Shown here piece by piece: positions 1 to 64,000 of a stretch of DNA of 64,000 nt. Position 1 is the stretch's first letter; every line of letters begins with the position of its first letter. Both the position numbers and the translations under genes were made by a program. The notes beneath the pieces were generated by a model. That model ran no database searches, was not told the DNA's origin, and worked only from the letters and a program-made list of their open reading frames with translations. The stretch spans positions 960,001-1,024,000 of the forward strand of contig OY970208.1 in NCBI GenBank assembly GCA_963713865.1. Reading direction: 5' to 3'. This stretch comes from an uncultured candidate division Zixibacteria bacterium. Lineage in GTDB: Bacteria > Zixibacteria > MSB-5A5 > RBG-16-43-9.

Positions 1-1
1 G

Positions 2-631
2 GCAAAGAAGAGAGGATTGGATAAAAGCCCGCAGGTGAAAATAAGAATCGAACAGGCAGTCAAGGATGTGCTAGTTCTCAGTTTGTTAAAAGATCAGTCC
101 ATCAAGCAGATCCAGGTCTCAGAAGAAGAAGCTAAAAAATTTTATGAGCAGAACAGGGACTTTTTCAAAAGGGATCAGGACGAGATCAGAGCAAGCCACA
201 TCCTTTTTTCCACTCAAGCTCAGGCGGAAAACGCTTTTGACCGGATAAAAAAGGGGGAGGATTTCAAGCTCCTGGCTCAGGAATTGTCCCTTGATTCACA
301 GACCAGAAATTCAGGAGGAGATATCGGATATTTTGACCTCTCCAGTATGCCTCCGGTTATAGCTAACGTGGTATCTGAACTTCAGATCGGGAAAGTCTCC
401 GCCCCTTTTAAAACCGAAATGGGTTTTCATATCTTAAAGGTTACAGACAGAAAACCTAAAGGGAGCTTAAGAGAGTTTGCAGAGATCAAAGATAAGCTTA
501 TAGCTCAGATGAGCGAACAAAAAAAGAGCGAGGCGGTTACCAAACTCTTGGAGGAGTTAAAGAGTAAAGCTAAGATCGAGAAATACGATTGGGCAAAAGA
601 TACGCTAACCACAGAACAAAAAACCTTTTAA
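2..631 (+). CDS. PpiC/parvulin-type peptidyl-prolyl isomerase (PrsA-like), 5' truncated by the window
   Basis: IRASHILF, F..LA.E.S.D...GGDIG, GFHILKV rotamase motifs; frame open to the window edge. Confidence 0.9.
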   Translation, partial: AKKRGLDKSPQVKIRIEQAVKDVLVLSLLKDQSIKQIQVSEEEAKKFYEQNRDFFKRDQDEIRASHILFSTQAQAENAFDRIKKGEDFKLLAQELSLDSQTRNSGGDIGYFDLSSMPPVIANVVSELQIGKVSAPFKTEMGFHILKVTDRKPKGSLREFAEIKDKLIAQMSEQKKSEAVTKLLEELKSKAKIEKYDWAKDTLTTEQKTF

Positions 632-635
632 GCAG

Positions 636-1925
636 ATGAAAACCAGGATAATTTCTCTTCTTGTTATTTTTTATTTACTTTTTTTACCTTCAATTATTTT
701 TGCTCAGGAGAGCTTAGATCAAATCGTGGCTATAGTGGGCAAAGATATTATCCTGGATTCGGAGCTTAAGACTCAGCTCGAACTCTATCTGGCTCAGACA
801 GGTAAGAAAACTGAAAATCCTGAGGAATTAAATGACTTAAGAAAAACCCTTTTAGACCAGATGATAAATGATCGTCTCCTGCTGGCTAAAGCGGAGAAGG
901 ATACTCTCTTGAAGATAAACGACAATGAGATAGAGCAGACCCTGGAAGAGCAGTTAACTAAAATAAAAAGTCAGTTTTCGTCTGAGGAGGCTTTCCAGAA
1001 GGAGTTGAAAACCGAAGGGTTGACTGAGGCAGAGCTTAAAAGAAATTACCGGGAGCAGATCAAAGAGCAGCTTTTAAGAGATAAACTCATCTCCTCTAAG
1101 TTATCCAAGTCTAATATCTCCTCGAGAGAGGTTAAGGAGTTCTATCAGAGCTATAAAGATAGTCTGCCAGAACAACCTGAATCAGCCAAGCTTAGCCAGA
1201 TCCTCTTGAAAATAGAGCCAAGCCAGAAAACTCTGGACTCGCTGAAAGATTTCGCATCTATGATCTTAGCCAGAGCTAAAGCCGGTGAGGATTTCTCAGA
1301 ACTGGCAAAAAGATATTCAGAAGACCCCAGTGCTAAACAGGGCGGGGATTTAGGCTTTTTAAAAAGAGGTGAGATCTTGCCTGAATTTGAAATGAAAGCT
1401 TTTTCCCTTAATCCCGGTGAGATAAGCGATCTGGTTCAGACCTCTCTGGGTTATCATATAATTAAATTGGAAGAGAAAAAAGAAGAGGAGATTCATGTTC
1501 GCCATATTCTGATAAAGATAACACCATCCCAAGTTGATTCTGCAAAGATTTTAAGCCTGGCAGATACGCTTTATCAAAAACTAAAAAGTGGAGCAGATTT
1601 TGTCCAGTTGGTTAAAGACTATTCTCAGGATGATGAATCCAAGAAAAAAGGTGGGGAGATAGGTTGGTTTCCATTAGCCCAGCTTCCAGAAGAGTTAAAA
1701 GAAAAGATCGCTCAAACAGAAATTGGCCAGATAACTTCTCCGGTAATCACAGAGGAAGGTGTGCACATCCTGAAAATCCTGGATAGAAAAGAAAAAAGGG
1801 GGTTGACCCTGGAAGAGGATTACGATACGATTAAAGAGATGGCAAAAAGGAAAAAAGGAAGCGATGAGATTTTGAAATGGATCGAGGAGCTTAAGAGCAA
1901 AACTTATGTAGAGGTGAGGATTTAA
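636..1925 (+). CDS. surA: SurA-like periplasmic chaperone with two PPIase domains
   Basis: Signal peptide, LDQIVAIVG N-domain, two parvulin domains (GGDLGF, GGEIGW). Confidence 0.85.
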   Translation: MKTRIISLLVIFYLLFLPSIIFAQESLDQIVAIVGKDIILDSELKTQLELYLAQTGKKTENPEELNDLRKTLLDQMINDRLLLAKAEKDTLLKINDNEIEQTLEEQLTKIKSQFSSEEAFQKELKTEGLTEAELKRNYREQIKEQLLRDKLISSKLSKSNISSREVKEFYQSYKDSLPEQPESAKLSQILLKIEPSQKTLDSLKDFASMILARAKAGEDFSELAKRYSEDPSAKQGGDLGFLKRGEILPEFEMKAFSLNPGEISDLVQTSLGYHIIKLEEKKEEEIHVRHILIKITPSQVDSAKILSLADTLYQKLKSGADFVQLVKDYSQDDESKKKGGEIGWFPLAQLPEELKEKIAQTEIGQITSPVITEEGVHILKILDRKEKRGLTLEEDYDTIKEMAKRKKGSDEILKWIEELKSKTYVEVRI

Positions 1926-1932
1926 ACCTGAA

Positions 1933-2208
1933 TTGCGTTTAGACCAATTCCTTTCCATATCCCGGCTTTTAAAGAGAAGGACTCAGGCAAAATTAGCCTG
2001 CGATAAAGGGCTGGTATATGTAGATGGGATTAAAGCCAAACCAGGCAAAGAAGTTAAGGTGGGGCAGAAGATTATCTTAGATTTTACTAACAGGAAAATT
2101 GAATTAGAGGTATTAAAACTCCCTCCCAAAAGTTTAAGAAAAGAGGAAACAAAGGAGTTATACCGTATCATCTCAGAAGAAAAGAAAAATGACAGTCTTT
2201 TCGAATAA
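1933..2208 (+). CDS. S4-domain RNA-binding protein (Hsp15/RqcP-like)
   Basis: MRLDQFL..SRLLKRRTQAK.AC..G.V...G..AKPG S4 motif; TTG start. Confidence 0.85.
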   Translation: MRLDQFLSISRLLKRRTQAKLACDKGLVYVDGIKAKPGKEVKVGQKIILDFTNRKIELEVLKLPPKSLRKEETKELYRIISEEKKNDSLFE

Positions 2209-2276
2209 CCCGATAGATCCACCCTGTCATCAATGAGGATTAATTCTTTATCTTGACCTTTTGTCTCAAATCACTT

Positions 2277-2301
2277 AGGGGTGGAGATTATCTCCACCCC
2301 T
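2277..2301. terminator. Hairpin between convergent genes, probable terminator
   Basis: AGGGGTGGAGA-TTA-TCTCCACCCCT followed by a T-rich tract. Confidence 0.6.
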
Positions 2302-2349
2302 TTCTTATTATAGTTAGATTTCTTTACTGTTTTGGAGATATTATCTTTT

Positions 2350-4443
2350 TCAAGAACAACTCCAGCAATCTGTATTACAAGTTGGAGCTGGACCTCCTTT
2401 GAAAAGATAGTTGATTAGCCAAACTACATCCGCCACACTTACATTACAATCGCCATTGGTATCCCCCTTCCATAAAGGCTCAAATCCAGGACCTAACTTA
2501 AAGAGATAATTTATCAGGTAAACTATATCTGCAAGCGATACTTTACCATCACAATTAACATCTCCGGAAACCGGGAGTATTATATGATGCTGGGCAAAAA
2601 TCTTTATCAAATGCTCTTTCTCCCAGTCTTCCAGTCCAGGATAGCTCTGCCAGTAGTTCATAAACTCAATCATATTCTGAGGTTTATTGGTTTTAAAGAT
2701 ATCAAAAATCTTTGCAAATTCATCATGTAATTCATAATATTCTGTATTACTACGTTCGTTTGGATAATCAATATTTGCATCCTCCATATCATACCAGGCA
2801 CTTGCCACTGCTCCTTCTACTATAGAGCCATCAACATTTTTCCCATCAGGTCCTGCCCACCAATCGTTGTTTTCAAGGTCCCAACCATTATCCTTTAAAT
2901 ATCTGGCTTTATCTCCTGTTATAACACAACTTAAATATTCAGCCCACCCCTCATCAAAGGCACAGGAGGGGGTGGAGGTGGTATTAAAAGAATGGATAAG
3001 GGGACATCCCATGGTATGCATTGAGTTGAGATTCCAGGCTTTTACCTGGATAAGATGGGCATATTCATGAATCGGAGCATATAATCTATACCCAAAATTA
3101 GGGGGACCCATACTTGTTAGATACATCCAGTATATCTGATACAGGGAATCATATGCGCTATATGCAAGACCGTTTATATTGTTGTAATCATACATGACCA
3201 GAACAGGAGGGGTGTCCCAGGGGTAAGGGGGGACTGTTTGGATTAAATATTTTGTTTCTTGTAGATAGTGATAGCTATAACAAGCTCTAGCGAACATAGT
3301 ATCTTGCTCTTCACGAGATTGCTCGTCTTTTACTAAATTAAAGGAGTTATCAGGTCCTAAAGTGTCAGTAGAGGTACATATCAGAGAGTCATTACCCCAG
3401 ATTTTAACAGCCAACGAGTTATCCTGGTTAACTAAATGGAATTTCACATAAATAGGATGCTCTACGCGGGGGAGAAAAGTCACGAAATACCCGGATCTAT
3501 CTGTATATAGAGATTCTGTAGCAAATAAGTAACCTGTTACTCCATCCCAGATTGAGACTAGAACATTTGGTAGGGAAACTATCTGAGGATAATAAGAATA
3601 GTCGGCATATTGGTCATCATAGTTCACATATTTCAATTCTCCTGAAACACAAACATCCTCACAATAGGAAGACATGGCACCAGCCAGGGGCCAGGATGGT
3701 TTGCTTATGGCTCCATACATAGATACTAACCTCATCCGGATGTAATAATAATCCACGCACTTCAACCAGTTAAGTGTTTTGGAAGTGTAGTCGCAGTCCA
3801 GGACTGAAGCCTCTCCTTCTATTATATTGTCATCATTCAATAAATCTGCGTTCCTGTTCCATTCTATCTTGTAACTTACACATTGAGTGTCAAAAACCGG
3901 GGTCCAGCTCACATCAATCTCTCTTTGACCTGTGCCAGTGTTTGCCCATACATATGCAGGCGGGTCTGGTGGAACATGATAACGCACCTTCAATGTCCAG
4001 GTATCCAGCGTGCCAGTTATACCTTGATCACAATCACTTATCTTCAACTTCCAATTCGCATTTGCCTTTAAACCAAAAAAGCTCCAGTCTTCAGTCTTAG
4101 AAAAGGTGGAGCCATGCACGCTCCCATAACTCCATAAAACCTCATAGTGCATTGTGTCATCATCATATTGCAATACCACCACTAAATCCCTGGACCAATT
4201 ATGTGAGACTGCAAAATAAATATCTATTGAAAGAACTATAGCCTCATCTGGAGCAAGAGTATTATTATAGCTCTCAACCTCATCTCCACATTCATTTTCT
4301 CCCGTACCATCTGGAATATATAAATAAGGTGAGCTGGTTACAGTAGTCGAGTCTTCATAGGCCTCAGCTAACTCATACCTGAAGAAAGGCAGGATAAAAA
4401 ATAAAAGCAGAAAAACCCTTAAATAAGCTTTAATATTCACCAA
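2350..4443 (-). CDS. Secreted zinc metalloprotease (gluzincin-like) with P-domain-like, FN3-like and C-terminal dockerin-like domains
   Basis: Signal peptide; NWKLKISD...GTLDTWTL P-domain-like; HEYAH then EGWAEY; GDVNCDG..LINYLFK repeat x2. Confidence 0.7.
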   Translation of the reverse strand: MVNIKAYLRVFLLLFFILPFFRYELAEAYEDSTTVTSSPYLYIPDGTGENECGDEVESYNNTLAPDEAIVLSIDIYFAVSHNWSRDLVVVLQYDDDTMHYEVLWSYGSVHGSTFSKTEDWSFFGLKANANWKLKISDCDQGITGTLDTWTLKVRYHVPPDPPAYVWANTGTGQREIDVSWTPVFDTQCVSYKIEWNRNADLLNDDNIIEGEASVLDCDYTSKTLNWLKCVDYYYIRMRLVSMYGAISKPSWPLAGAMSSYCEDVCVSGELKYVNYDDQYADYSYYPQIVSLPNVLVSIWDGVTGYLFATESLYTDRSGYFVTFLPRVEHPIYVKFHLVNQDNSLAVKIWGNDSLICTSTDTLGPDNSFNLVKDEQSREEQDTMFARACYSYHYLQETKYLIQTVPPYPWDTPPVLVMYDYNNINGLAYSAYDSLYQIYWMYLTSMGPPNFGYRLYAPIHEYAHLIQVKAWNLNSMHTMGCPLIHSFNTTSTPSCAFDEGWAEYLSCVITGDKARYLKDNGWDLENNDWWAGPDGKNVDGSIVEGAVASAWYDMEDANIDYPNERSNTEYYELHDEFAKIFDIFKTNKPQNMIEFMNYWQSYPGLEDWEKEHLIKIFAQHHIILPVSGDVNCDGKVSLADIVYLINYLFKLGPGFEPLWKGDTNGDCNVSVADVVWLINYLFKGGPAPTCNTDCWSCS

Positions 4444-5512
4444 CTGTCACCCCTTTCTTCTTAAAATATTTAAAGAAGATTTTAGATTCTTTTTGAGTTC
4501 TAACTATATATAATAATTTACCATCTTTATCCAAATGATACCGAGCAAGGAATCTATCATTCTTTGGCTTAACCCCCTCTCTTGGCGGCTCCTCAATACC
4601 AAGAGCAAAGCTATTCGCACCTAACCTTGGAGGCACTACCTTGAAAGAACCCTCCAGGGTGTCGCCTTTGGTAATCGGTCCGGGTAGCATTTTAAAGCTA
4701 ATTTTACCATCACGAGTTACTATTTTCATCCCATCTGGATAATAATCCTTGGTTATAACCCGGTAATAAACCGTTGAAGTATCATTTAAAGAAAGAGGCG
4801 GAGTTATATGAAATAGATTGGTTACATACTGACCATTGAATTTTACATAAATCTCCCTATCAGTTATAAGAGGATGGAAAGGTAAATCGCTTTCTGGGAA
4901 ACCACCTCTATTTGAAAGGTGAACCAGCTCTCCGTTCTCATCAAAACCAAAGTAGAAACAGGGTTCTACTGTTTCCAATTGAATACATATTCCATGCCTC
5001 CCTATTTCCCTGGGTACTATAGTGATACTTCCTTCATAAATATCACCTTTCTTAATGGGACGATGCCATTTAGGCTCAAGTTCTGTAAAATCCATATTTT
5101 CTTCACTGGCATGTACTATAAAACGAGGGTCTTGGTTATAAGGGGGTTGTTGAGCTTCTTCAGGTCTTATATCCCAGTTCCAGCAGGATTTTAATTTTAC
5201 ATAAATCTTAGAGGGTTTATTCAATTCTGGTAAAGGTTCAAACCTAATCTGCCAAGCAAAAGAAGCCCTTCCATCACAGGAATCCAAAGGTTGACCCCAT
5301 CTATATTCAAAAACCTGTCTTATCTCCTGTTTGGGTTCCTCATGTGTTGTATCTACACCCGGTGGTAGAGATGGCTTTGGCCATTTCTTAGTAATTATAT
5401 CTTTAGCTGTCTTACCATCAGAAAAGATCGTCCCAGGTAAAAAATAATATCCTACAAGAATAACTACCAATAAAATACTTAAACCCAAACCTAATCTTTT
5501 CTTGTTGTTCAT
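4430..5512 (-). CDS. Hypothetical exported protein, paralogue 3 (two internal beta-rich repeats)
   Basis: N-terminal hydrophobic anchor; C-terminal half nearly identical to 5544-6623. Confidence 0.8.
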   Translation of the reverse strand: MNNKKRLGLGLSILLVVILVGYYFLPGTIFSDGKTAKDIITKKWPKPSLPPGVDTTHEEPKQEIRQVFEYRWGQPLDSCDGRASFAWQIRFEPLPELNKPSKIYVKLKSCWNWDIRPEEAQQPPYNQDPRFIVHASEENMDFTELEPKWHRPIKKGDIYEGSITIVPREIGRHGICIQLETVEPCFYFGFDENGELVHLSNRGGFPESDLPFHPLITDREIYVKFNGQYVTNLFHITPPLSLNDTSTVYYRVITKDYYPDGMKIVTRDGKISFKMLPGPITKGDTLEGSFKVVPPRLGANSFALGIEEPPREGVKPKNDRFLARYHLDKDGKLLYIVRTQKESKIFFKYFKKKGVTVGEY

Positions 5513-5543
5513 AAATATTCCTCCTTAAACTCTTAAATAAGTT

Positions 5544-6623
5544 TTAATATTCACCAACTGTCACCCCTTTCTTCTTATAATATTCATAGAAGATTTTAGA
5601 TTCTTTTTGAGTTTTAACTATATATAATAATCTACCATCTTTATCTAAATGATAGAGAGCAATGAATCTATCATTCTTTGGCTTAACTCCCTCTCTTGGC
5701 GGCTCCTCAATATCAAGAGCAAAACCATTCGCACCTGACCTTGAAGGCACTACCTTAAAAGAGCCCTCCAGGGTATCGCCCTTGGTAATCGGGCCGGGTA
5801 ACATCTTAAAGCTAATTTTACCATCACGAGTTACTATTTTCATCCCATCTGGATAATAATCTTTGGTTATAACCCGGTAATAAACCGTTGAAGTATCGTT
5901 CAAAGAAAGAGGTGGAGTTATATGAAAAAGATTGGTAACGTAAGTTCCACCAAATTTTACGTAAATCTCATTCTCAGTTATAGCTGGATGGTTAGGTAAA
6001 TCATTCTTTGGGAAAATACCTCTATCTGAGAGATGAACTAGTTCCCCCTTTTCATTAAAACCAAAATTTAAGAAGGTCTCAAACCTTCCTCCTATTATGT
6101 GTAATCTGTATTTACCAATCTCTCTCGGTACAATGGCGATTGTTCCATCATAGATTTCACCCTTTTTAATAGGATATAGCCACCTGGGTTCAACAAATGG
6201 AGTATAGTCCAGAGCATTTTCATCAGAAGATACTCTAAAGAGAGGACCCTCGTTATAAATGGGATGAGATCCAACACCACTGGTCTTCATTTCCCAGCAG
6301 GATTTTAACTTCACATAAATATTGGATGGTTTATTTACCTGGGGTAAAGGGTCAAACTTTATCTGCCATAAATAGGAGTCCCATCCATCACATGAGTCCA
6401 CAGGCAGATCCCATTTATACTCAAAAACCTGTTTTATCTCTTGCTTGGGTGGCTCGTTTTTAGTTTTTGGTATATTTAATTTTTTTATTTTCTTATATAC
6501 CTCATCAACGGCTGGCTGCCCATTAGTAAAAACAAAGTTAGGCAAATACCAGAAAAACCCAAGCAAAATTACCAGCAAAACACTTAGGCTTAAACCTAAT
6601 CTTTTCTTGTTATTCATAACCAT
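5544..6623 (-). CDS. Hypothetical exported protein, paralogue 2
   Basis: Same MNNKKRLGL start and GVTVGEY end as 4430-5512; GGAGG RBS. Confidence 0.8.
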   Translation of the reverse strand: MVMNNKKRLGLSLSVLLVILLGFFWYLPNFVFTNGQPAVDEVYKKIKKLNIPKTKNEPPKQEIKQVFEYKWDLPVDSCDGWDSYLWQIKFDPLPQVNKPSNIYVKLKSCWEMKTSGVGSHPIYNEGPLFRVSSDENALDYTPFVEPRWLYPIKKGEIYDGTIAIVPREIGKYRLHIIGGRFETFLNFGFNEKGELVHLSDRGIFPKNDLPNHPAITENEIYVKFGGTYVTNLFHITPPLSLNDTSTVYYRVITKDYYPDGMKIVTRDGKISFKMLPGPITKGDTLEGSFKVVPSRSGANGFALDIEEPPREGVKPKNDRFIALYHLDKDGRLLYIVKTQKESKIFYEYYKKKGVTVGEY

Positions 6624-6638
6624 TCCTCCTTTACTCCT

Positions 6639-7568
6639 CTATTTTTTCTGAGGTGTTTCTTTGTCTATAGATTTAAGTTTGCCTTGTTCGTCCAGATTAA
6701 AGATAACCTTAAAATCCTTTTTTCCAAAAGAAATTTTATCAAGTTCGGGTGCTTGCTCTACCTGTAGAATAAAATAACCATCTCCGGTCTTTGTAGGTAT
6801 AATCTGGAAATAACTTTTATAGTGATAAACCGAACCTATGGTATCTGAAGCTCTATCTGGTAGTTCTATTATATCCAATCCATCAGAACCGATTAGAGAA
6901 ATCTTCAAATCCTGCGGAATCTCATCCTTTATTACAATATGATACAAGACCAGAGAGGTATCATTTAAAGAAGGGGGAGGGTTTATCCTGAAACTGTTGG
7001 TAAAGCTGGCTTCTTCAAATTTTAATATAATCGCATTATTTTCAGGGATGGATTTTCTTCCCTGAAGAGAGACTAACTTCCCGGATTCATCAAAACTGAA
7101 AAAGACATGAAAAACCGATTCAGTCTTCTCTGCGCAGGCGGAACTGGTGTTAATTTTAATCCCGATTACATAATCACCGGGCTTTTCTGCTTTAAAACTG
7201 AATTTACCCTCATAAATATCTCCCTTCTTAACTGGAGGATTCCACCCTGGCTCTATTTCGCTACATTCAAAGGCTCCTGTTACATCCCCTTTATGATAGG
7301 CTCTCAAAATACTTATTACTGGCGTCTGATAGCAGAACTGGTGTGCTTGTAATTTAAGAATAACGGTTGTGGTTTTACCTAATTCAGGTAAAGATTCAAA
7401 GGTTATCAAAGCTGAATAAGGGTAAAGCTTAATCTCATCTTCGTTAAACTGAAGTCCCCATTGATAATTAATCGTATGTTCGATATTTTCTTCTCCATTA
7501 AGCAAGTTAGAAGAAAATAGCCATAGGTTAATCGTTAATAACATAAATCCATATTTAAACATTTTCAT
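6639..7568 (-). CDS. Hypothetical exported protein, divergent paralogue 1
   Basis: Signal peptide; shares KKGDIYEG, F.FDE.G.LV.L, PP.SLNDTS.V.Y, LD..G.L motifs with the two downstream genes; GGAGGT RBS. Confidence 0.8.
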   Translation of the reverse strand: MKMFKYGFMLLTINLWLFSSNLLNGEENIEHTINYQWGLQFNEDEIKLYPYSALITFESLPELGKTTTVILKLQAHQFCYQTPVISILRAYHKGDVTGAFECSEIEPGWNPPVKKGDIYEGKFSFKAEKPGDYVIGIKINTSSACAEKTESVFHVFFSFDESGKLVSLQGRKSIPENNAIILKFEEASFTNSFRINPPPSLNDTSLVLYHIVIKDEIPQDLKISLIGSDGLDIIELPDRASDTIGSVYHYKSYFQIIPTKTGDGYFILQVEQAPELDKISFGKKDFKVIFNLDEQGKLKSIDKETPQKK

Positions 7569-7709
7569 GTCACCTCCAGATTAATCTTTCCCAATCTTGA
7601 ACTTTTAAGCATACTTTCTTTTCTTCCTCCGCCCGGGCCCACGTTACCCGGGCGGATGATTGGAACTACAAGAAAGAAGTAAAAGAGGTAAAAACCTGCT
7701 AAGGTGTGT

Positions 7710-7725
7710 ATCAAAAAATATGCCA
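7710..7725 (-). promoter_or_regulatory. Putative sigma54 -24/-12 promoter
   Basis: Minus strand TGGCAT-ATTTT-TTGAT versus consensus TGGCAC-N5-TTGCW; correct spacing, -12 GC is GA. Confidence 0.55.
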
Positions 7726-7833
7726 GCTTAATAAAAACATCGCTCTCTCGATACTAACTCTTTGTGTATAAAAAAGATGGGGTGAAAAGAATTGGAAATC
7801 TCAGATGTAAAAATATGGAGAATAAAAAAATCT

Positions 7834-7938
7834 ATTTCAAGTATGAAATGACTAATTAATAAAAATTCAGATAATGTGTTGTTTAAATTAGACTTATGAG
7901 TATTTCAAGAATGAAATGGGATTTTGCAGAAATGAAAT
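7834..7938. promoter_or_regulatory. Putative enhancer (UAS) palindromes ATTTCA-N4-TGAAAT
   Basis: Perfect copies at 7834-7849 and 7902-7917; degenerate copy TTTGCA-N4-TGAAAT at 7923-7938. Confidence 0.6.
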
Positions 7939-7939
7939 A

Positions 7940-10309
7940 CTAAAGGGGGATATTATAAAACTTTATCTTCCGGCATAAAGTTGCCTCAGAGATTCCTAAA
8001 AACTCAGATGCTAATTTCCGATTACCGTTATATTTTTTCAGAGTGTCTATAATCTCTTTCTTCTCCAGCTCCTGTATTTTACTATTTAATGTTAGTGATT
8101 GGTTGTCTGGTTCATTGTGATATTTATTTGAAGTTTCTAAAAACTTCTTTTCAGGGAAAAGCACAATACTTTTTACTTCATTCTCTAACTCCCTTATATT
8201 CCCGGGCCAATCATATTCCTGGAGCTTTTCTATTAGTTTCGGATATCCTAAAAGCTTCAGGTTATCCTCAGCTATTCCAGTTTCCTTCAGAAAATACACT
8301 ATCAACAACGGTATATCCTCTTTCCTCTCCCTCAAAGGCTGGAGTTTTAAGTTGAACGTATTAAGCCGAAAATAGAGGTCTTTTCTGAAGAATTCTTTTG
8401 AGACTCTCTCCATAAGATTACGGGAAGTGGAAACGATAATCCTTACATCTATCTTTTTAGGCTTGGTCTCACCTATCCGGGTAATCTCTTTATCCTCAAT
8501 TGCCCTTAGTAATTTTACCTGAGTGGATAAAGGTATCTCTGCTACCTCATCTATATACAAAGTCCCGCCAGCCGCCTCCTCAAATAACCCTACACTGCTC
8601 TCGTCAGCACCGGTATAAGCTCCTTTAATATGTCCGAAGAGTGCATTCTCTAACAAGGTCTCTGGAACCGTAGAACATTGAGCTACTACAAACTTCTTAT
8701 CTTTTCTTTTACTCTCATAATGAATACATTTCGCTAACAAATCTTTTCCTGTGCCAGTCTCTCCCTCTATTAGAATGGTCATATCTGTATCTTTTATCCT
8801 CTTTGCTTCTTCTAGTATATCCAGCATCTTTCTATTCCGGGTGATGATATTAGAAAAGGTATATTTCTTTTGTGAATCAGGTACCCCAAGCTCCCCGCTA
8901 AACTTTGTTAGCTTATTTCTAAACTCCCTAACCAGACTCAAATCTCTTTCCTCTTTTAATTCAAAAAATACCTTTTCCGCATCTTTTAGATAAAGACCCG
9001 CACTCACATATTCCTGCTTCTCGAAAAATAGATTAAATTGGGCTAATTTGATTAATCCAAGATGGTATTTCGATTCTAAATTTTTGAAGATGTCCTCAGC
9101 CAGTCCCAAATACATTATCCGCTCATAATAATCATAACAGTCAGATCTTCCTGCTTCTAAATAGGTTTTGGCTAATTCATATTTAGCGTTTATCTCTTGA
9201 AAGATATTCAGACTCCTGTTGAAATACTCCTGAGCTTTTTCCTTATCACCTCTAAATGTATAAATCTGCCCAAGAATACGATAACAGGCAGACTCCTCAA
9301 CTCTTTCTCCTAAAGATTTACTAACCCTTAGAGCTTTTTGACAAGAGCTAAATGCCTGGTCGTATTCTTTCTTAGTTACCTGCAAATCTGCCAGGAGACG
9401 ATAAGTCTGGCTTATCATATCCCCTTCTGGGGCTCTTTCATCCATTATCTCAAAGACTTTTTTATAATGATTTTCTGCAGATTGATGGTCTCCCTGAATA
9501 AAAGCTAATTCACCAGAGTACTCATGATAAATTGATAGCTCACGCACACAGTTGTTCTTCTGAATCAGAGATAAAGATTCTTCATAGAATTTTTTTGCTT
9601 TTGAAAACTCTCTTTTCAGAAAATATACGTAACCCAAGGAGAGCAAACCCCTGCTTAGATTGAGTTCATCTTTTGCCTGTCGATTCAATCCTATGTTTAA
9701 AAGTAAACTCCTCTCTGCCTTTTTCCAGTTACCTATCTTTAAAAACATCTGACCTAAATTACCATATAAAAAAGCTTTTTTTTCTGGCTGTCCTGCTTTA
9801 TCAACAAAACTAAGAGCATCTTGAAGATATTCTATAGATTTAGAATAACTTCCCTTAATGTATTCAACATTAGAAAGCCGACTAAGACAATTAATGACCC
9901 CTTTTAAATCATTAATTCTTCTATAACCAGTTGAGGCGTCCCTTATCTCTGTCTCTGCAGATTTAAGATTGCCAAGAGCTATATAAATTAAGCCCAGGAG
10001 GAACTGAGCCTGGGATATTTTTAAATCATTATGTAGTTCAATGAATATGGAAATAGCTCTTTTACCTGTTTCCAATGCCTCCTCATAACTCCCGAAATGT
10101 CGTAAAACTTTAGCCGCAGAATAATAAAACTGCCCCATCTCTTCTGTAAATGGTTCTTCTGGCAATGCAAAAGAACCTAACTTTCCCGTGCTCTGAACCT
10201 CCCTGATCTGAGCTAAGGCTGTTATATAATCATTATCCTCAATCAGCTTTTCTATTTCCTCAAGCTGATGAGTTAAATCCACCTTTGAGTTCTGGAAATT
10301 ATCTTTCAT
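7940..10309 (-). CDS. TPR-repeat sigma54-dependent transcriptional activator (TPR + AAA+ + Fis HTH)
   Basis: About 470 aa of TPR helices; GETGTGKD Walker A, GAYTGA loop, LYIDEV Walker B, WPGNIRELEN, C-terminal HTH; no receiver domain. Confidence 0.9.
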   Translation of the reverse strand: MKDNFQNSKVDLTHQLEEIEKLIEDNDYITALAQIREVQSTGKLGSFALPEEPFTEEMGQFYYSAAKVLRHFGSYEEALETGKRAISIFIELHNDLKISQAQFLLGLIYIALGNLKSAETEIRDASTGYRRINDLKGVINCLSRLSNVEYIKGSYSKSIEYLQDALSFVDKAGQPEKKAFLYGNLGQMFLKIGNWKKAERSLLLNIGLNRQAKDELNLSRGLLSLGYVYFLKREFSKAKKFYEESLSLIQKNNCVRELSIYHEYSGELAFIQGDHQSAENHYKKVFEIMDERAPEGDMISQTYRLLADLQVTKKEYDQAFSSCQKALRVSKSLGERVEESACYRILGQIYTFRGDKEKAQEYFNRSLNIFQEINAKYELAKTYLEAGRSDCYDYYERIMYLGLAEDIFKNLESKYHLGLIKLAQFNLFFEKQEYVSAGLYLKDAEKVFFELKEERDLSLVREFRNKLTKFSGELGVPDSQKKYTFSNIITRNRKMLDILEEAKRIKDTDMTILIEGETGTGKDLLAKCIHYESKRKDKKFVVAQCSTVPETLLENALFGHIKGAYTGADESSVGLFEEAAGGTLYIDEVAEIPLSTQVKLLRAIEDKEITRIGETKPKKIDVRIIVSTSRNLMERVSKEFFRKDLYFRLNTFNLKLQPLRERKEDIPLLIVYFLKETGIAEDNLKLLGYPKLIEKLQEYDWPGNIRELENEVKSIVLFPEKKFLETSNKYHNEPDNQSLTLNSKIQELEKKEIIDTLKKYNGNRKLASEFLGISEATLCRKIKFYNIPL

Positions 10310-10607
10310 CTTGTTTTTTAACTAAGTTAGTAGAATTTTTCACTGGTTCTTCTGTTTTAAGTTGCGCCTGATTTGATGATTTATCAATAATTATCAGTGC
10401 TGGAAGATTTTGAGTATTTGTAATAAGGAGGAATTTTATTATTGAAGGAGAATTATCAATAGTTTGCGGAGTAACAGGTACTTTCTCACAATCTTGCCAT
10501 GGATCTCCATAAAGTTTAGCTCTTCTTGCATCCACTGCCCAGGTAGAGGTGATAAAAAACAAAAGAAGCAACCCCAACAAAAGCCCTAAAATAAGTCTCT
10601 TTTTCAT
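10299..10607 (-). CDS. Small secreted protein (102 aa) overlapping the activator start
   Basis: MKKR + hydrophobic core + TWA cleavage-like site; AGGAG RBS; 11-bp overlap with next gene. Confidence 0.75.
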   Translation of the reverse strand: MKKRLILGLLLGLLLLFFITSTWAVDARRAKLYGDPWQDCEKVPVTPQTIDNSPSIIKFLLITNTQNLPALIIIDKSSNQAQLKTEEPVKNSTNLVKKQDER

Positions 10608-10660
10608 TGTTTTCTCCTTTCAGGTAAGTAATTAAACAAATCTAAGGTTATTACGGACTT

Positions 10661-10688
10661 AAAATAAGATATAAAAAGGATTTGTCAA
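10661..10688 (-). promoter_or_regulatory. Putative sigma70-type promoter for the small protein/activator pair
   Basis: Minus strand TTGACA-N16-TATTTT. Confidence 0.4.
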
Positions 10689-10796
10689 GGGGAAAATTAA
10701 AATTTTATGATATTTATGGTTAAAATTGAATAAAGGGTGTTAGAATGGTCAGGATATTATACTTTTAGATATTAGACCTGATAGTAAATATATTTT

Positions 10797-12203
10797 TTAT
10801 TCAGATTCTTCCCTTATCCTTATGTTATATTTTCTCATCAGGGCTTGAAAGTTAGTTCTCTGCATACTGACCTCTTTAGCTGAGCGGGTGACGTTCCAGT
10901 CATTCCGGTTCAAGGCTTCAAGGATGAACATCTTCTCAATATTCTCCACTGCGCTTTCCCGGAGATACTTTTTCATCGTTTTCAGCTCTTCGGAGTTTTT
11001 CGGGATTTGGGTATCCATTCCTGCACCCTGTCCCAAAATAGTAGCTGGAAGGTACTCTGAGATAATGGTTTTACTTTCAGCCATTACTACTGCTCTTTCT
11101 ATCACATTTTCCAATTGTCTGACATTTCCGGGCCATTCATAATTTATGAGCTTGTTCATAGCCTCTACGGAGATACTCTTGATCTCCTTATTCATTTCCT
11201 GATTGAACTTCTTGAGAAAATGATAAGCCAAAATCGGGATATCATCTTTTCTTACCCTTAAAGGGGGTATAGTAATTGAAACCACATTCAACCTGTAATA
11301 AAGGTCTTCTCTGAACTTCTTTTCATTGACCAAGTTCTCCAGATTCTTATTAGTAGCCACGATAAACCGTAAATCTACCTTTTTGGGCTGAATCCCTCCT
11401 ACTGGCAGAAACTCCTGTTCCTGGATAACTCTTAAGAGCTTCCCCTGGATAATCGGATTAATATCCCCGATCTCATCCAAAAATACCGAGCCCCCGTCTG
11501 CTACTTCAAAAAGACCCGGTTTAGTAACTACCGCCCCGGTGAACGAGCCTTTGATATGACCGAAAAGCTCGCTTTCTAAAAGGTCCTGGGATAACACCCC
11601 ACAATCTACCGTGAAAAAGGGTTTGTTTTTTCTTTGACTGTTAAAATGAATAGCCCTGGCAATTAACTCTTTGCCGGTTCCACTCTCACCGCAGATCAAT
11701 ACGGTGCTATCAGTCGGGGCAACCTTGCGAATGAATTTGAAAACCTCCTGTATTTTAGGGCTATTACCTACGATATTTTCAAAGGAATATTTAGCCTCTA
11801 ATTCTTTATGCAGGTAGATATTTTCAAAAATCAGTTTTTTTTTCTCCAGAGCTTTCTCCACCACCACGATCAGTTCTTCCGGGGTGAAAGGTTTCGGGAT
11901 ATAGTCTAAGGCACCCATCTTCATTGCCTGGACCGCAGTCTGGACAGTGGAATATCCGGTGATTATAATTACGATTATCTCCGGGTCCTTCTCCTTTATC
12001 TTGGTTAAAAGCTCCATCCCATCCATACCTGGCATCTTCAGATCAGTAATCACTATATCGAAAGATTCCTGATTGAGCTTTTCTAAAGCCTCTTCTCCGG
12101 AAAGAGCGATTCCTACCTCATAACCCTCAGGTGAAAGTATTCTCTGGACGCTTTTACAGATCACTACCTCATCATCCACTACCAGGATATTACCTTTTGC
12201 CAT
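10797..12203 (-). CDS. NtrC/AtoC-family sigma54 response regulator
   Basis: Receiver domain (VVDD, TDLKMP, KPF), [27 protein letters not shown]. Confidence 0.92.
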   Translation of the reverse strand: MAKGNILVVDDEVVICKSVQRILSPEGYEVGIALSGEEALEKLNQESFDIVITDLKMPGMDGMELLTKIKEKDPEIIVIIITGYSTVQTAVQAMKMGALDYIPKPFTPEELIVVVEKALEKKKLIFENIYLHKELEAKYSFENIVGNSPKIQEVFKFIRKVAPTDSTVLICGESGTGKELIARAIHFNSQRKNKPFFTVDCGVLSQDLLESELFGHIKGSFTGAVVTKPGLFEVADGGSVFLDEIGDINPIIQGKLLRVIQEQEFLPVGGIQPKKVDLRFIVATNKNLENLVNEKKFREDLYYRLNVVSITIPPLRVRKDDIPILAYHFLKKFNQEMNKEIKSISVEAMNKLINYEWPGNVRQLENVIERAVVMAESKTIISEYLPATILGQGAGMDTQIPKNSEELKTMKKYLRESAVENIEKMFILEALNRNDWNVTRSAKEVSMQRTNFQALMRKYNIRIREESE

Positions 12204-12235
12204 CTTCTATTTTAATCTCCTTAATTAAGACTTTA

Positions 12236-13795
12236 TTATTCTAAAGGCAATTTAACTGTAAAGGTCGAGCCTTTTCCTAACTGGCTTTTTACTTCTAAGT
12301 ATCCGTTATGTCGTTGAATTATCCCGTAACTTACCGATAGACCTAAACCAGTTCCCCTTCCAGACCTTTTGGTAGTAAAGAAGGGGTCAAAGATCTTGGG
12401 TAAGTTCTCCTCGGAGATTCCTGAACCGGTGTCCGTGAAGCTTATCTTTACAAACTTCTTCTCAGGATCGAAATCTGATCCTATGGTCAGAGTACCACCC
12501 TGAGACATAGCCTCAGCTGCATTTAAGATTATATTCACAAATACCTGTTTTATCTGGTCAACATCCATCATCACTGCAGGCAGATTTTCATTTAGCTTTT
12601 TTTCAACGCTTATATTAAGGAAAAGCGCTTGATTTTCCAGCAGAGAAAGGGTCTCCTCCACCACTTTATTTATATCTGCACGGGTTTTACTTGGCTCAGT
12701 CTGCCGTGCAAATTCTAAAAGACCTTTCACGATTTTCCTGCAGCGGGTGGTTTCGCTAACTATCACCTCTAAATCCTCTTTCATCTGCGGATTCTCTTTA
12801 TGTTCTTTCAAAAGCAGAGAGCTGTAAGTCAAAATACCCGTCAGGGGGTTATTTATCTCATGAGCAATCCCGGCCGCCAACTTACCTAAGGAAGCTAATT
12901 TTTCAGACTGGATTAGTTGCTCCTGGGTTTTCTTGAGCTCCTTTGTCTTTTCCTCCACCCTTTTCTCTAAAACCCGGCTCCATTCTTCTAATTCCTCTTG
13001 AGCTCCGGATAAATCCTTGGTCATCCGGTTGAAAGAGTTTGCCAGCTCACCGATCTCATCTTTAGAATCTATTTTCAAAGTATATTCTAAATCCCCGGAA
13101 GCAATCTTCTTGGTCTCATCCACTAAGGCTCTAACCGGACGGCTAACCGACCGCTTAACAAACATGGCGATAGTTCCAGAAATACCTAAAAATAGCACTA
13201 CTGCAAAAGCTAACATTTTGTTCTGATTTCCCTTTATCTGGTGATCTACGTCTGCTAAGGACATCCCGATATCTAAAACCCCTAAGACCTTTTGAGTAGA
13301 AGGATGAGCATGGCAGTCTGCAGTATAACAATCCTTTTCATTATAGATAGGATTTATCATCCCCAGGACCCGGTGTCCCTCTTTAGATTTATAGATCCGA
13401 TTCCTCTCCGGAGTAGGGAGTTTTTCCAGAGGTTTTTCAGCCGAATGGCAGGCATAACAGGCTTCAGCCTTTTTATCCACCATCGAGCCGATATCCTTTT
13501 TATCCGTGGAGAACATTATCTCTCCCTCTTTATTAAAAATCCTGATCTTCTCAATCCCTTCCTGTTCTCCTATGGTTTCGATGATCTTATGCACTGCCTC
13601 GCTCTCATATTTTAACATATCATAGCGCGTGCTTCTTTTAACCGTTTCGCTTATGCGGTTAGCACTCCGCAGAACCTCACTCGTCAACTGCCCTTTCTGA
13701 GAATTTATGCTCACATAAGCGAATATCCCCAGAGCTATAATTAGAATAGACCCCACAAATAAGATTAGTTTAAACCCTAAGCGATTATACCACAT
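12236..13795 (-). CDS. Membrane sensor histidine kinase with periplasmic heme-c-type motifs and HAMP domain
   Basis: Two TM helices; CYACH and CYTADCH in the sensor domain; AHEINNPL H-box; GTGLGL G2 box; start codon choice uncertain. Confidence 0.88.
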   Translation of the reverse strand: MWYNRLGFKLILFVGSILIIALGIFAYVSINSQKGQLTSEVLRSANRISETVKRSTRYDMLKYESEAVHKIIETIGEQEGIEKIRIFNKEGEIMFSTDKKDIGSMVDKKAEACYACHSAEKPLEKLPTPERNRIYKSKEGHRVLGMINPIYNEKDCYTADCHAHPSTQKVLGVLDIGMSLADVDHQIKGNQNKMLAFAVVLFLGISGTIAMFVKRSVSRPVRALVDETKKIASGDLEYTLKIDSKDEIGELANSFNRMTKDLSGAQEELEEWSRVLEKRVEEKTKELKKTQEQLIQSEKLASLGKLAAGIAHEINNPLTGILTYSSLLLKEHKENPQMKEDLEVIVSETTRCRKIVKGLLEFARQTEPSKTRADINKVVEETLSLLENQALFLNISVEKKLNENLPAVMMDVDQIKQVFVNIILNAAEAMSQGGTLTIGSDFDPEKKFVKISFTDTGSGISEENLPKIFDPFFTTKRSGRGTGLGLSVSYGIIQRHNGYLEVKSQLGKGSTFTVKLPLE

Positions 13796-14304
13796 ACAAA
13801 AAAACTCCACAAGTTAAGCATTAATATAAAATCTCAGGAGTAAAATGTCAAATCTTTAACCTGAAAGATTATACTGGAATAAAAAAGATATATTTGTTTT
13901 GTTTAGGGAGCGCATCCAAAGAGATGCGGCATTGACCTCGTCTTTGGCGGAGCACTCAATAAAGTTTTTAGCTCGATAAATCGAGCAACTTCAGTCCTGT
14001 ACTCTAAATCCACTTACCTATTCCCATCTCCCCTCCACGAATCGCAAAGCTTTTAACGGCTTGTAGGAGAGAGGTCACCCTCTCTGCATCCATATCTACC
14101 AGAGCGAGGAGACCTCGCCGCTGCTATTTTTTTTCATAGATAATTTTTATAGAATAATCCTATGGATGGTTTATTAAAAATAATATAGTAATTGTTTCTG
14201 ATAATACGTTATATTTTACTAAAGTGAGGTTTTTATTGAAAATTGAACGGTGCAGATTTTAGAATGACCGAGAATTATCTGAAATTCAATAGGGAGATAA
14301 TTTT

Positions 14305-15235
14305 ATGAGCCAGGATAAAAAGAAAGTTGACTGGTCAGAAGGGTGCTGGAAAGATATGCTGATAGACCAGCGAAAATATATATGGCTCAACGACACGGTG
14401 GCTAAGTTAGCCCTGTGGCTGGACCTCAAGCCCGGAATGACCGCAGTCGACGTCGGTTGTGGACTGGGTAACCTGGGTTATACTTACTGGCCTTATTTTG
14501 GCGAAGTCGGGCGCTATTTCGGGGTGGATGAGTCGCCGGAGTTAATCCGGGAAGCAACGGAGGCAGCAGAGGAGTGGGCAACTGGCGGTGAGACAAAATT
14601 TGTAACTGGTGACGCTTATAAATTGCCGTTTCCAGAACGACTTCGCGGACTGGGTTATGTGCCAGACCCTTTTGATGCATCTGGAAAAACCTGAACTTGC
14701 CCTGGCTGAGATGGTCCGGGTGGTTAAGCCAGGCGGACTTATTATGTGCAACGAGCCGGATAACCTGTCGACAATGCTGGCAAAACACTACTGGTCTATA
14801 CCAGAGCTGGATATTGAAGAGGAGCTGTTAATTAAGAAAGTCTATTTGATCACCAACAAGGGCCATATCAAACTGGGCCGAGGGGACCAGAACATCGGCT
14901 CCAAGGTTCCGGTGATGATGAAACGACTGGCTCTTACCGAGATTGAAGCCCGGATGAACGACAAGGTTCAATTCCTCCATCCGCCTTACGAAGGTCCACT
15001 CCAGTAGAACCTTCTGCACATGATAAAGAAAAGAGTCTTGGATCAGAGTGAATTCTGGATGTTACGTACCCGTGAAGAGTTTCTGGCGGGAGGTGGAAAT
15101 CCGGATGAATATGAACGTTTTCGAGAAATATCCGATAAGATCAAGCGTGTTTTCAAGCAGCAGCTTGAGGATGGTAAATATACTGCTTGCACGGCTGGTT
15201 TTTTCTACGTGATTAAAGGAAGGAAGCCAAAATAA
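14305..15235 (+). pseudogene. Class I SAM-dependent methyltransferase, interrupted
   Basis: VDVGCGLG motif I; frameshift at 14632-14638 (restores LPFPDDFAD); in-frame TAG at 15005-15007. Confidence 0.75.
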
Positions 15236-15336
15236 TCAGGTTTATGCTGCCAAGAATTAACTTTCGGGAATCTGTTTGAGTATAATTCTAACTTCTTAGG
15301 GTTCAAAATGTAGCAGGATTTTCGAGGAGATTTTTA

Positions 15337-15711
15337 TTAACTCATTTTTATAATTTCCTGAATCGTTTGCTCGATATCTTTTTTACTAAAAGGTTTTTTC
15401 ATGAAAGCTTTAGCTCCAGCATTTAATACCTTCTCAACTTCCTCTGTTCCGACATGTCCGGTGATTGCCACTATCTTTACGTCTCTATCCAGTTCAAGCA
15501 ATTTCCGGGTTAAATCTATTCCATCCATTTCTGGCATAGAGATGTCAGTGAATACAATATCGAATTTCTCTTTTTGGTAAGCTTCCAGTGCTTTTTTGCC
15601 TTCATAGGTGACAGTGACCTTATGGCCATCCACCTCTATCAGTTTTCCCAGAACCTCAGCTACTACCTCTTCGTCATCCACAATTAATATTTTTAAATTT
15701 TTCTGATTCAT
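15337..15711 (-). CDS. Single-domain response regulator (CheY-like)
   Basis: ILIVDD, TDISMP, ITG, KPF. Confidence 0.9.
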   Translation of the reverse strand: MNQKNLKILIVDDEEVVAEVLGKLIEVDGHKVTVTYEGKKALEAYQKEKFDIVFTDISMPEMDGIDLTRKLLELDRDVKIVAITGHVGTEEVEKVLNAGAKAFMKKPFSKKDIEQTIQEIIKMS

Positions 15712-15833
15712 TAGCCCCCACCCGGATCAGATAAAGCGAACTCTATAATTCCTTCTGGATTATCAAGCTTTAGCTTGATTTCTGCTCTATCAGCTCAGAG
15801 AACCAAATGGTAACATCTGGATAAAGTAAAATC

Positions 15834-18734
15834 TTACACTCCCCCTGCTACTAATTTCGATATAGCCAGGCATAACACCTCGTTTTTAAATGGCTTGATC
15901 AGGACCTCATCTGCACCAGCTTCTCTGGCTTTATCCTCTTTCTCTTTCAATATATGACCGGTAATCGCTATTACTTTTGTTTCCCCTTTTTTCTCCTTTA
16001 TCTTTTTAATCAGCTCTATCCCATCCATCTCCGGCATAGCAATATCGGACAGAACCAGGTCGAACTTCTCCTTTTCGAAATGTTCTAATCCCTCTTCAGC
16101 CTTCAAGGATGCGGTTACCTGATGTCCTCTGGATTCCAAATACTTCTTTAAGCCAGATGAAATTGCCTTCTCATCATCCACCAACAGGATTTTCAACCTC
16201 CTCTCTATCTCTATGGAAGGTTTAATCTTAATTTCTTTAATAGCTTTAGGAGGTAAGTTCTTTGAGACCGGGATTAAGATGGTGAACTTTACTCCCTTAC
16301 CAGCTTCTGATTCCACCTCTATTTTACCCTGATAGCCATCTATAATTCCATAGGAAAGGAAAAGCCCTAAACCGGTCCCGGGTATTTCGCTTTTGCCTAA
16401 AGCTCCCTTGGTGGTGACAAAAGGCTCAAAGATTTTTCCCTTTAACTTTTCAGGGATACCGCAACCTGTATCCTCAAAGATGATTTGAATATTTTCTCCA
16501 ACCCCTTCTACCTGTATGGTTAACTTGCCTCCTTTGGCTCTCATTGCATCCCGGGCATTGGTGACCATATTCAAGAAAACCTCGGATAGTTGTCCGGCAT
16601 CACAGTAAATCTTAGGGACAGGCTTGAATTTCTCCTCGATCTCTATGTTGAGCTTCTCCAGCTCTCGTCGAGTAATAGCCAGGGCGCTTCTTAAAGGCTC
16701 GGTTATGTCAATTAGCTCTTTCTTTGCTTCCTTATTGCTTGAGAAAGCCAGGAGGTTTCGGGTTATGCTGGAGGCACGATAGGAGTTATCCGAAATGATT
16801 TCGAAGCATTTCTTAATCTGTTTACGATCATCAGTGATTAACCCTAATTCTGCATTTGCCAGCATGCCAGCCAGGATATTGTTGAACTCATGTGCTATGC
16901 CATAAGCTAAGGTTCCTACTGCAACTAACTTCTCTGTCTGAATGAGCTGCTGCTGGAGCTGTTTTCTTTCGGTGATATCCCGAAAGATTCCAAAAGTAGA
17001 AGTCAATTTTCCATCTTTATCAAACCAGGGTGCGGCAGTTAAAAGAAGAAAATGTTTTTCCCCTTTTGCATTCATAATCTCTATTTCATAAGAGTCTTTT
17101 TCTCCGATCTGGCGTCTTTTTGTTTGTTCCTGGATAAATTTAAACTGTTCTGGGGAGGTGAACTCCTTAAAGTTCCTTCCAACTAAACCTCCCTTGGTAA
17201 CACCAAAGATTTTCTCTGCGGCTGGGTTGTTAAAAATAAAGTTCTCTTCAAGATCAGCTGTGGCAATTCCCTCACCCTGATTTTCAATTAGGAGTCGGTA
17301 TTTCTCCTCGCTATCTCGCAGAGCCTCTTCTACTCTTTTTCTCTCAGTAATGTCTTGATTCGCGCCAAAAGTCTTGACTGTACGACCCTGACTATCCTTG
17401 ATGATGAAGAAGCGGACGGTGATGTAGCCGGTCTCACCATCAGCGTAGATAATGCGGTGTTCCAGTTGGCGGCTGTAATGTGGATCTGTTGATTCAAGGG
17501 CTTTCTGAATCTCAATACCGACTACTGCCATATCGTCGGGGTGAACGAAAAGTTGAGCGTAACGGGCAGAAGACATCGTATAGCCACCGACTCGTTCAGC
17601 CGACGTGCGAAAAATAGCATAGAAGTGATCGTTGAAAATGAACAGGTCTTTAGCTACGTCATACTCCCAATACCCCAGTTTAGCGATCTTCATGGCGTTG
17701 GACAGTTGAGCTTCGCTGGTACATAGAGTCTCCTCCGCCTGTTTGCGCTCGGTGATGTCTGTATCAGCTCCCCTGTAACCTAAAAGATTACCCTTTTCAT
17801 CCAAAATCGGTACACCACTTATCTCGAGAATAATTCTATTACCGTTTTTGTGTATACCGGGATTGACAAATCTGGTGAAAGATTCTTTCCTGGCAAAAGC
17901 CTCAAAAGCCGCTTTCTTTAATTCATCCTTCACCTCTGGTGCAAAAAAATCATAGAAATATTTTTTACCCACAACCTCTTCCGGCTTGAAGCCAAGCACT
18001 TTTTCAATCACCGGACTGGAATAAGTGTATAGGCCATTTACATCCACCTCCCAGATCCATTCACCGGCACTTTCCACTACATCCTTGAAACGCTTCTCGC
18101 TTTCCTTTAATAACTCCTCTGCTTTTTTACGCTTGGTTATGTCTTTGCAAATAATCGTGAGATATTTCTTCCCGTCAATCTCTATTAAAGAAGGACTAAG
18201 ATCAGCGTATATCAATCCGTTACCTTTTTTCTTAAAGACGATATCATACCGTATTCCAACGTCTCCCTTTATAAAACATTCAATTTGATCAAAAATAAAG
18301 GGCAAGTCTTCTTTGCGGTGTATATCCTTAATATCAATATTCTTAAACTCTTCTTGAGTATAACCCAACATTTGAAGAAATGCTTTATTGCACATTGAGA
18401 ATTTTCTTTTTCCCAAATCTAAAATGCCAATGCCATCAATAGCGTTATCAAAAATAGACTTGAATTTTTGTTCGGACTCCCGCAGTGTCTTTTCAGTTTT
18501 CTCTCGCTTAACTTCAGATTTGTGGATAAAAACAAAAGCAATCAAACCAATAGAAAATACAACTATTAGATCAATAAATACTTCAAGTAACTTGTGGTGT
18601 GGAGCTGTTCCGAAGAGAAGATAAGGAAAATGTACCAGGTTCTCCAGCGTAATCACAATACCAAAAACGATTATCAGACTTATAAATATCAGTCCCGTTT
18701 TCCCACCGACGAGCTTTACCAGCTCATTTTTCAT
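15834..18734 (-). CDS. Hybrid histidine kinase with two TM helices, four PAS domains and C-terminal receiver
   Basis: Four DIT.RK PAS/PAC ends; AHEFNN H-box; GTGLGL; terminal receiver domain. Confidence 0.9.
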   Translation of the reverse strand: MKNELVKLVGGKTGLIFISLIIVFGIVITLENLVHFPYLLFGTAPHHKLLEVFIDLIVVFSIGLIAFVFIHKSEVKREKTEKTLRESEQKFKSIFDNAIDGIGILDLGKRKFSMCNKAFLQMLGYTQEEFKNIDIKDIHRKEDLPFIFDQIECFIKGDVGIRYDIVFKKKGNGLIYADLSPSLIEIDGKKYLTIICKDITKRKKAEELLKESEKRFKDVVESAGEWIWEVDVNGLYTYSSPVIEKVLGFKPEEVVGKKYFYDFFAPEVKDELKKAAFEAFARKESFTRFVNPGIHKNGNRIILEISGVPILDEKGNLLGYRGADTDITERKQAEETLCTSEAQLSNAMKIAKLGYWEYDVAKDLFIFNDHFYAIFRTSAERVGGYTMSSARYAQLFVHPDDMAVVGIEIQKALESTDPHYSRQLEHRIIYADGETGYITVRFFIIKDSQGRTVKTFGANQDITERKRVEEALRDSEEKYRLLIENQGEGIATADLEENFIFNNPAAEKIFGVTKGGLVGRNFKEFTSPEQFKFIQEQTKRRQIGEKDSYEIEIMNAKGEKHFLLLTAAPWFDKDGKLTSTFGIFRDITERKQLQQQLIQTEKLVAVGTLAYGIAHEFNNILAGMLANAELGLITDDRKQIKKCFEIISDNSYRASSITRNLLAFSSNKEAKKELIDITEPLRSALAITRRELEKLNIEIEEKFKPVPKIYCDAGQLSEVFLNMVTNARDAMRAKGGKLTIQVEGVGENIQIIFEDTGCGIPEKLKGKIFEPFVTTKGALGKSEIPGTGLGLFLSYGIIDGYQGKIEVESEAGKGVKFTILIPVSKNLPPKAIKEIKIKPSIEIERRLKILLVDDEKAISSGLKKYLESRGHQVTASLKAEEGLEHFEKEKFDLVLSDIAMPEMDGIELIKKIKEKKGETKVIAITGHILKEKEDKAREAGADEVLIKPFKNEVLCLAISKLVAGGV

Positions 18735-19142
18735 TTAAACATTCTCCCTTATTTGCTCAATTTAAACCTGTCAAAATTCCTCTTTTCCCTCTAATCTCAA
18801 AATTTTATTAGAGCAATCTTTCAGCTTCTCTCTGTCAATCAAAAAGTACAAACAACTAATGGAGTTTAAGGTCTCAATCCGCCTGATGTGGACTGGCGAC
18901 TTTAGCTCTGCCAAATAGTAAACCTAAAGGTTTACACTCCTAAAAAATATAGCTATAACTTAACCAGAATAGAGATCAAGTTATAATTGTCTTCAAACGC
19001 TTATCATTTTCAATGTGTGAATATAAAATTTAAAAGTTAGATTAATACCCCCCCTTTGAATAATGGGATAAGAGACTTCTTTATTCTTATCGGAATTATG
19101 ACAGGATTGGTTTACTGACAAAATCCCAGTATAATAAGAAAA

Positions 19143-19168
19143 GGGCAGGCACGAGACCTGCCCTTACA
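19143..19168. repeat. REP-like hairpin (possible terminator of kbl)
   Basis: GGGCAGG-CACGAGA-CCTGCCC-TTACA. Confidence 0.55.
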
Positions 19169-19193
19169 TTTTCCTTTTTACGTCTTCCTTTTT

Positions 19194-20441
19194 TTAAAGC
19201 CCGTATTTCTCGATTATCGCTTTTTTATCCCTTCCCAGGATATCATATTTTTTTCCAATTCTGGTAAAGGCATCAATCGCCTTATCCAGGTGTTGTGTCT
19301 CGTGGTCGGCTGAAATCTGAACCCTGATCCGGGCTTCCCCCTTTGGAACCACCGGGAAGAAAAATCCGATAACGTAAATCCCCTCGTAATACAGGTCTTT
19401 AGCAAAATCAGAAGCCAGCTTAGCATTGTATAACATTATCGGAACAATCGGATGAATGCCCTGTTTGATATCAAAACCGGCTTCAGTCATCTTTTTTCTG
19501 AAATACAGGGTATTCTTTTCTAACTTATCCCTTCTTTCAGTAGTTTTTGAGATAATGTCCAGTACCTTGCTGGCCGCAGAAACAATTACCGGCGGAACAG
19601 TGTTGGAGAAAAGATAGGGTCTGGCTCTCTGCCGCAGTAAATCCACCAGCTCTTTTCTGCCACTGACACAGCCACCGGAAGCCCCTCCTAAAGCCTTACC
19701 CATAGTAGTGGTGATAAGATCGATCCTGCCCATTACTCCGCAATGCTCGTGCGTTCCCCTGCCAGTCTTTCCCATAAAGCCGGTGGAATGGGAATCGTCC
19801 ACTAAAACCATAGCATCATATTTCTCTGCTAAATCGCAGATAACATCCAGCTTGGCAATATCTCCGTCCATTGAAAAAACACCATCGGTGATAATCATTC
19901 TGTGACGGTTTTCCTGAGACTCCTGCAGCTTTTCCTCCAAATGATCCATGTTGGAATGCTTATAAACATATTGCTGGGCTTTGCAGAGCCTCATCCCATC
20001 CACGATCGAGGCATGCACTAATTTATCCGCAATCATCGCATCTTCCCGATCTAAGAGCACATCGAAAACGCCGGCATTAGCATCCATACAGGAGGGGAAT
20101 AAAATGGTATCCTCCGTCCCTAAGAATTCAGTTAATTTTCTTTCCAGCTGCCGGTGAATGTCCTGAGTCCCGCAGATAAACCTGACTGAGGACATACCAT
20201 AACCTCTGGCATCTAATCCCTGATGAGCTGCTTTTACCACTTCCGGATGGCTGGAAAGTCCCAGATAATTATTGGCGCAGAAATTAATAACCTGTTTTTC
20301 CTGAGCCCCTTCAGGAAACTCCACCTTGATATCCGCTCCTTGTGGAGTATGAATATACCTCTCTTCTTTATTCAGCCCTGCCTCTTTGATGTTCTTCAAT
20401 TCATTTTGATAAAACTCTTTTGCCTTACTTCCATAAGCCAT
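19194..20441 (-). CDS. kbl: Glycine C-acetyltransferase (2-amino-3-ketobutyrate CoA ligase), PLP alpha-oxoamine synthase family
   Basis: [56 protein letters not shown]. Confidence 0.88.
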
Positions 20442-20528
20442 AAGACCTCCTGCATAATCATTTAAAAATTTTGATTCTATTCACTAAAAGGTCATTTAAT
20501 CTATTAATTCATCTTTTGGCTGAAGGGG

Positions 20529-20780
20529 TCATATTTTTACAAATTCCTTGAGCAAAGTGATAATATTATTTACCGAATCAAATGCCTCTGGAGTTGCTTT
20601 AGCATCCGGGATTTGAATTTTAAATTTTTTCTCTAAGAAAGTTTTTAAAGAGACCATCGAAAAAGAATCTACAATACCGGAAGAGATCAGAGGAGTATCC
20701 TCCTTAATCTCCATATCGCTATCCTCTTCCAGGAATTCCTTCTTAACGTAATCGATGATCATCTTTTTCGCATCATCCAT
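20529..20780 (-). CDS. Acyl carrier protein
   Basis: 83 aa acidic protein with the GIVDSFS phosphopantetheine-site motif. Confidence 0.88.
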   Translation of the reverse strand: MDDAKKMIIDYVKKEFLEEDSDMEIKEDTPLISSGIVDSFSMVSLKTFLEKKFKIQIPDAKATPEAFDSVNNIITLLKEFVKI

Positions 20781-20842
20781 TTTTTGCTCCTTTCAAATTT
20801 TATTTTAAGAATAGAATTGCTTAATAATCTCTTTTGTTATCA

Positions 20843-21035
20843 TAGTGCGAACCTTTCAGGTTCGCTAAGCGAGGCTGAAAGGAACTGTTGAAAAGTCCAC
20901 CCTGTCATTCTGAGGGAGAGTAACGACCGAAGAATCTCTTTGATTAATATGGAGATTCTTCGTCTCGCCTTCGGCGGACTCAGAATGACACTCTATTAGT
21001 TCCGTTTTTCAACATGTCATAAAAGCCTCGCACTA
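20843..21035. repeat. Nested palindromic/MITE-like element
   Basis: REP-like arms interrupted by TGTTGAAAA...TTTTCAACA, which encloses TGTCATTCTGAG...CTCAGAATGACA. Confidence 0.65.
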
Positions 21036-21045
21036 TATTTTTCTA

Positions 21046-22746
21046 TCAATCGTTTTCGAGAGTAGAGACATCTCCTATCGGCTCACCCCTCTCCTGTGCC
21101 CGGAGAAGCCGCCTCATTATTTTCCCGCTTCTGGTCTTGGGTAAGGACTGGACAAATTCTATCTCCTGCGGCATAGCTAAGGGGGATAACCTTTTGCGGA
21201 TGAAATTCATTATATCCAGCTCCATATCGTCACTTTTTTCAAATCCTGGCTTTAGCGCTACAAAGACTTTAACCACCTCCATATTTATCGGATCAGGTTT
21301 TCCAATGGCAGCTGATTCAGCCACGGCTTTATGCTCCAAAAGTGCGGATTCCACCTCAAAGGGACTGACCAGATGTCCAGCCGTATTGATGACGTCATCA
21401 ACCCTTCCGATAAACCAGTAATACCCGTCCTTATCGATACTTGCCCGATCCCCGGTTAAATACCATCCATTTCTGAATTTATTATTATAGATCTCCGGAT
21501 TGTTCCAGTAAGTCCGGAACATAGAGGGCCACCCTGGTTCTAAGGCGATCAGACCAACCGAGCCAATTTTATTTATAGGGTTAAAATTGGAATCCAGAAC
21601 AGTGGCAGTAATTCCAGGGAACGGTTTTCCCATAGAGCCGGGCCTGACCTCCATCCCCGGATAATTTGAAATCACGATGCTTCCGGTTTCTGTCTGCCAG
21701 TAGGTATCATAAAAGGGGAGACCATAAACCTTTTTGGACCACAAAACCGCCTCAGCATTTAAGGGTTCTCCTACACTGCAAAGGTATCTCAGAGAAGAGA
21801 GGTCATATTTTTTCACTATCTCTTTGCCTTCTCTCATCAAAAGCCTTATGGCAGTAGGTGCAGAATACCAGACCGTTATTTTATGTCTCTCAATCAAACT
21901 ATACCATTTCTCCGGCTGAAAGCCGCTATCTAAAACCACCTGAGTTATACCCAGGCTCCAGGGTCCTATAATCCCGTAGGAGGTGCCGGTAACCCAGCCC
22001 GGATCAGCCGTGCACCAGTAGATATCGTCCAGTTTTAAATCCAGGCACCATTTCGTAGTTAAGGACTGAGCAAAAATAGAAGAATGCACGTGCAAAGCCC
22101 CTTTTGGTTTTCCTGTGGTGCCGGAAGTATAATGGAGAACCGATGGCGTTTCAGGATTGCTCGGGAAAATGTCAAAACTTTCAATCCTTTTAACTTTCCT
22201 GACTGCAAAAACTATCTCTTTTTCCTCAAGTTTGAGATTCTCCTCCTCAGTTGCAATGATTATCTTTTTCAGTTGAGGTAGTTTATCTTTTATTCTCCTG
22301 ATCTTTTTCATCAGTTTCGTGGTGGTGATTACAGCAGAAGCTTTACCATCCTCCATTCGGGTTAGAAGAGAATCCTCTCCAAAAGCGGAGAATAATGGTG
22401 CCACAATTCCCCCCATTTTCAAAACCCCCAAGAATGAAAAATAAAGGTCCGGCACCCGGTCCATAAAGATGAAAACTCTCTCTCCCTCTTTAATTCCTGA
22501 ATTTTTCAAGAGATGCGCGTAGTTGTTAGAATAGACCTTAAGGTCATCGTAGGTAAATTTTTCAATTTCTCCAGAGTACCCCTCCCAGATCATAGCTAAT
22601 TTTTTCCCCAGCCCCATTTCGCAGATTCTATCTGAACAATAATAACCGATATTCAGGGGAGAACCCTCTCTATAACCTAACTCCTTTCTGGCAAGAGTCC
22701 AGTTAAATCCTTTGTATTTTTCTTCATAAGAACCTATGTTGCTCAT
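21046..22746 (-). CDS. acsA: Acetate-CoA ligase-like adenylating enzyme
   Basis: YTSGTTGKPKG, TADPGWVTG, VGEP, WQTETG, PKTRSGKIMRR; start at MSNIG after AGGAG RBS. Confidence 0.85.
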   Translation of the reverse strand: MSNIGSYEEKYKGFNWTLARKELGYREGSPLNIGYYCSDRICEMGLGKKLAMIWEGYSGEIEKFTYDDLKVYSNNYAHLLKNSGIKEGERVFIFMDRVPDLYFSFLGVLKMGGIVAPLFSAFGEDSLLTRMEDGKASAVITTTKLMKKIRRIKDKLPQLKKIIIATEEENLKLEEKEIVFAVRKVKRIESFDIFPSNPETPSVLHYTSGTTGKPKGALHVHSSIFAQSLTTKWCLDLKLDDIYWCTADPGWVTGTSYGIIGPWSLGITQVVLDSGFQPEKWYSLIERHKITVWYSAPTAIRLLMREGKEIVKKYDLSSLRYLCSVGEPLNAEAVLWSKKVYGLPFYDTYWQTETGSIVISNYPGMEVRPGSMGKPFPGITATVLDSNFNPINKIGSVGLIALEPGWPSMFRTYWNNPEIYNNKFRNGWYLTGDRASIDKDGYYWFIGRVDDVINTAGHLVSPFEVESALLEHKAVAESAAIGKPDPINMEVVKVFVALKPGFEKSDDMELDIMNFIRKRLSPLAMPQEIEFVQSLPKTRSGKIMRRLLRAQERGEPIGDVSTLEND

Positions 22747-23009
22747 CTGCAATAACTCCTTCTTTCGTAAAATCAACAATTCCAAATTAAACGAAATAAT
22801 AATATCTGATAATGGTTTTTGCAAGTGGAAAATTGGTAAGAATCTTACCTTATAAACGTATTATATTAAGTTCTCCTATTAGATATGAAGGTATAATATT
22901 ACCAGTGCGGATGAATACTTATTAGTTGAATTCTTGAGATATTTTCAACTATTAACTCTGAACCAACCACCGAAAAATATCCCCCCGCCGTAGGCGGGGA
23001 ATATTTTTC

Positions 23010-23081
23010 TGAGGGTGGAAGGGATTGAACCTTCGGCCACCTGCTTAAAAGGCAGATGCTCTACCACTGAGCTACACCCCC
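23010..23081 (-). tRNA. tRNA-Lys(UUU), 3' CCA not encoded
   Basis: GGGGGTG acceptor stem, TAGCTCAGTGGTAGAGC D-arm, TCTGC-CTTTTAA-GCAGG anticodon arm, GGTTCAATCC T-arm. Confidence 0.95.
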
Positions 23082-23280
23082 AAAATCTCTTTTCGTAAAA
23101 CTACTATACGCAAAAATCATCAAAAGTTAAAAACCTATATCTAAAAAAACAAAAATATAGATTTAAACCCATTTGTCAAGGGAAATGAATAGTGAGGACA
23201 TTCAATCCTACGGATCCGTTTACAGCATTTGATAAAGATAAACAGGCAGGAATTTTTGTTCTACCTTTAAAAAGCCCTAA

Positions 23281-23306
23281 GGGCAGACACGGGGGTCTGT
23301 CCCTAC
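23281..23306. repeat. REP-like hairpin
   Basis: GGGCAGAC-ACGGGG-GTCTGTCC-CTAC. Confidence 0.55.
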
Positions 23307-23357
23307 AAATACTTGCTTGCATCTTCCTGAAAAGTTATATTATTACTTAAAGAAGGA

Positions 23358-24155
23358 GTGAATTTGAAAAAGGATAAAGATTTTAAAAAAATTGCAATAC
23401 AGTCTGCTTTGAAGGGTGGGGAGATTTTGCAGGGATATCGTGGGAAGGTTAAAAAGATTGGTTATAAAGGAGTGGTGAATTTAGTTACAGAAGCAGACCG
23501 TTTATCTGAAGATGCAATTATAAAAATTATCCAAAAGAATTTTCCCGAGCATAATATCTTGACCGAAGAAAGCAAAGGATACGAAAAGGAATCGGATTAT
23601 AAATGGATAATCGACCCTCTGGATGGGACGACCAATTATGCTCACGGGTTTCCCGTATATTGCATATCTATTGCTTTGGAAAAAGGAGGAGAAATCATCT
23701 TAGGTGTGGTCTATAATCCGGTTTTGAAGGAGCTTTTTGTGGCGGAGAAAAACAAAGGTGCTTTTTTGAATGATAAAAGAATATGCGTATCAAAAACCAG
23801 AGAGTTATCTAAGAGTCTTTTGGCAACCGGTTTTCCTTATGATATTAGAGAAAGCCAGATTAACAATTTAGACCATTTTAAAAATTTTGCCCTTACTTCT
23901 CAGGCTATAAGAAGGGCTGGATCTGCGGCATTGGATCTATGCTATTTAGCTAAAGGTATTTTCGATGGGTTCTGGGAGCTTAAGCTTTCACCCTGGGATA
24001 CTGCTGCCGGGATTTTGATGGTGAAAGAAGCAGGTGGAAAAGTTACTAACTTTTCAGGTAATAAGTTCAGTATCTATGCAAAAGATATTTTAGCTACGAA
24101 TGGTAAAATACATAAGCAGATGATTGAGGTTTTGAAGAAGGGTAGAAAAGTTTAA
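23358..24155 (+). CDS. suhB: Inositol monophosphatase family protein
   Basis: [28 protein letters not shown]. Confidence 0.9.
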
Positions 24156-24157
24156 GA

Positions 24158-25957
24158 ATGAATCAGAAATATATCAGAAACTTTTCCATAATTGCCCATA
24201 TCGATCATGGAAAATCGACTTTGGCAGATAGGCTTTTAGAGTTTACCAAAACTCTACCTCCCAGAGAGATGAGGGAACAGGTCCTGGATAATATGGACCT
24301 GGAAAGGGAAAGGGGGATTACGATAAAGGCTCATGCTATCCGGATGAACTATAAGAGTAAAGATGGGCAGGAATATATATTGAACCTTATCGATACTCCA
24401 GGACACGTGGATTTCACCTATGAGGTTTCCAGTTCATTAGCCGCTTGTGAAGGTGCGCTTTTAGTCGTGGATGCCTCTCAGGGGGTTGAGGCACAGACGA
24501 TTTCCAATCTCCTTTTAGCCTTTGATAATAATCTTTCCATTATCCCCATAATCAATAAAATAGACCTGCCGAGTGCACAAATAGAATTAGTAAAAGGTCA
24601 GTTAAAAGAGCTTTTAGGAGTTGAGCAGAAAGAGATACTATTAGCCTCTGCAAAACTTGGTATAGGGATTGAAGAGATATTGGGAGCCATTATAAAAAGG
24701 ATTCCTCCTCCTTCTGGAAAGGATGAAAATCCACTAAAAGGGTTGATCTTCGATTCGGTCTTTGACCAATACCGTGGTGCTATCCCTTACATAAGGGTTA
24801 AAGATGGCTGCCTGAAGAAAGGTGATCGTATAAAATTCTTTTTCAATCAGAAGATTTACGAAGTCGACGAGGTAGGGTATCTCAGGTTGAAATTAGTCCC
24901 GGCTGAAAAGCTTTCAACTGGCGAGGTGGGATATGTGATAGCCAATGTCAAGAATGTTACTGACACCAAAGTAGGGGATACCATAACCTTAGCTGATAAT
25001 CCGGCAAATGAACCTCTACCAGGTTTTCGAGATATCAAATCGATGGTTTTTTCCGGGTTTTATCCGGCTGATTCTGAGAACTATGAGGAGTTAAGAGATG
25101 CGATGGAAAAGCTAAAGATGAACGATGCCTCTTTGATCTTTGAGCCAGAGAGTTCCAATGCTTTAGGATTTGGTTTCAGGTGTGGTTTTTTAGGACTTCT
25201 TCATTTAGAGATAGTGCAGGAAAGGTTAAGAAGGGAATACGGTCAGCCGATAATAGCCACTGTTCCAAATGTGGAATATAAAGTTACCCTGACGGATGGG
25301 AAAACCATCTATATCGATAATCCTGCTTTTTTACCATCAACCGGTAAAGTTGAGAAGATCGAAGAGCCATATGTTCTGGTTCAGATAATCTCTCCTTCTG
25401 AATATATAGGTAACATCATGAAATTAGTTATGGAGAGAAGGGGTATTTATAAGAACACGGTATATGTAGATAAGACCAGGGTTTCTCTCCATTTTGACCT
25501 GCCATTATCTGAGATAATCTTCGATTTCTATGATAAATTGAAGTCTATCACCCGGGGATATGCCTCTTTAGATTATGAATTAGCTGATTTTAAAGAATCA
25601 GATTTAGTGAAATTGAGTATCCTGATCAATGGGGAGCCAGTGGATGCTTTATCCTCTATCGTACACAAAGAAAAAGCCTATTTCTGGGGAAGAAGCCTGT
25701 GTCAGAAACTAAGAGAGCTTATACCCAGGCAGCTTTTTGAGGTAGCTATTCAGGCATCTATTGGCTCAAAGGTGATTGCCCGGGAGTCGGTCAAACCTTT
25801 GAGGAAAAATGTGACGGCTAAATGCTATGGTGGTGATATAACCCGGAAAAGGAAACTTCTGGAAAGGCAAAGAGAGGGGAAGAAAAGGATGAAACAGGTA
25901 GGCTCGGTCGAAATCCCGCAAGAAGCTTTCTTAGCTATTCTGCAGGTTGAAAGATAG
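24158..25957 (+). CDS. lepA: Elongation factor 4 (LepA)
   Basis: [47 protein letters not shown]. Confidence 0.98.
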
Positions 25958-26028
25958 CTCTCACCCTCCCTTTATCCCACCTCTACGAGCCGTAATGCTT
26001 TTATCGGCCTTCGAGGGAGGGAATAAGA

Positions 26029-26219
26029 ATTGTAGTTACCCAATTTTATTGGGCTGAGACGGTAGCGTTGACTCTCCTGAGGCAACCTGGTGCCGTCCCT
26101 ATCCTGGGAACGGAGACTACGAGCCTGCCCGCCCTTTGGGCGTCTGGCGTAGCCATCGCAGGACTGGAGTGAGGACGCTACAGCCCATTTTTTGCTCAAT
26201 AAATCGAGCAACTACAAAT
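26029..26219. repeat. Nested inverted REP-like pairs (REPIN-like), GC-rich
   Basis: Outer GTAGTTACCCAAT..ATTGGGC / GCTCAATAAATCGAGCAACTAC; inner GTAGCGT...ACGCTAC with internal hairpins. Confidence 0.6.
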
Positions 26220-26339
26220 TTACATTCTCAATATTTATTGTATATATAAACTCTTTTCTATACAAGCTTAAATTTTTTCCTCATTTACCGATAACTTTAT
26301 AAGTAAAGCTTAATTTTACCTTTTCAAGGATATAAGATA

Positions 26340-26997
26340 ATGAAGAGAAAAGAGAAACCTTCTATAAAAGGTTATATAGAAGTAATAGCATTGGCGATTT
26401 TGATCGCTTTTATCTTAAGGACGTTTGTGGTTCAGGCATATAAGATTCCCTCTTCTTCTATGGAGGATTTGCTTTTAGGTGGAGATTTCATCCTGGTAAA
26501 TAAAATTTATTATCACTATAAAGAGCCCCAGCCGGGAGAAATCATTGTTTTTAAGTATCCTCTAAACCCCAGCAAGGATATGGTGAAAAGAGTGGTGGCT
26601 ACAGAAGGTCAAACAGTGGAAATAATAAATAAGATAGTATATATAGATGGAAAAATAGTACCAGATCCTATCCTGGCTAAACATATAGATCCTCGGGTAC
26701 TTCCACAAGATTATTCTACCAGGGATAATTTTGGACCAGCTCAAGTTCCAGCGGGCCATCTTTTCGTCTTGGGTGATAACCGGGATGATAGTCAGGATTC
26801 CAGGGATTGGGGTTTTCTGGATATGAATTATATTAAGGGGAAGGCAATTATCGTTTACTGGTCCTGGGCGATAGATCCGCATGCTCCAAAGTTTGAAAGC
26901 CCTTATATTATCCCGCTTTTTGAGATAATCTTCTATAATTTAGGACATCTCACCGAAAGATCTGCGTTTGGGTCGCATTGGAACTGTAGTTGAATAA
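26340..26997 (+). CDS. lepB: Signal peptidase I (probable 1-nt frameshift near the 3' end)
   Basis: IPSSSM serine, VKRVV lysine, GDNRDDSQDSR; after ~26960 an alternative frame gives LRLGRIGTVVE* typical of LepB ends. Confidence 0.9.
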
Positions 26998-27066
26998 AAG
27001 TATACAGTAGACAATAGACAGGAAGTAGGGGTGCCCCCCCTGTGGTCGCCCAATTTTCTATGATAT

Positions 27067-27092
27067 ATCGGCATTAGGAAATACCGATGCCC
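27067..27092. repeat. Palindromic repeat, copy 1 (copy 2 at 51297-51324)
   Basis: ATCGGCATTAGGAAATACCGATGCCC versus GCATCGGCATTAGGAAATGCCGATGCCC. Confidence 0.6.
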
Positions 27093-27193
27093 ATTGTTAG
27101 CTTCGAGAATTCTCCCCGTAGGAAACTTGAGACTATGCCCGAAACATCAATTAATCCTTTGTTTCCTTCCAGCTTTTTAGTAATATTAATATT

Positions 27194-28326
27194 ATGGTTA
27201 TAGGCATTTATATCCATATTCCTTTCTGCCTTTCCAAATGTCCCTATTGCGATTTCAACTCCATAGTCTATAACTCTGAGCTGGCAGATGAATACGTTAA
27301 ATCTCTTATAAAAGAAATTCAGCTCTTTTCCCAAAATCAAACTGAAAAGCTTATTGCAGAAACTATATTCTTTGGAGGGGGGACCCCTTCGGTTCTGAAA
27401 ACTTCTCAGCTCGGAGACATCTTAGAAAAGCTTTTCACTTCTTTTGGGACTCAAGCTGATTCAGAGGTTAGTTTAGAAGCCAATCCAGGGACTTTGACAA
27501 AGATAAAAACCAAAGAATTAAAAGGATTGGGTTTCAATCGGGTTAGTTTGGGGGCTCAATCGTTTATTGATAAAGAGTTAAAGACATTAAGGAGAGCCCA
27601 TACCAGCAAAGAGGCTATAAAATCATACAAAATTCTAAGAGATTTTTTTGAAAACTTAAGCTTAGATTTGATCTTCGGTATTCCGGGACAGAATTTAATG
27701 ACCTGGAGAAAAAGTTTGAATATGGCTCTTAAGCTTCATCCAGAACATCTCTCGGCTTATAGTCTAACCCTGGAAGAGGGAACCCCTTTCTATTTATTAT
27801 GGAAAGATAAAAAATTAAGTTTACCGGAGGAAGATTCAGTCGTAAAAATGTATCTGGAGGCTATAGGGTTACTTAAATCTTATGGATATAGACATTATGA
27901 GATTCAAATTTTGCTTTAAAGGGTTTTGAATGTCGTCATAATCTCAGGTACTGGGATGGGGCTGAATATATCGGTTTTGGTGCAGGCGCCCATTCTCATC
28001 AAAAGGGAGGAAGATGGGGGAACATCAAAGATATTAATAAATATATTGAGTGCTGCCTAAAGGGTGTTTCAATTAGGGATTTTAAAGAAAGGCTTTCCTC
28101 TACTCAAAAGATAAATGAATTTATCCTTCTGGGGTTAAGAAGAATGGAAGGAATAAACTTGAAAAAAATGAGAGCGAATTTGGATTTTGATCTTGAAAAG
28201 CAGAAAAGATTAGAGATTCGGGACTTGATGAAGGAAAAATTCCTGATCAAGGAAAAGGATAATCTAAGGCTTACACTGAAGGGGATTTTAGTGGCGGATT
28301 CAGTCATTCAAAAACTTAATATGTAA
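27194..28326 (+). CDS. hemW: Radical SAM heme chaperone HemW (1-nt frameshift at ~27903)
   Basis: YIHIPFCLSKCPYCDF, FGGGTPS; adding one T restores YEISNFA and continues to CRHNLRYW..GFGAGAHS. Confidence 0.88.
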
Positions 28327-28327
28327 T

Positions 28328-28357
28328 AAAAAAAAGCCTCCACAGGAGGCTTTTTTT
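28328..28357. terminator. Bidirectional rho-independent terminator
   Basis: A8-GCCTCC-ACA-GGAGGC-T7 between convergent genes. Confidence 0.85.
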
Positions 28358-28379
28358 ATGTTTTTCCAAAAGTAAAATA

Positions 28380-29741
28380 TCAGGGCGCAGTGAAACAATC
28401 AGAATGGAATTTCAAGACCTTTCTTAAGCGGTCATATATAAAACTGTTGTTCAAGGCTGGATATCCAGGATAACCGGAATAGGTTTCAATGGTGATATTG
28501 CTGGCTGGGACTTTATCCACAAGTGCGAGGTAGAATGCTGCTGCCTGTCCCTCGAATCCGAACTCATCCTGCTCCCCACAATCGATATAAAATTTGAGCT
28601 TTTTTATGAGAGTATCACTCGAAGGGAGGTTCGCGATTCTGGTCTTCATATCGTTACTAAGCCATTTCTGCCAGATCACGGAGACTGTATCCCCCAAGGA
28701 ATCAAAGGGAAGGTTTACTCCTCTATCTGAAAAAAGCTCAAAGTTAGTGGTTGTGGGATCAGAAGGGTTATGGGGTGAAAAGGCAACGGCCATAGCGAAG
28801 AAAAGACAGCTCAACCGGTCTAACGTATTCGGGTCAGGATCGATCTGAGAATAACCCTTACCATCTTCATCTACTCCATTTGAATCCATAAATGCAGGTA
28901 TAAAGTCTAAAAGGGACTCAAAGTTCAAAGGTGCAGACATAGCGCTGGCTGAACCAAATACCAGAGGATAATCCGTAGCTATCCTCAATGCTCCATATCC
29001 GCCATTACCATGCCCGGAGATACCAAGATTTTGCTGGAATACGCCCTCTGAAATCTTTATTGAGGTATCCTTCCAGGTAACAACAATAGTGTCTATATCT
29101 ATATATACATGGGTAATTACTGTGTCAATACTGTCTGAGGGGCATGGTCTAGTGGGAACCAGGCAGGTAGTATCATTAATAATGGTTGTCTCTACACTGA
29201 CATAAGATGATTCTTTTTCGACTTCTATATAGCTTATTCCTCTTATCCATTGGCCATAGTTATACAGAATTTTATCCATCAAATCTTGAGTTATATAATC
29301 CTCATATTTCCCGCCGAAGTTAGTAGAGTCTGCAAGAACTGAATTGTTGAAGAAACTGCCTCCGAAGATACCAGCACCATCCGGCATGACGATCATCATT
29401 GGCTGGATCTCTCCTGAGGAGATCATCTGGTCAGCAACGGCTTTTACATTGTAGAAATGCTCATTACTCCATCCATTTTCCTTAAAGCCGTGCAGTAGAA
29501 ACAGCACCGGATATTTATATTTATTAGCTATCCCTTCTTGATAACCTGGAGGCAGGTAAACCAGAAGTGTTCTTCCAGTCGGATCATTCAAAACATTGGT
29601 TAGAGAGGAAGATTCAAAAGTGAACTCGAAAATTCCTCCATTATCAATTCCCATCCTGAGCGGATTTTTCCTCTGGCTACAACCTGAGATTATTAAGAGG
29701 AAAAGGAGGACTAAAAAGATTAGTTTAACTACTTTTCTCAT
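28380..29741 (-). CDS. Lipoprotein with esterase (alpha/beta hydrolase) fold, nucleophile serine absent
   Basis: IISGC lipobox; VYLPPGY, YPVLFLLHG, IVMPD, YIDCGEQDE; GHGNGG in place of GHSMGG. Confidence 0.75.
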   Translation of the reverse strand: MRKVVKLIFLVLLFLLIISGCSQRKNPLRMGIDNGGIFEFTFESSSLTNVLNDPTGRTLLVYLPPGYQEGIANKYKYPVLFLLHGFKENGWSNEHFYNVKAVADQMISSGEIQPMMIVMPDGAGIFGGSFFNNSVLADSTNFGGKYEDYITQDLMDKILYNYGQWIRGISYIEVEKESSYVSVETTIINDTTCLVPTRPCPSDSIDTVITHVYIDIDTIVVTWKDTSIKISEGVFQQNLGISGHGNGGYGALRIATDYPLVFGSASAMSAPLNFESLLDFIPAFMDSNGVDEDGKGYSQIDPDPNTLDRLSCLFFAMAVAFSPHNPSDPTTTNFELFSDRGVNLPFDSLGDTVSVIWQKWLSNDMKTRIANLPSSDTLIKKLKFYIDCGEQDEFGFEGQAAAFYLALVDKVPASNITIETYSGYPGYPALNNSFIYDRLRKVLKFHSDCFTAP

Positions 29742-29755
29742 TTGAACTCTCCTCT

Positions 29756-31180
29756 TTAGAATTTATAGGTTAAGGTGAAATAGGAAGTATGGTTTCCATT
29801 CTCATATCTTCCAGGAAGATTAGTTTGAGAATAGGGGTTTGCATCTTCTGAAGGTTTCAGGAAATTCTGCTGGTAACCGGTGAATTCATAAGAGTATCCT
29901 AACTCAAAAGATTTAAACTTATAACCAACTCCAAGGGTAATACCATTTTTTTCTCCCGAATCGAAGAATAATGGAGTAAGTGTTTCATCCGGGATAGGAG
30001 TAGGGTTCAGGAAATAACCGCCTCTTAGAGCTAAGCTGGTATGAGGTCGATATTCCAAACCAAGGCTGAATCTGGTTACATCTTTCCACTTTAACGGAAT
30101 TGTATATTCTGTAACTTCGTTACCAAATGGGTCCTTCCCATTTTCCTCAAATTTAAGCTCTTTTAAAGTGGACCAGGTAGTAAAGTTTACATCACAAGTC
30201 AAGGTAAGATTAGCATAGGGCATATATGCAATTCCCACTCCAAAGTCTGCCGGGAGTTTAAGCTTAACATCAGAGTCAAGTATAGAGTTCAAAGTAGAAC
30301 CTCTCATATGATTTGCAGCAACTGGATCGATCCGCTGAATCGAATCTGCGGTTAGGGAATCATTGGGGAAATATACAGTAAGCTCTCTGGTTCCGGAAAG
30401 GTTTATAGTTATCGGACTTTTCATAGAAACACCAATCTGAAACTTAGGAGAAGCCTTAAACAATAAACCGATATTACCTCCAAATCCCCAGCCATCCCCT
30501 TCATACAGGTTGTCAACCGGGAAGAGATTATTCGGTGTGTTGTTATAGGGATAAGGGAAGTCTGTAGGGATTAAGTCTAACTTTTTTAAGGTTAAATCTC
30601 CTTTTTGGATACTTATTCCTGCACCAAGGGATAGTTTCCCTTCCATAAACTGCTTGGCTACACTGGGATGAAAGTCCAGAACAGTCAAGTCTACTTCGTG
30701 GTCGTATTCTGGATAAGGAACATTGTTATCATAGCCCCGTGGTGGATCATAAATGTCCCATTTATAACTGTTGCGGTAAGGGATATAGAAAGCCAGGCCG
30801 GTTATAAAACCGTTTAGTTCTGGAAATTTTAAAAAACCGCTGAAACTGGGCAAGAAGAAATTTTTGTCTTCTGGATACCATTTCATACCATTTTTGTAAC
30901 CAACTTCCCAGCCATTATAAGTAACATCCGGGGTAAATTTTGGTCTGGGGCTTAATATCATAAAAGAGAAATTAACCTCAGATTTTGTCTGGAAGGCAAG
31001 ACCAGCCGGATTCCAGTATGTGGCGCTCCAGTCATCCGCTAACCCGCGGAAAGCTCCTCCCAAGCTAAGTGCTTTTGCACCTATACCCGAAGGGGTTAGT
31101 CCAGATGAATATGTTTTTAAAGGATAGATAAGGAGGAATAACAGTAATACAGAAACAATCAGGTTTTTAATTCTCATCAT
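29756..31180 (-). CDS. FadL/OmpP1-family outer-membrane transporter
   Basis: GAKALSLGGAFRGLADDWSATYWNPAGL N-terminal motif, LRGGY, C-terminal YKF; start at MMRIK after GGAG RBS. Confidence 0.85.
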   Translation of the reverse strand: MMRIKNLIVSVLLLFLLIYPLKTYSSGLTPSGIGAKALSLGGAFRGLADDWSATYWNPAGLAFQTKSEVNFSFMILSPRPKFTPDVTYNGWEVGYKNGMKWYPEDKNFFLPSFSGFLKFPELNGFITGLAFYIPYRNSYKWDIYDPPRGYDNNVPYPEYDHEVDLTVLDFHPSVAKQFMEGKLSLGAGISIQKGDLTLKKLDLIPTDFPYPYNNTPNNLFPVDNLYEGDGWGFGGNIGLLFKASPKFQIGVSMKSPITINLSGTRELTVYFPNDSLTADSIQRIDPVAANHMRGSTLNSILDSDVKLKLPADFGVGIAYMPYANLTLTCDVNFTTWSTLKELKFEENGKDPFGNEVTEYTIPLKWKDVTRFSLGLEYRPHTSLALRGGYFLNPTPIPDETLTPLFFDSGEKNGITLGVGYKFKSFELGYSYEFTGYQQNFLKPSEDANPYSQTNLPGRYENGNHTSYFTLTYKF

Positions 31181-31916
31181 CTGCTCCTTGAATTTAAAGG
31201 TTAAATATAAAAGTATTAGCAAAAAAATTAAAAAGCTTCCACCTCCTTTTAATATGACCAAAAAGACCTTATTTTTATTCTTTCTCCTACAACAAAAAAC
31301 TTTTAAGTCTTGAAATTACAACATAACCTTTTTTTTGTCAACTATTTTTTTGGGAATTATTTACAAAATAAAAAAAAGAGGAAAAGTAAAATATTGAGAC
31401 TCTTGAGAAATTATATAGAAAAACAAGTATGCGGTCTTAAATCTCAGTAGTCGAATTTAAAAATAGCTTCAAGAGATTAAGATTATTTTTAATATAAATG
31501 ATAGCATAAAATTTTACATCATATAGACTTACAATAATTAGAGATATAACCTTATTATTTGTTAATAAAATATTTACAAATTTCAATTTTTTACTTGACA
31601 GTTTATATTATTTTATGTTAATATAAGAAAGATAAAATTCAAATTACTGGAAAAACAGATGAAAAGTCTAACTTTTTCTCCGGGTTATAAATTGAATTTA
31701 GGTCTTTTTTCCTAAGTATTTGAAAATTTCATCCCGTTCAGACGGGATGATGAATGGTTGGCTTACTCCTTCATTGAAAGTTAAAAACCAATTTTTTGTT
31801 AGAAAAATTGGAAAGGGTAACTTTTTGTCTTTTCAAAAAACTTTTGGGGATGATTATTCTCCTTATAAATGATGTAAAACAGTATTAAAAATCTTTAATC
31901 TTAAAAGGAGACAGAA

Positions 31917-33497
31917 ATGATCAAGAAACTGATTATATTGGGAATTTTACTATTAGTCAGTGTACCTGCTTTTGGTCAACATCTTGACACTGCCTGGGTG
32001 AGGCTCTACGATGGACCGCAGACGGGGTACGATAGAGCCAAAGCCATAGCAGTAGATGATTCTGGAAATGTCCATGTGACCGGATTTATAGATGCTACTA
32101 AATATGGGGATGGCGGTGATTATGCTACCATAAAATATGACCCAAAAGGGATTAGTCTTTGGCTGGACACCTACAATGGACCAGGAGACTATACAGATGT
32201 GGCTACTGATATAGCCGTAGATGATTCCAGTAATGTTTTTGTGACTGGATATAGTTTTTCCTTACCTCTTCCTCTTGGTTCTGGCGACTATTACACTATT
32301 GGATATGATAAAGATGGTGGCCTTCTCGGTTATGATAGATACGATGGACCAGCAGGAGGCTCTGATCAGGCTCGTGCAATAGCGGTGGATGGTTCGGGGA
32401 ACGTCTATGTGACCGGATATAGCATGGGCGACACAACAGGTTATGATTTTGCCACAATTAAGTACAATCTTTTTCTGTTCAGAACCTGGGTAAAAAGATA
32501 CAGCAGCGGAACAGGAGATACCTGGGATGAAGCCACTGCCATAGCTGTAGATGGTTCAGGCAATGTCTATGTGACAGGGTTTAGTGGTGGTTATCCAAAT
32601 AATAACTATACGACCATAAAATATAATGCTTCAGGAACTCAGCTCTGGGTGGTTGGTTACAATGGACCGGGAAATGGCGAGGATAAAGCTTATGCAATAG
32701 CGGTCGATGGTTCTGGCAATGTTTATGTGACCGGATATAGTGAAGGGAATGGCACAGGAAGAGATTGGGCTACCATAAAGTATAACTCTTCAGGAGTTCA
32801 ACAATGGGTAACAAGATACAACGGACCAGGAAACGGCATGGATGAGGCTACAGCCCTTGCCGTGGATAGTTGTGGCAATGTCTATGTGACTGGAGTTAGC
32901 GAAGGCGACTATCTCACTATAAAGTATAGCCCTTCAGGTAATTTAGCTTGTTCAGCCTTGTATAATGGTCCCGGAAACGGCTTTGACAGAGCTACTGACA
33001 TAGCTTTGGAGGGTTGTAATAATTTCTTTGTTACCGGATATAGTGAAGGCACTGGCACAAACTACGATTATGCAACCATAAGGTATGATTCTTCATGTAA
33101 TCAAATTTGGGTGAGAAGGTATAACGGATCGGGAAACTCGGGTGACGAGGCCAATGCCATAGCCTTCGGTTTTGCTAAAAATCGCTATGGTAATATCTAT
33201 GTAACCGGGTTTAGCACAGTATCATACACGAACTACACCACTATCAGATATGCTCAGTTTAAATGTGGGGATGCCAATTGCAGCGGCAATGTGTCAGTCT
33301 CAGATGTAACTTATTTAATTAACTATTTATTCCAGGGTGGTCCTCCTCCTTGTCCGATTCTTCAATCAGGAGATGCCAATTGCGATGGAACGGTCTCTAT
33401 ATCAGATGTGACTTATTTGATTAATTATCTTTTTAAAGGTGGTCCTCCACCTTGTGATACAAATAATGATGGAGTTCCAGATTGTTATGGTCCGTAG
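31917..33497 (+). CDS. Secreted SBBP-repeat beta-propeller with dockerin-like C-terminus
   Basis: Repeated AIAVDGSGNVYVTG.S..DYATIKY; GDANC.G..SDVTYLINYLF x2. Confidence 0.85.
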   Translation: MIKKLIILGILLLVSVPAFGQHLDTAWVRLYDGPQTGYDRAKAIAVDDSGNVHVTGFIDATKYGDGGDYATIKYDPKGISLWLDTYNGPGDYTDVATDIAVDDSSNVFVTGYSFSLPLPLGSGDYYTIGYDKDGGLLGYDRYDGPAGGSDQARAIAVDGSGNVYVTGYSMGDTTGYDFATIKYNLFLFRTWVKRYSSGTGDTWDEATAIAVDGSGNVYVTGFSGGYPNNNYTTIKYNASGTQLWVVGYNGPGNGEDKAYAIAVDGSGNVYVTGYSEGNGTGRDWATIKYNSSGVQQWVTRYNGPGNGMDEATALAVDSCGNVYVTGVSEGDYLTIKYSPSGNLACSALYNGPGNGFDRATDIALEGCNNFFVTGYSEGTGTNYDYATIRYDSSCNQIWVRRYNGSGNSGDEANAIAFGFAKNRYGNIYVTGFSTVSYTNYTTIRYAQFKCGDANCSGNVSVSDVTYLINYLFQGGPPPCPILQSGDANCDGTVSISDVTYLINYLFKGGPPPCDTNNDGVPDCYGP

Positions 33498-33604
33498 AAC
33501 GGTATTAATAACATAGAGTTGTAATAGAATTAGTCTCAAGGCAGCTCTTTAAAATGTTCCTGATAATTCTGCTGTTTGAGTAAAGCAGAATGTATAAGTA
33601 AGTT

Positions 33605-33637
33605 AAGTAGTGGCGATCCGATTGGTCGCCACTACTT
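33605..33637. repeat. Palindromic hairpin (REP-like or terminator)
   Basis: AAGTAGTGGCGA...TCGCCACTACTT. Confidence 0.55.
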
Positions 33638-33767
33638 GTTTTGGATTTAGTAAACACCAAATTTAAATTCAGATTTCTTGCTAAAAGGTCTTGGTCTTTA
33701 TATATTTGAATTTAGAAATTCGTAATTAGAGACGGCAATCTGTTACAGGCAGATAGAACACTTAGGG

Positions 33768-36605
33768 ATGAAAATGCAACAGGAAATTATAAAGATCAAA
33801 GGTGCCAGGGAGCATAATCTAAAGAATATCGATCTGGAGATACCCAGGAATAAATTAGTGGTTATCACCGGCATCTCCGGTTCGGGTAAATCCTCCTTAG
33901 CTTTTGATACTATCTATGCCGAAGGACAGAGAAGATATGTAGAGTCCCTTTCGGCTTATGCCCGGCAGTTCTTAGGCATGATGGAGAAGCCGGATGTAGA
34001 TTTTATTGAGGGACTTTCACCGGCCATTTCGATTGAACAGAGGAGCGCCTCGAAAAATCCTCGCTCCACAGTTGGCACTATAACCGAAATCTATGATTAT
34101 CTTAGACTTCTTTATGCCAGAGTTGGTGTTCCCTATTGTTACAAATGTGGAAGAGAGATATCCCAACAAACCGCAGAGCAGATCGTGGATGCGGTCTTAT
34201 CTTTGCCTCAGAATAGTAAAATCTGGGTCTTAGCCCCACTGGTCAGGGGAAGAAAGGGTGAATACAAAGACCTTTTCGAAGAAGTGAAAAAGGAAGGGTT
34301 TATCCGGGTCAGGGTAGATGGGAAAATATATGAGATAGAAGAGAAGTTAGAATTAGATAAAAATAAGAAACATAATATTGAGGTTCTGGTTGATAGGTTA
34401 TTGGTAAATAATAAAGTTAGAAAAAGATTAGCAGACTCTATAGAGACAGCTATAAAATTAGGCTCTGGCATAGTTTTGATAGATGTTAATAATAAGGAAG
34501 TATTGACCTTTTCTGAAAAATATGCCTGTCCAAATTGTAATATCAGTTATGAAGAACTGACTCCCCGGATGTTCTCTTTCAACTCACCTTTTGGAGCCTG
34601 CCCTGCCTGTTCAGGTCTGGGAACAAAGATGGAAGTTGACCCTGACCTGGTAGTTCCAAATCCAAAGCTCTCTATTGCCCAGGGAGCAATACTTCCCTGG
34701 GGTGTTCCTTTTGGCAGTTATTATATGCACAAGCTAAGAGGCCTTTCCAGCCATTTTAAATTCAACCTTTATACCCCATTTGAGAAATTGAGCAAGGAAG
34801 CGCAAAAATCGATTTTATATGGCACAAAAGAGGAGTTGAAATTTGAGTGGGAATTTGAAAACGGTAAAGGGAAAGGTGAGTATTTCGGAACCTTCGAGGG
34901 GGTGATACCGAATTTAGAGAGAAGGTATGTTCAAACTGAATCTGAAGGGGTAAGGGAATGGATCCAGAAGTTTATGCGCATAAAACCCTGCTTGGGATGT
35001 GAAGGGGCCAGATTAAAAAAGGAAAGCTTAGCGATCAAAGTTGGAAAATTTTCCATAAGTGAGCTCACCGCTTTTTCCATCAAGCAGACTAAAGAATTTT
35101 TCCATAATCTTTCACTTTCTAAGAAAAGCCAGCAGATTGCTAAACAGATTTTAAAAGAGATAAACGAGAGGTTAGGGTTTCTTATTGATGTGGGTCTGGA
35201 TTATTTAACCTTAGACCGGTCAGCCAGCTCCCTGTCCGGGGGTGAAGCCCAAAGGATAAGGTTAGCTACCCAGATAGGCTCAAGATTAGTCGGGGTATTA
35301 TATATCCTGGACGAGCCATCTATAGGTCTTCATCAGAGGGATAACAAGAGGTTACTTAATACCCTTTTAGGATTAAGGGATTTAGGTAATACAGTCCTGG
35401 TGGTTGAGCATGACCGGGAAACAATCGAGACGTCGGATTATGTAATAGATTTAGGTCCTGGTGCTGGTAAAAAGGGAGGGGAAGTAGTTGCCTGTGGTTC
35501 TCCTTTGAGTATCAAAAGAAATAGTAAATCTTTGACCGGGATGTATCTTTCAGGAAAGCTTTCTATTCCTGTTCCAGAAAAAAGAAGGATAGGGAATGGA
35601 GATAGTCTATCCATTGTGGGTGCTTCGGGAAATAATCTTAAAAAGATTAAAGTGGATGTCCCCCTGGGAATTTTTACCTGTATAACCGGTGTATCCGGTT
35701 CTGGAAAATCGACCCTGATTAATGAGACTTTATTTCGTATACTGGCACACTATTTTTATGGATCTAATATACTCCCCCTCAAATATGAGAAGATAACCGG
35801 ACTGGATAAAATAGACAAAGTTATTAATATCGACCAGTCTCCAATCGGAAGAACCCCTCGGTCTAATCCTGCAACTTATACCGGGGTTTTCACTTTTATT
35901 CGCGATCTTTTCTCTCAAGTTCCCGAGGCTAAGGTCAGAGGGTATAAAGCTGGAAGGTTCAGCTTCAACGTCAAAGGAGGGAGGTGTGAGGCTTGCGAAG
36001 GGGACGGGATAATAAAAATCGAGATGCATTTTCTGCCAGATGTTTATGTCCCCTGTGAGGTCTGCAAAGGAAAAAGGTATAATCGTGAAACCCTGGAGAT
36101 AAAATATAAGGGGAAGAATATCGCTGAAGTCCTGGATATGACTGTGGATGAAGCATATTACTTTTTTGAGAATATACCAAATATCCGCAGAAAGCTTTTG
36201 ACCTTGAAAGAAGTTGGGCTTGGCTATATCCATTTAGGCCAATCAGCTACTACCTTATCTGGAGGGGAAGCCCAGAGGGTTAAACTTTCCACTGAGCTTT
36301 CCAAGGTTAGCACTGGCAGGACTTTTTATATCTTGGATGAGCCTACTACCGGCTTACATTTCGAGGATATAAAGATGCTTTTAAAAGTTTTAGACCGGCT
36401 GGTGGAGATGGGAAATACTGTGGTGGTTATCGAGCATAACTTGGATGTGGTTAAAGCGGCAGATCATATCATAGATTTGGGTCCTGAGGGTGGAGACGAG
36501 GGTGGTGAGGTTATCGCCTTTGGCACACCTGAAAAAATAGCACAAAATGGAAGTTCCTATACGGGTAAATTTTTAAAGAAGATTTTAAATCTGAGCGAAA
36601 AATAA
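33768..36605 (+). CDS. uvrA: Excinuclease ABC subunit A
   Basis: [30 protein letters not shown], zinc fingers, two LSGGEAQR motifs. Confidence 0.98.
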
Positions 36606-36952
36606 TAACTAATAACAGATGACGGATAGAACGTAGGGGTGGCACAGCGGTTTTCCCAATTTTTTTAGTAGGGACAGGACATTGTCCTGTCCTTCTTTTT
36701 AACAAACATTCACACACATATATTTAATTGTACCTCATAATTCTTGGTTGACAATTAAAAATTTCTCAATTTATTAAGGGCATAGTCGAGTCTTATCAGA
36801 GGCAGGATGTTATTGGTGGGATGTTTCTCGCATTACCAGGCAGGTAGCTGAAAGCTTTAACTTGCGAAATAAAAAAACGCAGACATAAAACCTGCGGTAT
36901 GAACCGTGAGGTTCATACCTGCGGCTACCCAAGCAGATACCAAAGTTCAGTT

Positions 36953-39481
36953 ATGATAAGTAAAACCATTTCACATTACAGAATTCTGGATAAGTTAGGG
37001 GAGGGGGGTATGGGTGTGGTCTATAAAGCCCAGGACACCAAGTTAGATAGAATCGTGGCTTTGAAGTTTCTGCCAAAGCATCTTCTGTGTGATGAAGAAG
37101 CCAAGGTCAGGTTTGTTCATGAAGCTAAAGCTGCATCAGCCTTAAATCACACCAATATCACTATGATTCATGAGATTGATGAATTTGAAGGTGAATGTTT
37201 TATAGCAATGGAATATGTGGAGGGAAAATCAATTAAGGAATTGATCAAAGGGAAGGCCCTCTCGATACAAGATATCTTGAACATCTCTATTCAGATCTCA
37301 GAAGGGTTAAATGCTGCTCATAAGAAGGGTATCATTCATCGAGACATTAAGTCAGACAATATAATGCTTACCGCTGATGGTTTGGTCAAGATAATGGACT
37401 TTGGTCTGGCTAAACTCAGAGGCGTGACAAAGATAACCAAGACGGGGTCAACTCTTGGGACGATGCAATATATGTCTCCGGAACAGGTACAGGGGATAGA
37501 GGTTGACCAGCGTTCAGACGTTTTCTCTTTTGGGGTGGTTTTATATGAGATGATTGCTGGTCAGCTTCCCTTTAAAGGGGAGCATGAAGCAGCAATAATC
37601 TATTCGATTTTGAACGAGACCCCAGAGCCATTGGCGCGATATAAATCGGGAGTAAGCACCGAACTCCAGAACATAATCAATAAGGCATTGGCAAAAGACA
37701 AGGGTTTGCGCTATCAGCACGCCGATGAATTGGCGGCGGACTTGAAGCGGTTGACATCTGCGAGCGTTTCCGTCCCCGCCATACGCAGGCGCGGAGTGCG
37801 AGTACTGTTGGCACTGATTGCCGTGCTTGTGCTGATCTCTGTTGCCCTGACCCTCAAACCCTGGCGGATCGTCATTAAGCCATCCGCGGAGACGGCAACT
37901 GGCCTTAAGCGCGTCGTGGTGGTGCCGTTCCAGAATCAAACCGGAGACCCGTCGCTTAATCCTCTGGGGCGGATGGTTGCAGATTGGACCACTCAGAGTC
38001 TCTTGCAGACAGGCTTGGCTGAAGTTATCCCGCCTGAAAGATTGTCCCAGCTTGAAGAAAATAAGAGTGTTGGCGCAATTGCCAGGTCAACCGGCGCAAG
38101 CACGATTGTGACGGGTTCCTATTATAAACTGGGTAATACCATCCAGTTTCAGGCGAAAATCTTGGATGCCAATGGGAAGATTCTTCAGGCAATTGAACCT
38201 ATTACTTCGCAGGCGGCGAAGATAATGGACGGAGTTGAATCTGTGCGGCAACGGGTGCTGGGTGCTCTTGCCATGGTGCTGGATAAACGGCCGGAAGGAG
38301 CTGTAGAGCCAGCATCAAAGCCTCCAACTTACGAGGCGTATCAACAGTTTATCCAGGGACGTGATCTCTTCTTGAAACAGTTCGACTATCCCGGAGCAAT
38401 TGAGTACTTCAAGCGAGCTTACGCCATCGATACATCATTCCTTTCTCCGTTGGAATGGGCTGGTTATGCGTTTGCGAACCTCGGGCAATGGGCACAGGCA
38501 GATTCCCTGGTGCGATTTCTTAATCTGCGCCGTGATCAACTCACTCCTCTTAGACAATTATATCTCGACCACCTTAGCGGTGTGGTTTCACGTGACCGGA
38601 TGAAAGCTCTGAACGCCATGCGAGAAGCAGCCAAGATCGCGCCTGGGTCTATCGATCCTTATGATTGGGGTCGTGCTGCATATGTGATATTTCGCCCTAA
38701 GGAGGCGATCGAGGCGTTCAAGACGGCTAACCAGGAACAACAATGGCTCCCTTATTGGAATTACTTCACTGCTTCATACCACTCTCTGGGGGAGCACGAG
38801 AAAGAGCTCGAAATTGCCAAACAGGCCCGCAAAAGATTCCCGGACTCTTTCGATGCCTTAAATTATGAAGTCCGTGCTCTCGCCGCTCTGGGGAAGATCG
38901 AGGAGGTCAAGAAACGTATTGAAGAAAGTCTTACTCTTACTAAACCCAGTACTGCAGGCACCCCTGGAGGTACCATGAGAACTGCCGGAGAGGAATTGCG
39001 CGCTCACGGGTATGCAGACGCTGCCACGACAAGTTTTGACCAGGCCATTCAATGGTACAGAAGCAGGCCGGCCGAAGAGATGGATTCCCTCCTTCGTTAC
39101 GGCTATGGCCTTACACTGTATGACGCTCGCAGATGGGAGGAGGCAAAGAGCATTTTCGAGGAACTTGCCAAGAAGTTGCCTGACAACATTGAGTATCAGA
39201 GGTATGTTGGTTGTATAGCCGCCCGGCAAGGTAATCGAGAAAAAGCGTTGAAAGTCTCCGAGTGGCTCAAAAACCTGAAGCAACCATATCTTTTCGGTAA
39301 GCATACCTATTACCGTGCCTGTATTGCCGCGATTCTGGGAGAAAAGGACCAAGCTGTTACCCTGTTGAAGGATAGCTTCTTGCAGGGATACGCTTACGGT
39401 CTCTACTTACATACAGACTTTGATTTTGAATCGTTGTGGGATTACCCTCCGTTTACGGAGCTGTTGAAGCCTAAAGGGTAA
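36953..39481 (+). CDS. Hanks-type Ser/Thr protein kinase with TM helix, TolB-like and TPR domains
   Basis: GEGGMGVVY, VALK, HRDIKSDN, DFG, YMSPEQ; start at MISKTISHY by alignment with the paralogue. Confidence 0.9.
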   Translation: MISKTISHYRILDKLGEGGMGVVYKAQDTKLDRIVALKFLPKHLLCDEEAKVRFVHEAKAASALNHTNITMIHEIDEFEGECFIAMEYVEGKSIKELIKGKALSIQDILNISIQISEGLNAAHKKGIIHRDIKSDNIMLTADGLVKIMDFGLAKLRGVTKITKTGSTLGTMQYMSPEQVQGIEVDQRSDVFSFGVVLYEMIAGQLPFKGEHEAAIIYSILNETPEPLARYKSGVSTELQNIINKALAKDKGLRYQHADELAADLKRLTSASVSVPAIRRRGVRVLLALIAVLVLISVALTLKPWRIVIKPSAETATGLKRVVVVPFQNQTGDPSLNPLGRMVADWTTQSLLQTGLAEVIPPERLSQLEENKSVGAIARSTGASTIVTGSYYKLGNTIQFQAKILDANGKILQAIEPITSQAAKIMDGVESVRQRVLGALAMVLDKRPEGAVEPASKPPTYEAYQQFIQGRDLFLKQFDYPGAIEYFKRAYAIDTSFLSPLEWAGYAFANLGQWAQADSLVRFLNLRRDQLTPLRQLYLDHLSGVVSRDRMKALNAMREAAKIAPGSIDPYDWGRAAYVIFRPKEAIEAFKTANQEQQWLPYWNYFTASYHSLGEHEKELEIAKQARKRFPDSFDALNYEVRALAALGKIEEVKKRIEESLTLTKPSTAGTPGGTMRTAGEELRAHGYADAATTSFDQAIQWYRSRPAEEMDSLLRYGYGLTLYDARRWEEAKSIFEELAKKLPDNIEYQRYVGCIAARQGNREKALKVSEWLKNLKQPYLFGKHTYYRACIAAILGEKDQAVTLLKDSFLQGYAYGLYLHTDFDFESLWDYPPFTELLKPKG

Positions 39482-39501
39482 TGGATTGAGTCAATAATAA
39501 C

Positions 39502-42031
39502 ATGATCGGCAAAACAATTTCACATTATAAGATTTTAGAAAAATTAGGGGAAGGGGGTATGGGTGTGGTTTATAAAGCCCAGGATACCAAGCTTGATCGA
39601 ATCGTGGCTTTGAAATTTCTGCCAAAACGTCTTCTGTGTGATACAGAAGCCAAAGAGAGATTTGTGCTTGAAGCCAAAGCGGCATCTGCTTTGAACCATC
39701 CGAATATCACCACCATTCACGAGATAAATGAAGTCGAGGATGAATGTTTTATTGTAATGGAATGTGTTGAAGGCAAGTCTCTCAAAGAGCTATTGAAAGA
39801 AAAAACATTATCTCTGAAAGAAGTTTTAGAAATTGCCAATCAGACAGCAGAGGGATTGAGTGCAGCTCATAAGAAAGAGATAATTCATCGAGACATAAAG
39901 TCTGATAATATTAAGGTCACAGATGAAGGTTCTGGTCAAGATAATGGACTTTGGTTTGGCAAAGCTCAGGGGGGTGTCTGGACTGACCAAAGCAGGAACA
40001 ACCTTAGGGACGATGCAATATATGTCGCCGGAGCAGGTGCAGGGGCTGGAAGTTGACCAGCGTTCGGATATTTTCTCCTTCGGGGTGGTTTTATATGAAC
40101 TGGTAACTGGACAGCTTCCCTTCAGAGGTGAGTATGAAGCAACCATAATCTATTCGATTATAAATGAAACACCTGAGCCATTGTCAAAGCATAGATCAGA
40201 TGTTCCAGAAGGGCTGCAGAAAATTGTGGATAAAACTCTGGAAAAAGATGTAAATCTGCGCTATCAGAATTTGGGAGAGCTTCTTTTAGATTTTGAGAAA
40301 TTGGTCAAGGGGGAAGAAGTTCAAGGAGTGGCTCCAAAGCGAATGAACTGGACATTTATAGGGATTGGAGCTTTAGCAGTTGCTCTGGCTTTTATTTTTT
40401 TGTTGTTTTTTTTGATTTTCAGAATAGCTCCTCGTGTATCTCCAATACCTGCTGTGGCGGTGCTTTATCTGGAAAATTTAGGGGGAAAGATGGATGACTA
40501 TTTCGCGGCTGGGATGACCGAGGCAATAATCACCGATCTATCTAAATTAGGTGGACTGAGGGTATTATCCAGACCAGATGTTGCTCCTTATAAAGGAAAG
40601 GAAATTAACATAAAGGAGCTGGGTAAAAAGCTCAGTGTGGAATATGTCATTGACGGCTCTATCCAGAGGTCCGATCACATGCTGAGGGTCACTTATCAAG
40701 TTATAAAAACCAGGGACGGTTTTCAGGTATGGACAGATAATATCACCAGGGAGTTGACTAGTATTTTCGAGATCCAGGATGAAGTGGCAGAAAGGGTTGC
40801 TTCTGCGCTGAAGGTGAAGTTATCTCTGGTGGAGAAAAAAAGGATTGAGAAAAAACCGACTGGAAGTATCCAGGCTTATGATTATTATTTGAAAGGGATG
40901 GATTATTTCTGGAAAGGGGGTCAGACGAATTTAGACCTTGCTCTGCAGATGTTCGATAAAGCTTTGGAGTTTGATTCTACTTATGCCCTGGCTTATTCCG
41001 GAATTGGTGAAGTTTATGCGACCAAGTATAATAATCAGAGAATTCTGGATTGGCGTGATAAAGCTGAGAAAATGGCAAAGAAAGCCTTAGACTTAGACCC
41101 GGAGTTAGCCGAGGCACATCTGACTTTAGGCCGGGTTTATGATTTTAAGAAGAAAAGTGAATTAGCAATTGATGAATTTAAGAAGGTAATTGAGCTAAAC
41201 CCCAATAGCAATGATGCGTATAGAAGACTCGGCTATGTTTACCTGTATGGGCTTTCTGATCAGAATAAGGCGATTGAGTTTTTTCAGAAAGCCCTTGAAA
41301 TAAGACCGACAGATACCAGAAGCTATCGAGGGTGGGGTTTATCATATTCATACTTTCGGAAATATGATGAGGCCATAAAAGTAATCACAAAGGGATTGGA
41401 AATGGCACCGGATGATATTTACCTTCTCACCTTTCTAGCAGACATATACCGATATCAAAAGAAATTTGATTTGGCTGAGGATGTTTATAAGAAAGCCCTG
41501 AAGTATTATCCGGATGACCCTACCATATCATACTATATCGGTGGTTTGGTCTATTATTCAAAAAAGGAGTATGATAAAGCCATCGAGGTCTTTGAGAAAT
41601 CGATCAAGCAGGGCCAGTCTGAATTTATGGTTTTGGTCAATATCGGAGCTGCTTACTCTCATAAAGGAGATAAGGAAAAAGCTGAGGTTTTCTTCGACTC
41701 CTCCGTTTCTGCATGCAAAAAGGTTTTAGAAAAAGAGCCGCAAAATGCCTCGGCACTTTCACAACTGGGTCTCTCTTATGCATTCTTAGGCAATGAAAAG
41801 GATGCTATAGAAAATGGAAATCTGGCACTAAAAGCTGAACTGAGTCCTGAGCAGGTGTATAATCTGGCGTGGATTTATGCCATCCTTAAAAAGAATGATT
41901 TAACCTTGAAGAGCCTGGAGCAGGCCTGTGAGAAAGACCCATCATATATTGATATAGCTGCTCTGGAACCTGATTTTGAGAAGCTTAAATCTCACCCCAG
42001 ATTTCAAAAACTTCTGAAAAGGAAATATTGA
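39502..42031 (+). CDS. Hanks-type Ser/Thr protein kinase with TolB-like and TPR domains (1-nt frameshift at 39929-39935)
   Basis: Removing one T gives DEGLVKIMDFG, colinear with the upstream kinase; AVLYLEN..DYF..GMTE TolB-like motif; TPRs. Confidence 0.85.
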
Positions 42032-42070
42032 TAATAACATTTCAGTAAAACCATCGACCAAAACAAAATT

Positions 42071-42266
42071 GGGTTCGATAAATCGAACCCCTACCTTCCA
42101 CTTTTGTCCATGAAATGGATCCGTAGGATAGTTGCTTGATTTATCAAGCCCATCTATTCTTTAGAAGAATAGTAATGCGACCCTTTCAGGGTCGCAAAAA
42201 AATATAAGGGCAGGCATCCTGGTAAAACCGGATTTCGCTCTGCTCAACAGATGCCTGCTCCTACGA
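42071..42266. repeat. Cluster of REP-like hairpins between convergent genes
   Basis: GGGTTCGATAAATCGAACCC-CTAC; GCTTGATTTATCAAGC; TGCGACCCT-TTC-AGGGTCGCA; GGGCAGGCATC...GATGCCTGCTCCTAC. Confidence 0.6.
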
Positions 42267-42328
42267 CCTCATTTGATCTTTGTTTTTACTTTTCAACTTT
42301 AGACTGTAGCCTTTAGACTTTTGCCTTA

Positions 42329-45300
42329 TTAGCTACAAGGCGCCAGTCCGCCTTTGAAAAGATAGTTAATTAGATAGATTACATCAGTAACGTTCACCTT
42401 GTCATCGCAGTTGACATCACCCAGGTAAACGGGATTGGGTGCAGGTCCTCCCTTGAACAGGTAATTGATTAAGAAAACCACATCCGAGACTGTTGTTTTC
42501 TTATCTGTATTCGCATCTCCGCGCAGATATTCGATAACTGGATAAGTGTATGTATCAACCTGATCTGGTGGTGGAATTGGGAGATTTTGTGCTAAGGGTT
42601 TATCCTCATTATTATCTAATTTTATGGTTAAAGAATAATAACCCGTATCTGCACCAGGCTCACTTTTAACCTTAACTGTATATTCACCCACTATAGGATT
42701 GGGGATAGTAACTATATCATCCAAATCCAAATCACCGTTTCTATCTATAGTTGTATCATAGGTAGCAAATGGTATAGTATTGAAATCTACTCCGATTGAA
42801 TCCCCATTTGGCGCAGTAACTATTAAATCCACCGGAGAATAGGCAAAATACCACAGAGTCTCCGGAATGCTAGCTACAACAAAGCTCCAACTCTGGGTTG
42901 ACCATCTCACCGCACCCCAGTTATCATATGCTTTCACCTTCCAATAGTATGTATCGTTATTAAGAGTATCTGCAAACTTTGCAAGTGGCAAACTATCATA
43001 TACCACAGTGGAATCAGGGTCAAAACCAGAAACTGTGCTTAGATAAAGGTCGTATCTTATCTGATCACCAAAATTAGGGTCGTAGGCACTTCGCCAGCGA
43101 AAAGTCATAGTGCCAAAAGTGGTATCCCCATCTAAAGGAGAAATAAGCGAAAAAGCCCAAGGAGGCTGATTGGCCGGAGCCTGGGTTAGATTCTTCAGTA
43201 TGGACAAAAAGTCACTGTAAATTTTCGCTACAGCTAAGTCTAGATCGGTGTCTCCATCTAAATCCCCGCAAAAAACATAATAATTTGCGTGTCCAGTCCC
43301 ATAATTGGTCGCATTCTGAAAAGTGCCATCCCCGTTGTTTTTCAATATGGAGACGTTGGTGCTAGATAAGTTTGCCACAGCTAAATCTAAATCATTATCT
43401 CCATCTAAATCTGCACAAAAAGTTGAAACAGCTTCGTTTTCAGCGCCATAGTTAACCGCAGGCTGGAAAGTGCCATCTCCATTGTTTTTTAAGATGGAGA
43501 CATCGTCACTTACCTCATTTGCTACAGCCAAATCCAGATCAAAATCCCCATCTAAATCTGCACAAAAAATATGAAAAGGAGTATCACCCACCCCATAGTC
43601 AACTTTTGTGGGAAAAACTCCGTCACCATTGTTCTTTAAAATGGAAACGTTGTCACCATAAGCGTTTGCCACAGCTAAATCCAGATCAAAATCCCCATCT
43701 AAATCTGCACAAATAACAGACCAAGGACCGCTTCCTCCCGGATAGTTAACCGCAGACTGAAAAGTACCATCACCATTATTTTTCAAAATTGAACCATTAA
43801 CGTCAAATGCGTTAGCAGTAACTAAATCGATATCCGTATCCCCATCTAAATCTCCACCGAAAACAGAACGAGGACGGACTCCAACACTATAGTTGACCGC
43901 ACTCTGGAAAATCCCATCCCCATTGTTTATCAAAATAGAGACATTATTTCCATTATAATTTGCAGTAGCTAAGTCCAGATCACCATCCCCATCCAGATCC
44001 GCACAAAAAATAGAATAGGGAGCATCACCTGCTCCATAGTTGTCTGCATTCTGAAAAGTCCCATCACCATTATTATTCAAAATGGACACATTGTCATCAT
44101 CTGCATTTGATACAGCCAAGTCCAAATCCATATCTCCATCCAGGTCAGCACAAAAAACCGAAGCGGGATCACGCCCTCCTACCCAATAGTCCACCACCGG
44201 GGCAAAGGGTATGGAATCGAACTGGATGTATTTTATGGTGGCGTAGTCCTCTTCTGTCCCCCAACTACATCCTGTAATATAGACATTGTTAGAACCATCT
44301 AATTCTATAGCTTGAGGGGAGTCTAATTGACCTTGAAGGTCAATTAGATAGTTTTCGTAACCATTATGTCCTCCATCATACCTTTTAACCCAAGCAGAAT
44401 CACCATTGAAATAATACTTTATGGTGGCGTAGTCAGCTAATGTGCTGCCTCCGTAGCTTTCTCCAATCACATAGACATTGCCAGAACTATCTACAGTTAT
44501 GTCTTTAGCTTCGTCATACCCGTTTCCCGGTCCATTATATCTTCTGACCCAAGCGGTATCCCCATCAGCATAGTACTTTATAATTGTTATGTCCCAATTT
44601 GTGCCATTACCGATACTATGTCCACTGACATAAACATTGCCAGAAGCATCAATACATAAATTGTAAGCCTTATCTTCGGAGTTTATATCAGAATTATTGT
44701 ACCTTCTTACCCAGACAGTGTCACCGTTTGGCTTATACTTGATAGTGGCGAAGTCATAGTTTGTGGTACTGCTATAACTTAATCCTGTAACATATAGATT
44801 CCCGGAGCTATCAACAGCTATGGCATACGCCTCATCATAAGCGTTTCCCGGCCCATTATATCTTCTTACCCAGGCCGTATCTCCATTAGGATAGTATTTT
44901 ATCGTGGCATAATCCCGTGATGTTCCAATGCCATAACTACATCCAGTCACATACAAATTACCAGAACCATCTACTGCTATGGCGTAAGCATAATCATAAA
45001 AGTTATCCGGGCCATTGTATATTCTCACCCAGGCAGTATCTCCGTTTGGATAATATTTTATGGTGGCATAGTCTCTGTCCATCCCAATGCAACTTTCTCC
45101 TGTTACATATAGATTCCCGGAGCTATCCACCGCTAAGGCATTAGCCCCGTCAATGTTGTTTCCTGGTCCAGTATACCTTCTCACCCAGGCAGTGTCTCCA
45201 TTTGGATAATATTTTATGGTGGCATAGTCATAGGATGTCACACTGCCGTAACTCCATCCTGTCACATATAGATTCCCGGAGCTATCCACAGCTATGGCAT

Positions 45301-45607
45301 ACGCCTCATCATAAGCGTTTCCCGGACCGTTGTATCTTCTCACCCAGGCGGTGTCTCCATCAGGATAATATTTCACAGTGGCATAGTCATAGTCTGTCCC
45401 ACTGCCGTAACTTCTTCCTGTTACATAGACATTACCGGAACCATCTACTGCTATGGCATTAGCATAATCATTGGAGTTTACCGGTCCGTTGTATCTTTTT
45501 ACCCAGGCGGTATCCACATACTGGGCAAAGAGAGGCAGGGTAAAAATGAAGTTATAATTCGACAAGCAGACAACAGCAAAGACAAAAATTAAAAGCAGTT
45601 TCTTCAT
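42329..45607 (-). CDS. Secreted SBBP propeller + FG-GAP/VCBS repeats + FN3-like + dockerin-like protein
   Basis: AIAVDSSGNLYVTG repeats; ADLDGD.DLDLAVAN repeats; YYWKVKA.D; C-terminal GDAN/GDVNCD repeats; start at MKKLL after GGAGGT. Confidence 0.85.
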   Translation of the reverse strand: MKKLLLIFVFAVVCLSNYNFIFTLPLFAQYVDTAWVKRYNGPVNSNDYANAIAVDGSGNVYVTGRSYGSGTDYDYATVKYYPDGDTAWVRRYNGPGNAYDEAYAIAVDSSGNLYVTGWSYGSVTSYDYATIKYYPNGDTAWVRRYTGPGNNIDGANALAVDSSGNLYVTGESCIGMDRDYATIKYYPNGDTAWVRIYNGPDNFYDYAYAIAVDGSGNLYVTGCSYGIGTSRDYATIKYYPNGDTAWVRRYNGPGNAYDEAYAIAVDSSGNLYVTGLSYSSTTNYDFATIKYKPNGDTVWVRRYNNSDINSEDKAYNLCIDASGNVYVSGHSIGNGTNWDITIIKYYADGDTAWVRRYNGPGNGYDEAKDITVDSSGNVYVIGESYGGSTLADYATIKYYFNGDSAWVKRYDGGHNGYENYLIDLQGQLDSPQAIELDGSNNVYITGCSWGTEEDYATIKYIQFDSIPFAPVVDYWVGGRDPASVFCADLDGDMDLDLAVSNADDDNVSILNNNGDGTFQNADNYGAGDAPYSIFCADLDGDGDLDLATANYNGNNVSILINNGDGIFQSAVNYSVGVRPRSVFGGDLDGDTDIDLVTANAFDVNGSILKNNGDGTFQSAVNYPGGSGPWSVICADLDGDFDLDLAVANAYGDNVSILKNNGDGVFPTKVDYGVGDTPFHIFCADLDGDFDLDLAVANEVSDDVSILKNNGDGTFQPAVNYGAENEAVSTFCADLDGDNDLDLAVANLSSTNVSILKNNGDGTFQNATNYGTGHANYYVFCGDLDGDTDLDLAVAKIYSDFLSILKNLTQAPANQPPWAFSLISPLDGDTTFGTMTFRWRSAYDPNFGDQIRYDLYLSTVSGFDPDSTVVYDSLPLAKFADTLNNDTYYWKVKAYDNWGAVRWSTQSWSFVVASIPETLWYFAYSPVDLIVTAPNGDSIGVDFNTIPFATYDTTIDRNGDLDLDDIVTIPNPIVGEYTVKVKSEPGADTGYYSLTIKLDNNEDKPLAQNLPIPPPDQVDTYTYPVIEYLRGDANTDKKTTVSDVVFLINYLFKGGPAPNPVYLGDVNCDDKVNVTDVIYLINYLFKGGLAPCS

Positions 45608-45907
45608 AACACCTCCAATTTTCAAAAAGTAAATTGTTTCTTTTAATATTAATATAACCTCTTTTCTATTTTTTCCAAGAAGTTTTTTGTCTAAATTTTA
45701 GAAAAAATTAGGTTTAATATGTTCTATGGGGTGCGCTGGAGATGTTAATTCAGCATCCATTGGATGCATCCATATCAAATATTTAGGGCAGCCATCCTAG
45801 TAAAACCGGATTTCGCTCTGCTCAACAGGTGCCTGCCCCTGCAACTTCATTTGATCTTTACTTTTTGTTTTTCGACTTTAGACTATAGCCTTTAAACTTC
45901 AGCCTTA

Positions 45908-48900
45908 TTAGCTACAGGGTGCCGGTCCGCCTTTGAACAAATAGTTGATTAAATAAACCACATCGGAAACAGTTGTTTTCCCATCGCAGTTGACGTCACC
46001 CAGGTAGACGGGATTGGGTGCGGGTCCTCCCTTGAACAGGTAATTGATTAAGAAAACCACATCCGAGACTGTTGTCTTTTTATCAGAGTTCGCATCCCCG
46101 CGCAAATATTCGATTACCGGATAAGTGAACGTATTGACCTCTCCTGGTGGTGGAATGGGGAAATTTTGTGCTAAGGGTTTATCCTCATTACCATCTAATT
46201 TTATGGTAAGAGAATAATGACCGGTATCCGCTCCAGGTTCGCTTTTAACTATAACTGAATATTGTCCTATTAAAGGATCAGGTATGGTAACTTTATCCTG
46301 GTCATTGGTTGAATCGTAGGTGGCATCAGGTATGTTGTTGAAATCTATCCCGATTGATCTGCCGATCGGGTCAGTTACTATTATATCAACTGGCGAGTGA
46401 GCTTCAACCCGGAGGGTATCATGTCTGGTATAGCCGCATCTTTTTTGTTTGAGTTGATTGGCAATGGAGTACAAATCTGCTAATCCCTGGTCAGTTACTA
46501 TCAGTGCATATTTCACAGTGACTGCAATAGAAGTATCAGGATTATTAAGTTGAAGAGCTGAGATCAATATTATTATATCCTGAGGAGAAATCGGCTCAAC
46601 TGACCAGCCAGGGGTAAGAGACATATATTTATACAGGGAATCGCCATTATAATCACCACCGAAAGGAGAGACCTGGGTGTAACCGGATAGAACATGGGCA
46701 GAATATGGAGTCCAGGTAGTATCTCCATCTTTGGCCGTATAAAAGAAGAGGATACCTGCATAGTAGTTGTCATATATGCCAGTTCCTTTGATCCAGATCA
46801 GATTCGAGTCAGGATTAAAACCACCTACGTTAGCGGCATATCCATAATTATCTTGCGGGACATCGAAATCCGCTGAAAAGCCGAAATAAGCTGTAGGTAA
46901 AGTAGGCGGTGGTGAGGGGATATTGCACCACCAGGGAGGTGGCGGATTCTTGTGCAGGGTGAGGTATTTTACGATCACTTTCTTCAGCGAATCTGGATGA
47001 GTGAAGAATAAACTGTTTTCCTCAATCGCATACCACCACCAGAACCAGTGATAAGGAGGAGCCAGTATAGTACTGACTGGTGCATAGGTAGAGGTAACTG
47101 CAATCACGGTATCGCTGGAACATCCATTCTCATTTATCTGAAGGGGGGATAAGGGTAAAAAGTCAGTTTGACTCCAGAAGCTTGCCCCTTTCCATCCATA
47201 TCCCGGAATATTGGTGAGTATAACCGGTGAACAGTCATAAAGGTAACCGTGTCCATTATAGAACATCCCGGCATTAATATCTGCATAACGTGTACTACCC
47301 ACATTGGAGACTGCGGTAATAATTCCTCCACTTCCAGTATTAACAGTATTATGTTCAGTCTGGGTGAAACTGTTACTCACTACAAAATGAACTTTTACCC
47401 AGAACGGTATCCACATAGTTTGGTCCTCCTCCCACATAACCGTTATTAGAGACGATTTTTAAACTGTCTATCAGGATGGTATCCTGGAATCCAGCTCCAT
47501 TACAAGTTAGATGAACTATCTGAGGAGAGCCAGCCTCTGCTATGCTGAAATTTGAAGGGGGAATAGATGTTATCCACGAAGGTCCGCTCAACTGCACATA
47601 TAGAGTTGCTGAGCCATCGTTTGAGATCACGATGGAATCAGTATTACTGCTGTTATTCAAGGTTGAGGTCATAAATATATACGGGTAACCCATTTTGGGT
47701 ATGGCTGGGATTAGAGGACGTGGATATTTCAGGTAGCGAACCGGATTATTGGTAAAAGTCCCTTCATTCATAGGGATTCCGCCAGCATCTCTATCATAAA
47801 TATACTGGATATAGAGGAAGATGTCCACCCTCTCGGCGATTGAAGCCCAGTGTTCACTTTCACAATTACCTGGAGTGCATCCGTTTGAATTGGTATTAGT
47901 CAGATTAAGAGAAGCTAAACTCTCTTGGGGTCCTCTCCAGGTCAATCCACCGTTGGAAGAAGCCATAAGACGCAGGTCTCCGTTAGCATATCCACCTGCG
48001 GATATGTCACTATACCAGAATCGGGTATAGACAACATAGAGATAATTATAAGCCGAATCTCCCTCCATATATTCTACCCCTATGGTAGGTTTAGCAATGC
48101 AAAGATTATAGCTACCTGATTCAATCGCTCCGGCATTGAGAGAAGTAACTTTACGAATTCCTGGAAGAGCAGAATTCCAGTGCCATAAAGTAACATCATT
48201 AACATAATCTGACTTAAAAGTTGTCCAGATAATATGCAAGTTGTCATTGTAATCGTAGACTGCGGCAATGTCAGGGTAAGCTCTGTTTATATAGCCATCT
48301 GCTTCATAGTCAGTTACCTGAACCGGAGTTCCCATATCCCCGGCTGTTATCCAGTCATTACCATTGTTTGTAGATTCTAAATACTTAACTTCATTTTGAG
48401 TCGCAGATGTAGCAGTGGTTTGCAGCCATACCACAGCCACCTTCTGAGACACCGGTGAGGTGGCTACAACAGTACCACCCAACCTGCAAATAGTAAATCT
48501 ATAGGGAACTTTATTGGGTACAAGTTTTGTATCTTTGGGGATTAATAGCGGAGAACCCCAGCCGGGAGACACACAGACCAGAGTATCCCAATTACTTGGT
48601 TTCTCAAAGCAGCGAATATATCCTAAATCTCTATTAGCGTCACCTGTAACTTGTTGAGTATGGGTGACATGGATATAGGAAGTATCTCCATTGGTCATCT
48701 TGGAACAAGCCACAGTAGTCCATAACCCTTTTTCTATAAACCCAGCACAGGAATCAGGGATATCAAAAGAGTTGAAATCTCCTGATCCAGGGTAGATATC
48801 TATAGAAAGAGTAGTTCCCCAGAAAGCTCCTGCAGGGGTGATGGGGTAATTACGATGATATCCTAATACTTCCCTGTCATCCGGCAATAAATCCAAACCG

Positions 48901-49313
48901 GTATAGCCACCTCTGCCAGAATCTGGAGTAACATGCATACCACCTGGTGCCAGCCAATCCTGAAAATTCCAGGCATTATAGTCGATATAGCGATTGTAAC
49001 TCATATCCGGGCCAACCAGGTTCATCCAGGTGAAGTGTATGATCCCATCCGTACCATTGGCTATCTGCCGGCGGTTAGCCTGATAATCGTAGTAGGTGTA
49101 ACCTACGGTATCGCCTGTGGCGGGTAATAATACCCTGGGCTTAGGAGTCAAAAGATACCTAGAAACAATGCTTTCATCCGGATATCTTGCCTTTTCTATC
49201 TTTTCCAGTCTCTGAGCCATTTTTTCATAATTCACAGGTTTTTTAGCTCCATAAACATTAAAACTGGATAATAGAAATAAACTCAAGACAAAAACTAAAA
49301 CACTTTTTGCCAT
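45908..49313 (-). CDS. Large secreted propeller/Ig-like protein with dockerin-like C-terminus (1-nt frameshift at 47399-47405)
   Basis: Signal peptide; S.N.G.TW Asp-box-like motifs; removing one base joins the two ORFs as NYVDTVWVKVHF; C-terminal module shared with 42329-45607. Confidence 0.75.
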
Positions 49314-49596
49314 CTTTTCCTCCTTTTTGATTTCTATTTTTTTTAATTTGTAAGTGTAATGATAAAAAACACTATCTAAAAATCAGGTTTGATAAATTGT
49401 TAAAAAACAAACTATTTGGATAAATAGATTTGAAAAAGTAAAAAGCTGACCTTTTTTTATCTTCACTATAGATGAAGTCAATAAAATTATAGCTCAAAAA
49501 TTAAAAAAGTCAAGGAAAATTTGGGTAGTGTCCTAATTTGAATTTCCCTTCAATCAACTGTCCTACTTAATGGTAGAAAAATAATTAAAAAATAGC

Positions 49597-49625
49597 TTGA
49601 CAAAGGAAAAGGGGGTTATTATATT
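49597..49625 (+). promoter_or_regulatory. Putative sigma70-type promoter
   Basis: TTGACA-N17-TATATT upstream of 49653. Confidence 0.55.
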
Positions 49626-49652
49626 GTCTGAGATAATGGTAGGAGAATAGAA

Positions 49653-50054
49653 ATGAATCTTTCTGATATTTACAAGAGATTTCCAACTGAGGTAGATTGC
49701 ATTAAGTTCCTTGAGGAAATTCGCTGGAAGGGAAATCCCGTTTGTCCTTACTGTGGAGTAGGATACTTCACTGCTTTACAGATTGAGAACCGCTATCATT
49801 GTAACAATTGTAATACTTCATTTAGTGTTACAACAAGGACAATATTTCATCGGTCACATTTACCATCTCAAAAGTGGTTTTATTCAATTTATATTATTGT
49901 AAATAGTCACAAGAGAATTTCTGTTCGAGAATTGGCTAAAGAAATAAAAGTCAACAAAGATACTGCTTGTTTAGTTATTCAGAAAATTCGACAAGGAATG
50001 TTCAATGATAAGGCGCTTTTATTTAAAATAGCAGAAATAAATAAAATTAGTTAG
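49653..50054 (+). mobile_element. IS1595-family transposase N-terminal fragment (Zn ribbon + HTH, no DDE domain)
   Basis: FPTE..C..FLE..RW..CPYCG..YHC..C...FSV...TIFH.S.L...KW..., ELA..I.V...TA. Confidence 0.75.
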
Positions 50055-50064
50055 GAGGTAAATT

Positions 50065-51003
50065 ATGTTAAAAGCAACCCATTCAGGAATATTAAAAATT
50101 GGTGAATTTGATATTTCTTGTGCGGTTCTTGAAGATGGCACAAGGGTATTAGTAGAAAGAAGCGTAGCTAATGCACTCGGCAAAAGAGGTAGTGGCACTC
50201 ATTGGCAAAAAAAGAAAGAGCTTGGAAGTGGTGCTGTGCTTCCAGAGTATATTTCTGCAAAATATTTAAGTAATTATATAGATGGGGATTTACTTGTAAG
50301 ACTACAGAATAAAATAACTTACAAGTCTACAAAAGGTAAAACAATAGTCGGGGTAGAAGCTACAATTTTACCCGATATTTGTGATTTATGGGTGCAAGCA
50401 CGTGAAAAAGGCGCTTTACGTGGAAAGCAAATTGAAATCGCTAATAGAGCCTATCAATTAATGCGTGGTTTTGCAAATGTGGGTATAACTGCCCTTGTAG
50501 ATGAAGCCACTGGATACCAAGAAATTAGAGATAGAAAAGCCTTAGAAAAAATTCTTGAGATGTGGATAGCTAAAGAATTATTGCCATGGACTAAACGCTT
50601 CCCTAATGACTTTTATGAACAAATGTTTAGATTAAAAGGTTGGCAATATAGACCTTTATCAGTAAAACGACCACAGGTAATAGGTCATTATACCGATGAC
50701 ATCGTTTATAAGCGTTTAGAAACTGGAGTGTTAGAGGCATTAAGGAAGTCAAATCCGAGAACTGAAAAAGGACATCGTAAAAGCAAACATCATCAATGGC
50801 TAACTATGGATGTAGGACACCCCAAACTTCGAGATCATTTAAATGGGGTGATTGCTTTAATGCGAGCTTCTTCTAATTGGGATTTATTTAATCGATTATT
50901 AAATAGGGCATTTCCTAAAAAGGGACAAACCCTACAGCTTGCATTAGATGATAAAATTGAAATAGAAAAAGAGGAAGTAAAAGAGAATGAAAAAGCGGAG
51001 TAG
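50065..51003 (+). CDS. P63C-domain protein
   Basis: CAVLEDGTRV, VGITALVDEATGYQ, PW.KRFP..FY, HHQWLT..G.P.L..H. Confidence 0.8.
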   Translation: MLKATHSGILKIGEFDISCAVLEDGTRVLVERSVANALGKRGSGTHWQKKKELGSGAVLPEYISAKYLSNYIDGDLLVRLQNKITYKSTKGKTIVGVEATILPDICDLWVQAREKGALRGKQIEIANRAYQLMRGFANVGITALVDEATGYQEIRDRKALEKILEMWIAKELLPWTKRFPNDFYEQMFRLKGWQYRPLSVKRPQVIGHYTDDIVYKRLETGVLEALRKSNPRTEKGHRKSKHHQWLTMDVGHPKLRDHLNGVIALMRASSNWDLFNRLLNRAFPKKGQTLQLALDDKIEIEKEEVKENEKAE

Positions 51004-51006
51004 TAA

Positions 51007-51108
51007 CTCCGCTTACGTGTTCACCAAACTTTAAGAGTTACCCCAGCTATGGAATCTGGTATAACTGAACATATTTGGAGTTGGGGAGAATTATTAACTC
51101 AAAATTAG
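51007..51108 (+). pseudogene. C-terminal remnant of an IS1-family-like transposase
   Basis: Translates LRLRVHQTLRVTPAMESGITEHIWSWGELLTQN*, matching the H.TL..TPAM..G..D/EH.WS..EL tail. Confidence 0.6.
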
Positions 51109-51118
51109 GAGGTTTAAA

Positions 51119-51259
51119 ATGAGTGGCAAAGACCGTAAAAGCACTCTTAGGGGACGTGATGCGGGTTCTGGACAATTTATTCCTATTGAGGAGGCTCGAA
51201 GACGCAAAGAAACAGCAGTCGTAGAGAGAATCCCATTGCCCAAGAAACACAAAAAGTAG
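51119..51259 (+). CDS. Small basic protein (46 aa), absent from the ORF track
   Basis: AGGAGGT RBS; MSGKDRKSTLRGRDAGSGQFIPIEEARRRKETAVVERIPLPKKHKK. Confidence 0.7.
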   Translation: MSGKDRKSTLRGRDAGSGQFIPIEEARRRKETAVVERIPLPKKHKK

Positions 51260-51296
51260 TTATTTATTTTTTAAAATTTTTAATTTCTGACTGGAT

Positions 51297-51530
51297 GCAT
51301 CGGCATTAGGAAATGCCGATGCCCGTTAAACGATCTTATATTATAAGACAGATAAGCGCAAGTCCTACCCGCCTCTGGCGGGTTTCTCGGACTTCAGCTT
51401 GCGGATGGAGAAGGCGAGTAAGATCGTAAAGCTGAAATTAACCCCGCCCTATCCCTCCCCTTTTCCTACGGACCCGTTTCAGGGCAAGGGGAGGGCAAAG
51501 AAAGAGCGCAGACTGAAGTCTGCGGCTACC
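51297..51530. repeat. Cluster of short palindromic repeats
   Basis: GCATCGGCATT-AGGA-AATGCCGATGC; CCCGCC-TCT-GGCGGG; CCCTCCCCTT...AAGGGGAGGG; CGCAGACT-GA-AGTCTGCG-GCTAC. Confidence 0.6.
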
Positions 51531-51552
51531 TCGATGGTACTTATTGAAAATG

Positions 51553-52827
51553 TCAAGTTTTCATCAATACCAGGGTGATGTCATCTTCTTGGGGCTGGGT
51601 GCCTTGAAAGGAGAGGACATCATCCACAATTTTTTGTAAAAGGTTCTGGGTTGAAATCTCCTGGTTATCTTTAAGAAGTCTTAAAAGCCTTTTTTCTTCA
51701 AACATTTCCTCTTTCTCATTTATCGCTTCAGTTATGCCGTCTGTATATAGAAGGAGTATATCATCTGGTTTTAATTGAACCGTGTCCTCTTCATAAACTG
51801 AATTATCGGAAATCCCCAGGATGATTCCACCTTTTTCCAGGTTTTTCACATTACCCTCGCTGTCCAGCAGAAAAGGGAAGTTATGCCCGGCATTGGTGTA
51901 GGTGAAGGTTTTTGTTTGAAGGTCCAGAATGCCGTAAAAAAGGGTGATGAACTTTCCCATATCCATAAATTTAGAGAGCATGAAGTTGGTCTTGGTTACC
52001 GTATCCTTCACACTGCGATTTACCAGAGCTTGACCTCTTAAGCTAGCTTGCAGATTTGCCATCAACAAAGCTGCGGGAGTTCCTTTGCCTGAAACGTCTG
52101 CGATGGCAATCCCGAGATGAGAATCATCTATCTGGATGAAATCGTAATAGTCGCCACCAACCTGCCTGGCTGAGATGGAAAGGCCAAAAATCTCTATCCC
52201 TTCGATAATCGGGTTACTTTTAGGCAGGAGGGATTGCTGAATGAAGCGGGCAGTTCTCAAATCTTCTTCTAAAGCTATAAGTTTACGCTCCTCCTCGTAA
52301 AGCCGAGCATTTTCCAGGGTCTGGACCGATTGAATGCCAATGATCGATAAAAGCCTCAGGTCATCCGGGGTAAAATCTGAATTATCTTTTTTGTTAAAAA
52401 GACATAAAACTCCTATCATCTTATTTTTTAGTTTTAAAGGTACGGCTAAAAGCGATTTTATCTCCGTGGATTCCTTTTCAATCCCTAAGAACCTTTCGTC
52501 TTTTGAAAGGTCGTTGATCAAAAGCGGTTTTTGGTTCTTGAGCATCCATCCGGTCAGGCTCATCCCAAAATGGTAGGGAACGCCTTTGATGGTGGAATCG
52601 GTTATTCTTATGAAGGTTTTCAAGGGAGCAGTTTCGTTTTCCACGCTTACCAGGCAGATGGCACCCTGTTCTGCCTGGATGTGCTTGGTGCACTTTTTAA
52701 CTATCAGCTCGGTCATCTTCTCCACCCCCATAGTTGAGCTGATGGCCACGCCTATATCATTGAGAATGGATAGCTCCTCAACCGCTCGCCTGAGCTTGAG
52801 ATTTTCTTCTCTTAGTCCATTTAGCAT
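51553..52827 (-). CDS. GAF-domain SpoIIE/RsbU-family PP2C phosphatase
   Basis: GAF domain; VGGDYYD, IADVSGKG, NAGH, YTDGITE, DDIT. Confidence 0.9.
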   Translation of the reverse strand: MLNGLREENLKLRRAVEELSILNDIGVAISSTMGVEKMTELIVKKCTKHIQAEQGAICLVSVENETAPLKTFIRITDSTIKGVPYHFGMSLTGWMLKNQKPLLINDLSKDERFLGIEKESTEIKSLLAVPLKLKNKMIGVLCLFNKKDNSDFTPDDLRLLSIIGIQSVQTLENARLYEEERKLIALEEDLRTARFIQQSLLPKSNPIIEGIEIFGLSISARQVGGDYYDFIQIDDSHLGIAIADVSGKGTPAALLMANLQASLRGQALVNRSVKDTVTKTNFMLSKFMDMGKFITLFYGILDLQTKTFTYTNAGHNFPFLLDSEGNVKNLEKGGIILGISDNSVYEEDTVQLKPDDILLLYTDGITEAINEKEEMFEEKRLLRLLKDNQEISTQNLLQKIVDDVLSFQGTQPQEDDITLVLMKT

Positions 52828-53148
52828 TTTTAACCTTTTTTCAAATCATCTGTAAGTAATATATCTATTTTGTAAATATAAAATCAAGCTTAATCAAAAA
52901 GATTTTCTCGGATTTCTACAAGTTTTTCAGTGAGCTCGGGGAAAGTAGATATTGCGTAGCGGAGATATTTAAGACAGATTAACATGCTCCAACCTTTACT
53001 TGCAGCAAGCCTTTGAAGTACAAATTCTCATTTAAATCACTTTCTAATTAAACAGAAGCCTTTACATTATGAGATCGGAATTTCCTTGCAAAACTGGTTG
53101 ATTTGCATTATCTTCAACTCAGGTTGTTCAATTGGAGGAATTGTGTCT

Positions 53149-53469
53149 ATGTCTCATCTCGATGTCAGCGGCAAGAAACTAGCACTTAACGAAGAGGGGT
53201 TTCTAACAGATCCCCACCAGTGGGATAAGCAGGTTGCGGAGGTTTTAGCCAAAGCTGCAGAAGGCATCGATAACCTGACCCCGGAACACTGGGCGGTTAT
53301 TGAGTTCATTCGGGATCACTTCTTGGAAACGAGCTTGGCACCGATGGTTCGCTCCATTTGTAAGACCACCGGCTTGCCTCTGCGTCGCATTTACGAATTA
53401 TTCCCCTCAGGTCCTGCCAAGGGGGCCTGCAAGATTGCCGGTTTGCCTAAGCCGGACGGCTGTGTATAG
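53149..53469 (+). CDS. dsrC: DsrC/TusE-family sulfur-relay protein with two C-terminal cysteines
   Basis: EGFL...W, HW.VI.F.R, LFP.GPAKGACKIAGLPKPDGCV; GGAGG RBS before ATG 53149. Confidence 0.85.
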   Translation: MSHLDVSGKKLALNEEGFLTDPHQWDKQVAEVLAKAAEGIDNLTPEHWAVIEFIRDHFLETSLAPMVRSICKTTGLPLRRIYELFPSGPAKGACKIAGLPKPDGCV

Positions 53470-53479
53470 GTTTCCCAAA

Positions 53480-54115
53480 ATGTCTCTATTTGCGATACTG
53501 CAACTGTGCGTGGCAGCTTCGATGCTATTTTGCGTCGTCATGCTGACGGTGATGCTTATGCACACTTTCGCATTTGGCCGGAGATCGACATACGCCCAGC
53601 CACGTGGCAGCAGCTTTAGGGGAATTGTATATGCTTTCGGATTGGGCATGCTGCCTTGGGAGAAAGAAAGTGCTGCCAAACACATTTGGACTTATATTGG
53701 CGGTATCCTATATCACCTTGGCATACTGATGGCAATGCTTTTATTGGCAACGGTATTATTGGGAATTTCGTTTCCCCAGAGGTTGTTGCAGCCGGTACGG
53801 ATATTGTTGGCTATTGGCGTAGTCTGTGGACTGTCACTGCTTATTAAGAGAATACTTAAGCCACACATGAGATCCTTAAGCAGCGGTGATGACTATCTGG
53901 CCAATTCTCTTGTCGACCTTCTTTTGTTATCAGCTCTGGTATCTACTTTCGCAGAAGCCATGCTGGCTCCGTTTCTCGCTATTGCCATCGGTATCTTTCT
54001 TTATATTCCTTTTGGGAAACTTCGCCACTGCGTTTACTTCTTTTATTCCCGAGTTCTATTCGGTACCTTCTTTGGCAAAAGAGGTGTAGTTCCTCATCCC
54101 TCAAGGAAGGCTTAG
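53480..54115 (+). CDS. DsrM/NarI-like membrane cytochrome b subunit
   Basis: Multiple TM helices, YHLG, R.LS..DDY, YIPFGKLRH; position between dsrC and dsrK-like genes. Confidence 0.6.
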   Translation: MSLFAILQLCVAASMLFCVVMLTVMLMHTFAFGRRSTYAQPRGSSFRGIVYAFGLGMLPWEKESAAKHIWTYIGGILYHLGILMAMLLLATVLLGISFPQRLLQPVRILLAIGVVCGLSLLIKRILKPHMRSLSSGDDYLANSLVDLLLLSALVSTFAEAMLAPFLAIAIGIFLYIPFGKLRHCVYFFYSRVLFGTFFGKRGVVPHPSRKA

Positions 54116-54118
54116 TAT

Positions 54119-55489
54119 ATGGCATCCGAAAAAGATATAGAAGATCCTTATTTGAAGCGTATCCGACATCTGAACTCCGGCCAGCTGGAATCGGCTTTGT
54201 CATCTTTCCAACGATTGCTTGACCACGAGACAGTTGCCAACCTGCACTCATGCGTCAATTGCGGTCTTTGCGCCGAAACCTGCCACTATTTTCAAGTCAC
54301 CCGGGAGGTTGAAGCTATCCCTGCCTACAAGCTTAAGCTCGTTATATCAGTATTCAGAAAGCTCCTGACCGTGCTGGGCGGATTGGCAGAAAAGTCTCAA
54401 GCTGAAGGTGTTTTAGATAGCCAAACCGTCGAGCAATGGATCGATTCGCTTTTCGGGCGTTGCACACTGTGTGGACGCTGCACCCTCAACTGCACCATGG
54501 GCATCAACATAACACGAATAATCCGAATGGCCAGAAGTACCCTGGCTTCCATTGACCTGGTTCCACCCGAACTGCAGTCAACCGTGACCACCGCGGTGGA
54601 AAAAGGTAATAACATGGGAATTCCCCGGAAGGATTGGCTCGACACGCTCCAGTGGTTGAGCGAAGAGCTGCAGATGGAGGTTGGTGATCCACAGGCGCAT
54701 CTGCCGGTGGATAAGCCGGGTATGAAGCTTCTGTACACAGTCAATCCGCGCGAACCGAAATTTTTCCCATTGTCTCTTCTAGCCATCGCTAAGATATTCT
54801 ATGTGGCAGGAGAAAGTTGGACCGTATCCAGCGATTTCTATGACGTCACCAATTATGGCCTTTACAGCGGGAATAACGATGAAGCGGGTTTGCTTTCATC
54901 ACGTTTGCGAGAATCAATGGTCAAGTTGGGAGCAAAAACGTTGGTCCTGGGCGAATGTGGTCATGGGTATAATTCCAATCGCTGGGAAGCGCCTGAGTGG
55001 ATAGCTGCCGAGGACAAATTCAAGAGCAAAAGCGTCATTCAAATCATCGCCGATTATATCCACCAGGGACGCATCAAACTGGACCCTTCGCGCAATAAGA
55101 AATTGGTGACGCTGCATGATCCCTGCAACCTGGTACGCCTAGGGGGCATCATTGAAGAACAACGCTACATTCTCAAAAACGCGGTCACCAACTTCGTGGA
55201 GATGCATCCCAATCGCGAAAAGAATTATTGTTGTGGTGGCGGTGGCGGACAGTTGTCAATGACACGCTATGCCAAGAGACGACTGGAGACAGGCAAAATC
55301 AAAGCAGATCAAATCCGTAAAACCGGGGCCCAGATCGTAGTTGCTCCCTGTCACAATTGTATTGACCAGTTAAGTGAGCTTAACCGCGAATATAGGCTGG
55401 GAGTAGAGGTCAAGACCGTATCCGAGATCGTCGCCGATGCCCTAGTAATTAAAAAGACGGATAAACAAGATCAGAAAAGCCAGTCTTGA
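54119..55489 (+). CDS. DsrK/HdrD-like Fe-S oxidoreductase (2x[4Fe-4S] + CCG domain)
   Basis: CVNCGLCAETC, CTLCGRCTLNC, GECGHG, HDPC, CCGGGGG, PCHNC. Confidence 0.8.
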   Translation: MASEKDIEDPYLKRIRHLNSGQLESALSSFQRLLDHETVANLHSCVNCGLCAETCHYFQVTREVEAIPAYKLKLVISVFRKLLTVLGGLAEKSQAEGVLDSQTVEQWIDSLFGRCTLCGRCTLNCTMGINITRIIRMARSTLASIDLVPPELQSTVTTAVEKGNNMGIPRKDWLDTLQWLSEELQMEVGDPQAHLPVDKPGMKLLYTVNPREPKFFPLSLLAIAKIFYVAGESWTVSSDFYDVTNYGLYSGNNDEAGLLSSRLRESMVKLGAKTLVLGECGHGYNSNRWEAPEWIAAEDKFKSKSVIQIIADYIHQGRIKLDPSRNKKLVTLHDPCNLVRLGGIIEEQRYILKNAVTNFVEMHPNREKNYCCGGGGGQLSMTRYAKRRLETGKIKADQIRKTGAQIVVAPCHNCIDQLSELNREYRLGVEVKTVSEIVADALVIKKTDKQDQKSQS

Positions 55490-55510
55490 AATTGGGTATA
55501 GCTACTCCAG

Positions 55511-56710
55511 TTAAGAGGATTTTTGTTTTTGGCGAATGCGAGTTATATCCCCCACAGCTCTAAGGGCAGATTCGACGTCTTCGATCGTGTTAAAGGGGCC
55601 TATCCCGAATCGTACCGACCCATGAATCCTATCAGTACCGAGCTGCTTATGCACTAAGGGAGCGCAGTGCAAACCGGTGCGGCTGGCAATATTGTAATCA
55701 ACATCCAGCATGGTACCTGTGTCCTGTGCCTCCAGCCCATCCACATTGAATGTGAGGATACCGATATGATTAGCAAGATTGTCTTGACAGTATAGAGTCA
55801 CACCGTCGATTTCCTGGAGACCGTCTCGCAACATACGGAGTAGCTGCATTTCGCGTTCATGGATGTTTGACATTCCTTGCTTAAGCAACCATTTGACGCC
55901 GGCATTCAATCCTGCTATTCCCGGCAGGTTTGGGGTGCCATACTCGAGTCGGTATGGGTATTCGTCCAGATGAGTGCGGACGGCCGAACGCACGCCCGTG
56001 CCGCCGGCGCGGGTGTGCCGGATCTCAATTCCTTCGCGGACATAAAGCCCTCCGATGCCCATTGGTCCCATGAGAGATTTATGACCAGTGAAAGCCAAAA
56101 CGTCGATATTCAACTTTTCCATATCCACCGGAATCTTGCCAGCTGACTGGGCGGTATCGATCAATAGAGTAATGCCACGTTCCCGGCAGAGCTTGCCGAT
56201 TTCTCCAACCGGCTGGACGGTGCCAATGACATTCGAGGCGTGATTGATTGCGACCAGTTTGGTGTTCTTCTTGAAGCGCCGGGCGAATTCGTCCGGGTCC
56301 ACGAATCCTTGACCGTCAAACGGAACATGATCGACATCGACGCCCCCATACTGGTGAAGATGGAATAGCGGTCGAATGACCGAATTGTGTTCTACATTAG
56401 AGGTGATGGCATGATCGCCTTCCTTAAGCAAACCAAAGATTGCCAAATTCAAAGCATCTGTGGCGTTGTAGCTGAAGATCAGACGATTGGGATCGGTTCC
56501 ACCATTGAAGAACTCGGTGAGAAGCTTGCGGGTTTCCTCGACCATGGACCCCGCCACCATGCAGAGATCGTATCCTGACCGACCTGGGTTGACTCCGTAG
56601 ATACGATAAAATTGATCCATTGCCACATAAACTTCTTCAGGTTTTGGAAAAGTAGTTGCTCCACTATCAAGATAGATGAGTTTCTCCATAGTCATCTGTT
56701 GTTTTGCCAC
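55511..56710 (-). CDS. Cysteine desulfurase family protein (aminotransferase class V)
   Basis: IYLDSGATT, EHNSV, HASNV.G, DTAQ, TGHKSL.GP, RTGLHCAP. Confidence 0.9.
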   Translation of the reverse strand: MAKQQMTMEKLIYLDSGATTFPKPEEVYVAMDQFYRIYGVNPGRSGYDLCMVAGSMVEETRKLLTEFFNGGTDPNRLIFSYNATDALNLAIFGLLKEGDHAITSNVEHNSVIRPLFHLHQYGGVDVDHVPFDGQGFVDPDEFARRFKKNTKLVAINHASNVIGTVQPVGEIGKLCRERGITLLIDTAQSAGKIPVDMEKLNIDVLAFTGHKSLMGPMGIGGLYVREGIEIRHTRAGGTGVRSAVRTHLDEYPYRLEYGTPNLPGIAGLNAGVKWLLKQGMSNIHEREMQLLRMLRDGLQEIDGVTLYCQDNLANHIGILTFNVDGLEAQDTGTMLDVDYNIASRTGLHCAPLVHKQLGTDRIHGSVRFGIGPFNTIEDVESALRAVGDITRIRQKQKSS

Positions 56711-56757
56711 TTAGCTAAGCAGGCAGCTTTTTCTAATATTTTTTTACTTAAATTCAT

Positions 56758-56892
56758 TTATATATTTTTCTCCACTGGTACAGCGATACTAGTAAACAAA
56801 TTATTAGTATCCAGATACTTATTTGCCACCCTTTGAACATCCTCTTTAGTTATCATGCCAGTCCCGTCAATATAGATGTCGAAATCGTCCAT
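56758..56892 (-). pseudogene. C-terminal fragment resembling an M16 (insulinase-family) peptidase tail
   Basis: Translates MDDFDIYIDGTGMITKEDVQRVANKYLDTNNLFTSIAVPVEKNI*; IT.EDVQRVA.KYL motif. Confidence 0.5.
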
Positions 56893-57350
56893 GAGGAGAG
56901 TATAAAATACCTGATCTTTGATAATGCTGGCAACAGCTGAGGGGATAACCCAGCCATTATTACTAAAGGCGCAAAAATTTTCATAATCTCTTATAATTCA
57001 CATCTTGACTCTCCCTAAAAAAAGGTAACATAATCACATTTGATAATGTTACCCTCAGAAGACCTCTATCTCGATACAACAGCCGCAGATGGTACCACAG
57101 CTGTTGCTACTACAGATACATTTAATACCCTGATAGAAGCCTTGTCTCATCTTTAACTTTTTCTGTCCTTCCCTGCTTGTGCACCTAAAAAAATCAAAGA
57201 GAAAATTTGTTATTTTTTTCACAAAGAGGTTCAAAATAAAATGCGCCTCTCATTTAATATTATACAATCTTTTGAAATTTCGTCAAGGGAAATATTTTTA
57301 CACTTTTTTTCTTAGAGAAGCTAAAAAAGACCTTCACTTTTATTTGAGAC

Positions 57351-58101
57351 TTATTTTGCTTCAAATACTCCATCTAATTCCATATAAGCGGTATGCATTT
57401 TATCCAGCTTTTCCTCTATCTTCTTGTTATCCTTTTTATTGCAGGCTTTTACCAGTTCATCCACTGAGTCTTTTAAGGCTTTCCTCTTTTCGATAAACTG
57501 AGGGACATTTTCTTTAAACTTTTCAGGAAAATCAACTTTCATAAGGGTATCCATTTTTTCCTGAAGAGTTGGAGCACAAGCAATAATGGCTTTGAAATCT
57601 TTCTTGGGTAAGGCTTCATGCCAGAGAGGATATAATACCAGGTGAAAGTTTTCTAATTCTTTAACTCTGGGAGCGAAAACCCGCACAAGCTGCTCATAAG
57701 CAGTATGTAGATTTTCAGTTGCATTTAATAAAGCTTCATTATCATTTCCCTTCGCTTTTTCATCTAACTCCTTGACAGCTATAGATAAAGCTTCTCTTTT
57801 CTTTTCGAAATCCTCTTTCTTCTCTCTGAAAAATCCTGGAAGCTCAGCCTTGTTGACTACCTCCATCTTTTCCTTGAAAGCTGGAACTGCATCCCGAATA
57901 GCCTGATAATCTTTATCCGGATAAGCCGTATGCCAGAACAGATGCGAGAATATCATGAAACTCTTTTAATCCTTCGAGTCTGGGTTTACTCATCTCCATA
58001 GTCTTTTGGGGATCTGTCTGTGTCTGGGCTAAAATGGAAGAGAAGATGAAAACCGTGAACAATATGGATATTAGAATCGTGAATTTCTTATTGAAATTCA
58101 T
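57351..58101 (-). CDS. Exported helical two-repeat His-containing protein (1-nt frameshift at 57933-57939)
   Basis: Signal peptide; corrected repeat 1 FHDILASVWH..LHTAY aligns with repeat 2 FHLVLYPLWH..MHTAY. Confidence 0.75.
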
Positions 58102-58320
58102 TTCAACCTCCTCATATAAATTTATTAATTACCCTTATCTCTATGAATCGTATCCGACTAAAGCGAACTATCAACTTTCTGGATTTCGGTTCAGTTTTTT
58201 AGCTCAATTTCCATATCCTTGAACAAATTCTCCTTATCTTGATTGTTAAATTTTACGAACCTTCCATCAAATAATTTGTGGAAGTTTTTTTACTGTTTGT
58301 TTAAAAATAGATTCTTAAAT

Positions 58321-58929
58321 TTAGGATTTTGGGATACAGGGAGGGGGACCTGATTTAAAGAAATAATTGATCAAATAGTATAAATCAGTTAGGGAGGTTT
58401 TACTATCACAGTTTAAATCTCCAGCCTGCAAGGGTGTAGGTGGGGGTCCACCTTTGAAAAGATAGTTAACCACATAGACTAAATCACTCATATTTAAAAG
58501 GCTGTCTCCATTGGAATCTCCAGGAATCAATAGCTTAGAATCAAGCAGCAGGAAAAATCTAAAAGGCGAAGACCAGGCTGAAATCTTACCTGTGCAGGCA
58601 TCTTTATGCCTTCCCTTCCAGTAAAAGCTTCCCTGAATTAAAGGAACATTGACTGAATAGGTGAAATAAACATTAGATTGACATTTAAGCCACTCACTCT
58701 GATGTATGATGTTTTTGAAGTCTCTATCACGGGATACCTGTATCTGGATTAAAAGGGTATCGCATTGAATATAATTCGCAGTTTTAAATTTTAAATCCAT
58801 TTTTATGGTAGAGGTTTGAGCCACTAAATTGGAATTGAGGAGAAAAATTAGAAAAAAGAGAAAAGAAAGGATTTTAGGTAAATTATTCAAAAGGCGGGAA
58901 TTAAATCCTTTTAAAAGAATAGACGACAT
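58321..58929 (-). CDS. Small secreted FN3-like + dockerin-like protein
   Basis: QVS.D.DF, FYWK.R, SAWS.P FN3-like motifs; GDSNGD/GDLNCD repeats; start uncertain. Confidence 0.75.
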   Translation of the reverse strand: MSSILLKGFNSRLLNNLPKILSFLFFLIFLLNSNLVAQTSTIKMDLKFKTANYIQCDTLLIQIQVSRDRDFKNIIHQSEWLKCQSNVYFTYSVNVPLIQGSFYWKGRHKDACTGKISAWSSPFRFFLLLDSKLLIPGDSNGDSLLNMSDLVYVVNYLFKGGPPPTPLQAGDLNCDSKTSLTDLYYLINYFFKSGPPPCIPKS

Positions 58930-59228
58930 TCCTGTCCCTATAAGAATATAAAGATTAGTTATTTACTGGGAAACAGCCAGAGGAGCTTTCTAATAAACTA
59001 TAGTCCAGGTTGACTGCATCCTCTTAATAATATCAGGTGCTCAGAATCCCCACTCCCCCAGTGGGATTTAATTAATGAGCAAAAAATTCGCTATATTATA
59101 ACTATTTTCTCTGATTTGTCAAGACCCCTTTGGAAAATTTTTTAAAAAAATTATAATCTCTTTAAAGTAATTGATTTATAAGAAGGTAGATATTAAATTA
59201 TACTCGTTTTTCGTATAATAGATAACCA

Positions 59229-60260
59229 ATGAATAAGAAAAAAGAGATTTTACTCATAGGACTGAGCGTAATTATACTCTCGCTTCTTCATTATATTACC
59301 CCAGTTGATAAACCTCTTCTGCATGACCTGTATAGAAGGCTCTATTATGTTCCGATTATCTTTTCTGCCTTTAGCTTCGGTTTAACAGGAGCTTTAGTCA
59401 CTTCAATGATAGTCAGCCTGGTTTTTTTACCACACGTTTTTCACCGCTGGGGACATATCCACCTTCAGACCTATGATGCCTTGTTTGAGATTATACTTTA
59501 CAATATAGTTGCCTGGGTCTCTGGAACTCTGGTTGAAAAAGAAAGGAAAAGAAGGTTTGAGTTAAAAAGGGTTCAGGAAGAACTTATTCAGGCTAATAAG
59601 TATAAGGTAATAGGAGAGTTAGCGGCTGGCATAGCTCACGAAATCAGAAACCCCCTGGGCTCTATTCAGGGATCTATAGAAATCCTGCGCAAAGATTACA
59701 GGCCAGAGGATTCGAAATATGAATTTTTAAACATATTATTAAAAGAGGTTCAAAGATTAAATAAAGTGATAACCGATTTTTTAAATTATGCTAAACCTGC
59801 TCTACCTAATCTCATAGATATTGAGATCGATCAGCTCATTGGCGAGACAGTTTTAATCCTCTCTCCCCAGGCAGTTAAAAAAGGGGTTAGTTTGAAAACA
59901 GAATGGGGGAAAAATCTCCCCAGAATAAAAGCGGATCCTTCCCAGTTAAAGCAGGCTTTTATCAATTTAATCTTGAATTCATTGGAGTCAATAGAAGATA
60001 AAGGGGAGATTACGATATCTGCTCATCAGGATAAAAACGGGCTAAAGATAGTTTTTCAGGACAATGGCAAAGGTATGTCTGAGGAGACTAAAAATAAAAT
60101 CTTTACTCCTTTTTTTAGCACCAAAGAAGGAGGGATAGGGTTGGGCTTAGGGATTGTGGAAAGAATTATCCAGAACCATAAAGGAGAGATAAGAGTAGAA
60201 AGCAAGTTAGGAAAGGGAGCAACCTTCACCTTAAGCTTTCCGATTACAGGGATACAATGA
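59229..60260 (+). CDS. Membrane histidine kinase
   Basis: His-containing TM sensor region; [18 protein letters not shown] overlap with the response regulator. Confidence 0.9.
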
Positions 60261-61607
60261 AGAAAAGAAAAATAGTAATTGCTGAGGATGATTTAAGCCT
60301 TTCCCGGATTATGGAATATAGTTTAAAAGATGAAGGCTTTGAAGTTAATGTTTTTTCAAATGGGAAAGAAGCGCTATCTTTTCTTCAAGAAAAGAATGTG
60401 GATTTGATCATCTCTGATTTAACCATGCCAGAGATGGGCGGGATGGAACTCTTAAAAGAGGTTCAGAAGATTAAGCTCGAGAGTCCTTTCATTATAATCA
60501 CCGCCTTTGGAACAATCAATAGTGCAGTGGAAGCTATGAAAGCAGGTGCATACGATTATATCACCAAACCTTTTAGCCAGGAAGAGTTGGTCTTAGTTGT
60601 TAAAAAGGCTCTGGAGCTCAAATCGCTTAAAGAGGAGAATATTAATTTAAAGAGTCAGTTAGTTGAAAAATATAAATTCGAGAATTTCGTTGGTAAAAGC
60701 CCAAAGATGGAGAAAGTTTTTGAGCTTATCTCCAGAGTAGCTGGCACAACTTCTAATATACTTATCTTAGGTGAAAGCGGAACTGGAAAGGAATTAGTTG
60801 CTAAGGCAATTCATTATCATAGCCCCAGAAAGGAAGGTCCTTTTGTAGCAGTCCAGTGTGCAGCTATCCCTTCTGCCCTTTTAGAAAGTGAGCTTTTCGG
60901 GCATGTAAAAGGTTCTTTTACTGGAGCGATTAAAGACCGGGAAGGGAAATTCGAACTGGCAGATGAGGGGACCTTGTTTCTGGATGAGATCGCAGAGATG
61001 TCTCCGGAGATGCAGGCGAAACTTTTAAGGGCTATTCAGGAAAGGGAGATAGAAAGAGTGGGCGGAAGCTCGCCTGTAAAAATTGACGTGCGGATCATTG
61101 CGGCTACTAACCAGGATTTGGAAAGATTAGTAAAGGAGAAGAAATTCAGAGAAGACCTTTATTACCGGCTGAACGTCATCTCGATTACTCTTCCTCCCTT
61201 AAGGGAAAGGAAAGAGGATATCCCGATTTTGATCGAGCATTTTCTTAAGAAATTCGGGGACAAGGATTGCTCAATTGAGGATGAGGCTATGAAAGTTTTG
61301 ATGAGCTACTCCTGGCACGGGAATGTGAGGGAATTGGAGAATACTATTGAAAGAGCTTTAGTTTTAAAGAAGGACAATATAATAAAGAAAGAGAACCTGC
61401 CGGAAAGGTTATGGAAAGGGGAGGAAAGGGTTGGAAGGGTGGTTATGGATTTGCCAGAGGAAGGAATTGACTTAGAAGAAGTGGAAAAAGAGCTTATTAA
61501 AATCGCCTTGGAAAAAGCAAAAGGAAACCAGAACCCAGGCAGCGAAATATCTCGGTATCTCCAAACCGACTTTGTTATACAGGATGGAGAAGTATAAGTT
61601 GGGATAG
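60257..61607 (+). CDS. NtrC-family sigma54 response regulator (1-nt frameshift at 61528-61534 in the HTH)
   Basis: Receiver domain, [14 protein letters not shown]; removing one A gives [27 protein letters not shown]. Confidence 0.9.
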
Positions 61608-61682
61608 TTTGTAACGGATGGCTTCAGCCTTCCATTTTGTTTTCAAAGAATGGAGACCTGAAGGTTACCGCCACATTTGTTA

Positions 61683-64000
61683 TTAGGAACAGGGTGGTGG
61701 TCCGCCTCTGAAAAGATAGTTGATTAAATATACTACGTCTGAAACAGTTACTTTGCCATCACAATTGACATCTCCTGCTTCTAAAGGATTTAGAGTTGGG
61801 CCGCCCTTGAAAAGATAGTTGATTAGATAAACTACGTCTGAAACACTCAGGTTTCCATCCCTATTAGCATCACCAACACTATATCCGAATCTTAGTGTTT
61901 TCTCAAGGAAACTAGCTATGTTACCAGAGGCATCGACAGATGAAACGAGGTAGTAATAAGTGCCAATCGTAAGGCTATCTATAGAGACGTTGTGAGAAAT
62001 CACATGAACTGTGTCCGCAACTGATTTATAGAGGCTATCCTTGACTGACCTATATAGAACTTTGCTGGTTGCAGGAAGATTGGTGCTCCAACTTACAATG
62101 GCAGAATCTCCAGAGGTCCGAGATGAAACTTGACTAATAGTAACCATGCTGCTATCGAGATTTGCCTGTGCAATAGAATCTGGCTTAACTTGGCTCTCAA
62201 AAATGCTGTCTCCGTTCAGATCGTTCAGCATAGTCCAATTGTTATTTATATCTAAATTGACACGATGGAGAGCACCTTTCTTCGTAGGTTTATCGAAATA
62301 ACTTACGTTATAAGCCCTTCCATCCGCTTTATTAGGATACAGCATGTTCAATTCAAAGACACTATCAACCAACCCTTTTACGTCGATAGTATAACCTCCA
62401 ACTAGATCGGGATCAGGTAGATATACTAACTGTTGATTAACATCGTTAAATTTATAGAATTCGGAACCAGGAATTTGGGTGTCAATTCCACCCTTGCTGT
62501 TGATTCCCGTATGCCTGCCTTGAGAATCATATACATGCAAGTTAGCTGGAGAACCTAAACCAATCGTAAGGCCATCCAGACTTACATGCCAATCTGTGAA
62601 GCTGCAAATTCTACAAGAAAAGGGGACGTTCTTGCACAATTTCCAGATACAATACTCGGAGCTTCCTGCAACAGAGAAACATTCGTTAGAACCAAAATGA
62701 AACATATTGTTCGATTGAGCTAAATGCCATCCATCAATGTGAAAATCACTAATAAATGTACCGTCTATGTCCATCCCCGTCGGCCTAAAAGCGAACTGGC
62801 CCTGAGCATTAAGTATGTGGAAGGCGTCTAGATCACAAGATGAATTGAACCCTTGGTCATCTACACGTAAAACTGCATCAGTGGCTAAGAAATCAACCCC
62901 AAGGGCTTTATAATCTTCCTTGATTTTCGCTGAAAATTCAAATGGTTCAAAGGTAACGAGTAAATCAACGGCAAAAGCGAGGCCGTCGAAATATGGGTCC
63001 CCCAGAGTAGCGCCTGCGTAGTATTTTCTATCCTTAAAATCAAGGTACAAATACCCAGTTGCTAAGTCAACATTAAATATGTTGCCTAATTTCAAACCTG
63101 TCCAGATCTGTAAATCTATTCTATTGTGAGTAGGGAAATCAATATCCATTACTGCATCAGCGCAAGTAAAATTAATATACTTGGCTAGGGTAAGGTCCAA
63201 GGTAGCATGCCCGTGAGCTTTAAAAATAGGATTTTGAAACTCATCGATCAAAGCGAAACTAGTACCTTCATCCCAGACCCCGTCTTGATCTTCATCCTCG
63301 AATGGCTCGCCTAAGTCATATCGTCCATTGCAGTTTAGGTCAGTATATGACTCTTCTCCTTTTATGGTCAAACCTAAATCGGCCAGCACTAAAGGTACCC
63401 GTTTTCCTGTCTGATCAGAGTAGATTAGCTCATACGTATTAATGCCCACTTTCTTTATACTTCGCCAGTCAATTTTACCCTTTATTAAATCCTCGTTTGC
63501 TTTATGCGTTGAATCCTGTTCGACCGCTAAAAGAGGCAATGGTAGTCCAATTGGAATGTCCTTTACTACATTCACTCTAAGATGCGCCGGGTCTATGTCT
63601 ATCATTCCCTGAGATGGTATTCCCGGTGGAGCAATTAAACCGGTCAGATCAAGACCATACGCCCCACCACTTTCTGTAAATTCAAATGCACCATCTGTAA
63701 GTCCGATTCTGAAAATCCCTGTGTTTAAGAAAACTCCTATAGTGACCCTGCCGTTCAGACAAGATAATTCTGTAAAAGGTAGAGGGCTTATCAGGTTAAT
63801 CTCGGCATCTATACCAAAAAACGGGCATCCTTCTAAGTCCCATTGTCCCTCATTAAGTCCTATCGAACCAGCGCCAAAGTAATTGTCATCAAATTTGACT
63901 GTACCTAAGAGTCTGTGACTGTTGACTTGAAGCGTATATGTACCTGAGAATGAGTTTTGAAATATGGCATCCTTGTGGTAGTGTACAGCTCCTTCAAACC
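61683..64000 (-). CDS. Large secreted beta-rich protein with FN3-like and dockerin-like C-terminus, 5' truncated by the window
   Basis: Frame has no stop up to the window edge; D.N.NG.YD.GEPF.D EF-hand-like repeat; SPANLHVYD; GDANRDG/GDVNCDG repeats. Confidence 0.8.
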   Translation of the reverse strand, partial: FEGAVHYHKDAIFQNSFSGTYTLQVNSHRLLGTVKFDDNYFGAGSIGLNEGQWDLEGCPFFGIDAEINLISPLPFTELSCLNGRVTIGVFLNTGIFRIGLTDGAFEFTESGGAYGLDLTGLIAPPGIPSQGMIDIDPAHLRVNVVKDIPIGLPLPLLAVEQDSTHKANEDLIKGKIDWRSIKKVGINTYELIYSDQTGKRVPLVLADLGLTIKGEESYTDLNCNGRYDLGEPFEDEDQDGVWDEGTSFALIDEFQNPIFKAHGHATLDLTLAKYINFTCADAVMDIDFPTHNRIDLQIWTGLKLGNIFNVDLATGYLYLDFKDRKYYAGATLGDPYFDGLAFAVDLLVTFEPFEFSAKIKEDYKALGVDFLATDAVLRVDDQGFNSSCDLDAFHILNAQGQFAFRPTGMDIDGTFISDFHIDGWHLAQSNNMFHFGSNECFSVAGSSEYCIWKLCKNVPFSCRICSFTDWHVSLDGLTIGLGSPANLHVYDSQGRHTGINSKGGIDTQIPGSEFYKFNDVNQQLVYLPDPDLVGGYTIDVKGLVDSVFELNMLYPNKADGRAYNVSYFDKPTKKGALHRVNLDINNNWTMLNDLNGDSIFESQVKPDSIAQANLDSSMVTISQVSSRTSGDSAIVSWSTNLPATSKVLYRSVKDSLYKSVADTVHVISHNVSIDSLTIGTYYYLVSSVDASGNIASFLEKTLRFGYSVGDANRDGNLSVSDVVYLINYLFKGGPTLNPLEAGDVNCDGKVTVSDVVYLINYLFRGGPPPCS

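Follow-up and report, generated by a model that had tools for sequence, protein, structure and literature searches.

At positions 2209 to 10787 of the window, by which we mean the whole 64,000-nt stretch of DNA analysed here, lies an 8.6-kb cassette all of whose features are on the minus strand. The most promoter-like site of the region is a sigma70-like TTGACA-16-TATTTT (10661 to 10688), which scores 10/12 as a match to consensus only and lies upstream of a mini-protein ORF. This ORF, which encodes a 102-aa exported protein (10299 to 10607), overlaps by 11 nt the gene of a 789-aa predicted sigma54 activator (7940 to 10309), an arrangement that the first-pass annotation had reported and that we recover unchanged. 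Beyond the activator come two palindromes, a -24/-12-type promoter, a structured leader and four genes for exported proteins, and the operon would end at a terminator-like GC hairpin (2277 to 2301) that lies between convergent genes and was listed by our scan on the plus strand. An NtrC-type activator (10797 to 12203) adjoins the cassette and could likewise act on its promoter.

The window belongs to a genome of 2.72 Mb in one contig that is 94% complete. Of 20 listed sequencing runs that contain part of this stretch, none is an RNA run. Two genomes of the same genus match the flanks of the cassette at 88-94% identity, and the cassette was not found in either of them; between the flanks only dockerin and AAA+ fragments match. 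The GC content of the cassette interior is 0.35-0.38 versus 0.40-0.42 in the flanks.

The mini-protein begins with a K-rich segment, followed by a hydrophobic core and a TWA/VD site, and continues with a GDPW motif, a hydrophobic, hairpin-like block and a basic tail. It matches no family in Pfam or NCBIfam. A profile search returned 76 relatives; those that bear a name are all called 'hypothetical protein', and all the organisms named are Zixibacteria. The 53 members that we aligned have a median length of 103 aa (range 85-124), and all 53 show the features of a Sec signal (a basic N-region, a hydrophobic core and a small -3/-1 site) as called by our own heuristic. What is conserved after the signal peptide is only a motif and a mid-protein hydrophobic block, the two being joined by a flexible linker, and the C-terminal tails do not align. 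The motif, [H/D]-P-W with acidic residues following the Trp, lies 6-32 residues past the signal peptide (median 16.5); it occurs as [HD]PW in 38 of the 53 aligned proteins, the remainder having close variants (HTW, HP[DE]Q, RP[DE]Q and others), and in 15 of 19 mini-proteins of more distant loci. A protein with two membrane spans was considered and rejected as the general case, because only 11 of 53 members have a second block whose Kyte-Doolittle mean over 19 residues is above 1.6.

For the activator, the proposed composition of about 470 aa of TPRs fused to AAA+ and HTH domains is borne out by Pfam. Residues 1 to about 470 (nt 8900 to 10309) are TPRs (TPR_12 in five stretches, E 4.8e-38), residues 488-654 (nt 8348 to 8848) match Sigma54_activat (PF00158, E 1.3e-62) and contain a loop, GAYTGA, of the GAFTGA type, and residues 746-783 (nt 7961 to 8074) match the Fis-type HTH_8 (E 1.1e-9). 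Relatives are 735-1051 aa long. An AlphaFold model of residues 1-470 has 24 helices at a pLDDT of 93. Profile comparison of the TPRs with the PDB places them closest to Pins/LGN (3e-34), with kinesin light chain matching at about 1e-14 and Rap reaching only 1e-7 to 1e-9; the Foldseek matches listed, down to rank 50, include no RRNPP receptor. The nearest solved relatives in these searches hold extended peptides: LGN/Pins binds Inscuteable, NuMA and Frmpd in this way, and the further peptide-bound superhelices are TONSOKU with the H3 tail and APPBP2 with a degron.

What would the activator act upon? Two copies of the palindrome ATTTCA-N4-TGAAAT, at 7902 to 7917 and 7834 to 7849, are putative activator sites just past the activator gene, and the entire 2.72-Mb genome holds only two more. 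Three orthologues have differing palindromes at the same two positions, with compensated changes; in two of them (L031 and L003) another palindrome stands at the position of the first. Further on is a sigma54-type promoter, TGGCATATTTTTTGAT (7710 to 7725), of the form TGGCAT-N5-TTGAT, with a non-consensus -12 element (TTGA, not TTGC) and a score of 9/12. Taken alone this match is not significant, since 38 of 100 shuffles yield at least one match in the window. Its position, about +214 nt from the activator stop, aligns with the orthologues and is common to homologous loci. When up to 600 nt past the activator stop was scanned at 44 loci and scored against the consensus out of 12, a -24/-12 match of at least 10/12 was present on the same strand at 21 loci, versus one on the opposite strand and none in coding sequence; the best-scoring site, whatever its score, falls at +204 to +230 in 15 of the 44. 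The genome encodes rpoN (one Sigma54_DBD match, E 1.5e-55). The promoter is followed by a structured leader (7569 to 7700) with a GC hairpin core at about 7628-7656 and a paired Shine-Dalgarno sequence; its fold has a predicted energy of -48.2 kcal/mol (z -3.8) and is kept in the same two orthologues with one compensatory pair change. Rfam gave no family near any gathering score for the intergenic region. In another genome (G003) the block of enhancer, promoter and leader has been duplicated ahead of another exported protein, without the mini-protein. The palindromes and the promoter that had been read from this one sequence thus gain comparative evidence from the shared offset, the compensated palindromes and the G003 copy, and on these grounds we regard a sigma54 promoter with its enhancer as well supported.

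The operon itself encodes proteins of 309 aa (6639 to 7568), 359 aa (5544 to 6623), 360 aa (4430 to 5512) and 697 aa (2350 to 4443), all four with hydrophobic N-termini. The first three are paralogues without known family, the 359- and 360-aa proteins being 68% identical and the 309-aa protein matching the 359-aa one at 27% (E 1e-28). The last has a beta-sandwich N-domain, an HExxH...EGWAE region and a C-terminal dockerin. The earlier description of four co-oriented exported genes ending in a metalloprotease therefore holds as to the genes; the protease call draws on HEYAH...EGWAE, which is invariant in 13/13 homologues, whereas Pfam, NCBIfam and PDB sequence searches, including one with the family profile, recognise the dockerin only (Dockerin_1, E 9.5e-10). 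We treat the 697-aa protein as a putative zinc peptidase. A fold predicted with the 13 homologues has a mean pLDDT of 47, a value too low to support fold comparison, and comparison of the 697-aa and 359-aa proteins with the ESM Atlas was uninformative (best scores 0.76). A conserved cargo was also considered and rejected, the 309-, 359- and 360-aa proteins having no homologue beside the other activators in 52 loci. The cargo varies by locus and includes dockerin peptidases, beta-propellers and SusC-like receptors; nearly all genes downstream of activators encode signal-peptide proteins, and exported cargo of the protease type, as first suspected for the window, recurs at other loci.

The mini-protein, by comparison, does not change place. 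The first-pass annotation had proposed that homologous activators be examined for a small signal-peptide ORF with a GDPW-like motif upstream, and a signal-peptide ORF is present in 69 of 69 assessable loci, most often with an [H/D]-P-W motif. These comprise a first set of 52 loci, two of which lie at contig ends and were left out, with a signal-peptide ORF of about 100 aa directly upstream of the activator in 50 of 50, and 19 of 19 further, more distant loci from other orders. Across loci the mini-protein stop and the activator start overlap or sit a few nt apart. Apparent fusions of the two at L014 and L045 were rejected, as the upstream frame is open and the mini-protein lies in another frame. 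Mean pairwise identity is 0.21 for the mini-protein and 0.41 for the sensor, so that the mini-protein changes faster, and the divergences of the two are correlated (r = 0.78, with none of 999 permutations as high). Paralogous mini-protein/activator pairs, diverged from each other, number from one to seven per genome, and the genome of the window holds a second module; the activator is missing from 17 of 121 Zixibacteria genomes. The cassette is thus a real and undescribed regulatory module that occurs across the phylum, and the best explanation for the copy in the window is that it is one instance of a self-contained regulatory unit spread across Zixibacteria. In the titles and abstract openings of the papers that our literature searches listed, there is no account of the mini-protein/activator pair.

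How could such a unit work? We propose that transcription from a sigma70-type promoter would cover two genes whose translation is coupled, the first giving the exported mini-protein, about 100 aa long, and the second the cytoplasmic activator. This activator would bind both copies of its palindrome immediately beyond its own stop codon and remodel sigma54-RNA polymerase at the -24/-12 promoter about 214 nt after that stop, and the promoter would drive, through the structured leader, whichever exported-protein operon sits downstream; in the window this would be the three paralogous proteins and the dockerin-bearing putative zinc peptidase. The mini-protein would presumably be exported by Sec and lose its signal peptide, after which extracytoplasmic proteolysis might free an N-terminal block ending in [H/D]-P-W-acidic. 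The fragment may then be taken up into the cell, where an OPT-family peptide transporter is present, and bind, in extended form, to the concave channel that the TPR superhelix forms, switching the AAA+ domain between inactive and hexameric states. Each paralogous cassette would be a private signal-receptor pair.

A sigma54 cassette with a re-imported mini-protein fragment as the TPR ligand is in our view the best explanation, with a probability of roughly 0.4, and the reading of mini-protein and activator as signal and receptor is plausible. The wider claim, that such private pairs are wired to sigma54 throughout the phylum with a receptor that reads a Trp-acidic motif as kinesin light chains do, we hold to be rather doubtful. 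In favour of a peptide ligand count the invariable linkage of the gene pair, the fast change of the mini-protein in step with that of the sensor, and the kinship of the TPRs with superhelices that hold extended peptides or read Trp-acidic motifs. Against a peptide ligand stand the second hydrophobic block and the basic tail, superfluous for a simple propeptide, and the need for the peptide to re-cross a diderm envelope. When TPR residues 1-470 (alignment of 49 rows) were co-folded with residues 25-102 of the mini-protein, its mature part (53 rows), the scores were 0.25 and 0.22, below the mark of 0.32, and weigh neither for nor against binding. A search of the genome, at its 94% completeness, for an Opp-type binding protein (PF00496) or a PTR2 transporter gave neither. 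It does have an OPT transporter, as do 119 of 121 Zixibacteria genomes; because OPT is near-universal, among the 17 genomes without the activator too, its presence discriminates nothing and a phyletic link between OPT and module is uninformative.

The mini-protein might not be an input at all. It could have an envelope role, for example as a membrane-associated helper that is merely co-transcribed, with the TPRs sensing some other protein or a small molecule, much as in the sensor domain of MalT, whose TPR_MalT model matches the activator (E 9e-20). Two conserved blocks on a flexible linker do resemble a small functional protein more than a propeptide. However, cargo genes change between loci whereas all 69 activators keep their mini-protein, and the G003 duplication of the enhancer-promoter block ahead of new cargo left it behind, from which it follows that the mini-protein belongs with the regulator and not with the cargo. 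We consider a mere passenger unlikely.

A second alternative keeps the mini-protein as the input and dispenses with the outside signal. The TPRs would capture their own mini-protein while it is still in the cytoplasm, a scheme with parallels in the TPR chaperone IpgC with MxiE and in FlgM with sigma28, and departure of the mini-protein through Sec would free or change the activator, so that transcription of an exported-protein operon tracks Sec capacity. Translational coupling would supply both partners 1:1 at one site, the conserved block follows the signal peptide directly (at the median distance given above), nearly all downstream genes encode Sec-type cargo, the cassette encodes no membrane transducer, and a diderm cell would need no re-import step. 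Yet a generic Sec load leaves unexplained why up to seven diverged pairs should coexist in one genome and why each has its own enhancer sequence, and export by way of a canonical cleavable signal peptide is usually fast; we regard such a pre-export switch as distinctly unlikely.

It is highly improbable that the mini-protein is a cis-acting monitor in which a translation arrest that responds to export would govern how the activator is translated, as in SecM, MifM and VemP (monitoring substrates outlined in PMC7897499 and PMC7793623): a small ORF of about 100 aa, close to the length of MifM, with an N-terminal export signal immediately 5' of and overlapping the regulated gene does fit the architecture, but the C-terminal tail, home of arrest motifs, is not conserved, the conserved motif lies about 55-70 residues before the stop, when the signal peptide would still be in the ribosome tunnel, and the regulated gene encodes a transcription factor and not a localisation factor such as a Sec or YidC component.

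Returning to the re-imported fragment, its closest functional likeness is to the RRNPP systems of Bacillota (Rap-Phr, NprR-NprX, PlcR-PapR, AimR-AimP). Common to both are a cytoplasmic TPR receptor whose gene adjoins that of a small Sec-exported precursor, several diverged pairs per genome, a fast-evolving small partner and secreted proteases among the outputs. In Phr, PapR and NprX the conserved block is C-terminal or internal, whereas here the mature N-terminus carries it, with a second one further on; the host phylum is diderm, the receptor combines its TPRs with an AAA+ motor for sigma54 and an HTH of the Fis type, and the precursor gene lies upstream. The RRNPP signature, as outlined in PMC10075063 for a detector run on viruses and Firmicutes, is a propeptide of 10-100 aa with a Sec signal next to a TPR receptor of about 250-500 aa. 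Here we find the Sec signal, the TPRs and the direct gene neighbours, with a mini-protein of 102 aa around the upper limit; the activator, at 789 aa, exceeds the receptor range, its TPRs are of the LGN/KLC type and not akin to Rap, NprR, PlcR, PrgX or AimR, and the genome has an OPT transporter but yielded no Opp binding protein. The cassette may thus work like RRNPP without being a member, and the analogy first drawn survives for function and not for membership, which receptor size, taxon, Opp and TPR kinship contradict.

Among enhancer-binding proteins the activator has the features of its class, namely a GAFTGA-type AAA+ domain, a C-terminal HTH, a sigma54 in the genome, and UAS with a -24/-12 promoter. 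In PspA-PspF, HrpV-HrpS and NifL-NifA, too, a specific partner protein, in many cases from the same transcript, sets the activity of a sigma54 activator. These partners stay in the cytoplasm or at the membrane periphery, while the present one bears a Sec signal peptide of the cleavable type and its activator retains a 470-aa sensor domain of its own. The polysaccharide-utilisation loci of Bacteroidota are controlled by local hybrid two-component systems or by ECF sigma/anti-sigma factors with SusC; they share with our cassettes the placing of paralogous regulators each by its own locus of SusC-like receptors, lipoproteins and secreted hydrolases, and differ in that here there is no membrane sensor and the output is sigma54. 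For the sensor, the best matches in sequence and fold are LGN/Pins and kinesin light chain, whose TPRs, as summarised in PMC6214655, recognise Trp- or Tyr-acidic linear motifs; the mini-protein motif is likewise Trp-acidic, and with these eukaryotic scaffolds the likeness is limited to fold and repeat type.

If the mini-protein is indeed the ligand, peptide signalling through cytoplasmic TPR receptors would not be confined to Bacillota and their phages, and TPR domains would join the known sensory inputs of sigma54 activators, for which a 2025 regulon survey names CheY-like, PAS, GAF, PRD and V4R domains (PMC12316311, as outlined there). Zixibacteria would then be the first diderm lineage with Gram-positive-style peptide signalling through a cytoplasmic receptor, and every channel would control a separate locus for secreted peptidases or TonB-dependent uptake proteins. 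If, on the other hand, the activator reads the departure of its own Sec substrate, this would be a new way to match the synthesis of envelope proteins with export capacity. On both readings the cassette is compact, 3.1 kb being enough for the sensor, enhancer, promoter and leader, which are moved and duplicated as a unit, and it could be rebuilt in E. coli, giving an experimental handle on an uncultured phylum.

Our listing of open reading frames bears out what the first-pass annotation had described at 2350-10607 of the window, where all features lie on the minus strand. The exported mini-protein is encoded by a 102-aa ORF (10299-10607, minus) that starts MKKR and continues with a hydrophobic core and a TWA/VD site, its GDPW lying 10 residues past TWA/VD and 13 past the -3/-1 site picked by our script. 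The end of this ORF, with its stop, shares 11 nt with the beginning of the gene for the 789-aa activator (7940-10309, minus), whose residues 1 to about 470 are TPRs (Pfam TPR_12, E 4.8e-38; TPR_MalT, E 9e-20), followed by Sigma54_activat (488-654, E 1.3e-62), an AAA lid and HTH_8 (746-783); no curated NCBIfam equivalog matched at its cut-off. The genome, a single contig of 2.72 Mb with one rpoN, holds 18 strong sigma54-activator matches, and only the 789-aa activator has a frame this long. A second TPR activator of the same genome, of the long class and outside the window (G000:C1 about 1206270-1209467; loci L094, L100), reads as two overlapping ORFs of 502 aa (TPR) and 465 aa (AAA+/HTH), where its relatives have a single ORF of about 975-990 aa. 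Possible causes of this two-ORF state are gene splitting, a frameshift and an error in the assembly; the accompanying mini-protein is intact, with 101 aa and EHPWEE.

Does a small signal-peptide ORF always lie upstream of homologous activators, as the first-pass annotation had asked? Aligning the TPR region from relatives and scanning one genome per species gave 52 loci, all in Zixibacteria-type MAGs, two of them at contig ends. Each of the 50 assessable activator genes is immediately preceded, on the same strand, by a signal-peptide ORF of 85-124 aa (48 found by script and two, L041 and L055, by inspection). From other orders of the class we took 22 additional, more remote places; three of them repeat known loci, and the remaining 19 all have such an ORF directly upstream, visible in five cases (L085, L090, L091, L107, L108) only after ORFs were re-listed at 40 aa. 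The first-match motif among 53 aligned mini-proteins is HPW in 30, DPW in 8, HP[DE]Q in 5, HTW in 4, RTW in 2, and SPW, HEW and RPDQ in one each, with RPEQ in L023; 15 of the 19 distant mini-proteins carry [H/D]-P-W and the other four RTW, DPF or no clear motif. A crudely predicted cleavage site precedes the motif by 6-32 residues (median 16.5). The motif is followed by an acidic or Gly/Pro-rich linker and then by a hydrophobic block resembling a beta-hairpin or an amphipathic segment; the tail beyond carries a net basic charge in 45 of 53. Searched against 5.8 billion sequences, a profile of the mini-protein retrieved 76 relatives; all lack Pfam domains, each name given is 'hypothetical protein', and each named organism is Zixibacteria. 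Our literature searches found no published description of the pair. In the GHPWGE subclade, a rhomboid intramembrane protease gene adjoins the mini-protein gene divergently (L048:4108-4935, identified by a Pfam scan of L048), and genes for proteins of about 276 aa occupy the corresponding place in L040, L043, L049, L050 and L052; this may be mere synteny.

How might the mini-protein act on the activator? The first-pass annotation had proposed peptide sensing as in RRNPP systems. We judged RRNPP membership by the five-point signature of RRNPP_detector, which was run on viruses and Firmicutes (PMC10075063). Our model of the TPR sensor is confident; its likeness is to TPR superhelices whose structures were solved with extended peptides, and not to RRNPP receptors in particular. 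The reading that we favour, at a probability of about 0.4, is that the mini-protein would be exported, processed, taken up again and bound by the sensor. Mini-protein divergence is about twice that of the sensor and tracks it, which in the sequences compared shows a pair inherited and duplicated as a unit. Such tracking is expected for linked genes. A mini-protein with no input role is an unlikely reading in our estimate. As for uptake, neither an Opp-type binding protein nor a PTR2 transporter was found in the genome; an OPT transporter and CstA are present. Capture of the mini-protein by the sensor prior to export strikes us as quite improbable, and we give very little weight to the idea that the ORF serves as a cis-acting monitor.

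Of 121 genomes sampled from the phylum, 104 have a strong sensor-region match (E <= 1e-40), with 1-7 matches per genome and most in the window's order. The activator form of about 980 aa is common and single-copy, and that of about 790-820 aa, to which the window's belongs, is expanded. The window's own cassette is accessory, since in two same-genus genomes the flanks (2-2208 and 10788-13897) are present at 88-94% identity and 2209-10787 has no counterpart except dockerin and AAA+ fragments. Its orthologues occur at about 70% DNA identity in two genomes from other genera of the family, and its GC content is lower than outside. Directly upstream (10797-13810, minus) lie an sCache/HAMP/HisKA histidine kinase and an NtrC-type response-regulator activator, kept at 88-91% in the same-genus genomes that lack the cassette. 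Many module-bearing MAGs (L031, L033, L035 and others) are labelled 'uncultured Ignavibacteria bacterium', yet our genome search groups them with Zixibacteria, and the labels are probably wrong.

The cargo varies between loci. Among 67 co-oriented downstream proteins, PD40 beta-propellers (9), dockerin (5) and DPPIV_N (5) are the most common, followed by CarboxypepD_reg (4), subtilases, Amidase_3 and outer-membrane beta-barrels (3 each). Long-form modules in six other genomes (L101-L104, L108, L109) share one cargo set: an LplA/B-like ligase, a SusC-like TonB-dependent receptor (about 1130 aa), a PorV/FadL-like protein (about 330 aa) and a lipoprotein (about 720-900 aa). The first three cargo genes of the window are paralogous to one another and fall into no known family. 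Pairs related to its 309-aa and 359-aa genes lie in two relatives, G003 (L111, L112) and G005 (L110, G005:C127), behind a sigma70-like TTGACA promoter instead; the G005 pair is divergent beside the orthologous counterpart of the histidine kinase and NtrC-type regulator found in the window. The last cargo gene combines a dockerin with HExxH...EGWAE, a motif invariant in 13 of 13 homologues and suggestive of a gluzincin-type peptidase; no family model supports that identity. Its dockerin-coding stretch (2384-2565) matches dozens of places per related genome, which shows that exported proteins with a dockerin abound in the family.

Ahead of the cargo lies a structured leader (7569-7700, minus; -48.2 kcal/mol, z -3.8) in which the Shine-Dalgarno sequence is paired and CT-rich and AG-rich arms flank an 11-bp GC hairpin at about 7628-7656. 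The leader has no Rfam match, and is kept in orthologues with different cargo, one GC-hairpin pair being changed on both sides.

The enhancer sites and promoter would tie the activator to what follows it. Four copies of ATTTCA-N4-TGAAAT are present genome-wide, against two for the reversed-pattern control, and two of the four lie just past the activator stop, 68 nt apart. The window's -24/-12-like element, with 9 of 12 consensus matches and TTGA at -12, is weak taken alone (38 of 100 shuffles give such a match in 64 kb), and gains support from comparison across 44 loci. A site with at least 10 of 12 matches, on the same strand and at most 600 nt past the activator stop, is found in 21 of 44, against 1/44 on the other strand and 0/44 in coding sequence. 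The best site falls at +204 to +230 in 15 of the 44, and the window's, at +214, coincides with that of L033 (TGGCACG-N4-TTGCA, 12 of 12). The NtrC-type regulator upstream of the cassette (10797-12203) may be a second activator of this promoter. When the three orthologous intergenic regions are aligned, differing palindromes stand at the same two positions (ATTTCA..TGAAAT in the window, TCACCA..TGGTGA in L031, TCTCTCA..TGAGAGA in L003), changed in both half-sites and in both copies, and further paralogues have their own repeated palindromes at the same place. Moreover, in G003 a block of about 450 nt, which carries both palindromes, the -24/-12 promoter and the leader along with roughly 100 nt from the 3' end of the activator gene, is duplicated 10 kb away ahead of a different, 454-aa exported protein (L099, G003:C7:138202-141292, versus L096/L031). 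Taken together, the palindromes, promoter offsets, orthologues and duplication are strong comparative evidence that activator, enhancer and promoter would work as one functional unit, and the duplication looks like growth of a regulon through copying of the enhancer-promoter block.
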